This document shows, in pieces, positions 1 through 43,828 of a stretch of 43,828 nucleotides of DNA. The stretch is from Archangium sp. (GTDB lineage Bacteria; Myxococcota; Myxococcia; Myxococcales; Myxococcaceae). Below the pieces are notes generated by a model. That model was given only the letters and a program-made list of their open reading frames with translations, had not been told where the DNA came from and did not search any database. Every line of letters starts with the position of its first letter. The stretch's first letter is position 1. The stretch is from the NCBI GenBank assembly GCA_031367385.1, contig JANLPS010000556.1, positions 1-43,828 of the forward strand, given 5' to 3'. The translations under genes and the position numbers were made by a program.

Positions 1-141
1 CCACTCGAATCTTTGATCACCAGAGTCGCATCACCGTTGCTGGCGACGCCCGGCACGTTGCTCAGGGTGAAGGGCCCTGGTTGCAGAGATGTAGGTGAAT
101 GTGGTTATAGCGCGCCCACATTCTTCCAAACGGGGTTTCCC

Positions 142-1413
142 ATGAAGCGCGAGTGGCTGTGGTTGTTGGTTGCGATGGTTGGCGTCTCGGCGTGCGGCGA
201 AGATTTTCTGGCGGTCGAGCCGCAAGAAGTCGACGGCGAAGTGCTCGCTGCGACTGAAAACCGGGTCACGTGGGTCGACCAGTCTGAGGTCGAGCGCCAG
301 AGCATCGGCAACTGTTGGATCTACGCAGGCGCGAGCTGGGTCGAGTCGCTCAACAAAGCCGCGACCGGCACCGCGATGAACACCTCTCAGTCGTACGTGA
401 CGTACTGGCACTGGTTCGACCAGATCGCGCAAGGCGCGACCGAGATCAGCACCGGCGGCAGTTACGGCACCGTCATCGACCTCTACACCCGCTTCGGCCT
501 GATGACCCAAGCCGAGTTCTTGCCCGGTGAAGCGACCGCCGAGATGTCGTCGCTCCAAGAAGAGGCGCTCGCCGCGATCAACGAATCGCTCAAGAGCGGG
601 GCGCTGAAGACCGCCGCCGCCCGCCGCAGCCGCGCCAAGGTGCGCGCAGAGCTCGACCGCGTCTGGCACCTCAACACTGACACCGTGAAGCTGCTCAACG
701 CCGTGTTCGGTAAGAGCGTCACCAAGACGCTCGACCAGGCCTACGCGACCAAAGCGCCCCCGACCGTCGCGAGCTCGCGCGGCACGCTGAAGGTGCTCCG
801 CCCCGTCGACATCGCGGCGCACGTGAACTCGAAGCCAGGCGAAGCCTTCGTGACCAAGACCCTCGCCGACGCCATCGGCGCCGGGTGGGACCGTTCAGGC
901 CCCTTCGCGTGGAACGAGGTCTCGTACCCGAGCAGCAAGAAAGACCGCCGCGCCGTGCAGAAGCGGGTGCAGCGCGCGCTCAATGATCACCAGCCGGTCA
1001 TCGTCTCGTGGTTCGTCGACTTCAACGCCATGGGCCGCGACAGCACCTTCACCCTCGAGGAGCTCGCCCGCAACGGCCGCCCCGGCCACCAAGGCGGCCA
1101 CATGGTCGTGATGATGGACTACGAGGTCGACAACGTGCCCGGCTACGGCACCCTCAAAGCCGGCGTCGAAGAGAAGCGCCCCGCGGCTCTCGAGGCGGCG
1201 TTGTCTGACTCGGCGACGATCAAGTTCTTTCGCATCAAGAACTCGTGGGGCAAGTACCGCCCCGACCGGTGGGACACCACCGCGCTGCCCGGCTACCACG
1301 ACCTCTACCAGACGTACCTCGATGGCCCGATTCAGCAGTGCGACGAGGTCGACACCACCAGCTGCTCGCCCGGCGTGCCCCTGTGGGACGTCGTGCTGCC
1401 CGCCGGCTACTGA
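142..1413 (+). CDS. Papain-like (C1-type) cysteine peptidase, lipoprotein
   Basis: Start moved to ATG 142 (MKREWLWLLVAMVGVSAC, lipobox). Catalytic motifs RQSIGNCW (Q/C), GGHMVV (H), IKNSWG (N). Confidence 0.75.
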   Translation: MKREWLWLLVAMVGVSACGEDFLAVEPQEVDGEVLAATENRVTWVDQSEVERQSIGNCWIYAGASWVESLNKAATGTAMNTSQSYVTYWHWFDQIAQGATEISTGGSYGTVIDLYTRFGLMTQAEFLPGEATAEMSSLQEEALAAINESLKSGALKTAAARRSRAKVRAELDRVWHLNTDTVKLLNAVFGKSVTKTLDQAYATKAPPTVASSRGTLKVLRPVDIAAHVNSKPGEAFVTKTLADAIGAGWDRSGPFAWNEVSYPSSKKDRRAVQKRVQRALNDHQPVIVSWFVDFNAMGRDSTFTLEELARNGRPGHQGGHMVVMMDYEVDNVPGYGTLKAGVEEKRPAALEAALSDSATIKFFRIKNSWGKYRPDRWDTTALPGYHDLYQTYLDGPIQQCDEVDTTSCSPGVPLWDVVLPAGY

Positions 1414-1432
1414 AACGCCCTGGCCTGCGTAA

Positions 1433-1464
1433 CCTGCAGTACAAAATTGTACTGCATGCAGTAC
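1433..1464. repeat. 32-bp palindromic direct repeat, copy 1
   Basis: CCTGCAGTACAAAATTGTACTGCATGCAGTAC, identical to 2905-2936. Contains TGCAGTACAA-AA-TTGTACTGCA and the overlapping perfect palindrome GTACTGCATGCAGTAC. Confidence 0.95.
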
Positions 1465-1497
1465 CGATGAGGCCTCCTGATTCGTGCGACGGCTGAC

Positions 1498-2142
1498 ATG
1501 AACGAGGCTACGCCCCTCACGTTCAGCGATGATCGTGGGTGGGCGTCGTGGCTCTCGAGACACCACGCTCGCGCGAGCTTCGTGTGGTTGGTGATCGCGA
1601 AGAAGGGCTCGAGGCGCGCCTGGCTCGGCATCAGCGACGCGCTCGACGTGGCCCTCTGCTTCGGGTGGGTCGACAGTCACCGAAAGGGGCACGACGACGA
1701 CTCGTTTCTCCAACGCTATTCGCCACGCCGGGCCAAGAGCCCCTGGTCGAAGCTGAACGTCGAACGGGTCGAAGCGCTGGTGAAGGCGGGGCGCATGCGC
1801 GCGGCAGGGTTGGCTCAGGTGGCGGCGGCGAAGGCCGATGGGCGCTGGGCCGCGGCGTATGCGTCACAACGGAGTGCTTCACCGCCCCCTGACTTCATCG
1901 CGGCGCTGGCGAAAAATGCGCGCGCCAGGGCTGCGTTCGAGCGGCTCGACAAGACGGGTCAGTACACGCTGCTGCTGCCCGTCTTGAAGGCCGTGACCGC
2001 GGCGACTCGGGCGCGCCGGCTCGAGAAGGCCCTCGAGCGACTCACCGAGCCCACCTCAGCTCAACCCGTCGGCGGCTTGAAAGCGACGAGGGCTTTGCCG
2101 AGCGCGGTGAGGCCATCGAAGGGCACGCGCAAGAGGAGCTGA
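1498..2142 (+). CDS. YdeI/OmpD-associated (bacteriocin-protection) family protein
   Basis: Motifs ALCFGWVDS, RYSPRRAKSPWSKLN, GRMRAAG, AKADGRWAAAY, PPDFIAAL. Confidence 0.9.
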   Translation: MNEATPLTFSDDRGWASWLSRHHARASFVWLVIAKKGSRRAWLGISDALDVALCFGWVDSHRKGHDDDSFLQRYSPRRAKSPWSKLNVERVEALVKAGRMRAAGLAQVAAAKADGRWAAAYASQRSASPPPDFIAALAKNARARAAFERLDKTGQYTLLLPVLKAVTAATRARRLEKALERLTEPTSAQPVGGLKATRALPSAVRPSKGTRKRS

Positions 2143-2729
2143 GTCTTGGTGGCTTTGGCCTCGAGGCCTTCGACGCCGGCCTCTCTCACGGTGGCGATGG
2201 CGGCCTTCGCGAGCGGTGAGGGCTTGGGCGCCTTCACGCGGCCGGTGTGCTCGGCGATGGCTTCGAGAAACTCTGGGCGGGTAATGGTTTCGAGCGTGCG
2301 GGTGATGACCTTGTCGCCGCGCTTGAACTGAATCTTGAGCTTCTCGAAGTCGATGGCGCCGCGCTTTGAAACCACGGCCTTGTCTCTCGCCTCGACGTAG
2401 GTGATGGCCAGACTGAGGTTGTACGCTTTGAACTTGGCGACCTCTGCTGGCGTCGCGAGCCTCACCACCTTCATGTTGCGAATGACCGAGCTGCGACCCT
2501 CCTGGAGAATGGTCGCGAAGAATGCGGCATCGGTGGCGAAGCCTCCTGCCATGTACAAGGGAGGCGTGTGCTCGACGATGCTCGCCACGGCTTCGTATCT
2601 GCGATGCCAGGCGACGGCCCCGGCTGCAGTGGCGGCGGCGAGTGCCTGAAGAGCGGCTTGGTAGAGTCGCTTCAGGTTCGGGTCGACCTTCACAACGATG
2701 GGTTCGGTCGCGGGAGAGACTTCGGGCAT
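2061..2729 (-). CDS. Hypothetical protein, possible HTH/DUF3102-like DNA-binding protein
   Basis: Protein-like 222-aa ORF, basic C-terminal half. Segment LYMAGGFATDAAFF...GRSSVIRNMKVVR is loosely HTH-like; function is inferred. Confidence 0.6.
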   Translation of the reverse strand: MPEVSPATEPIVVKVDPNLKRLYQAALQALAAATAAGAVAWHRRYEAVASIVEHTPPLYMAGGFATDAAFFATILQEGRSSVIRNMKVVRLATPAEVAKFKAYNLSLAITYVEARDKAVVSKRGAIDFEKLKIQFKRGDKVITRTLETITRPEFLEAIAEHTGRVKAPKPSPLAKAAIATVREAGVEGLEAKATKTQLLLRVPFDGLTALGKALVAFKPPTG

Positions 2730-2904
2730 GGCGTGCTCCGTTGAAATGCGCGGTCACGAGATGTGGCGCGCACCTCTTCACACGTGTGACCCCCCTTGAG
2801 GATTCATCGCTCGTGCTCTTTTTTTGAAAAAAGAATTCTTCGGCCGCTGATGCAATCAAGGGCGAGCCACTTTCGTACGCGCCCGCCCTTCGCCTCGGCG
2901 GTAC

Positions 2905-2936
2905 CCTGCAGTACAAAATTGTACTGCATGCAGTAC
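2905..2936. repeat. 32-bp palindromic direct repeat, copy 2
   Basis: Identical to 1433-1464, same orientation. Confidence 0.95.
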
Positions 2937-2976
2937 ATCACCGTTCTTCACGTTCGAACCGCGCGTACCGTAGAGA

Positions 2977-4506
2977 TTACGGAGCCGCGAGCACCCGCAG
3001 CCGGTAGCTGATGCCGGCGAGCCCCCTCGTCAGGTCACAGGTCATCGTGGTGTCTGGGGCCGCGCCCGCCCAGGGCGAGAAAGTCCACCGGCCGAGCTGA
3101 GCCAGCCGCGGGTTGATGCGGTTCACGTCGCAGCGGCGGCCGACGTCATTGGCGACGAACGCATCGGCCGTGAGGTCACCTGGCGCGGCAGGGATGCCGG
3201 CGAATGACAGTGGGCTGATGTCGTCGAATGCCGAGACCAAGGCCACGCGATCGGCGTGGCGCAGCACCACCACCACCGACTCGACGAATGCTGGAGTTTG
3301 AAATCGATACCGCTCCGGGCGCGTGCGCTCTTGCGCGTCGGCGGTTCTGGTCAAAATCTCTGCCACGTCGTTGTTGAGAATCAGCTCGCTGGTCAGCACC
3401 CGCCAGCCATTCACGCCATTCGGTAAGGGGGTGATGGTGTCTTGACGCAGCAGCATCAGCACCACCAGGTCGCCCGCTTGTACGAGGTCGGGTGGCAACA
3501 CGTCGAAGCCTCCGTCGTTGGCGTAGGCGTCGGTCACTGACTGGCTGATCAACTGCACGGGGCCCGCGGTGATGCCCGAGCCGCCGTCTCCCGCGCCTGG
3601 CAAGGCAGGCAATTCGCCAGTGCCTGCTTCGAGAACGATCGGCTGCGTCACCGCCTGCCCAGGCGCGACCAGCACGTTCGAGACGCGAATCGGCACGTAC
3701 CCATCGCGATGAAAGGTCAACGTGATCAACCCGGGCGCGACGTTCATCACCGTGAACTGGCCTTGGGCATCGGCCATGGTGAGTGAGGTCATGCCGGCGG
3801 TAGTGACCTCGACCGTGACTCCGTCGAGCGCCCCGCCGGTGCCGCTGCGCACCGTGCCCGTGACCGAGCCCGACGTCAGATTCGCGTCGACCTTCAACGA
3901 AACGTCGGCGAGCCGTTGCTCTTGCCCCGCGCCCAGCCCGACTCGGCTCGAAGCCGGCGCGTAGCCCGGAGCGAAGAAGCTGATCGGCAGCGAGCCCTGC
4001 GGCAGACCCGCCAGCACGAACGAGCCGTCGTCGGCGCTCACCGTGCTCGCGGGGCTGCCCGGCAAGAAGACCTGAATGCCGCCCTGGCCAGCAGACGCGT
4101 CGCGGTCGCCGCGTCTGACTTTGCCTGCGACGGTCGAGAGGCGACCGAGCACCACGACTCCCAAGTTCGACGTCTTGCCGAACCCGGCGCCAGTCTCGGC
4201 GAGGTCGAAGACCCGTGAGGCGTCGTCGGTGCCATCGCCGTCTGCGTCGTACGCCAGGCGCAAGGTACCGGTCGTCGCAGTGAGCCCCTCGAGGCGCACC
4301 GTGCCATCGTCGTTGGCCTTGGCGACCCGGCTGCTGCCGACCAGCTCGAGCCGTGCCCCGACCGCGGGTATCAAGTCGGCTCTGCCGGGCCGCTGAGAGA
4401 GCACCGTCGCGGTCACCGTGCCTGGTTTGTCGTCGGTTCGCGGGGGCACCGTCAGGTCGAAACACCCAGCGGTACAGAAACAAAGACCTACCGTCAGCCA
4501 TCTCAT
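2977..4506 (-). CDS. Lipoprotein with carboxypeptidase-regulatory-like (prealbumin/Cna-B-like) repeats
   Basis: Start at ATG 4506 (MRWLTVGLCFCTAGC lipobox). Repeated beta-sandwich motifs G.V.G.V...DG.F.L..L..G...GY; C-terminal GDLVVL domain. Confidence 0.75.
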   Translation of the reverse strand: MRWLTVGLCFCTAGCFDLTVPPRTDDKPGTVTATVLSQRPGRADLIPAVGARLELVGSSRVAKANDDGTVRLEGLTATTGTLRLAYDADGDGTDDASRVFDLAETGAGFGKTSNLGVVVLGRLSTVAGKVRRGDRDASAGQGGIQVFLPGSPASTVSADDGSFVLAGLPQGSLPISFFAPGYAPASSRVGLGAGQEQRLADVSLKVDANLTSGSVTGTVRSGTGGALDGVTVEVTTAGMTSLTMADAQGQFTVMNVAPGLITLTFHRDGYVPIRVSNVLVAPGQAVTQPIVLEAGTGELPALPGAGDGGSGITAGPVQLISQSVTDAYANDGGFDVLPPDLVQAGDLVVLMLLRQDTITPLPNGVNGWRVLTSELILNNDVAEILTRTADAQERTRPERYRFQTPAFVESVVVVLRHADRVALVSAFDDISPLSFAGIPAAPGDLTADAFVANDVGRRCDVNRINPRLAQLGRWTFSPWAGAAPDTTMTCDLTRGLAGISYRLRVLAAP

Positions 4507-4562
4507 CGGCGCGCAGCGTGGTCGGTTTGGGCCGCCATGGCAATCACCCTTGGCAGCGTCGC

Positions 4563-5021
4563 TCACGCAGTCTTCGGCGGCAACACCACCAGCGTGAACC
4601 AGTAGTCGTTGAGTGAGCGAATCATCTGCGCGAACCCTTCGAAGTCGATTGGCTTCACCAGGTACGAGCTGCACCGCAGCTTGTACGACTTGGTGACCTC
4701 TTCATCGCTCTTCGACGAGGTCAGAATCACGATGGGAAGATGTTTCAACGCCTCGTCTTGCCCGACCTCGCGCAGCACCTCGAGCCCACCCATCCGCGGC
4801 ATGTTGAGATCGAGGAGCACGAGATCAGGGGTCGGCTCGGTGGCATATGGGCCCTGTTTGCGCAGGTAGCGCAGGCACTCTTCGCCGTTGCTGACGTGTC
4901 GCAGGTCGACCGCCAGCTTCGAGCGCCGAAACCCGAGCTTGGTCAGCTCGACGTCGTTGTCGTTGTCTTCGACCAGCAACACGACGGCCGGGCGGCCCAG
5001 GGCGAAGTCTTCGGTGCTCAC
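4563..5021 (-). CDS. Single-domain response regulator (Rcp1-like)
   Basis: LLVEDN, PDLVLLDLNMP, ILTSS, YLVKP, YWF C-terminus. GTG start overlaps the kinase stop (GTGA). Confidence 0.92.
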   Translation of the reverse strand: MSTEDFALGRPAVVLLVEDNDNDVELTKLGFRRSKLAVDLRHVSNGEECLRYLRKQGPYATEPTPDLVLLDLNMPRMGGLEVLREVGQDEALKHLPIVILTSSKSDEEVTKSYKLRCSSYLVKPIDFEGFAQMIRSLNDYWFTLVVLPPKTA

Positions 5022-6577
5022 GGGTGACCCTCTTTCTGCACTGTGAATGAGAACGTGCTGCCCAGGCCAAGCTCTGACTCGACCCAGATGCGACCACCGT
5101 GCCGGGTCACCACGCGTCGGCACACGGCCAGACCGATGCCGGTGCCAGGGTACTCCTTCGCGCTGTGCAGCCGCTTGAAGATTTCGAAGATCTGTTCCTG
5201 GTGCTTGGGCGCAATGCCGATGCCGTTGTCGCTGACCGAGAATCGCCAGCCCTCGCCTTCACGCTCGGCCGAGATGTGAATGCGTGGTGGCTGGGCGCTT
5301 CGGTACTTGAGCGCGTTGCCGACCAGGTTCAGCATCAACTGCACGAGCTGCGAGCGATCGCCCTCGATCACCGGGAGCGCCCCGAAGGTGATCTCGGCCT
5401 TCGCATCGGTGATGACCGCATCGAGCAGCGTCTTCGTCTGCTCGAGCACGTCGGCCATCGGCACGTCGGTGAAGGGCCGGGCGTTCGTCTCGAGCCGCGA
5501 GTACTCGAGCAAGTCGTGAATCAAGGTCTGCAGCTGCTTCGCCGACTGCTGGGTGCGCGCAAGCCAGTCATTCGCCACGGCGTCGAGTGACGAGCCATAG
5601 GTCGATTGCAGCAACCCGATGAAGCTGCCGATGCTGCGCAGCGGGGTCTGGAGATCATGCGAGGCCACGAAGGCGAAGCGCTGCAGCTCGATGTTGCTGC
5701 GCTCGAGCGCCTCGTTCGACAGTTTCAGCGCCGCGGCCTGACGTTTCTGCTCGCGCACGTCTCGAAGCGTGAGCAGCCGCGCGTGCCGGCTGCCGTCGCT
5801 GAAGGGCTTGCCCCGAACCTCGAGGTCGATGGGGCTGCCGTCTCTTCGCAGGCCGCGCACGGTCACGGGCCCGGTCAACTGAACCACCTGGCCCACCGCA
5901 GCACGATCATCGAGGTGAATGAGCTCGAGCACTTCGCGGCCCACCAGCTCAGCCTTCGGGTACCCCAGCAGCTCGACCGCGGTTTCGTTGGCCTCGACCA
6001 CGCGGCCTTCGCGGTGAATCAAGATGCCCTCGAACGTCGAGTCGAAGAGCAGGCTGAAGCGCTCGGTGCTGGCCTCGAGGTGCTTGATCACCTTGAGGCG
6101 CGAGTGCATGCCGATGTTGGCCTGAATCAAGACGGTGAAGATGCCCGGCAGAAACACCGAGTCTCGCAGCGCCGGCAGCGCGATGACCGAGGCCAGTGAC
6201 AGCGCGAGCGTGAACACGGAGTAGGCGATCATCGCGGCCCGAGACAGCAGCGCCAGGGTGATCGCGCCGATGGTGATGAACGCCCCGACGACCCAGTTGA
6301 GGTCGAAGGCGTTCTGGTACGAGAGAAAGAAGTAGTGCGCAGTGATCAGCCAGAGCCCGGCGACGAACAACGAGTCGAGGTGCCGGCGGGCCGCCTGACT
6401 GGCAAAGCTCGAGAGCCCGGCGCCCCAGATCGCGAAGACGACGAACAAGCGGCTGCCCAGCGGGTTGTAGGCGAGCGGGAGAATGCTTCGAACCGCGACC
6501 CACCACAGCAAGTAGATCGCGCCCACGAAGAGCAACAGCCGGCGATAGAGGCGCAGGTCGCGACCATGGAGCGGCAT
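5018..6577 (-). CDS. Membrane-bound PAS sensor histidine kinase
   Basis: Multiple TM helices, PAS domain, H-box FAFVASHDLQTPLR, N-box NLVGNALKY, DNGIGI and GTGIGL. Confidence 0.93.
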   Translation of the reverse strand: MPLHGRDLRLYRRLLLFVGAIYLLWWVAVRSILPLAYNPLGSRLFVVFAIWGAGLSSFASQAARRHLDSLFVAGLWLITAHYFFLSYQNAFDLNWVVGAFITIGAITLALLSRAAMIAYSVFTLALSLASVIALPALRDSVFLPGIFTVLIQANIGMHSRLKVIKHLEASTERFSLLFDSTFEGILIHREGRVVEANETAVELLGYPKAELVGREVLELIHLDDRAAVGQVVQLTGPVTVRGLRRDGSPIDLEVRGKPFSDGSRHARLLTLRDVREQKRQAAALKLSNEALERSNIELQRFAFVASHDLQTPLRSIGSFIGLLQSTYGSSLDAVANDWLARTQQSAKQLQTLIHDLLEYSRLETNARPFTDVPMADVLEQTKTLLDAVITDAKAEITFGALPVIEGDRSQLVQLMLNLVGNALKYRSAQPPRIHISAEREGEGWRFSVSDNGIGIAPKHQEQIFEIFKRLHSAKEYPGTGIGLAVCRRVVTRHGGRIWVESELGLGSTFSFTVQKEGHP

Positions 6578-6685
6578 CGCGTGGAGAGACTAGTCGAACG
6601 GTTCAACGGCCGAGTGACGACTTCGACGCACCGCTGGCCGACCACGAATTCCTCAGGATGGACGGGGTCTGGTACCTTGCGCGCC

Positions 6686-7963
6686 GTGACGCCTTCTCCT
6701 TCGTTCGAACCGATACCCGACGCGGCTTCTGATTGGGCCCCACCGCCTCGCTCATCGTCGCGGCTGTTGGCGCTCCTGGTGATGCTCGCCGCCGTCGTGG
6801 GCGCGGCCTTCTCGGCCGTCAGCACCAGCGACTTCATGCAGTTTCTCGACCGGCAGGTGCACTCGATTCACTGCTCGTTCATACCGGGCGCGGGCGTCGA
6901 GCTCGGTGAGAGCGGCTGCAAGACCGTGATGATGTCGCCCTACAGCTCGTACTTTCGCGAGTCGGTCTGGGGTGGCGTGCCGGTCAGCGTCTGGTCGCTC
7001 GCGGTGTTCGCCTTTCTCGCCTACCGCGCCGCCGCCATCGTGCTCAAGGGCAACGCCACCCGCGGCGAGGCCACGTTTCTCTGGGCCGCCACCGCCCTGC
7101 CGGTGTTGATGAGCGTGATCTACGGCTACCTCTCGATCGTTCAGGTCGGCGCCACCTGCAAGGTCTGCGTTGGCATCTACGCCTCGAGCGTGACGGTGTT
7201 CGCGCTCGCCTTCATTCTGCGAATGCGAACGCCGCAGCCCCAGTCGCACGAGCCCAACCGCTTCGTCTTCTCTTTTCTGCAGGGCGTCGGCTTCGTCGCC
7301 TTACTCACCGTTGTCTTCTTCATCGCGCGGCCGCCCAATGACGTCGGCAAAGGCGCTGCGGGGTGCGGCACCCTGGTTCAGGCCGATGACTCGGCCGGCG
7401 TGATGCTCGAGCTCAAGAGCGGCCACGTCGAGGCCATCGAGCTGCTCGACCCGTTGTGCCCCTCGTGCAAGGCCTTCGACACCCGGCTCTCGGCCAGCGG
7501 CTCGGCGCAGGCCCTCGCGCTCAAGGGCGTGCTCTTTCCCCTCGACTCGACCTGCAACTGGATGATCACCGAAGAGCTGCACCCTGGGGCGTGCGCGGTG
7601 AGCGAGGCGATTCTCTGCGCGACGGGGTTGGGTGACAAACGAGATCACGCCGCCGGGCGCAAGGTGCTCACCTGGGCCTTCAAGCATCAGGAGTCGCTGC
7701 GCGAAGACGCCAAGAAAGATCAGAAGGCGATGCGGGCCGCGCTGGAGCAGCAATTTCCCGAGGTGAAGGGGTGCCTCGGCGGGCCGCAGGTGAAGAACAA
7801 GCTGACCAAGAGCCTTCGCTGGGCGGTCGCCAACGGCCTGTCAGTGCTGACGCCGCAGCTGTTCGTTCGAGATCGCCGCATGTGCGACGAAGACACTGAT
7901 CTCGGCCTCGACTACTCGCTCAAGAAGATGATCGCCTCGGCCCCGAAGGGAGCACACCCGTGA
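6686..7963 (+). CDS. Vitamin K epoxide reductase (VKOR) - DsbA/thioredoxin fusion
   Basis: VKOR loop cysteines (HCSF..SGCKTV..SPYS), GVPVS, TM CKVC motif; C-terminal thioredoxin fold DPLCPSC, FPLDSTCN, TP. GTG start approximate. Confidence 0.88.
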   Translation: MTPSPSFEPIPDAASDWAPPPRSSSRLLALLVMLAAVVGAAFSAVSTSDFMQFLDRQVHSIHCSFIPGAGVELGESGCKTVMMSPYSSYFRESVWGGVPVSVWSLAVFAFLAYRAAAIVLKGNATRGEATFLWAATALPVLMSVIYGYLSIVQVGATCKVCVGIYASSVTVFALAFILRMRTPQPQSHEPNRFVFSFLQGVGFVALLTVVFFIARPPNDVGKGAAGCGTLVQADDSAGVMLELKSGHVEAIELLDPLCPSCKAFDTRLSASGSAQALALKGVLFPLDSTCNWMITEELHPGACAVSEAILCATGLGDKRDHAAGRKVLTWAFKHQESLREDAKKDQKAMRAALEQQFPEVKGCLGGPQVKNKLTKSLRWAVANGLSVLTPQLFVRDRRMCDEDTDLGLDYSLKKMIASAPKGAHP

Positions 7964-8643
7964 ACGACTCCGTGAAGACCGCGCTCGTCGGCGTGGTGGC
8001 CGCGCTGGTGCCCGCCGTGCTGATCATGCAATGGGGCGGCGCCGCAAATACCCGCCTCAAGCAGAGCCAGGCCAACCCCGAGAAGCTCGCCACCGCCAGC
8101 GTGTCGAACGACACCTATTGCACGCCCGAGCTCAAGGCCATCGTGCGCCGGGTGGCCAGCGCCTGCGGCCTGGTCGACAGCACCGGCGGCCGCGGCTGCC
8201 AACCGATGGACGCGCAGAAGGTCGCCGCGCTCTCGGGTGGTGACTTCAACGCGCTGTTCAAGCCGCTCTCGAAGCGCGCCGCGATTCTGCAGTTCGACCT
8301 CGACAAGTCAGAGCTCGATGAGAGCGCCGCCACCCTGGTCGAAAAGGCCTGGAGCGATCAACGCGGCGGCAGCTTCTTCTTCGTCGTCGCCCGCGCCAGC
8401 CCCGACGGCGACAAGCAATACAACGAGACCCTGAGCCGAGACCGCGCGCAGGCCGTGCTCAAGCGGCTGCAGGGCACCTTCAAAGATGGCGAAATCGACA
8501 AGCAGGTCGGGCTCTTGTGGTTGGGTGAAGAATTTGCCCAGCTCGGCGACGAGTTCTGCTCGTGGTCGAGATCTCGCGAGGCCTGCACCCCCGCCGACCT
8601 GAACCGGAGCGCCTTCGTTGCGTGGATTGACTGTGCGATTTGA
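7960..8643 (+). CDS. Cys-rich OmpA-like (peptidoglycan-binding-type) domain protein
   Basis: QFDLDKSEL, RASPDGDKQYNETLSRDRAQAV; N-terminal hydrophobic anchor; GTGA overlap with upstream gene. Confidence 0.7.
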   Translation: MNDSVKTALVGVVAALVPAVLIMQWGGAANTRLKQSQANPEKLATASVSNDTYCTPELKAIVRRVASACGLVDSTGGRGCQPMDAQKVAALSGGDFNALFKPLSKRAAILQFDLDKSELDESAATLVEKAWSDQRGGSFFFVVARASPDGDKQYNETLSRDRAQAVLKRLQGTFKDGEIDKQVGLLWLGEEFAQLGDEFCSWSRSREACTPADLNRSAFVAWIDCAI

Positions 8644-9244
8644 GCGGTGCGCGTGGGTCATCGCCGCGGCGTTGGTGTCGCTCGGGTGCCCCGATGAGAA
8701 GCCGGTGGCGCCTTCGCAGTCGCGCTTCGATGGCGTGGCGTCGAAGGCGCTGACCGACGAAAAACGGTTCTGCGACAAGACCTGGCCCGCCGGTGCGCGG
8801 CCCTTTCAAAGACCTGCGATTAAGCCGGTCGAGGGCGCTGGCGCCACTGAGCCGGGCAAGGGCTGGCGGTGGGTCAACGTCTGGGCCACCTGGTGCGCGC
8901 CCTGCGTCGATGAGATGGCCCTGCTGACGCGGTGGAAGAGCGCGTTCGAAAAAGACGGGCTCGAGGTGTCGTTCGAGATGATCAGCATCGACGAAGCCGA
9001 CGCGCTGCCAACGATGAAGACCTGGCTGGGGCGGCTGCCGGGCTCTCTGCAGTGGGTGCAAGCGCCTGACGACGTGCCGGCGTGGCTCGAGCGCAGCGTG
9101 GGCATCTCGGCCGACTCGGCGATACCGATTCACGTCTTGGTCGACCCGGCGGGCGGTCAACGCTGCGTGCGCGTCGGCGCGGTGCACGCGCAAGACTACG
9201 GGGCGGTGCGCGCGTTTCTCGGCGCCGAAGCGACGCCGAAATAG
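8633..9244 (+). CDS. TlpA-family thiol:disulfide oxidoreductase lipoprotein
   Basis: VNVWATWCAPC, IP cis-proline loop, SLGC lipobox; start approximate. Confidence 0.88.
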   Translation: MRFERCAWVIAAALVSLGCPDEKPVAPSQSRFDGVASKALTDEKRFCDKTWPAGARPFQRPAIKPVEGAGATEPGKGWRWVNVWATWCAPCVDEMALLTRWKSAFEKDGLEVSFEMISIDEADALPTMKTWLGRLPGSLQWVQAPDDVPAWLERSVGISADSAIPIHVLVDPAGGQRCVRVGAVHAQDYGAVRAFLGAEATPK

Positions 9245-9304
9245 GGCCTTCGCACTGCCGAGCGCGGCGAGTTGCCGAATTTTCCCCCAACCCTCGGAAA
9301 GCCG

Positions 9305-10579
9305 TTAGCGAAGTCTCAAATAGTACAGGCCATCCCACTCCGCGGTGATGATCGACCACGTCGGCGTGACGATGATGGCGAAGCGGCCGAAATACGCTTT
9401 GCCCGACCCGGTCGCCACCGGCGGCGACAGACCGCCATCAGGAGTGAAGGTGGTCCACACCCACGGGTCGCCACCTTCGTAGGGGTTCGCGCCAGGCGTG
9501 AGATACCAAAGGGTCTTCTCGCCGTTGGGCCACACGATGAAGTGCTGAGCGACGGGGTCCCAGGCGAGGGCAGGCTGATAGATCGTCGCGCCGGGGCCGG
9601 TGCCAGTCGTGGCCGGCAAATAGGCGCTCTGTGTCGGCGTGCCGCGGAGGTCGCGCACCGCCACTTTGCCCTCGGTTCTATCGACCCACACGAGCAGCTT
9701 CGAGGTTGGGTGAAACGCTCCGCCTCCGGCTTCGCCATGCCCGCCGGTCACTTCAGTGCTCACCCACTTCGTCGCGCCGCGGGTGCGCTTCGCGACCCAG
9801 GTGGGCACCGCCTTGCCAACCGCCCACACGGTGCCGTCAGTGGGGTCGATGACGGCCATGACGTTGTCGGCGAAGTTGCCGCTGGTCACCAACCCTTCGT
9901 CGACCGAGTACCAAGGCTGCCCAGCAGGGTCGACCTCGAACCTGAAGATGTCAGACCCGCCGAAGCTGTTCGCGAGGTTGTACATCGCAGCGACCGGCAC
10001 TCGAATCATCTCGTTGGTGACCGCATCGAAGACCACGCCGTCGTACGTGTGCACGCTGACCGGGTTGCCGTTGGCGTCGCGTGGCACGTTGAGCGGCGGT
10101 GGCTCGGTGGCTGCGCGAACGACAGACCAGACCGGCGTTTCAGATTCGAGCGGGCCATAGGCCTCGACCGAGTTCGACGAAGAATCGGAGTGGCCACCGC
10201 CGTGGCCGATGATGAACGTGCCTGGCACGAAGGCACCCTCGCGGAACACGCCGACCGTGTTCACGCAGCCACCCGACCACGCGTACCTCGGTGAGTTCAT
10301 GCCGTAGTAGCTGCTGTTCGGCGCCTTGGCCCATTCAGCGGCCGCCGACATCCACGATGGAGCGGGGCCTCCCGGCAGCGGACCTGCGTCTGGGGCCGGT
10401 AACCCTGCGTCTCGCGCCGACAACCCTGCGTCTGACGTCTCGATGAGGCCGGCGTCGACCGTCGGCTGGCCTGAATCACCGGCGCGCATCGACGCGTCGC
10501 TCGTGCCTCCACTGCCGACCGAGCCCGTGCAGCCCCACGTCAACAGCGTCGCCAAGACGAGTGGGAGAGAGACACGCAT
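9305..10579 (-). CDS. Hypothetical lipoprotein, probable beta-propeller
   Basis: ATG 10579 (MRVSLPLVLATLLTWGC), DAG-repeat linker, Trp/Gly-rich blade-like repeats (GGGH, HTYDG, WDP). Confidence 0.65.
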   Translation of the reverse strand: MRVSLPLVLATLLTWGCTGSVGSGGTSDASMRAGDSGQPTVDAGLIETSDAGLSARDAGLPAPDAGPLPGGPAPSWMSAAAEWAKAPNSSYYGMNSPRYAWSGGCVNTVGVFREGAFVPGTFIIGHGGGHSDSSSNSVEAYGPLESETPVWSVVRAATEPPPLNVPRDANGNPVSVHTYDGVVFDAVTNEMIRVPVAAMYNLANSFGGSDIFRFEVDPAGQPWYSVDEGLVTSGNFADNVMAVIDPTDGTVWAVGKAVPTWVAKRTRGATKWVSTEVTGGHGEAGGGAFHPTSKLLVWVDRTEGKVAVRDLRGTPTQSAYLPATTGTGPGATIYQPALAWDPVAQHFIVWPNGEKTLWYLTPGANPYEGGDPWVWTTFTPDGGLSPPVATGSGKAYFGRFAIIVTPTWSIITAEWDGLYYLRLR

Positions 10580-10723
10580 TCTCACGAGAACGTAACACAC
10601 GGGTGCGGGTTGCTCCCGACGCGTCTCTTGGGGCAGACCAGATGTCGACGCTGTCGCTTTCGGCGAAGACATCTGGCGCCCCGGGTAAGACCACCGAGGG
10701 TCGTTTCCGCTAGAGCCACACCT

Positions 10724-12001
10724 ATGTTCGCTCGAACGACTCTGGTGTTCTTGCTTTGCGGCTGCGGAGTCGACCTCGCCACCGCCGGGAGCGCTGAATC
10801 GGCCGAGAACGACGAGGTGCTTGCCGAAGTCGGGGCCTGCTTGCCTCCGCGCCAAGCGCGAACGGTGGGTGGCACCCCCGAGGCGCGCCGCGCGATTGAA
10901 GCGGTGATGAGCGCTCGACCGCTCGCAGGTGTGTCGGTGGGCGTCGCCCGGGGCACCAAGGTTTTGTGGCTCGAAGGCTTCGGGGTCGCTGATCCCTTCA
11001 CTGGGCGCAAAGCCACCGCCCAAACGCCATTCGCGATTGCCTCGGTCACCAAGACGGTCGTGGCCGCGGCAGCCTTGCAGTTGGCTGAGCAAGGTCGGCT
11101 CGATCTCGACGCCGACGTGGCGACCTTGAGCCCAGCGCTCAAGAACGTGCGGAACCCCCATTTCCCCACTGTTGCAATCACTCCGCGCATGTTGCTGACG
11201 CACACCTCGACTCTGTTCGACGTGCCGTTCACCTACGACGCGACCTATGCGACGCACCTCGACGCGCCGACTCCGATGAAGCGCTTCGTCGAGGGGTATT
11301 CCACGCCCGGGAGCCGATACTTCGGCGGCTCAGACATGTGGTGGCCGACCGCAGCCCCTGGCGCCTTCTCGTGCTACTCGAACATGGGGCTCGGCACGCT
11401 GGGCGTGGTGGTCGAGGAGGTCTCCGGCCGGTCGCTCGCCGACTCCGTGACCGCCAACCTGTTTCGCCCGCTGGGCATGGGCTCGACCTCGTTTCGCCTC
11501 CGCGATTACTGCGAAGACACCCTGGCCCGCGGGGTGACGCCGAACGCCTCTGGAGGTTTCGAGTACGACAACCTCGGCGCGCGTCAGGGGCAACCCGAGG
11601 GCCACCCAGAGCTCGCCTCGGGCATGCTCAAGGCCTCAGCGAGCGACCTGCTGCGATTCTCGATGATGGTTGGTGCTGGTGGCCAGCTGAATACTCGCCG
11701 CGTGCTGGCTGCGCAGACCGTCGAGCTGATGCTTCACCGCCAGTTGAAGGCTGATACCCAGACCTGCGGTGACGGGCGCTCAGACCCCGGTCAACAAGCG
11801 CTTGGGTTCACCCACATGCCCGATGCCACGGGTCGTGACTGGGTGGGGCACTACGGGGGCATGAATGGCTTCACCGCCTCGATGTGGTTCGAGCCCCGCG
11901 ACGACGGGCTGCGCTACGTCGTTCTGATGAACCAGCTCGACCTCGAATCGATGAATCGCATCGAGGTGGCGGTGCTCTCGGCCTTTCTGCCAGCTCCGTA
12001 A
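10724..12001 (+). CDS. Serine hydrolase, beta-lactamase/AmpC-like family, lipoprotein
   Basis: F.IASVTK (SxxK), LLTHTS, YSN, GHYGG; LCGC lipobox. Confidence 0.9.
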   Translation: MFARTTLVFLLCGCGVDLATAGSAESAENDEVLAEVGACLPPRQARTVGGTPEARRAIEAVMSARPLAGVSVGVARGTKVLWLEGFGVADPFTGRKATAQTPFAIASVTKTVVAAAALQLAEQGRLDLDADVATLSPALKNVRNPHFPTVAITPRMLLTHTSTLFDVPFTYDATYATHLDAPTPMKRFVEGYSTPGSRYFGGSDMWWPTAAPGAFSCYSNMGLGTLGVVVEEVSGRSLADSVTANLFRPLGMGSTSFRLRDYCEDTLARGVTPNASGGFEYDNLGARQGQPEGHPELASGMLKASASDLLRFSMMVGAGGQLNTRRVLAAQTVELMLHRQLKADTQTCGDGRSDPGQQALGFTHMPDATGRDWVGHYGGMNGFTASMWFEPRDDGLRYVVLMNQLDLESMNRIEVAVLSAFLPAP

Positions 12002-12098
12002 CGCACTCGACCTCGACTGCAAGTGGCAGTGAGCTCGATTGGGGTATTGCCGCGGTTACAAGAGTCGCCCACCGAAACCGCCGTGGTAGAAGCTGATC

Positions 12099-13037
12099 GT
12101 GCTCATGTGGGTCGTACCCTTCCTGCTCGCGACCCAAAGCGCCGAACTCTGCATTGACGCTGAAATCGATCCGGCGACCTCGGCTCCGGTGGTGTCGTTG
12201 CACGACCTGGTGCCCGCATTGCGAGCGCGTTTGGCGGGCAAAGCGATGGAGGCGTCGGCATGCACTTCGAGCAGCGCGCTGTGGCAGGCTCATGTGCAGC
12301 GCGCGAGCCCGCAGACACTGCGGTTGGCGCTCGTCGGCCCTGAGAGTGCCTTTGAGCTCGAGCTCTCAGAGACCGGCCTCTCGAGCGGGCAGGTCATCGA
12401 GCAGATCGCCCTCAAGGTGGCCGAGGCCGTGCGCCCGACCCGCGACGTGCCGTTCATCGAGCCGCCCTTGGTCGTCGTGGTTCCCTCCGTGGCCGTTGCA
12501 GCGCCTCCTGTCGAACGTCGCTCCTCGATACCGCTCGACGTCGAGCTCCTCGCGTTTGGCACCGTCGGTATACCCTTCGCTGGGCCGGCCGGAGGCGGGC
12601 AGCTCGCGCTCGCGCTTAGGGTCGGCACCTTCAGAGTCAGCGCGGCGGCAGGCGGCGTCGCTCCCACCCGGCGTAGCGCGCTCGGCGTGACGCTCTCGAG
12701 CGCGCGCATCGACTTCGGCATCGGAGCCGATTGGCTCGTCTCGCTCTTCGAGCTCGGCCTTCGACTCACTGGCCGCCGTGTGCTCGTGCAGGCGGCGAGC
12801 ACCAGCATTGCCCTCACCAGTGCCCGACAAGACTATTGGGCAGCCACAGGCGCCCTTCGGGCCTCGATTTGGCCGCTTCGCTGGAGTCACTTCGCCCTTG
12901 GCGCGGCGCTCGAGGCCAACTTCGTCTGGGCACCGCGCTCGTTTTCAGTCAACGGCGCCCCGGCCTTCGCGCAGTCGTTCTTCGAGGGTGCGCTGTACAT
13001 CGGCGCCCGCTTCACTCCATCAGGCCCCGACGCATGA
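12099..13037 (+). CDS. Hypothetical exported protein with beta-barrel-like C-terminus (ECF operon)
   Basis: Signal-like N-terminus, Pro/Val linker, amphipathic beta strands ending YIGARF; ATGA overlap with the sigma gene. Confidence 0.6.
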   Translation: MLMWVVPFLLATQSAELCIDAEIDPATSAPVVSLHDLVPALRARLAGKAMEASACTSSSALWQAHVQRASPQTLRLALVGPESAFELELSETGLSSGQVIEQIALKVAEAVRPTRDVPFIEPPLVVVVPSVAVAAPPVERRSSIPLDVELLAFGTVGIPFAGPAGGGQLALALRVGTFRVSAAAGGVAPTRRSALGVTLSSARIDFGIGADWLVSLFELGLRLTGRRVLVQAASTSIALTSARQDYWAATGALRASIWPLRWSHFALGAALEANFVWAPRSFSVNGAPAFAQSFFEGALYIGARFTPSGPDA

Positions 13038-13609
13038 ACGAGCCCAGCGACTACGAGCTCGTCACCCGGGCGCTGAAGAACGACCCGCGCGCGTTCGATC
13101 TTTTGTACCTCCGTTACGCCCCAGCGATCGGCCGCCGCCTGCGACGGCTCGTCTTTCAAGACGAAGACGCCGAAGACCTGATGCAGGCGACCTTCTTCGA
13201 AGCCCACAATGGCCTTGCTCGGTTTCGGGCTGACGCGAGCTTCGAGGGGTGGCTGTACGCGATCGCGTTTCGGCTGGTCGGCAACTACATCAAGGCGTCG
13301 CGGCGAAAGTGGTGGCACATTTCCTCTCCTGGCCCGACAGTCGACGACACTGCCATGGGAGGTACGGGCGTTGACGACCAAGCCGCGAGCCGTCAGCGAA
13401 TCTCAAAGCTTTACCGGGCGCTCGATGAGCTCACACCCCCCAAACGCATCGCTTTCGTGCTTCACGAGTTTGAAGGTCTCGATCTCACGGAAATAGGACG
13501 TCTGATGGGCGCCACGCCGCAAACCACGTGGGCGCGGGTCGAAAGTGCTCGCAAGATTCTGCGAGAAAAGCTCGGCGACGATGACGGGCCAAAGGGCCTC
13601 GGCACATGA
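13034..13609 (+). CDS. ECF RNA polymerase sigma factor
   Basis: DAEDLMQATF, FEGWLYAIA, region 4 (AFVLHEFEGLDLTEIG..ARVESAR). Confidence 0.92.
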   Translation: MNEPSDYELVTRALKNDPRAFDLLYLRYAPAIGRRLRRLVFQDEDAEDLMQATFFEAHNGLARFRADASFEGWLYAIAFRLVGNYIKASRRKWWHISSPGPTVDDTAMGGTGVDDQAASRQRISKLYRALDELTPPKRIAFVLHEFEGLDLTEIGRLMGATPQTTWARVESARKILREKLGDDDGPKGLGT

Positions 13610-15294
13610 AGTCAGACCACTCCCATACGCTCCGAGCGCTGGTTGATGAGGCGACCGCGGCGAAGCCCGACCTGGCGCCCGAGAAGATCGATCAGGTGTT
13701 GGGCCGGGTGAGGCGCCAACTCGCCGACGCTGAAGCCACGTCGAGACCGGTGCTCTGGCGCCGCCCGGTGCTGGCCCTTGCAACCCTGGTGGTCGTGGCG
13801 GGAGCCGCCCTCTGGTACGCGAAGAATCGGGCCGCGGTCGACCCGCCGACCCCACTGGCTGCTGCGACCCCACCAGTGCGGGTACAGAAGATCGAAGGGG
13901 CGTACCGCTTGGGCCAAACGCCAACGGCGCTCGCAACCCTCGCGACCTTGTCGAATGAGATCGTTCTCGAGCTGGCCGCTGGCAGCCATGCACAGCTCGA
14001 CGTCGAGAAGACAGCTTCGGTGGCGCTGGTCGGCCCGGCTGAGCTCACGAATGGCAGAATCGTTCGACTGATGTCTGGGCGGGCTTCGTTCAGCGTGAAG
14101 AAACAACCCCCTGGCAGCGAGTTCGCGGTGCTCGCGGGCGATACGACGGTCGTCGTTCACGGCACCCGCTTCGCGCTCGCCGTCGATCACGGGCAATTGA
14201 TGGGTCTTCGCGTGACGGAGGGGCTCGTCGAGCTCCGCGGGCCGCGATTTTCTGGCGGGGTGCAAGTACCGGCGGGCGATCAATGGGGCGAGCCGCTGAC
14301 CGAAATCGAGCCCATCATCGAAGCCCCGGCGGGGCCTTCAACCGGGGGCATCGACCTCGCGACGAGCCCGTCTGGTGCATCGCTGTCGATCGACGGGGTC
14401 GCGTACGGGCAGGCCCCTCTCTGGCTCCGGGTCGAGCGCGGCCAGCACGAGGTCGAAGCGAAGCTCGCTGGCTACCTCGTCGCGCGTGCTCAGGTCACCG
14501 TCGAGGCAGACCGGGTCGAAATCAGTCGCCTGATTCTCGAAAAAGCCGCACCGATCGCAGTCGAGCCCCAATCACAGAGCCCCGCGCTGCCCGAGCCGAC
14601 GGCTCCTGCGGCCCGCGTACCGCCCGACTTTTTGCAATTGGCGGAGCGTGCGCTGCGATTGGGCAAGTGCACAGAGATCGATCATCTCGTGGCGATTGAA
14701 CGAAAAAGAAACCCAGGTGGGTACGACCGCATTGCCACGCTTCAAGCAGAGTGCGCGCTGCGCGGAGGCCAGCCTCGTGTCGCGCTCGAAGTCTACAAGG
14801 GCATCGCGGCCAACGGCGCGGGTGGAGCCGAAGCCGCGCAGTTCGAAGTCGGTAAGCTGCTGGCCGACCTCGACGATCATGACGGCGCGCTTCGAGCGCT
14901 CGACCTTTACCTGGCAAGATACAAACGCGGTCGCTTCGAGTCAGAGGCCGCTTTTCGGCGCTGCGAAGCCTTCATCGCGCTCACGCTGCCCGCCGACGCG
15001 CGCTTCTGTTTGGAGGCCTTTCTCGCCGCAAAGCCCGAAGCGCCTCGGCGGCAAGAAGCGTTGTTCGACTTGGCGACCATCGAGCGAACCGATCACCGCT
15101 GGGCCGAGGCGGCGAAGCACTATGAGGCGTACCTCAAGAACGCCCAGGGGCCCCGCGCAGAAGAGGCCCTCTTTCAGTTGGCCCGCTGCCGAAAGAACGG
15201 CTCGCTGCCTGGTGTGAGCGACGCCATCGACGAGGCGCTTCGCCGCTTTCCACACGGGGCGCATGTCGATGAGCTCGAGAAGCTCAGGCAATGA
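13606..15294 (+). CDS. FecR-PEGA-TPR putative anti-sigma factor
   Basis: One TM helix, FecR motif VVVHGTRF.V...VTEGLV, PEGA (TSPSGASLSIDG..G.H.V...GY), C-terminal TPR-like helices; ATGA-coupled to the sigma gene. Confidence 0.85.
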   Translation: MKSDHSHTLRALVDEATAAKPDLAPEKIDQVLGRVRRQLADAEATSRPVLWRRPVLALATLVVVAGAALWYAKNRAAVDPPTPLAAATPPVRVQKIEGAYRLGQTPTALATLATLSNEIVLELAAGSHAQLDVEKTASVALVGPAELTNGRIVRLMSGRASFSVKKQPPGSEFAVLAGDTTVVVHGTRFALAVDHGQLMGLRVTEGLVELRGPRFSGGVQVPAGDQWGEPLTEIEPIIEAPAGPSTGGIDLATSPSGASLSIDGVAYGQAPLWLRVERGQHEVEAKLAGYLVARAQVTVEADRVEISRLILEKAAPIAVEPQSQSPALPEPTAPAARVPPDFLQLAERALRLGKCTEIDHLVAIERKRNPGGYDRIATLQAECALRGGQPRVALEVYKGIAANGAGGAEAAQFEVGKLLADLDDHDGALRALDLYLARYKRGRFESEAAFRRCEAFIALTLPADARFCLEAFLAAKPEAPRRQEALFDLATIERTDHRWAEAAKHYEAYLKNAQGPRAEEALFQLARCRKNGSLPGVSDAIDEALRRFPHGAHVDELEKLRQ

Positions 15295-16820
15295 CCGCGA
15301 CGAGACGAGCCGTTCAGGGCTGCGTTGTCAGTCTCTGCCTGGTCGTCTTGGCGATGCGCTGCTCCGTCGCGGTCGAGCTCTCGGCCTGCTGGCCCGACAC
15401 GTGCGCCGAACCGTCAGTCGACGCCGGCCCGGTCTGTGTACCCACGGGCGCGGTCGAGCGCTGTGACGGCCTCGACAACGACTGCAACGGCCACACCGAT
15501 GAAGGCGTCTGCGGCACGTGCGCGTGTACCAGTTGGGCGTCGGTGGTGGCGCTGCCCGCGCCAGTAGGGCCTGCCGCAGACACGACCGGTGCGGCGCACA
15601 GAATCGGCTTCGATGGTCAAGACACCCTTGGCATTGCCCGCCAGCTCACCTTGCCCTTCTCGTCAGTCTGGTTTGGTCGGCGGCAGGTCGACGGAGGCAC
15701 CATCGGCAACGACCGCGTGCTCTCGAGCACCGGAGGCGTGTCGCAGCTCATCGACACCGTCTGGTCGGGCACCCACTGGGTCTCGGCGTGGGTTGCGAAC
15801 GACAGCACCCTCGTGTTGAACGTCGTCACGCCCAACGGCACCGAGTTGGTGAGCAGTAACGGCTCGCCCGGCATTGAGCTCACAGCCATCGCCGCCATCA
15901 ACGACGACATCTACGGGGGTTCGGAGACCGGTACCTCGGCCTCGGTGCAGCGCATCACCACTGCTTTCGCGTTGGCCGGCCCGGCAGCGAAGTTCGACCA
16001 CCTCGCACACCTGGTCGCGATGCGAGCCGTGGGAGATGCCGTGGTGGCGGTCGGCACTGACACGTCGGGGGGCATGTACTCGGCGGTCGTTCGCGGCGAT
16101 GCGTTGGTCTCCGAAGACGAGCTGCTGCCAGCCCACACCGCTGCCAGTGCCCCCGCTTCCATCGCCTCCGATGGAGCCGTGGCGATGGTCTGTTGGGGTG
16201 CGACCGAGGGCATCTGGTGTCGCCCTCTGTCGATGCTCAGCGGCAGACCCGCGATACCAGCGTTCTTGGTGTCGGCCGATCAATCGGTCTCATGGGCCAT
16301 GGCGAGGGCGTCGTGCGATTTCATCTTGCTGACCGGGCACCAGCTCGGAGCCGGAGCGGTCGGGTATTCCCGCGCGCGACATTTCAACGCTCAGGGCCAG
16401 GTCGATGCGCTGGTCGCAACGGTCGATTCGCAGTGGGTTCAGCCCCGGCCCTCGGTGCGATTGCTCACCGCCGCCGACGGTCGCTTGATTCGGGTGACCG
16501 AGCAGAGTGATGGCGACGGGGTCGTCGTCTCGAGCTTGTCATGCGATCTGCCACCAGCGGCAACCGACTGCTCGACGGTCGTTGCGGCGGCGTGTGACAT
16601 CGCCTGTACCCCGTGCCCTCAAGCGCTTCCTGGCTGCCTGCTGAGCCAAGGCAGTGGCGTCAGCAGGGGCTTTGATCGAGCTGCGTGCGATTCGAAGATT
16701 CAGATGACCATCGATTGCTCGGTCATCAACCTCGAGAAGTGCCAGCTTGCGATGCAGAAGCCTGCGAGCTGTTCGGCCAAGGGTTGGCTGGTTCCCTCCG
16801 AGTGCGTCGCGCCTCGGTAG
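15291..16820 (+). CDS. Cys-rich exported/lipoprotein with ExCDGLDNDCNG putative metal-binding motif
   Basis: Hydrophobic N-terminus with Cys; ERCDGLDNDCNGHTDE; propeller-like middle; Cys-rich tail; ATGA-coupled. Confidence 0.7.
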   Translation: MTATRRAVQGCVVSLCLVVLAMRCSVAVELSACWPDTCAEPSVDAGPVCVPTGAVERCDGLDNDCNGHTDEGVCGTCACTSWASVVALPAPVGPAADTTGAAHRIGFDGQDTLGIARQLTLPFSSVWFGRRQVDGGTIGNDRVLSSTGGVSQLIDTVWSGTHWVSAWVANDSTLVLNVVTPNGTELVSSNGSPGIELTAIAAINDDIYGGSETGTSASVQRITTAFALAGPAAKFDHLAHLVAMRAVGDAVVAVGTDTSGGMYSAVVRGDALVSEDELLPAHTAASAPASIASDGAVAMVCWGATEGIWCRPLSMLSGRPAIPAFLVSADQSVSWAMARASCDFILLTGHQLGAGAVGYSRARHFNAQGQVDALVATVDSQWVQPRPSVRLLTAADGRLIRVTEQSDGDGVVVSSLSCDLPPAATDCSTVVAAACDIACTPCPQALPGCLLSQGSGVSRGFDRAACDSKIQMTIDCSVINLEKCQLAMQKPASCSAKGWLVPSECVAPR

Positions 16821-16829
16821 CTCCAGGGC

Positions 16830-16918
16830 TATTTCCACCACGCGTTGATTTACAAATTGCTTTCGCGAGCGCTGAAGCGGCCTCGCGACGTTTTGAAAAT
16901 CAGCACGCGCGGGAAATA
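16830..16918 (+). promoter_or_regulatory. Long imperfect stem-loop in the Rhs leader
   Basis: Nested pairings TATTTCC/GGAAATA, GTTGATT/AATCAGC, TCGCGAG/CTCGCGA, CGC-TGAA-GCG; inner stem followed by CGTTTT. Confidence 0.45.
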
Positions 16919-16960
16919 CATACATCGCCCCACTCGATCGCCGTCGCCCCGAAAGAAAAC

Positions 16961-19900
16961 ATGAGAGCCCACTCCACGCACCACCAGAGACGCATTGCGC
17001 CTCGACGCAGCCGCACGCCCCTCTTCTCGAGTGGTTTTTGGTCTCGTCTCTTGGTGACCGCGCTCCTCGCAGCCGCGGCCTCGGCTTCGGCGGGGTCGAC
17101 CATCGTCGACAATGACGCAGCGTACCCCGCCTTCTGGTCGTCGGGCCCGTGGTCGCCGAGCACACAAGGCTCGACCTTTCAGGGCACGAATCACCTCGTG
17201 GCGACGAGCCCGAGCACCGGGGCCATCGACAACACAACGGCGAGCTTCAGCACGACTGGCACCTGGGTCGTCGACACCGCACTCAGTGGGTACTACGGCT
17301 CGAACTACGCGCGCGGCACCACGACCGGCAACAGCTTCCACATCCCAGAAATCGTGGTCGACAACACCACGAACGGAGCCGGCGGAGGGCAGCTCAACTT
17401 CTCGGGCGGCGGCTGGTCGGTTGCGACCACCCCGACCGGCTACTACGGCCGCGACTTCGCCTACTTTCAACCGAACGTCTCGACCTCGTCGAAGAGGGCG
17501 GTCTATTCATTCATGCTGCGAATGCCGGGTAATTCTGCCGGCACCTTTCCGATGAATGTCTTTGCGCATTGGCCAGCCGACCCGGCCAACGCGTCGAACG
17601 CGGTGGTTCGCATTTACAGCGGAGACTACCTGGTGAGCCGTGACCCATCATTTCTCGTCGCGAGCTACACGTTGAATCAACGGGTGGCCTCCGGCACGTG
17701 GTTCAGCTTGGGAACACTGAACCTGGGCACCTCTCGCACCTACTATGTCGAGTTTGATGCATCGCTGGCGAACGGCCGCGTCATCGCTGATGCCATTCGT
17801 CTCACCTCGGCCGACACCACCCCTGCAACGGTCGCAAAATGGCTGCTCCCGAGTGGCTCGGGCCTCTATGACGTGTACGCCCGAAACCCGGCCAACCCCT
17901 CATTGGCTTGGCAGGTCGCTTGGACCCTCGTCGGAGGCAATGGCGCCGAGTACCCGATCGACGGCGACACCAACTCGCAGCGGGTCAATTCAGGTGTGTG
18001 GAAGAAGCTGGGGTCGATTGACCTGACTGGCACCCAGTCAAACTACGTACAGCTCGAGCTCTTCGGTGGAGGCGTGCAGACGGGCGTCGCCGACGCCGTG
18101 CTCGCTGTACCCACCGGCACTTTCCCCATTGCCAAGTGGCAAGCTCCCGTCGTCGGAGATGCAGACCTTTGGGCGTCATGGTCGGCAGCGACCGGCCGCA
18201 ACCCCGCGGTCTCCTATACCGTCACCTCGTACCCGGCGGGTTGCAGCGCGACCACCACGCTGATCACCGTCGACCAGACGAAGCCACCACCCAGTGGCGG
18301 TTTGTACCTTGGCCGGTTCAGCTCGACGCCCCCGTGCGTGCCGGTGTCGGTCACCTTGACGACCGGGGTGTTGAATGGCGGGGTCATGTCAGCCGACGCC
18401 GTCACGTTCACGCAGCCTCCGGTGCTCGCAGCACTCACCGCAACCCCAGACGCGGTGGCGATCGCAAGCCCCCTGACGACTGGCTCGAGCGTGCTGGAGT
18501 GGGCCTCGCCGGTGCCAGCGCTGCTCACCAAGAAGTGCGGCACGGCAGCCGAGACCAGCGTCTCGACCGGCCTCGCGCTCAGCGGCCGTCAGACAGTCTC
18601 TGCGTTGCCGATCGGCACCTGCACCTTCTCGCTCCGAGCTGGAGGGACCGCGGGCATGCCGATCGCCACGGCGCAAGTACAGGTGCTGAGCGTCGGGTTA
18701 ACAGCCACCCCGAACCCGGTGATTCTTGCACCCGCCGCGTTGACCGGCACGACCTCGATCACATGGGCCGCCACCGCTGAGGTCGACATTTTCGCCGACT
18801 GCGGCACCGGCGCGACCACCATCGTCTCCGGTGTGGGCGGCGGCACGCAACAGTTCGGCTCCGTGCCCCGCGGAGGCAGCTGCGATCTGGTGATGCGCCT
18901 CAACACGTTCAACCCGAGCATCGTCGGGCCGCAGGCCCCAGGGCCGATTCTGGCGACGCTCACAGTGACAGGCGCTGCGGCTGCAGTGCCTCTGCCAGCC
19001 CCGCCGGTCAACACCGCTCCCGTGATTGACCTCGAATACGACGCCGAGGGCAACTCCACCAAAGTCATCGAGGCCAAGGGCGTCGCGAACTTCAACCTGA
19101 CGACCGCCGCCACGTACGACTCGCTCAACCGCGCAAAAGTCGTCACCGACGCGAAGTCGGCGGCGATGACGTGGGGGTACGACGGCGCCGACCGAACGAC
19201 CCAGCTGAGCGACCCCAAAAACCTGCTCACCGCGTACTTGCGCAACGGGCTGGGCCAAATTTCACCGCAGCTCAGCCCAGACACTGGAGTCAATGCCCGC
19301 ACCTACGACGCCGCAGGCAACCTCTTGACCCGCACCGATGGTCGCGGCGTCGTGACAACCTACGCCTACGACGCCCTCAGCCGGCTCACCAAGGTCTCGT
19401 TCGCCGCGCCAACAGGCAGTGAGACGATGAACTTCACCTACGACGAGACCGGGCCCGACTTTCTCAATGGCATCGGCCAGCTGACGAGCGCCACGTACGC
19501 CAGCGGGTCGAGCCGTTTCTCGTACGACGCGAATGGTCGCCTGCTGTCAGAGACCCAAATACTTGTGCCGGTCAGTAGGACGTACCCCATCACGATTACG
19601 TCGAAGACGGCCTACACATACGACGGTGCCGGCAACGTGACCTCCATCACCTACCCCTCGGGTACGCGAGTCGACTTTTCGCTCGTGGGCGGCCTCCCAT
19701 CACAGCTCTCCGTGAGCAAGGGTGCTGCTGGGCCGCGGGTCGTGATGTCGTCGATCACCTGGCAGCCCCTTGCCGGCCTGAAGAGTTGGAAGACGCACTA
19801 CGCCAACGGCACTCCGTTGCAGGAGCGGGTGTACGACTCCAGCGGTCGACAGGTGCGTTACCAGCTGGGCAATGCGATTCGCGACTTAAGCTACGACGCT

Positions 19901-21277
19901 GCCTCGCGCATCGTTCGCTACACCCACTACGACCGTTCCACCAGCGCTGCGCTCCCTGCTTTGGACCAGGCCTTCGCCTACGACGCCGTCGGTCATCTCA
20001 CTGACGTGCAGGCCGGCGGCAGCACGTGGAAGTACGCGTACTCCGACCCGAATGGGAGCCGCACCTCGGTCACGCGAGACGGAGCGCTCAACACCTTCAC
20101 GGTATCGCCCACCACCAATCGACTGCTGAGCACGTCGTCGCAGACCTTCGAATACGACGGGGCCGGCAACACGACGGTGTTCGAGGGCCCCACCGCTGCC
20201 ACGTTCTCTCCATCGAACCGCTTGGTGGTGGTCGCGGGGCGTAAGGCTGCGGCGAACGGTTTCACCATCGTACCGGTCCGTGCTCCGGTGAGGTACGTCT
20301 TCGACGCGTTCGGCCGCAGAGTGAGAAAACTCGCTGGTCTGGGCGGCGTCATTTTCAACTACGACATGTCGAATCACCTGCTTGGTGAATACGACTCCAC
20401 CGGCAACGCCATTCGCGAATATGTGTGGCTGGGCAGCACGCCGGTCGCCGTGTTGGTGCCAACTCCGGCGGGGCTGCCAGATGTGTACTTCATTCACACC
20501 GACCACCTCGACGCCCCTCAAGCCGTACTCGATGAGAATCAGCGCGTGCGGTGGCTGTGGCTCACCGAGCCCTTCGGCACCACGGCCCCTCAAACGAACC
20601 CCGAAGGCCTCGGTGTATTCGAGCTCAATCTTCGCTTTCCCGGGCAATACGCCGACGCGGAGACTGGCTTGTTTTTCAACGGCTTTCGCGACTACGCGCC
20701 ATCTCTGGGCCGCTACATCGAGTCTGACCCTGTGGGCCTTGCCGCGGGTGTCAATACGTACAGCTACGTGCAGAGCGCACCGACGAACCAGGCTGACCCG
20801 CTTGGGTTGATGGGCGTTGCCTCAGGCGCCTACCGCTCGTCGAGTAGCCCTCGCGCGATCAAGCCGAACACCCTCGCGTGGTACTACGGTGCCGAAGCGC
20901 ATTTTATCGTCGGGGCGGGCGTGACCTCCGTCACGTGCACCGATGAATGCGGTCGTCACCAGACCTTTCGATATTCCAAGGCCTGTTTCGGTCTGGCCGC
21001 GGGTGCGAGTTTTGGAGGCGGCGCCGTCACCGGCATGAGCGGGAAAGCCTGCAATGCACAGAGCTACAAAGGCTGGTTCATCGAGTTTGGCGCATCGGCC
21101 GGCCCACTCTCCGGCGGCGTTGACTTCGGCTACAACGATGACGGCTTCTCGATTGGTCCCCTCAAGCTCCCGGGTACGCAATCAGGTGTGAACGAAGCCT
21201 CCTTCGGGCTCGGAGGATTTGGGCGAGCCGGCTTCGAAGCGAAAGCGTCGTACTGCTACTACTTCATCCTCCCCTGA
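16961..21277 (+). CDS. Rhs protein A: signal peptide, golvesin-like domains, two Ig-like repeats, C-terminal half of YD cage, Rhs core, C-terminal tip
   Basis: ATG 16961; LLVTALLAAAASASA signal; YD repeats (YDAAGNL, YDALSRL, YDANGRL); HTDHL, NLRFPGQY, GRYIESDPVGL, PTNQADPLGL. Confidence 0.92.
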   Translation: MRAHSTHHQRRIAPRRSRTPLFSSGFWSRLLVTALLAAAASASAGSTIVDNDAAYPAFWSSGPWSPSTQGSTFQGTNHLVATSPSTGAIDNTTASFSTTGTWVVDTALSGYYGSNYARGTTTGNSFHIPEIVVDNTTNGAGGGQLNFSGGGWSVATTPTGYYGRDFAYFQPNVSTSSKRAVYSFMLRMPGNSAGTFPMNVFAHWPADPANASNAVVRIYSGDYLVSRDPSFLVASYTLNQRVASGTWFSLGTLNLGTSRTYYVEFDASLANGRVIADAIRLTSADTTPATVAKWLLPSGSGLYDVYARNPANPSLAWQVAWTLVGGNGAEYPIDGDTNSQRVNSGVWKKLGSIDLTGTQSNYVQLELFGGGVQTGVADAVLAVPTGTFPIAKWQAPVVGDADLWASWSAATGRNPAVSYTVTSYPAGCSATTTLITVDQTKPPPSGGLYLGRFSSTPPCVPVSVTLTTGVLNGGVMSADAVTFTQPPVLAALTATPDAVAIASPLTTGSSVLEWASPVPALLTKKCGTAAETSVSTGLALSGRQTVSALPIGTCTFSLRAGGTAGMPIATAQVQVLSVGLTATPNPVILAPAALTGTTSITWAATAEVDIFADCGTGATTIVSGVGGGTQQFGSVPRGGSCDLVMRLNTFNPSIVGPQAPGPILATLTVTGAAAAVPLPAPPVNTAPVIDLEYDAEGNSTKVIEAKGVANFNLTTAATYDSLNRAKVVTDAKSAAMTWGYDGADRTTQLSDPKNLLTAYLRNGLGQISPQLSPDTGVNARTYDAAGNLLTRTDGRGVVTTYAYDALSRLTKVSFAAPTGSETMNFTYDETGPDFLNGIGQLTSATYASGSSRFSYDANGRLLSETQILVPVSRTYPITITSKTAYTYDGAGNVTSITYPSGTRVDFSLVGGLPSQLSVSKGAAGPRVVMSSITWQPLAGLKSWKTHYANGTPLQERVYDSSGRQVRYQLGNAIRDLSYDAASRIVRYTHYDRSTSAALPALDQAFAYDAVGHLTDVQAGGSTWKYAYSDPNGSRTSVTRDGALNTFTVSPTTNRLLSTSSQTFEYDGAGNTTVFEGPTAATFSPSNRLVVVAGRKAAANGFTIVPVRAPVRYVFDAFGRRVRKLAGLGGVIFNYDMSNHLLGEYDSTGNAIREYVWLGSTPVAVLVPTPAGLPDVYFIHTDHLDAPQAVLDENQRVRWLWLTEPFGTTAPQTNPEGLGVFELNLRFPGQYADAETGLFFNGFRDYAPSLGRYIESDPVGLAAGVNTYSYVQSAPTNQADPLGLMGVASGAYRSSSSPRAIKPNTLAWYYGAEAHFIVGAGVTSVTCTDECGRHQTFRYSKACFGLAAGASFGGGAVTGMSGKACNAQSYKGWFIEFGASAGPLSGGVDFGYNDDGFSIGPLKLPGTQSGVNEASFGLGGFGRAGFEAKASYCYYFILP

Positions 21278-21351
21278 GCTCCGCCGCCGTGGCCTCGCGC
21301 CCGCTGCCGTGGGCTCTTGCATCTTCATCTTCATTTTCAATGGATGGACCT

Positions 21352-23808
21352 ATGTCTCGTTTGCTCCTTTTGATTGCTGTTTCACTCTGCAGTGTGGCGC
21401 TGGCGGCCCCGGCTGACTGCGCGAGCGCGGCGCTCGATGGCACGACCGAATGCACGGCGCCTCTGGTCTCGAACTTCACCTACAGCTACTGCGACCCCAA
21501 CTTGATCACCGAGGGCCTGAACATCGACAGCAACTGCCTTGGGCCCGGGGTCGTCGAGACCGAGGGCCGAATTCTCGACGCAGCGAACTGCGTACGGGCC
21601 TCGAAGGCCAAGCCGCCTCCGCCGCCGCTGACGAGCCTGCCGTGGCAGCCGCAAGGCTCGACGCTCGATGTCTCGTGGTCGTGCGGAGTTCTCAAGAGTG
21701 AGTGGAAGTATGGGCAGGAAATGACCGGCTGGGCGATTATCGGCGGCCACCCTTTCTCGGGGCCCAACTTCTGGGCCCTTCGCCGGAAGACGGCGGTGTG
21801 CCCGCGCGGGTATTTAGCCCATGCCTACGACGCCAATAGTTGGCCAGACTACTGCACCCGCAAGCTGAAGATGGCCTGTGAGACGGTGGGCAACCCGATT
21901 GGTATTGCGAATGGTGAAAAGCAAATCGTGCCCGAGACCGACTACCAGGGCGTCGCCGACTCGCCACTTCGGTTCGAGCGCTTCTATTCGAGCCAAGCCT
22001 GGTATCGGCCCATGAACCAGCCCGCCGTCGTCGAGCGCGGCTTTGGGAGTTTCTGGCGACACACCTATGACCGAAGAATCTATGAAGAAAACTCAGTTGC
22101 CTTGCTGGCTTCGGCGGTGCGGGCCGATGGCCTGGTGAAGCACTTTAGACGCGACGGTACCGAGGTGCTCCGACAGACCAACAGCGACGACCGCCTCGTT
22201 CAGGTGCCGGCAGGGTGGCAACTGCGCACGTCTGACCAGATCGAAAACTACGACCATGAAGGTCGGCTCACTTCGATCGAGCACATCTCTGGCGCGCGCG
22301 AAACCCTCACCTACAGCGATGCCACGACGCCCAAGCCCGTCGCTTCTCGTTCGGGTCTGCTCATTTCAGTCACAGACCACTCGGGTCGTTCATTGAAGTT
22401 TGCGTACGACACGGTCGACCGGTTGAGCACGATGACCGACCCCGACGGTCGCACCTCCGTGTACACCTTCGACACCAACGAGATGCTGACCCGGGTAACG
22501 TACCCAGACGGCGCGTCTCGGTCTTTCGGGTACAACGACAACCCGAGCTCCTTGAACGGCGGTGACACAGGTCTGACGAGCATCTTCGATGAGGCTGGGG
22601 CCCGCTACGCCACCTACGGCTATCGCGATGATTACAATAGCGCCTTCGACGTGACCGAACACGCGGGGGGCGTCGAGAAATACCGACTCTCTGTAGATGG
22701 CAACTCCGTGATCATTTACGACCCGCTCGACAACTCCCGTCTGGTGACGCTGTCGAAGGTCGGCGGGGTGCCGCACGTGGTGAATCAGTCGCAGCCGGCC
22801 GGGAGTGGGTGTCTGGCGAGTAACCGGGCCATGACCTACGACCCCGTGACGAGCGACCTGGTCAGCTCCGACGACTTCAACAAGCATCGAACCTGCTTTG
22901 CCTACGACGCCCGCAAGCGCGAAGTCACCCGCGTCGAGGGCCTCGCGACCACGGTCAGCTGCGCGAGCGTGCTCCCCACCGGTGCGGCGCTCCCCGCCGG
23001 TGCCCGCAAGACCACCACCACCTGGCTCGGTGAGTGGGCGCGTTCGAGCCAAACCAGTGGCCCCGGGAGGCGCATCACCTCTGTCTACAACGGGCAGCCC
23101 GACCCGACGAATGGCAACGCCGTGGCCGTTTGTGCGTCTGGCGGCACGCTCGCTGACGGCACACCGTTGGTCGTTCTCTGTAAGCAGATTGAGGAGGCAA
23201 CCACCGACTCCAACGGCTCGCTCGGGGTGCTTGCGCCGACCGACCCGGCAGTCGCTCCTCGCGTCTGGAGCTGGACCTACGATGCCAGCGGTCGCGTTCT
23301 CACCAACATCGGGCCCCGAACAGACATCGTCGACCTGACACGCTTCGAGTACTACGAATCGACCACGACCGATTTTCGGGCCGGCGACCTCTTTCGGGTG
23401 ACGAACGCGGCCAACCATGTCACCACCTTCACCCGCTACTCGCCGTCGGGGCGTCTGCTCGAATCCACCGACGCCAACGGCGTTCGCACGACGCGCGCGT
23501 GGGACGCGAGAAATCGGCTCTCTTGGCTCGGCACGGGCGACTCGAATACACGCCACGACTACTGGCCAACGGGCCTGCTCAAGAAGACCACCCTCGGCAA
23601 CGGCGAGTTTCGATTCTACGAATACGACGCCGCGCACCGGCCCTTGAGGGTCACCGACAGCTTGGGCACTACCACCACCTTCACGCTCGACAACCTCGGC
23701 AATCGCAAAGGCGAAACAGTGACCAACGCGAATGGCAGCTCGGTACAAACGGTGAGTCGGAGCATCGACGCCCTCGGCCGGGTTCAGCAAACCACCGGCA
23801 TTCGCTGA
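21352..23808 (+). CDS. Rhs protein B: signal peptide, Cys-rich domain, DUF6531-like domain, YD repeats, no Rhs core
   Basis: MSRLLLLIAVSLCSVALA; VGNPIGIANGEK..ETDY..LRFERFYSS..FGSFWRHTYD; many YD repeats; ends SIDALGRVQQTTGIR without DPxG. Confidence 0.88.
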   Translation: MSRLLLLIAVSLCSVALAAPADCASAALDGTTECTAPLVSNFTYSYCDPNLITEGLNIDSNCLGPGVVETEGRILDAANCVRASKAKPPPPPLTSLPWQPQGSTLDVSWSCGVLKSEWKYGQEMTGWAIIGGHPFSGPNFWALRRKTAVCPRGYLAHAYDANSWPDYCTRKLKMACETVGNPIGIANGEKQIVPETDYQGVADSPLRFERFYSSQAWYRPMNQPAVVERGFGSFWRHTYDRRIYEENSVALLASAVRADGLVKHFRRDGTEVLRQTNSDDRLVQVPAGWQLRTSDQIENYDHEGRLTSIEHISGARETLTYSDATTPKPVASRSGLLISVTDHSGRSLKFAYDTVDRLSTMTDPDGRTSVYTFDTNEMLTRVTYPDGASRSFGYNDNPSSLNGGDTGLTSIFDEAGARYATYGYRDDYNSAFDVTEHAGGVEKYRLSVDGNSVIIYDPLDNSRLVTLSKVGGVPHVVNQSQPAGSGCLASNRAMTYDPVTSDLVSSDDFNKHRTCFAYDARKREVTRVEGLATTVSCASVLPTGAALPAGARKTTTTWLGEWARSSQTSGPGRRITSVYNGQPDPTNGNAVAVCASGGTLADGTPLVVLCKQIEEATTDSNGSLGVLAPTDPAVAPRVWSWTYDASGRVLTNIGPRTDIVDLTRFEYYESTTTDFRAGDLFRVTNAANHVTTFTRYSPSGRLLESTDANGVRTTRAWDARNRLSWLGTGDSNTRHDYWPTGLLKKTTLGNGEFRFYEYDAAHRPLRVTDSLGTTTTFTLDNLGNRKGETVTNANGSSVQTVSRSIDALGRVQQTTGIR

Positions 23809-23840
23809 CCCTCGTCGTTCGCGCTCGAGGTGCCACAGCC

Positions 23841-25712
23841 TTAGAGGCAGCAGCGAAAGCCGAGATGATCAGCCCCGCCACGGCCGATGATCAACGCCTC
23901 GCGGGTCTCGCACGACGACTGCTTCGCCGGCTGCTTGAACGAACCGCCTCGAATGATTCGCTGGGTGGGCTTGTCCGTGACGGCCGTCGAGGTCCACTCC
24001 GCGAGGTTACCGGCAAGGTCGAAGACCCCTTCTTCGCTCACGCAGTTGAGCAAGCTGCCCGACGCCAGCCGCGCGGGTTTCTTGGGCCGCAGCTCTTTGG
24101 TGTTGCAGCGCTGCGCTCTGAGCTCGGCGCCGTAGGCGAACTTTCGATGCGAGGCGCCCTGACACGCCGCCACCCACTCTTCGTCGCTGCACAGGTGCTT
24201 GCTCTGCTCATTGCACAACGTGTTCGCTTGGGCCCAATCGACCTTGCTCGCCGGCAGCACTTTGGCGCGATTGGGGTACTCGTAGGCGTCGATGAAGACC
24301 TTGCCCATTCGAACCATGCCGTGCTCGCGCGCGAATTGAATTCGGTGGGCGTCGGTGACCCAGGCGGCGGCCTCGGCGCTCTTGGGCTCGAGGCGCTCGA
24401 GCGCAGCAGCACACTCGAGCGCGCGCTCGGGTTCTTCAGCCAACAGGGCGCCCCGGCCGGTGAAGACCAACGACGCGGCCACGCTCGCGTGCAGCGCGGG
24501 CCACTCCCCGCGACCGGGAAACGCGTGCTGCGCGCTCAGCAACCGATCGAGGGCGCCCTCGCCGGGTTGGGTCACCAGCCCTGCGTCGAGCTGGGCTTGA
24601 ATGCCGGCGGCCTCGATGCTCACCGCGACCAACAACGCGTCGGTGGGCCCGCTCTGGGTCTCGGGCGAGGCTTTCGTCACGCCTCGAGCCGCCAGCGCCG
24701 CCGCGATGCCGAGGGCCACCACCAGCGCGCCTCCCACCAGCCAGGGCCACCGTCGACGTGGTGGTGACTTCGCCGAGACGGCCTCGGGCGTGAGTGGCCC
24801 CGCCGCACGTTGCAGCGCTTCGGTCACCGCCAGCGCCGAGCCAGGCCGGTCTTTTGGTGCGGCCTGCATCAGCTCGACCACCAGCGCGCTCACCGCCTCG
24901 GGCACCTCGGGTCGCTCGAAGCGCAGGTTGGGCCGCTCGGAGAACCGGTTCTCTTTTGGCACCCGCGTCGCGCTGTCGAAAGCGAAGGGCACGTGCCCGG
25001 TCAACATCTCGAACAGCAAGCAACCGAAGGCATACAGGTCAGCCTCGGGCCCCGCCCCCAGCCCGGCTGCCTGCTCGGGCGCGACGTAGTCAGCCGTGCC
25101 CTGGGCAAGCCAGAGATCTGCGGTCTCTTTGGTGGCGATGCCGAAGTCGAGCAGCTTGGCAAATTCGGCGCCCTGGGTCGGCTGCACGATGAAGACGTTG
25201 CTGGCCTTCAAGTCGCGGTGAACGAAGCCAGCGCGGTGCGCGGCCTCGAGCGTCGCGAGCAACGAGGTCGAAATCTCAACCGTCTCGGCCAGGCTGAGCA
25301 CGCCCTTGCGATGAATGCGAACGTCGAGCGCCTCGCCGACCAGGAGCTCCATCACCAGGTATTCGCGGCCGTCGGGCAGGCAACCCACCGCGGAGATCTG
25401 CACGATGCCGCGCTCACCGACGGCGTTGACCGCCTTGGCTTCTTGCAGCGCGAGGGCCGCCCGGCGATCGCTCGAGGCGGGGTGAATGATCTTGAAGGCC
25501 ACCCGCTGTTCGCTGCTGACTTCGAGGGCTTCGTAGACCGCGCCCATGCCGCCGACGCCGAGGCGCCGAATGATTCGGTACCCGTCGATGACGGTGTTGA
25601 CCAACGGGTCGAAAGACGGGCTGATCAGCTCGGTGCCGTCATTGGGGCAGAGAATGGCCCTCGGGTCGGGGAGGGTGCCACAGACCGGGCAGGCCCCGAG
25701 GGTCATCGTCAT
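23841..25712 (-). CDS. Ser/Thr protein kinase with TM helix and C-terminal FGE-sulfatase-like domain
   Basis: CPVC..CPND N-terminus; LGVGGMGAVY, HRDLKASN, DFG, APE; TM; IDAYEYPN, DLAGNLAEW, RGGSF, GFRCC. Confidence 0.9.
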   Translation of the reverse strand: MTMTLGACPVCGTLPDPRAILCPNDGTELISPSFDPLVNTVIDGYRIIRRLGVGGMGAVYEALEVSSEQRVAFKIIHPASSDRRAALALQEAKAVNAVGERGIVQISAVGCLPDGREYLVMELLVGEALDVRIHRKGVLSLAETVEISTSLLATLEAAHRAGFVHRDLKASNVFIVQPTQGAEFAKLLDFGIATKETADLWLAQGTADYVAPEQAAGLGAGPEADLYAFGCLLFEMLTGHVPFAFDSATRVPKENRFSERPNLRFERPEVPEAVSALVVELMQAAPKDRPGSALAVTEALQRAAGPLTPEAVSAKSPPRRRWPWLVGGALVVALGIAAALAARGVTKASPETQSGPTDALLVAVSIEAAGIQAQLDAGLVTQPGEGALDRLLSAQHAFPGRGEWPALHASVAASLVFTGRGALLAEEPERALECAAALERLEPKSAEAAAWVTDAHRIQFAREHGMVRMGKVFIDAYEYPNRAKVLPASKVDWAQANTLCNEQSKHLCSDEEWVAACQGASHRKFAYGAELRAQRCNTKELRPKKPARLASGSLLNCVSEEGVFDLAGNLAEWTSTAVTDKPTQRIIRGGSFKQPAKQSSCETREALIIGRGGADHLGFRCCL

Positions 25713-25867
25713 GCGTCGGCCCACCGCGCAGCAGCCGTGGCCGCAGGGCGAGGCTCGGGCGGGAGCCCCGTCGCCATCACCGCCTCCACCGCAGCATGCA
25801 CGCGCATCAACGCTGCATCTGAGCATCGGCGGGGCGAAAGGCCAGCGTCATCTGGCGAAAGACGCGC

Positions 25868-26230
25868 TCAGATGGTCACGACCGACCGGCCAAAGGCGAC
25901 CCGCACCGCACCGGTTGAGGCCACCAACACCGAGATCATCAAGAAAACGAGCGAGAAGGCGATGTTGCTGAAGGCCTGACCACTGCATGCCACCATCAGC
26001 TCGGCGCGATCGGGGGTCGGCGCATTGACGCTGGCCTTGAGCAGGCCGGTCAGGCCCATGGCCACACCCAGCAAGCCTGAGATGGTGGTGAGCGCGCCCG
26101 CCGCGAGCAGCAGCGGTGTGAAGCGCACCTCGGGCTTGAAGGCGATGAGCAGCGCGGCCAGTACGGTGAGCGAACCGAACGAGGCCGTCGGGTACATCGT
26201 CAAACCGCCGTCAGCGAACAGATCGAACAT
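25868..26230 (-). CDS. Small three-TM membrane protein, MotA/TolQ/ExbB-like
   Basis: FADGGLTMYP start, GLLGVAMGL helix, third hydrophobic helix. Confidence 0.6.
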   Translation of the reverse strand: MFDLFADGGLTMYPTASFGSLTVLAALLIAFKPEVRFTPLLLAAGALTTISGLLGVAMGLTGLLKASVNAPTPDRAELMVACSGQAFSNIAFSLVFLMISVLVASTGAVRVAFGRSVVTI

Positions 26231-26319
26231 GGTGAAAGACTCCTGTTATCGAGTGAGCTCCCCTCGACAGCGAAGCGCACACCCGGTTCCCCCGTGTTTT
26301 GCGATACACCTGTGGGCCC

Positions 26320-26739
26320 ATGCCCATTCGCGTGCTGGTGATGCTCGGCTTCACGGTCTTCGCCGCCTGCACCAAACCCAAGGCCGTGTGGTCGCCGCAA
26401 CCACCCGTGACGCGCGCCGATGGGCTGGTCACTCAGGTGTTGGCGGCGGGCTCGGGCGACGAGGCCAAGCGCGGCGACAAGATCACCGTGCACTTCGTCG
26501 GCACCTTGAGCGACGGAGGCGTCTTCGACAGCTCCCGCGCCCGAAACGCCCCCTTCTCGTTCTGGGTGGGAGAGCGCCAGGTCATCGAAGGCCTCGACGA
26601 TGGGTTGCTCGGCATGCGCGAGGGCGAGACGCGGCGAATCACCGTGCCACCTGAGCTCGGCTACGGCAGTGACGAGAAGCCGGGCATCCCCCCTGGGTCG
26701 ACGCTGCGCTTTGAGGTCGAGCTGCTCGACGTGCGCTGA
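26320..26739 (+). CDS. FKBP-type peptidyl-prolyl isomerase, lipoprotein
   Basis: VHFVGTLSDGGVFDSS, VIEGLDDGL, PPELGYG, IPPGSTLRFEVELL; FAAC lipobox. Confidence 0.95.
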   Translation: MPIRVLVMLGFTVFAACTKPKAVWSPQPPVTRADGLVTQVLAAGSGDEAKRGDKITVHFVGTLSDGGVFDSSRARNAPFSFWVGERQVIEGLDDGLLGMREGETRRITVPPELGYGSDEKPGIPPGSTLRFEVELLDVR

Positions 26740-26849
26740 GCGCTTAGTTTGATGACCCGACCCCCGGCTCGTGCTCTCTTGCGGCGCGCGATTGTGTCTT
26801 CGTCGCGAAGCCGCACTCTTACAAACCAACACAAAGGGGCCGTACTTTG

Positions 26850-27515
26850 ATGAAACGCAATCTTCTTGCCGTGTGTGCCGTCGTCGCTCTCGCTGGCTGT
26901 GGTCACTTCTTCATCGTCAAAGACCGATACGACGCAGTGAAGAAGGTCGCGCTGGTGCAGTACGCGATCAACCCGCACTTGCTGATGGGCACTCCCAACG
27001 CCGACGAAGCCAAGTGGGACACCGCCGAGAGCAACATCGCCATCTTCGCCAAAGACCTGGGCAGCGGCTGGCAGGTGATGCCGAAGGCCGAGATGATCGC
27101 CAACCCCGCCTACACCGCGGCGGGCAAAGAGACGGTCGACGGCTGGTACACCGCCAAGGGCATGCGCTTCTTCAGCGAAGAGCGAAAAGAGCTCACCATG
27201 GCGACGCTGACCCCTGATCAGGCCAAGTCACTCGCGGCCGGCCTCGGCGTCGACGCGGTCGCGGTGGTCTCAGACAGCTGGAGCATCGACAGCTCGTTCT
27301 TCAGCGGCCACACCGTCAACGACTACTACATCAGCATGTACGCGGCAGACGGCACGCTCATCTACACCGACGCGGCGTACCGGGCGCGCTCTGAAGAAGG
27401 CTTCGCGGTGCCTCCGGGCGGCGCGGTCGCGACCGACGTGCCGAAGTGGGTGCTCAACAACAACCAGAGCTTCACCGCCGCGGTTGGGCAGCTCAAAGCC
27501 CACCTCGCGAAGTAA
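26850..27515 (+). CDS. Hypothetical lipoprotein
   Basis: MKRNLLAVCAVVALAGC lipobox; AGGGG RBS-like sequence upstream; strongly GC3-biased codons. Confidence 0.8.
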   Translation: MKRNLLAVCAVVALAGCGHFFIVKDRYDAVKKVALVQYAINPHLLMGTPNADEAKWDTAESNIAIFAKDLGSGWQVMPKAEMIANPAYTAAGKETVDGWYTAKGMRFFSEERKELTMATLTPDQAKSLAAGLGVDAVAVVSDSWSIDSSFFSGHTVNDYYISMYAADGTLIYTDAAYRARSEEGFAVPPGGAVATDVPKWVLNNNQSFTAAVGQLKAHLAK

Positions 27516-27536
27516 TTCGTTGGTCTGAAACTCAAG

Positions 27537-27568
27537 GCGCCTGTCAGCTCAACCGAGTTGGCAGGCGC
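27537..27568. terminator. Hairpin between convergent genes (probable terminator)
   Basis: GCGCCTGTCAGCTC-AACC-GAGTTGGCAGGCGC, 14-bp stem with two G:U pairs; no U-tract. Confidence 0.55.
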
Positions 27569-28066
27569 TCATCGTTTCGAGGGCTCTTCGAAACCGCCCT
27601 GCACCCATGCGTTCGCGACATCGCGGGTGAACTTGAACCCCGGCGTCACCTGGTGTTTGGCGACCACCGTGCCGGTGTCGTCAGTGGCTGAGAGAATCGC
27701 GTGCGGCTCGTATTCGTCGGCGATGAGCTCGAGCACCACCTCGAACCAGCGCCCGCCCCAGGCAATCGACAGCCTCTTCTTCATCTTCGCGTCGTGCTGC
27801 CGCGCCGAGCGGTCGAGCACCTCTGATGCGGTCTTCACGAACGTCGCGAACGCCGGTGCATCGAAGGGCTTCGGGTTCTTCTTGTCGCGCCCCATCACCC
27901 ACGGGCTGATCAACGCGGGCTCGGTGAGGCCAATCTTGTGAATCTCGACCGCCCAGCCATCGTCGTCTTCATTCTTGATGACCCGCGCCGTCCACCCGTT
28001 TTTGCGCCAGTAGGTCGGCTCCATGATGTCGGGCAGGGCAGCAGGGGTGGTCGGCTCGTCGCTCAT
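27569..28066 (-). CDS. Hypothetical protein
   Basis: Globular-looking ORF (WTARVIKNEDDDGWAV, PWVMGRDKKNPKP). ATG 28066 or GTG 28093. Confidence 0.75.
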   Translation of the reverse strand: MSDEPTTPAALPDIMEPTYWRKNGWTARVIKNEDDDGWAVEIHKIGLTEPALISPWVMGRDKKNPKPFDAPAFATFVKTASEVLDRSARQHDAKMKKRLSIAWGGRWFEVVLELIADEYEPHAILSATDDTGTVVAKHQVTPGFKFTRDVANAWVQGGFEEPSKR

Positions 28067-28114
28067 GCGTTCAGCCTCTACTTCGATTTTCACGAGCGCA
28101 GTACCCCAAGTCGT

Positions 28115-28879
28115 TCACCGCCCCAGCCACTTGGGAGCCCGCTTCTCGCGAAACGCCCGGGGCCCCTCCTGCGCGTCTTCGCTCAAATACGCGGGCTCGA
28201 AGAGCGCTTCGGCCCGGGCAAAGGCCTCTTCGCGGGGCATGTTCGCCGTCTCGTAGACCATCGCCTTGCCCGCCATCACTGAAAGCGGCGCATTGCCGGC
28301 GATTCGCTCGGCCAGGGCCTGGGCACGGGTGAGCAGGTCAGCCGCGGGTACGACCTCATTCACCAACCCCACCTCGTACGCACGCTTGGCGTCGATCGGG
28401 TCGGCCGTCATCAACAGCTGCAGGGCAATGCGGGCGGGTACCAATTGCGAGAGCGGTACGGCCCACGGGGCTCCACGGCCCCAGCGGGCCTCGGTGATGC
28501 CGAACTTCGCCGTCTCTGACGCGATGCAGAGGTCGCAGTTCTGCGCGAGCAAGAAACCGCCGCCGTAGGCCACGCCGTTGACCGCTGCGATGACTGGCTT
28601 TCGCAGCTTCACGTTGCGCCCCAGCTGCGGCAAAAAATGGAGCGGCGGCACCTTGAGCGAGACGTCGGCCATCTCTTTCAAGTCTCCGCCGGCGCTGAAG
28701 GCCTCGGTGCCTGCTCCGGTGAGCACCAGCACGGCCGCGCTCGGGTCGGCATCGAAGGCCGCGAAGCCCAAGAAGAGGCCCTCGCGCACCGCGGTGTTCA
28801 GCGCGTTCTTCGCGTCGGGGCGGTTGATGGTGAGCCAGGCGACGGGGCCTTTGCGCTCGTAGAGAACCTGTTCAGACAT
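28115..28879 (-). CDS. Enoyl-CoA hydratase/isomerase (crotonase)
   Basis: LTINRP..KNAL, FSAGGDL, KPVIAAVNG.AYGGG, FGITE, AFREKRAP. Confidence 0.95.
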   Translation of the reverse strand: MSEQVLYERKGPVAWLTINRPDAKNALNTAVREGLFLGFAAFDADPSAAVLVLTGAGTEAFSAGGDLKEMADVSLKVPPLHFLPQLGRNVKLRKPVIAAVNGVAYGGGFLLAQNCDLCIASETAKFGITEARWGRGAPWAVPLSQLVPARIALQLLMTADPIDAKRAYEVGLVNEVVPAADLLTRAQALAERIAGNAPLSVMAGKAMVYETANMPREEAFARAEALFEPAYLSEDAQEGPRAFREKRAPKWLGR

Positions 28880-28907
28880 TTCAAAAAGCCTTTCTTCGAC
28901 TGAAAAA

Positions 28908-30875
28908 TCAAATCGCTGCGACCACCACCGCCAACACATCGCCCGCCGCGACGGTGTCACCCGCCTTCACCGGCAATGCGCCCACCCGGCCACTCGTCGG
29001 AGCCGCGATGGCATGCTCCATCTTCATCGCCTCGAGCACCAGCAACAGCTGGCCCTTCTCGACCACCGCGCCAGGCTCGACCGTGACGCGAGTGACCTTG
29101 CCCGGCATCGGCGCGAGCAGCGACCCCGTCGCCACCTGCGTCTTCGCCTCGGGAAAACGCTCGACCTCGTCGAACGCAGAGTGCCCCAGCACGCTGTCGA
29201 CCCACACCTGACCCGCCGCGCGATGCACCTCGAAGCGCCGCCGCACGCCGTCGATGGTTGCGTCGAGCAGACCCGCCTCACACCGGTGCATTTCGAGCCC
29301 CTCGAGCGCCTGCCCATCGACCTCGACCCGCTGCGACCGGCCGAGCGAATACCCGACCGTCACGGTGCGCTCGTGATGCATGAGCTGATGCGTTTGAAGC
29401 TGCGAGACGTTGTTGCGAAAGCCCGATGGCATGAATGACGCGACGTGCGCCTGCGCCCGGCGACCGGCCTGCGCCGCGAGCACCGCCATCGCTGCGTGAA
29501 TCGACACCGTGCGCGCGGGCTCGACCTCGGCCAGCAGCACAGTGGGGGGCAAGCGCTGTAAAAAATGCGTATCGGTTTTGCCGGCGGCGAATTCAGGGTG
29601 CTCGAGAATCGAGACCAACAGCTCACGGTTGGTGCGCACGCCGTGAATTCGAGCCCGCCTCAACGCCGCCGCCAGCTTCGCAGTGGCCTCGGCCCGGGTC
29701 GGAGCATGGGCAATCACCTTCGCCAGCATCGAGTCGTAGTGAATCGACACTTCGCTGCCCGTCTCGAACCCGCTGTCGACGCGCACCTCGCGTGGCAGCT
29801 CGAACAGGTGCAGGCGCCCGGAGGCGGGCAGGTACCCATTGAGCGGGTCTTCGGCGCACAGCCGGGCCTCGATGGCGTGACCTCGCCGGGTCGCGCCGGT
29901 GGCCTCGAGCGGCAAGCGCTCACCTTGCGCCACCACTATCTGCAAGCGCACCAGGTCGAGCCCGGTGACGAGCTCGGTCACCGGGTGCTCGACCTGCAGC
30001 CGCGTGTTCACCTCGAGAAAGAAGAACTCGCCGCTCGGAGCGACGATGAACTCCACGGTGCCTGCGCCGACGTAGCCGATCGCCTTCGCCGCAGCGACTG
30101 CCGCGTCACCCATCTTGGCGCGCAAGGTCTCATCGAGCGCGGGTGAAGGCGACTCCTCGATGATCTTCTGGTGCCGGCGCTGAATCGAGCACTCGCGCTC
30201 GAACAGGTGAATCGCGGTGCCCTGCGTGTCGCCGAAGATCTGCAGCTCGACGTGCCGAGGAGACTCGATGTACCGCTCGAGAAAGACGGTGTCGTTGCCG
30301 AATGCACCGTGTGCTTCTCGCTTGGCCGAGGCCACCGCGCTGCAGAGCTCACTGGGTTGATTGACGACCCGCATGCCACGGCCGCCACCGCCGAACGAAG
30401 CCTTGACCAGCACCGGGTAGCCGATGCGCTTGGCCTTCTCGAGCACCTGCTCATCCGACGCTCCAGCGATCTCCGCCCCGGGCACCACCGGCACGCCAGC
30501 GGCCTGCATGATGGCACGCGCCCCGACCTTCGAGCCCATCGCCTCGATGACTTTCGGAGGCGGCCCCACGAAGGTGAGACCCGCATCAACGACCCGCTGC
30601 GCGAAGGCGGCGCTCTCTGACAAGAACCCGTACCCGGGGTGAATCGCGTCGGCTCCGGTGCACTTCGCCGCGCTGAGCAGCTTCTCGACGTCGAGGTACG
30701 ACTGCGCCGGCGCAGCGGGCCCCAGCTTCACCGCTTCATCGGCGAAGGCCACGAAGGGCAGCTGCTCATCGGCCTCTGAATACACCGCCACCGTGGCAAT
30801 GCCCATCGACCGCGCCGTGCGCATGATTCGCAGCGCGATTTCGCCTCTGTTCGCGACCAGCAATTTTCGAATCAT
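28908..30875 (-). CDS. Acyl-CoA carboxylase alpha subunit (biotin carboxylase + biotin carrier), AtuF/AccA2-like
   Basis: KLLVANRGEIA, HPGYGFLSE, GGGGRGMR, ERECSIQRRHQK, NTRLQVEHPVTE, EAMKM. Confidence 0.95.
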   Translation of the reverse strand: MIRKLLVANRGEIALRIMRTARSMGIATVAVYSEADEQLPFVAFADEAVKLGPAAPAQSYLDVEKLLSAAKCTGADAIHPGYGFLSESAAFAQRVVDAGLTFVGPPPKVIEAMGSKVGARAIMQAAGVPVVPGAEIAGASDEQVLEKAKRIGYPVLVKASFGGGGRGMRVVNQPSELCSAVASAKREAHGAFGNDTVFLERYIESPRHVELQIFGDTQGTAIHLFERECSIQRRHQKIIEESPSPALDETLRAKMGDAAVAAAKAIGYVGAGTVEFIVAPSGEFFFLEVNTRLQVEHPVTELVTGLDLVRLQIVVAQGERLPLEATGATRRGHAIEARLCAEDPLNGYLPASGRLHLFELPREVRVDSGFETGSEVSIHYDSMLAKVIAHAPTRAEATAKLAAALRRARIHGVRTNRELLVSILEHPEFAAGKTDTHFLQRLPPTVLLAEVEPARTVSIHAAMAVLAAQAGRRAQAHVASFMPSGFRNNVSQLQTHQLMHHERTVTVGYSLGRSQRVEVDGQALEGLEMHRCEAGLLDATIDGVRRRFEVHRAAGQVWVDSVLGHSAFDEVERFPEAKTQVATGSLLAPMPGKVTRVTVEPGAVVEKGQLLLVLEAMKMEHAIAAPTSGRVGALPVKAGDTVAAGDVLAVVVAAI

Positions 30876-30879
30876 CTCT

Positions 30880-32478
30880 TCACATCCGAAAGACGCCGTA
30901 GCCGCGTTGACCGCGCACCACGTTCGAGTGACAGGCCGAGAGCGAGAGCCCCAGCACGGCGCGGGTATCGCGAGGGTCGATGATGCCGTCGTCGTAGACC
31001 CGGCCCGACATCGAGAAAGACTGCGATTCGTGTTCAATCTGCTCGGTGAGCGCCGCCCGCCGCTCGGCATCGGCCTTCTCGTCGAACTCGCGGCCAGCTG
31101 ACTTCGCCGCGCCCCGTGCCACAATCGACATCACGCCAGCCAGCTGCTCGGGGCCCATGATGGCGGTCTTGGCGCTGGGCCACAGGTACAAGAACCGCGG
31201 GTCGTACGAGCGCCCGCCCATCGCGTAGTTGCCCGCTCCGTACGACGCGCCGAGGTGCACGGTGAGGTGGGGCACGGTGCTGTTGGTGACCGCGTTGATC
31301 ATCTTGGCGCCGTCTTTGATGATGCCTCGCTGCTCGTAGGCCTTGCCGACCATGAAGCCCGTCGTGTTCTGCAAGAACAGCAGCGGGGTGTCGATTTGGT
31401 TGCTCAGTTGAATGTGCTCGGTCGCCTTCTGCGCCTCTTCGTTGAACAGCACGCCACGCTCGTTGACCAAGATGCCCACCGGGTAGCCGCACAGGTGCCC
31501 CCAGCCGGTGACCAGCGAGGTGCCGTACATCGGCTTGTACTCCTCGAAGCGCGAGTCATCGAGCAGGCGCGCGAGCACCTCACGCGGGTCGAACGGCGTC
31601 TTGAGGTTGCTCGAGACCACTCCCAGAATTTCGTCGGGGTCGTAGCGGGGCGGCGTCGCTGCTGCCGACGGGCCCGGGCCCAGCTTGCGCCAGTTGAGGT
31701 GCGAGACGATGTCTCGGCCGATGCGAATGCAGTCGCGCTCGTCGACGGCGAAGTAGTCACCCAGCCCCGAGGTGCGGTTGTGCATGCGCGCACCGCCCAG
31801 CTCTTCTTCGTTCGCGTCTTCTCCCGTCGCCATCTTCACCAGCGGAGGCCCACCCAAGAACACCCGCGCGTTGTCTTGCACCAGCACCGCGTAGTCGCAC
31901 ATGCCAGGCACGTAGGCGCCACCGGCGGTGGAGTTGCCGAACACCAACGCAACGGTGGGTATGCCCATCGCCGAGAGCTTGGTGAGGTCGTGAAATAACT
32001 TGCCCGCGGGCAGAAAGAGCTCGGCTTGCGAGCCCAGGTCAGCGCCGCCCGACTCGACCAGGTTCACCACCGGCAGGCGGTTTTCGGCGGCGATGGTCAT
32101 CGCCCGCAGCACCTTCTTCCAGGTGTAGGGGTTCGACGCTCCCCCGCGAACCGTCGGGTCGTTGGCGACCAGCACGCACTCGACGCCGCTGACCACGCCG
32201 ATGCCGGTGACGATGCTGCCTCCGGTCGCGAACTCGGTGCCCCAGGCGGCCAGGCTCGAAAATTCGAGAAAGGGGCCGTCGGGGTCGACCAACAGCTCGA
32301 TTCGCTCTCGGGGCATCATTCGCCCGCGCTGCCGGTGCCGCTCGACGTACTTGGCGCCGCCCCCCGCCCGCGCGATGGCCTGCTGGGCCTCGTGCTCTGC
32401 CAGCCGGGCCAGCTGCGCCGCGCGATTCTCGCGGTAGGCCTCGCTTCGAGGGTCGAGCGTGGAGCGAAGAATGGTCAT
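30880..32478 (-). CDS. Acyl-CoA carboxylase carboxyltransferase (beta) subunit, AtuC/AccD2-like
   Basis: RERIELLVD, ANDPTVRGG, ESGGA, STAGGAY, GGPPLVK, GAGNYAM, GVFRM terminus. Confidence 0.93.
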   Translation of the reverse strand: MTILRSTLDPRSEAYRENRAAQLARLAEHEAQQAIARAGGGAKYVERHRQRGRMMPRERIELLVDPDGPFLEFSSLAAWGTEFATGGSIVTGIGVVSGVECVLVANDPTVRGGASNPYTWKKVLRAMTIAAENRLPVVNLVESGGADLGSQAELFLPAGKLFHDLTKLSAMGIPTVALVFGNSTAGGAYVPGMCDYAVLVQDNARVFLGGPPLVKMATGEDANEEELGGARMHNRTSGLGDYFAVDERDCIRIGRDIVSHLNWRKLGPGPSAAATPPRYDPDEILGVVSSNLKTPFDPREVLARLLDDSRFEEYKPMYGTSLVTGWGHLCGYPVGILVNERGVLFNEEAQKATEHIQLSNQIDTPLLFLQNTTGFMVGKAYEQRGIIKDGAKMINAVTNSTVPHLTVHLGASYGAGNYAMGGRSYDPRFLYLWPSAKTAIMGPEQLAGVMSIVARGAAKSAGREFDEKADAERRAALTEQIEHESQSFSMSGRVYDDGIIDPRDTRAVLGLSLSACHSNVVRGQRGYGVFRM

Positions 32479-32567
32479 GCCCGCTCACCTTTCTTGGTGC
32501 GGGTCGGCTTTCACCAACCCGGCGAAAAAAATGTTCGATGAAGACGTCGGCAATCTCTGCCGCGCGC

Positions 32568-34799
32568 CTACCCGGTGTTGCCCTTGCGGTAGAGCTCTCG
32601 AAACGTCGGAGACTTCGCCAACACCATCGCCAGCGGCCCGATTGCTTCGACCTCGCCTTTTTCAATCACCACGATGCGGTCGGCGCGCTCGATGGTCGAC
32701 ATGCGGTGCGCGATGACGATGCGCGTGCACCCCAGGTTGCGAACCACCTCGTCGATTCGACGCTCGGTCGAGGTGTCGACGGCGCTGGTCGCCTCATCGA
32801 GCAGCAACAATTTCGGCTTTCGCAGCAGCGCGCGAGCCAGCGACAGCCGCTGACGCTGGCCACCCGAGAACACCGCGAAGTTCGAGATGATGGTGTCGTA
32901 CCCCAGCGGCAACGCGACGATCTCGTCGTGAATCTGGGCCAGCTTCGCCGAGGTGTGAACCTGCTCGAGGCCGATCGCCGGGTCGCCGACCGTCAGGTTG
33001 TCGCGAATCGACTGAGAGAACAGGTACGGCCGCTGCGGCACGTAGCCTATCTGCCCACGCACGCTCGAGAGCTCGAGCCGCGCCAGATCTTCGCCGTCGT
33101 ACTCGACCTGGCCTTCGGTGGGCTCAGCCAGCCCGGTCAAAAGGCTCGCCAGCGTCGACTTGCCACAACCAGAACGCCCGACGATCGCGATGAACTCGCC
33201 AGGCGCGATGCTGATGTTCACGTTGCGCAACACCATCGGGGTCAGCGGGCTGTAGCGAAAGCTCACGTTCACCAGCGACACCGCGCCGGTCAGCTGGGGC
33301 GCCACCCGCCGTTTGCTCAAGTCTTGCTCTGAAGGCGCCAACAGCACGTCGTCGATGCGCTCGAGGTAGGCCTGCAGCCGGGGCAGGGCCGCCATCGTCA
33401 GCGTCAGCGAAGCCAGGGGCGTCAGCGCCGCGGCGCCGAGCGACGAGAGCGAGAGCATCTGCCCGATGCCCATCGCGCCCGTGCGAACCTTCAGCGTGCC
33501 CAAAAGCAGAATCGTCAGTGGCGCCGCATACCGCAGCATGCCCTGCAGCGAGTCGGAGACCGCCGCCACCATGTCTGACTCGGTGCGCACCTTGGCCATG
33601 TCGACGACGCCATTCATCACGCCGGTCACGCGCTTGCTCTCGAGCCCGAGGCTCTTGATCGTCTCGAACCCGTAGACCGATTCAGCCGATTCGGCGGCCA
33701 GCCGTCGCCCTGAATACAGCTCGAGCGCCGCCAGCTTGTTGAGCCGCAGCATCGACCAGAACGCGACTCCGAAGTGCAGGCTGAACGCGAAGAGCACGGT
33801 GAACCCCATCGAGGGCTCGGTCAGCATCAAGATGGTCACGAACACCAGCGCCATGCCACCGTCGACCACCGCGTTGAGCGTGGCCGAGCTGATGGTTTGC
33901 AGCACCGAGTCGATGCCGCTGTTCATGAAGGCGATGTCACCCGCCTGCCGGTCGTAGATGAAGCTCATCGGCGCGCCGAGCAGTCGCTCTTGAAAGTCGA
34001 CCCGCATCTTCAGACCGACCCGCATCATCATCAGCGAGGCCAGCCGGCTGCGAACCAGCAGCGCGAGAAAATAGAACAAGCTGACCACCGCCGCCGCCAC
34101 GCCCGCCACCGAGAGCATTCGGTCGTCGGCTTGCGGCACGATGCGCCCCACCACCAGCCCGGTGACCGCTGGCATCGCGAAGGCCAGCACCTGCAGGGTC
34201 AAGGCGATGACGACGATGCGGCTCCAGGCCGTGTCGTTGGTCAGCTCGTCGATCAGCCGCAGCAGCGCCAGTCGCTTGCCTTTTCGTTTGACGAAGTCGA
34301 CGCCCGGCTCGAGCAACAGCGCGACGCCGGTGAAGGCCTTGCCCGTCTCTTCCCAGCTCAGGTGCAGCCGGCCGAGTGCGGGGTCAGAGAGGTGAACCCC
34401 GCGGTCGTCCGTTCGCTCCAGCACCACGAAGTGCCAGAAGTTCCAGTGAAGAATGCTGCCGGGGGGCAGAATCTGCAGGTCCGCCAGGTCGATCGCCACC
34501 GCGCGACCGCGCAAGCCGAAAGCCTGAGCCGTTTGCAGCAGCTGCTCGACGCTCACGCCGACGCCGGAGGTCGCCAACAGCTGGCCGCGAATCTCTTCGA
34601 TGGTGGTGGGGCGGCCGTAGTAGCCCAGGTTCATCGCCAGGCAGGCCAGCCCGCAATCGGTCGCCTTGACCTGCTGCACGTACGGCAGACGGGTGACGCG
34701 CAGGCGCCCGAGCACCTGATTGAACTGGGGGTACTTCTCTACCAGCGTGTCGAAGAATCCGGCCAAAAGGTCTCCCGTTACAGAATGCTGCGCAGCCAC
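32568..34799 (-). CDS. Peptidase C39-containing ABC transporter (PCAT)
   Basis: QQ..TDCGLACLAM, HW..WHFVV, DPA (C39 C/H/D); TMD; GRSGCGKS, FSGGQ, LLLLDE, AHR. Confidence 0.95.
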   Translation of the reverse strand: MAAQHSVTGDLLAGFFDTLVEKYPQFNQVLGRLRVTRLPYVQQVKATDCGLACLAMNLGYYGRPTTIEEIRGQLLATSGVGVSVEQLLQTAQAFGLRGRAVAIDLADLQILPPGSILHWNFWHFVVLERTDDRGVHLSDPALGRLHLSWEETGKAFTGVALLLEPGVDFVKRKGKRLALLRLIDELTNDTAWSRIVVIALTLQVLAFAMPAVTGLVVGRIVPQADDRMLSVAGVAAAVVSLFYFLALLVRSRLASLMMMRVGLKMRVDFQERLLGAPMSFIYDRQAGDIAFMNSGIDSVLQTISSATLNAVVDGGMALVFVTILMLTEPSMGFTVLFAFSLHFGVAFWSMLRLNKLAALELYSGRRLAAESAESVYGFETIKSLGLESKRVTGVMNGVVDMAKVRTESDMVAAVSDSLQGMLRYAAPLTILLLGTLKVRTGAMGIGQMLSLSSLGAAALTPLASLTLTMAALPRLQAYLERIDDVLLAPSEQDLSKRRVAPQLTGAVSLVNVSFRYSPLTPMVLRNVNISIAPGEFIAIVGRSGCGKSTLASLLTGLAEPTEGQVEYDGEDLARLELSSVRGQIGYVPQRPYLFSQSIRDNLTVGDPAIGLEQVHTSAKLAQIHDEIVALPLGYDTIISNFAVFSGGQRQRLSLARALLRKPKLLLLDEATSAVDTSTERRIDEVVRNLGCTRIVIAHRMSTIERADRIVVIEKGEVEAIGPLAMVLAKSPTFRELYRKGNTG

Positions 34800-35767
34800 G
34801 GCGCGAGCAGCACCACCAACCGTACTTGTCTGACCGGCACCTCGGCCATCGCTGGCATGCCGTCATGAAACCCCAACTCTCGACCATCGACGGTGAACGA
34901 GGTGCCTTCGATTTCGCCCTGCACCAAGGTCACGGGCCCTTCTACCAAAACCGAGTCAGACACGTCGGGCCCCAAGAAGCGCCGCGCTTCGGCAGGCCCG
35001 ATGACCTGCTGCGAGACGTCGACCACCCGAACCGTCTGGTAGGCATACGAATACCCCACCAACTCGACGCGCAGCGGCATGCCCGGCTGCACCTCGGGGC
35101 GTGAAGACCCCGGCAGCAGCGCCATCACCCGAAACTTCGGCTCGAGCTCGAGCAGCGAGATGATCGGCACGCCCGCGGCGACATACTGGCCTTCGCGCGC
35201 GCGCACATCGCTAACCCGGCCCGCCTTGACGGCTCGAATCGAACGCTCGAGCAGCTTGGCCCGCGCCAGATCTCGCTGGGCGCGCAGCCCAATCAAGGTC
35301 TCACGCGAAACCCGGTCGCTCCGCTCGAGCAGCGAGCGCGCCAGCTGTTGGTCGAACTCGCCATCGAGCCGCGCCAGGTCGGCGACCTCTTGCTCGTCGT
35401 TGAGCCGCAGCATCACCTGGCCCTCGTTGACCAGCTGCCCCGGCGCCACCAGCACCGCCGCCACCTGCCCGGCCGAGCGCGTCGTCACCACCGTCTTCGA
35501 CGACGCGGCGATGATCGCCGGCCCACGGCTGTATTCATTGACCCGGGCGAAGGCCGCCATGATCACCACCGTGATGAGAAAGGCCGCCACCACCCAATAC
35601 GACGCGTGCAGCCAGAGCGGGGCGATCTGCAAGACGTCGCCGTACTTGCGCTTGGGGGCCCGCGCTTCTTCGACCGCTTCGAGCCGGTAGATGCCGTGTC
35701 GTTGATCGGGGGCGTCGTCTTCGCGGTCGGCGTCGAGCGTTCTTGACGGGTCTTCTTCGCTCATCAA
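34778..35767 (-). CDS. HlyD-family membrane fusion protein
   Basis: TM helix, biotinyl-like halves (GQLVNEGQVML; IRAVKAGRV..EGQYV..G.P), coiled coil. Confidence 0.85.
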   Translation of the reverse strand: MMSEEDPSRTLDADREDDAPDQRHGIYRLEAVEEARAPKRKYGDVLQIAPLWLHASYWVVAAFLITVVIMAAFARVNEYSRGPAIIAASSKTVVTTRSAGQVAAVLVAPGQLVNEGQVMLRLNDEQEVADLARLDGEFDQQLARSLLERSDRVSRETLIGLRAQRDLARAKLLERSIRAVKAGRVSDVRAREGQYVAAGVPIISLLELEPKFRVMALLPGSSRPEVQPGMPLRVELVGYSYAYQTVRVVDVSQQVIGPAEARRFLGPDVSDSVLVEGPVTLVQGEIEGTSFTVDGRELGFHDGMPAMAEVPVRQVRLVVLLAPWLRSIL

Positions 35768-36684
35768 TGCGCTCCTTCGAGATACACGCGCACCATCGCA
35801 CCAAACGGAGGCCCACCGTCAGGCACCGACAACAAGGCCTCCGCCACTCGGGTCATTGACGCCGGGTCGAGCGAGGGCGCCAGCTCGGTAATCGTACCGT
35901 GCCAGCTCTGCCCACCAGACGGCAGCCGCACCACCACCCCGCCGTCACGCACCACGCCCAGCTCTTCGCCCTCGGGCACCGCGAAGCGCACCCGCCAGCT
36001 CGCCTGCCCGACCAGCCGCAGCACCACCGTGCCCACCGACACCGTCGCGCCGGGGTCGAGAAACCGGTCTGAGACCACGCTGTCAACCGGCGCGCGCAGC
36101 GAGCGCTGGGTCAGCCGCTCGCGCAGCTGTTCTTCTTTGGCCAGGTCTTGCGCCCGCCGGGCCCGCAGCGCCTTTTCATTGGTGATGGCGAACCGCGCCG
36201 CGTACCGGGCACTCGAGAGCTCTTCGATGTTGAGGTGCTCGGCCGCGCTCACCGCCCGCTTGCGGCGCTCCTCGGCCTGCTGGCGCTCGAGCACCGCCCG
36301 CTCGATGTCGGCGTTGTCGCGCGAGACTTGGGCCTGCGCCATCGCCAATTCATGACGCAAATCAGCGCTCTCCAGCGTCGCCACCACCTGACCCTGCGCG
36401 ACGCTCTCGCCCATGCGGGCGTTGACGGTGAGAATGGTGCCCTCTTGCAGTGAGCTGACGTCGACCGTCGAGCTGCTCACCACCACGCCGACGAAGCCGG
36501 CGTCACCATTGGCCACGGCCTCCGGAGGCACGTCGCGGCTCAGGCCGGGAGCGTCATGTGGCGGAGGCGCCTCCATGGGCCTGGTGGCGACCGAAACGGT
36601 GACCGCCAGAACCGTGGTCAACCCGGCGATGGCAGTCACGAGAATGGCGGAGGAGGAGACTCGCACGAAAGGAGGCCGGAGCAT
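35764..36684 (-). CDS. RND-type periplasmic adaptor (second MFP)
   Basis: GESVAQGQVVATL, coiled-coil hairpin, LRAPVDSVV, VRFAVPE, G.ITELAPSLDP. Confidence 0.85.
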   Translation of the reverse strand: MLRPPFVRVSSSAILVTAIAGLTTVLAVTVSVATRPMEAPPPHDAPGLSRDVPPEAVANGDAGFVGVVVSSSTVDVSSLQEGTILTVNARMGESVAQGQVVATLESADLRHELAMAQAQVSRDNADIERAVLERQQAEERRKRAVSAAEHLNIEELSSARYAARFAITNEKALRARRAQDLAKEEQLRERLTQRSLRAPVDSVVSDRFLDPGATVSVGTVVLRLVGQASWRVRFAVPEGEELGVVRDGGVVVRLPSGGQSWHGTITELAPSLDPASMTRVAEALLSVPDGGPPFGAMVRVYLEGAH

Positions 36685-36808
36685 GACGAAGCGGCGCGGA
36701 TGATCAAGTTCTCAAAGGCCCTCGAAGCCGACTCTGCGGCCAGGGCATACATCTTCGCGCAATCGAACCTTGGACATCGTCGCGCCGAGAGGCGACACTT
36801 GAGACCAC

Positions 36809-38626
36809 GTGAGTCGCGCATTCTTCGATGTGACATCTCGCGGTACGGGCACCATCTTCTCGCTCCCTGCGGTTGGTGACGTCACCATCGGCAGCGCGCC
36901 CGAAGCGGCCATTCGGGTCGAGGGCCTCGACCCGGTGCACGTGCGCTTCGACACCGCTTCTCACCTGATGGAGGTCGTCGGCACCGGCGTTCGCTTCGGC
37001 GACGAAGAAGTCGCGCCGGGCTCGCGCTGGCCGGTCGAGCCGGGTGAAGTGGTCAGTGTCGGAGAAGCGCGGCTGGTGTACGTGGCGTGGCGACAAGTGG
37101 CGACACGGGTCGTCAGCTCGCACGAGTATTTCGAGCAGCGCGCCGCCGAAGAGTGCATTCGGGCCGGCCGCCGAAAGTCGGTCTTCTCGCTGGTCAACGT
37201 GCGCCTGCGCTCGACCTTGCCCACCAGTGAAATCGAGAGCGCTCTGGCCAGCTCGATTCGCCTGACCGACGTGCTCTCGCTGTACGTGCCGGGCATTTAC
37301 GAGCTGATTTTGTTCGACACCGACCCCGAGGGCGCTGACCTGGTGGTCGGCCGAATTCGCCGGGTGTTGGAACAGCTCGAGATTCGCGCCGCCGTCGCCG
37401 CCGCGCACTTTCCCCATGATGGGCGCACGGTCGATGAGCTGACCGAGGCCGCTGCCCGGGCCGCGGTGGGGTCGTCGGGCCATGACCCGGTCGAAGACAG
37501 CAGCTTCGACATCGCGGTGATGGGCTCCGATGACCTGATTGGCCGGGTCGCGAAGAGCGAGCTGAATTGTTTGATTTTGGGCGAGACCGGCTCAGGCAAA
37601 GAAGTGCTCGCCGCGCGGGTTCATCGCCTGTCGCGCCGCGTCGGGCAGCCATTCTTGAAGCTCAACTGCGCCGCCTTCACCGAGACGCTGCTCGAGAGCG
37701 AGCTGTTCGGCCACGAGAAGGGCTCTTTCACCGGTGCGCACGCGCTCAAACAAGGCCTGCTCGAAACCGCCGACGGCGGCACCGTGTTCTTGGACGAAAT
37801 CGGCGAGCTGCCGCTGACGATGCAGTCGAAGCTCTTGCGCGTGCTCGAGGAGCGCATGGTGCTGCGGGTCGGCGGCCTCAAGGCGAAGTCGATCAACGTG
37901 CGCTTCGTCGCCGCCACCAATCGCGACCTGGAGCTCGAGGTCGAGAAGGGCCGCTTTCGCGCAGACCTGTATTTTCGGCTCGACGGCGCGACCTTGGTGG
38001 TGCCTCCGCTGCGCGAGCGCATGCCGGAGTTCGAGACCATCTCGGCTGAGCTGCTCAAAGAGGCATGCTCGAAGATGGGGCGCGCCGAGGTGCCGAGACT
38101 GACCGAGAACGCGCTGTCGGTGCTCAAGAAGTACCACTGGCCAGGCAACATTCGAGAGCTGCGCAACGTGCTCGAGCGCGCGGTGATGTTGACCGAGAGC
38201 GTCGAGATTCACCGCCAGCACCTGCCGCTCGAGAAGCTGACCGGTCGCTTCGCTTCGATGCGGCCACCGGCGATGCCCGCGCGAATGAGCGAGAGCACCC
38301 CAGAGCCCGAGCGGCGCACGGCGGTGCCCGCGCCGATGCCTTCACCGATAGGCCCAATGGTGCCGACCTCGCATCTGCCCGCCTTCTCTGACGAATTCGC
38401 GCCCTCGCCGTCAGACCCGAGCCAGCCGAGGCGACGTGGGTTGGGGCTGTTGGCCTCGTCGCAAGACCGCGCGGCGCTCGAGGCCCGCGAGCGAAAGATC
38501 ATCGAAGACACGCTGCTGGCCTGCGCCGGCAATCAGAGCAGGGCGGCCGAGCTGCTGGGCATTTCGCGGCGCACGTTGATCAAGCGAATCGCCTCGTACG
38601 GCATCGCCCGGCCGCGCAAGCGTTGA
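36809..38626 (+). CDS. Sigma54-dependent enhancer-binding protein with FHA-like N-terminus
   Basis: GETGSGKE, LNCAA, ESELFGHEKGSFTGA, FLDEIGE, ATNRDL, WPGNIREL, Fis HTH GNQSRAAELLGISRRTL. Confidence 0.95.
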   Translation: MSRAFFDVTSRGTGTIFSLPAVGDVTIGSAPEAAIRVEGLDPVHVRFDTASHLMEVVGTGVRFGDEEVAPGSRWPVEPGEVVSVGEARLVYVAWRQVATRVVSSHEYFEQRAAEECIRAGRRKSVFSLVNVRLRSTLPTSEIESALASSIRLTDVLSLYVPGIYELILFDTDPEGADLVVGRIRRVLEQLEIRAAVAAAHFPHDGRTVDELTEAAARAAVGSSGHDPVEDSSFDIAVMGSDDLIGRVAKSELNCLILGETGSGKEVLAARVHRLSRRVGQPFLKLNCAAFTETLLESELFGHEKGSFTGAHALKQGLLETADGGTVFLDEIGELPLTMQSKLLRVLEERMVLRVGGLKAKSINVRFVAATNRDLELEVEKGRFRADLYFRLDGATLVVPPLRERMPEFETISAELLKEACSKMGRAEVPRLTENALSVLKKYHWPGNIRELRNVLERAVMLTESVEIHRQHLPLEKLTGRFASMRPPAMPARMSESTPEPERRTAVPAPMPSPIGPMVPTSHLPAFSDEFAPSPSDPSQPRRRGLGLLASSQDRAALEARERKIIEDTLLACAGNQSRAAELLGISRRTLIKRIASYGIARPRKR

Positions 38627-38644
38627 GGGGCGTTGGGGTTGGGT

Positions 38645-38684
38645 CGTTCGACTTCGCCCTTCGGGCTTCGCTCAGGGTCAACGG
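38645..38684. repeat. REP-like intergenic element
   Basis: CGTTCGACTTCGCCCTTCGGGCTTCGCTCAGGGTCAACGG resembles the widespread TTCGAC..GCTCAGG..AACGG repeat class, with a GCCC-TTC-GGGC mini-hairpin. Single copy here, between convergent genes. Confidence 0.55.
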
Positions 38685-38690
38685 GGGGTT

Positions 38691-39245
38691 TCAGAGGGCC
38701 CAGTCGAGCCCCTTCGCCAGCCGTTCGAAGTCTTTTCGCGCGTAGTGCAAGCGGGTTCGCACGGTCTGCCCGTTGGCGCCGATCTGCGCGGCGATCTCCG
38801 CGTGGGTGAAGCCCTGCAGCTCGAACATCGCGAACACCTCCTGCTTCTTCGAGCCCAGCCGGTTGATCACCGGCACCAGCTGCTCGAGCAGCTGCCGCGC
38901 CTCGATGCGCTCGTGCGAGCCTGGCGTCACTCTCACCGCGCCCGCCTCTGAAGCGAAGGCGTCGCGCACCTTTCTTCGTCGCAGCCGCTCCGAGACGACG
39001 TTGGCGACGATGCGAAAGAGCCAGGTGGTGAAGCGCCCGTGGGTGAATTGCGCCAGCTGCCGCCAGGCAATGTGAAAGGCGTCTTGCACCGTATCGTCGG
39101 CGTCGGCCTCGGTGGCACCCAGCCGCCGCGCGGTGCGCCAAGCGAACTCGTAGTTCACTTCGTACAGCTCGTTCCACGCGCGTTGATCTCCCGTGCGGCA
39201 GCGGTTGATCAACGAATGCTGCGTGTCTTCGAGAAGGGTGGTCAT
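38691..39245 (-). CDS. ECF RNA polymerase sigma factor
   Basis: DADDTVQDAF, FTTWLFRIVAN, EVFAMFELQGFTHAEIA..TVRTRLHYAR. Confidence 0.92.
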   Translation of the reverse strand: MTTLLEDTQHSLINRCRTGDQRAWNELYEVNYEFAWRTARRLGATEADADDTVQDAFHIAWRQLAQFTHGRFTTWLFRIVANVVSERLRRRKVRDAFASEAGAVRVTPGSHERIEARQLLEQLVPVINRLGSKKQEVFAMFELQGFTHAEIAAQIGANGQTVRTRLHYARKDFERLAKGLDWAL

Positions 39246-39370
39246 GTGCGCACGAACCCCTCATTTCACGATCGGTTTCGACGCCGCCACGCGGCCATTG
39301 TGAGAGCGAGAATTCGCGTCAAGCGCCCTGACAAACGCGGCCCTCGCGCCGTGACGTCACGCCGCTCGAG

Positions 39371-40801
39371 TCACAGGTCGAACTCAGCCCTCGCAGCCTC
39401 GGCCTGCTGCTGACACGGGTGTCCCGCCCGGGTGGGGAAGAAGTCGAGCACGTGATCGAGCGTGGCACGGGCCTCGTCTGGCTGGTGCAGCTCGGAGTGT
39501 TGGCGGGCTTCGAGCAACAGCGTCTTGCACAGCGAGTCGAGCTGCCGGCGCGCGCTGATCATCGCTGACAGCGCCATGCGGTGGGTCGCATCGCGCTGCA
39601 TCACGGGCAACGACTCCAACGCCAACCACGCTTCACGGTAGCCGCGATACGCGTCCCACAGGTTCGAGGCGCCGACGCCCTGAATCGCGAGCTTGGCCTC
39701 GGCCTTCTGAAATTTCTCCACCGCCTCACGCTTGAGGCTGTCGACGTCGAGCTCCGGCAGCGCCACCACCTCGACCCACACGTTCCAAATGCGCCAGGTC
39801 TCATGGCCGGGTGGGTTGCGCACGTTGTCGAAGCTCACCGTGTTCAGCGCGTTGGTCTTGGTGACCGTTCGCGGCACCACCACCTCGTGCTCGACCTCGT
39901 CGGGAGCCAGGCGATCGGCCTCGAGCGCCTGAAGCTCCAACCCGTTGACGCTCAACGACACTTCGCCCGCAGAAATGTCTCGGCTTTGAAAGTGCAGAAT
40001 CACCACCACCTGCACCGGCGCTCTGGGCTCGAAGCCGAACGAGACCTCACTCTCGTGCTCGAAGGTCACCGATGCGCCATGGCCAAATGACGCGGTGAGC
40101 GGCTCGGGCCCCAGCAGCTTTTGTTCTTCGGGGTGCGCGTGGGGGGCGCGCCACACCATCAGCCCCTGAACCACCACCACGACGAAGAGCACCGCCCACA
40201 CCAGGCCAAGCCCCAGCAGCCCCTTTCGCGCAGTGGGGCTCGCGTCTCGCCAGAAGAGAATGAAGGGCGCGTAGAAGGGGCGCTCGCGCTTCAAGCGCGA
40301 ACGGTCTGAGGCGCGATTCAACACCGGCACGACCGAGGTGCTCCGGCGGGCCAGCTGCTCGAGCTCTCCGTGGGCCAGGTTCTGCGGCACTGACGCCACG
40401 CCGCGGTTGCGCGACCGTGGCCGCTCCGAGAGCTCCAGGAGCCGGGTGTGGTCGCTCTTGGCGGGGTCGGTCGGAGGCTCCTCCGGCAGCTGCAACGCCA
40501 CCGTGTCGGTCGAGACCAGTGAGAAGACGAAGGTCACCGGGCCCAGCTCAATCGAGTCTCCGGTGCGCAGCTCGGTGCGGTCGACCCGCATGCCATTGAT
40601 TTTGGTGCCGTTCGCCGAGCCGAAGTCTTCGATGAAGAGCTTCTGCTGCTCTTCGAAGATGCGGGCGTGCTTGCGAGAGACGCCGGCGTCGTAGAGCACG
40701 ATGTCGCACTCCGCGGTTCGGCCGATGAGCACCGAGCGCTGGTCGAAGACGAATTCGCGACCCGTTTCACGGCCGGCTGAGATGACGAGCTGAAAACCCA
40801 T
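39371..40801 (-). CDS. FHA-domain transmembrane protein
   Basis: IGR..CDI....VSRKHA..EDFGSANGT.ING (FHA), linker, one TM, beta domain then helical extracytoplasmic domain. Confidence 0.9.
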   Translation of the reverse strand: MGFQLVISAGRETGREFVFDQRSVLIGRTAECDIVLYDAGVSRKHARIFEEQQKLFIEDFGSANGTKINGMRVDRTELRTGDSIELGPVTFVFSLVSTDTVALQLPEEPPTDPAKSDHTRLLELSERPRSRNRGVASVPQNLAHGELEQLARRSTSVVPVLNRASDRSRLKRERPFYAPFILFWRDASPTARKGLLGLGLVWAVLFVVVVVQGLMVWRAPHAHPEEQKLLGPEPLTASFGHGASVTFEHESEVSFGFEPRAPVQVVVILHFQSRDISAGEVSLSVNGLELQALEADRLAPDEVEHEVVVPRTVTKTNALNTVSFDNVRNPPGHETWRIWNVWVEVVALPELDVDSLKREAVEKFQKAEAKLAIQGVGASNLWDAYRGYREAWLALESLPVMQRDATHRMALSAMISARRQLDSLCKTLLLEARQHSELHQPDEARATLDHVLDFFPTRAGHPCQQQAEAARAEFDL

Positions 40802-40873
40802 GTCGCGTGTGGGTGAGTCTACCGCACTGTCATTCCATTGCCCGGGAGAACCCGCGTGCTACACGGTGCGGTC

Positions 40874-42072
<1,199 letters not shown>

Positions 42073-42076
<4 letters not shown>

Positions 42077-42855
42077 TTTCGCTGCTCGCTCTTCTGCTGC
42101 TCGCGCAGACCGACGAAGGGCCCACTCCGGCGCAGCTGGCCATTCGCAACACCAGCGAGCGCGAGTACGTCGACGAGCTGCTCGAAGACGGCCGGTACAT
42201 TCGCTTCGGCACCAAAGACGCGGGGCCGGTGCATGTGTGGCGCCCGCGCACGTACAAGCGTGAGACCGCGGTCACGGTGGTGTACCTGCACGGCTTCTAC
42301 ACCGACGTCGACCGCGCGATGCTCGAGCACGCCCTGCCGACCCAGTTTCGAGACTCGGCGCGCAACGCGTTGTTCATCGTGCCCGAGACCCGGTCGTGGC
42401 GAACCGACCCCCTGGTGTGGAAGGACCTCGAGGCGCTGCTCACCACCGTCGAGAAGCGCACCAAGCTCGAGCGGCCCAAGGGGGGCGTCATCGTGGTGGC
42501 GCATTCAGGCGGGTACCGCACCGTGGTCGAGTGGCTGACCCAGGAGTCGCTCGAGAAAGTGGTGCTGATCGACGGGCTCTACGGCAGCGACGACGATTTT
42601 TCGAAGTGGGCCTCGGTCGGTGACAAGGCCAAGCAGTTGGTGTTGGTCGGCTTCGATACCCAGCAGCGCACCGAGTGGTTTCTGCGCAAGCACCCGAAGG
42701 CGGTGCGGCTCGATGATCTGCCGTACTTGTTCGACGAGCTGCCGCCGAGCTACCGAACCGCGCCGGTGCTGTACTTTCAAGACGAGCGCTTCGACCACAT
42801 GGGGTTGATCACGAGTGGCCGATTGCTGCCGTGGTTGCTCCACGTGCTGCGCTGA
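42073..42855 (+). CDS. Exported alpha/beta-hydrolase-fold protein
   Basis: GTG start overlapping upstream TGA; VVYLHG, AHSGG nucleophile elbow, LIDGLYG, DH. Confidence 0.8.
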
Positions 42856-42875
42856 CCTCAGGTATATGAGCGGTC

Positions 42876-43745
42876 ATGGTGATCTCTGCGCTGTGCGTGT
42901 TGATGGTGGTGGGCGATCTCCCTGCGCCGCGCCTGGGCTCGTGCGAGAACGACGACGACTGCGTCATCACCACCGGCGCGCAGTGCTGCGAGTGTTGCCC
43001 CGGCGTGCCTCGCTCGGTCGCCCGGGCTGATCTGGCCCAGCAAGACTGCTCGACCCGAAACTGCGGAGTCGTCGGCTGCAAAGCGACGATGTGCAAGCCG
43101 GTACAAGACCCGAGCACTTTGCAGGCGGTCTGCCGCGCGGGCACGTGTCGCGCCGAGCCGGTGCCCGTGAAAAAAAACGCGTCGTTCTGCGCCAATGATT
43201 CTGATTGCGTGGTCTCGAGCTTCAGCTGCTGTGACTCCTGTTGCCCTGCGCCGCCAAGGGCCACCACGGCTGCCGAGCTTCAGGCGCTGCGCGGTCAGTG
43301 CGTGAACATGATGTGCCCGATGGTTCGATGCGCGCCTGAGCAGTGTAAGGCGATCCCTCCTCCGGGGGCGGCGACCTGCCGAAACAACCGCTGCGAGCTC
43401 ACCAAGACCGCTCCTGCGCAGTGCCGCAGCGACGACGACTGCACGGTGACCTACCCCGACCCGTCTGCGAACGATGCCTGTCACCGCAGCCCCTGCGGCT
43501 GCTGCCCCGGAGTCACCCCAGTGGCCGGGCCCAACCCCGCTTCAATCGCCACCGGCCCGGCTCCCCGCCCCGAGCGCCGACGCGCCAAGTCGGTGCCCCT
43601 GAGCAAGTCGCCGCCCTTTGGGCTCTCACAGCCGGGGCCGCGGCCTCCGCCGCAGTGCTTGCCGTGCAACAGCCCAACGCCGGCAAGCGCAGAGTGCCGA
43701 GGCGGGCGCTGCATGCTTCGCGCGCCGATTGAGCCTCGCGAATGA
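42876..43745 (+). CDS. Cys-rich repeat protein, probably secreted
   Basis: Hydrophobic N-terminus; three CxxDxDC-led repeats, each ending in AxCRxxxC. Confidence 0.75.
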   Translation: MVISALCVLMVVGDLPAPRLGSCENDDDCVITTGAQCCECCPGVPRSVARADLAQQDCSTRNCGVVGCKATMCKPVQDPSTLQAVCRAGTCRAEPVPVKKNASFCANDSDCVVSSFSCCDSCCPAPPRATTAAELQALRGQCVNMMCPMVRCAPEQCKAIPPPGAATCRNNRCELTKTAPAQCRSDDDCTVTYPDPSANDACHRSPCGCCPGVTPVAGPNPASIATGPAPRPERRRAKSVPLSKSPPFGLSQPGPRPPPQCLPCNSPTPASAECRGGRCMLRAPIEPRE

Positions 43746-43828
43746 GTCAGAGGCTCTGTCGAGCAATTCGACGCCCATCGAGGTCGCGCGATTTGAAATG
43801 AGGTGAAGAGGCACCGCTTTGAGGCCGT

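Follow-up and report, generated by a model that had tools for sequence, protein, structure and literature searches.

A two-gene Rhs pair in Archangium sp. that likely encodes complementary halves of one YD-repeat shell

The stretch of Archangium sp. DNA analysed here, referred to as the window (43,828 nt), contains two open reading frames on the same strand, A first, between which the parts of an Rhs protein are divided as follows.

16961..21277, + strand: gene A, C-half chain of a split Rhs protein, 1438 aa (ORF translation, profile matches, family comparison)
16961..17092, + strand: predicted Sec signal peptide of A, aa 1–44, long basic n-region, ASASA end (sequence and hydrophobic-segment heuristic)
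17093..18418, + strand: Golvesin_C-like domains of A, apparently three nested, with three N-halves followed by C-halves (Pfam PF25275, two stretches; internal similarity)
18419..18976, + strand: two similar ~90-aa repeats of A, likely Ig-like spacers (repeat similarity z 8.8; Ig-like judged from strand pattern)
18989..19054, + strand: conserved Pro motif and first YD strand of A (PLPAPPVNTAPVIDLEYDAEGN), the mature-chain start in most relatives (family alignment)
19055..20479, + strand: YD repeats of A, C-terminal shell half (profile matches, alignments)
20480..20809, + strand: Rhs core and predicted aspartyl autoprotease of A, PTNQADPLGL end, with R1243, D1256 and D1279 (TIGR03696)
20810..21274, + strand: 155-aa Gly-rich, Cys-containing C-terminal tip of A (profile scan, comparison with the second pair)
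21278..21351, + strand: 74-nt gap between A and B, with no room for an immunity gene (bridged by contigs of four runs)
21352..23808, + strand: gene B, N-half chain of the split Rhs protein, 818 aa (ORF translation, profiles, structure model, alignment)
21352..21405, + strand: predicted Sec signal peptide of B, aa 1–18, VALA end (sequence and hydrophobic-segment heuristic)
21406..21879, + strand: Cys-rich variable N-terminal domain of B, no known family (sequence comparison)
21889..22107, + strand: DUF6531 of B, the plug (cork) region of the cage (Pfam PF20148)
22108..23805, + strand: YD repeats of B, N-terminal shell half, ending at the family breakpoint R.xDAL.R.Q..TG (profiles, structure alignment, family alignment)

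Both chains match the YD/RHS repeat models PF05593 and TIGR01643. Consistent with the first-pass annotation, which described B as the N-terminal part of an Rhs protein without core and A as core plus tip, the profile scan of B returned DUF6531 (residues 180–252) and RHS repeats only, with no Rhs core, and the chain ends in DALGRVQQTTGIR, while the core was located in A (residues 1203–1283, TIGR03696). The Rhs parts measure 643 aa in B and 608 aa in A, in agreement with the earlier estimate that they sum to about one cage. The structure model of B (pLDDT 92) matches solved Rhs cages with Z scores of up to 25.7 and aligns with residues 275–854 of RhsA only (Z 23, rmsd 2.7), which corresponds to the first half of the solved cages; the RhsA plug comprises residues 268–386 (PMC8765631). 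The YD repeats of A start at around residue 690 (nt 19030), as previously placed. The "Pro linker" said to precede them was dropped as a label, since throughout the family the mature A chain starts with this conserved Pro motif (median position 43 among 120 A relatives). P682 and D694 are invariant in 69 of 69 alignment rows, as are R1243, D1256 and D1279 of the core. The protease motif of A is intact and matches the PxxxxDPxGL aspartyl autoprotease motif of Rhs cages (PMC8765631), pointing to a predicted autoprotease.

Outside the shell, the internal similarity of the Golvesin-like region of A is visible between N1 and N2 (z 4.1), N2 and N3 (z 5.6) and C3 and C2 (z 10.6), with C1 not significant, and the single relative found for this region is a non-Rhs protein at 26%. 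The N-terminal domain of B gave no usable match in the Atlas search, and domains of the same type occur in 13 records of relatives, some of which are one sequence held twice. The tip of A matched no Pfam family and only unnamed look-alike clusters in the Atlas search (0.92–0.93), and is 53% identical to the tip of a second A–B pair in the same genome (contig C151). In A and B alike, the N-terminus contains a hydrophobic 11-mer free of charged residues (Kyte-Doolittle values 2.5 and 2.8) and, by inspection of the sequence, an AxA end, in indirect support of the earlier statement that each gene has its own signal peptide, as called here and in relatives by a hydrophobic-segment heuristic.

The split pair belongs to a large family, for which a literature search, with subscription journals mostly outside its coverage, found no published description of a split Rhs protein with two signal peptides. 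Among the best 150 B representatives at 50% identity, 138 end within 12 aa of the same break, five are fused and seven end otherwise, and B lies directly upstream in 55 of 60 A genes; pairing and breakpoint are thus conserved. Genome loci were retrieved via B, which biases the pairing counts there; the 14 metagenome loci retrieved via A include 10 with B upstream, two that lack room for it, one with a truncated B and one with a partial A. Both halves are present in 16 of the 19 positive genomes (301 sampled). A hydrophobic N-terminal segment was found in 109 of 120 A relatives and, within the loci, in 54/60 A and 64/69 B proteins (2 and 8 in control stretches). Aligned by sequence to solved single-chain cages, A slips from one repeat to another, and the junction was therefore mapped on natural fused relatives. 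In 44 such single-chain proteins 2–14 residues (median 7) separate the last strand of B from the first strand of A, the halves being joined across one hairpin turn. B and A tile a single cage exactly, with a conserved break, and their genes travel together. Natural re-fusions (L159, P0310) keep the Pro motif and have lost the signal segment. A Mantel test on 45 pairs correlates the B and A halves (r 0.74; highest value among shuffles 0.36); as related pairs are not independent of one another, this demonstrates no more than co-inheritance. Some A genes are followed by orphan A fragments.

The first-pass annotation also treated the permuted gene order as part of the system, a view that the family does not support. 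Only one of the 60 A genes, that of the window, comes first with nothing Rhs-like upstream, and the permutation is therefore the exception; the C151 pair and a pair in a same-genus genome both run B then A, and the reversed order is absent from the sampled genomes. The reversed order is thus a local exception and not a family feature. In the window, B is one of five B genes among 95 that have space for an Rhs gene within the 1.5 kb downstream but lack one.

We posit that B and A each supply one of two complementary halves of a single Rhs shell. Sec is predicted to export the two chains independently, and they likely form a heterodimeric periplasmic cage, with the protease of A likely cutting off and enclosing the variable tip; we assign this a probability of roughly three in four. 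In this model, A and B would cross the membrane separately and assemble in the periplasm, where they would bind each other by pairing of the last strand of B with the first strand of A, the Pro motif lying at the seam. The protease would cut off the tip and enclose it, and the folded cage may exit via a type II secretion system. In the family at large the tip would act as an antibacterial toxin neutralised by the product of the small gene after A, and the Cys-rich N-terminal domain of B together with the sugar-binding-like domains of A may set what the cage sticks to. With a predicted signal peptide on either chain, the order of the genes should be immaterial, and this would account for the window tolerating A before B.

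As the initial reading had it, none of the 22 window proteins scanned is a T6SS component, and profiles found no PAAR domain in A or B; VgrG, TssC and Hcp were also not found in the 98%-complete genome by a profile search that detected its positive controls. Two matches to GspD exceed the cut-off in this genome. Matches to gspE/F/G, which do not occur in the window, lie near 7 of 41 split loci of at least 15 kb (two of these GspE alone) and near none of 15 fused loci, most of them shorter, and split pairs adjoin gspE/F/G in loci of Ralstonia sp. R-29 and Pelomonas. TcA (PF18276) gave no match in this genome, nor in any control genome.

Tandem B copies are 62–97% identical over the last 250 aa in 17 of 19 pairs and 14–38% identical over the N-terminal 120 aa. 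The tips of A relatives are hypervariable (47 tips fall into 39 clusters), and Pfam matches were obtained for 7 of 45 scanned, including Tox-WTIP, Ntox16, Tlde1, phospholipase A2 and hydrolase families, with 38 lacking a family. Most A relatives are followed by a small ORF, few of them with a known family, and Imm57 and SMI1/KNR4 occur among the neighbour genes. The suggestion of two swappable display modules understates the family, in which B copies are exchanged at the N-terminal end and the hypervariable tip of A is, as in polymorphic toxins, usually accompanied by a small gene.

These same features bear on whether the pair of the window carries a toxin at all. Its cage could instead be an adhesion or display scaffold with harmless cargo, like animal teneurins, a reading that we consider unlikely but that several local features would suit: unlike in most relatives, no immunity-like small gene follows A, the tip has no known family, one tip type is kept in both A–B pairs of the genome though tips usually all differ, and A bears about 630 aa of Golvesin-like and Ig-like sequence. 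Relatives with known toxin families and immunity neighbours argue against a scaffold, as do the intact protease residues, which make cleavage of the tip within the cage likely; immunity could moreover be encoded elsewhere, or be unneeded for a caged, disulfide-bonded cargo.

The A-first order, unique among 60 A genes, also raises the possibility that the pair is an array remnant, in which case the two-chain family would be real and the A and B of the window non-cognate, left from a B-A-B array after loss of the first B, with a partner from C151 or none. B-A-B-A arrays are indeed common (L008, L021, L029, L030), the A gene of one complete genome (L155) is preceded by only a 106-aa B remnant, and A and B of the window differ in their nearest relatives, at about 50% distance. 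Such an origin nevertheless seems quite unlikely, as the two intact genes are separated by 74 nt that contain neither a remnant nor an immunity gene, and the C151 halves are more distant (0.58, 0.63) than the nearest betaproteobacterial relatives (0.49, 0.47).

That the halves act apart, B as a secreted adhesin-like half barrel and A closing on itself or as a homodimer, is distinctly improbable given their exact tiling in fused relatives, their conserved adjacency, the existence of re-fusions and the retention by B copies of just the A-facing end; TcB and TcC are both required for folding (PMC6425310). It would account for the excess of B over A in many loci (7 versus 2 in one Ralstonia genome), and the B model folds confidently alone in silico. 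A related Ralstonia architecture has the tip directly on a B-like half without core, which would also suit independent halves. A broken single gene, programmed frameshift or misassembly, to which the classing of 350–799 aa Rhs proteins as pseudogenes in published surveys (10.1101/2025.05.08.652813) might point, is hardly credible and was rejected in each form, given a break conserved in 138/150 clusters, the signal-like segment of A itself, the C-half lying first in the window, B-to-A frames of 27/14/14 that use all three frames and therefore indicate no fixed frameshift or read-through (the first-pass annotation, too, had discounted a simple frameshift), and single contigs spanning the suspected junction 21277–21352 in 4/4 runs examined, from two studies (the window itself may derive from three of these runs).

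Our preferred interpretation of a complementary two-chain cage has its closest architectural precedent in TcB-TcC. PMC6425310 and PMC11067744 describe a two-chain YD shell, a second chain carrying an aspartyl protease and variable cargo, natural fusions, and one chain able to serve several partners. YenB-YenC and TcdB2-TccC3 resemble the split pair in having two complementary YD-shell genes. The B model aligns along YenB/TcdB2 (Z 13) up to residues 1460/1444, which lie about 30 residues before the chain ends, and the break therefore falls in roughly the same region as the TcB end. In contrast to TcB, B has no SpvB or beta-propeller part (DUF6531 and RHS repeats only) and is less than half the size (a 643-aa half versus about 1450 resolved residues), both chains of the split pair have signal-like segments, and the N-half is what the split family multiplies and varies, as against the C chain in Tc loci. 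By structure, B is closer to T6SS Rhs proteins (Z 22–26) than to TcB (Z 12–13). It shares with RhsA (7Q97), Rhs1/Tre23 (7PQ5), Tse5 (8CP6) and the Salmonella bongori Rhs (8QJB) the plug, YD spiral and size class, and the pair has their PxxxxDPxGL motif and, in its relatives, a variable tip with immunity gene. Those proteins, however, unite plug, shell and core in a single chain with a PAAR/VgrG link, unlike the split pair with its two chains, predicted signal peptides and a genome in which VgrG, TssC and Hcp were not found. The best reading is a Sec-exported two-chain Rhs polymorphic toxin of TcB-TcC-like build, for which no injector was found and whose plug is of the T6SS-Rhs type.

WapA is a single-chain Sec-exported YD-shell toxin with adhesion domains and a variable C-terminus. 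Sec export, a YD shell, adhesion domains and variable C-termini also characterise the bacterial teneurin-like toxins (PMC13018210), which form one chain with an FN-plug and NHL propeller. By description, the gspG-linked groups XRhs F VIII (Xanthomonas) and RRhs F II (Ralstonia) are predicted to be T2SS-linked Rhs proteins (10.1101/2025.05.08.652813), comparable to the split pairs near gspE/F/G in some loci; the consulted passages of that work describe no two-gene cages or signal peptides, and A chains without extra domains (690–800 aa) fall in the pseudogene size class given there. Length-based surveys would file split Rhs chains as pseudogenes.

B arrays resemble Rhs C-terminal displacement with orphan modules in keeping one end conserved and one variable, but here it is the N-terminal end that varies, and every copy is a complete gene bearing a signal-like segment, so that it could be used without recombination. 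This suggests variation of the targeting end, a mirror image of classical Rhs tip displacement. Several B copies of a locus may dock on one A, and we tentatively extend the model, as a conjecture with less than even odds, to a combinatorial toxin in which a panel of N-halves with different Cys-rich aiming domains and the same docking end would join payload-bearing C-halves after export, mixing target and toxin without recombination. Such a toxin would be T2SS-exported and injector-free, and its shell would have undergone splitting on more than one occasion at a hairpin close to the TcB/TcC boundary, which would mark a natural seam of YD-shell assembly.

The family adds to Rhs toxins a widespread two-chain form outside Tc toxins and without T6SS, and offers a small natural system for YD-shell closure around cargo, for target finding and entry by a secreted Rhs cage without injector, and for the possible origin of the TcB-TcC split. 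The reversed order in the window is modest in itself, yet would be permitted if the two chains assemble freely after export. Around the pair, no promoter-like site, terminator above chance or boundary repeat was detected, and its GC and GC3 are those of the neighbouring genes.

The two genes are complementary in content, break at a conserved point, co-occur, retain an intact protease motif and vary at their ends, and we put at roughly three in four the probability that their products form a heterodimeric Rhs cage. Both lie on a contig that the window spans entirely, 74 nt apart, in an 8.0 Mb genome that is 98% complete.

Window features and sequencing-run contigs bridging the A-B junction
16961-21277: gene A, C-half chain, 1438 aa, intact
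21352-23808: gene B, N-half chain, 818 aa, intact
15462-26405: contig X1, bridging
19001-27000: contig X3, bridging
14000-23852: contig X5, bridging
21149-22175: contig X6, bridging

Gene B encodes DUF6531 (residues 180-252) and then YD repeats up to a C-terminal stop at DALGRVQQTTGIR (domain scan and sequence), and in gene A Golvesin_C domains precede YD repeats that start near residue 690, beyond which come the Rhs core and a tip of 155 aa. Mis-assembly at the junction, a concern raised by the first-pass annotation, is countered by the single contigs that bridge it intact in four of four runs; X1, X3 and X5 are possibly the source of the window assembly, and X6 carries no such mark. Three Golvesin-like domains in the N-terminal region of A (17093-18418) look nested inside one another, with two of the three C-halves clearly similar and the third dissimilar. 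Four ORFs lie 5' of A on its strand (12099-16820): one of 312 aa and those for an ECF sigma factor, for an anti-sigma-like protein of FecR/PEGA/TPR type and for a 509-aa protein with the MopE motif, the last ending 140 nt from A. A regulatory role for them, or co-transcription with A and B, is possible. The window also holds a Ser/Thr kinase with an FGE domain, and together with the sigma/FecR/PEGA and MopE-motif genes this gives it a seemingly myxobacterial gene complement.

ORFs were classified in 65 loci retrieved from genomes with B as query (mainly Rhizobacter, Roseateles, Mitsuaria, Caldimonas, Aquabacterium, Piscinibacter and Ralstonia sp.), in 72 retrieved from metagenomes with A as query, and in three stretches of the Archangium genome. 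Across all of these, B lies directly upstream of 55 of 60 A genes, bearing out the anticipated conserved pairing; the others have no room (2), a truncated B (1), a partial A (1) or nothing (1, the window). Downstream of 95 B genes are A (55), a divergent or partial A (2), a whole or partial B (21), too little room (12) or nothing within 1.5 kb (5), and B precedes 10 of 14 A genes in the A-fetched metagenome set. All three relative frames are in use (27/14/14). B-then-A order recurs in the second pair of the same genome (contig C151) and in that of a congeneric genome, and among 301 genomes from the family of Roseateles, with three to four candidates scored per genome, 19 match each half, 16 match both, and B comes first in every case of separate genes on one contig. 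The split is thus general and the permutation local: the A-before-B order, initially taken as part of the system, occurs at 1 of 60 A genes. Among 61 genomes around the Archangium genome, only it and its congener carry this A type, which suggests transfer into the genus. The C151 pair (12166-16865) has the tip type of the window, and the same genome encodes an unsplit relative (C379:28645-33678) and an unrelated 2037-aa Rhs protein (C412:718-6831), labelled SpvB-like/FG-GAP-type from its sequence pattern. In the complete genome of Roseateles sp. MS654, which has four full B-A pairs elsewhere, one intact A has ahead of it just 106 aa left over from the C-terminal end of a B (L155:9324-9644).

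Among the best 150 B-half representatives at 50% clustering, 138 end within 12 residues of one shared strand, five are fused and seven end otherwise; single rows may be cut by contig ends, an explanation that cannot account for so common an end. The breakpoint is, to judge from sequence, a family trait. Among the best 120 of 3207 A-half matches, 109 have a hydrophobic N-terminal segment, the motif AQxLPxPPVSPAPVVNYEYDAxGN sits at median position 43, and about a quarter carry extra, often Ig-like, domains N-terminal to it. The proline-rich stretch previously noted as a linker ahead of A's YD repeats therefore marks the usual start of the mature A chain. Some lineages (Ralstonia sp., L157) begin A at the same strand without this motif. 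L160 (G180), L157 and P0035 illustrate added domains, which sit on or close to the newly created chain termini, as C-terminal extensions of B or Ig-like domains ahead of A's first strand, and in one B loop, as a ~240-aa insertion; proteins similar to the latter give a LamG-type Pfam match.

In 44 single-chain relatives, one of them on C379, 2-14 residues (median 7) separate the counterparts of B's last strand and A's first, a seam predicted to be one hairpin turn. A structure model of the B half (643 aa, pLDDT 92) matches residues 275-854 of RhsA (Z 23.2, rmsd 2.7, 519 of 1047), whose cage extends from 268 to 1350 (PMC8765631). It also matches Tre23-Rhs 283-825 and Tse5 48-628, and thus, as modelled, corresponds to the N-terminal half of T6SS Rhs cages of known structure; together with the abutting fused relatives, this upholds the earlier proposal of complementary halves. 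Matches to YenB and TcdB2 are weaker (Z 12-13) and run along the chains to residues 1460 and 1444, presumably close to their C-termini; since the repeat-spiral register may slide, this alignment is a lead only. A retains R1243, D1256 and D1279, which are the same in all 69 rows compared, as well as the PxxxxDPxGL motif.

The A and B chains would be exported separately by Sec and assemble in the periplasm; A would cleave itself after L1283, the tip would be enclosed, and the cage would be released via the T2SS and attach by means of the variable domain of B and the Golvesin-like domains of A. A signal-like segment was scored heuristically, not by SignalP, in 64 of 69 B (control 8) and 54 of 60 A proteins (control 2). 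Searches of the 98% complete genome for VgrG, TssC and Hcp came back negative while their controls were positive; a TcA-type injector was likewise not found, in a search without a positive control. Two GspD proteins score above cut-off there, and 7 of 41 split loci of at least 15 kb, against 0 of 15 mostly shorter fused loci, have gspE/F/G matches nearby, which makes T2SS export plausible. In Ralstonia sp. R-29 (L156:58-19985), a gspE/F/G and pseudopilin cluster beside an integrase has four embedded B genes directly adjoining gspG, gspF and gspE, with further B and A genes on the opposite strand, a region we read as an island carrying its own T2SS-like machine. T2SS-linked Rhs families have been predicted in Xanthomonas and Ralstonia in a study that classes Rhs proteins of 350-799 aa as pseudogenes, a label given to 132 of the 294 Ralstonia proteins (10.1101/2025.05.08.652813). 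Some of these could be A chains. Sec-exported single-chain YD toxins are described (PMC13018210). TcB-TcC forms a two-chain YD shell, in which fused forms occur naturally and one B chain can serve several C chains (PMC6425310, PMC11067744). The split pair would work similarly, yet falls outside the Tc BC proteins, and would operate like Rhs polymorphic toxins, yet falls outside the T6SS effectors. In the literature listings that our search covered, we came across no description of a T6SS-type Rhs cage encoded as two signal-bearing genes, and none of B arrays with varied N-termini.

Tandem B copies are common (B-B-B-A in L002 and L015), and R-29 has seven B against two A genes. Of 19 pairs of neighbouring B copies, 17 are 62-97% identical over their C-terminal 250 residues, against 39-40% for two Ralstonia pairs, and 17 show 25-47% identity over the first 300 residues of the Rhs part. 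Identity in the 120 residues ahead of DUF6531 is 14-38%; the N-terminal domains are Cys-rich and follow the signal-like segment. The 47 A tips fall into 39 clusters, mostly with a small ORF next, and 7 of 45 match Pfam families (Tox-WTIP, Ntox16, weakly Ntox24, Tlde1, phospholipase A2, alpha/beta hydrolase and SAA), including a strong Serum amyloid A match (PF00277, E 8e-30) at L013:14096-14479. A scan of 98 neighbours, out of 260 picked, turned up Imm57 and SMI1/KNR4. The window departs from this pattern: its tip matches no Pfam family and shares 53% identity with that of C151, and no small gene lies 3' of A. A cage serving here as a non-toxic scaffold is conceivable, if unlikely. In a third, Ralstonia-genus architecture (L167:5285-7948 of G385; L168:5764-8316 of G372), a signal peptide, variable domain, DUF6531 and B-like half shell lead directly to a variable tip, with a signal-peptide-like stretch ending AHAQ immediately ahead of it and no Rhs core; similar matches occur in G367, G376, G379 and G380.

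A quick midpoint-rooted tree built on the C-terminal 174 alignment columns of B, with 123 split and 54 fused rows (177 in all), requires 12 changes between split and fused states, six forced by well-supported branches; splits and fusions seem recurrent at one hairpin, but the alignment is short and recombination likely. One branch (SH-aLRT 96) holds 98 split rows, including the long-branched window B, and a single fused row, L159. That the window genes, intact as they are, form a non-cognate remnant is improbable; this and the scaffold reading overlap with the cage model. In L159 (3250-7383; G208:C34) and P0310 the Pro motif follows the B end immediately, with no intervening signal segment, and we read both as re-fused chains. 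Independent action of the halves is likewise improbable. Eleven fused relatives (P0017, P0027, P0029, P0037, P0041-P0043, P0045, P0046, P0050 and P0051) share one stop just before the Rhs core, possibly a second conserved split point.
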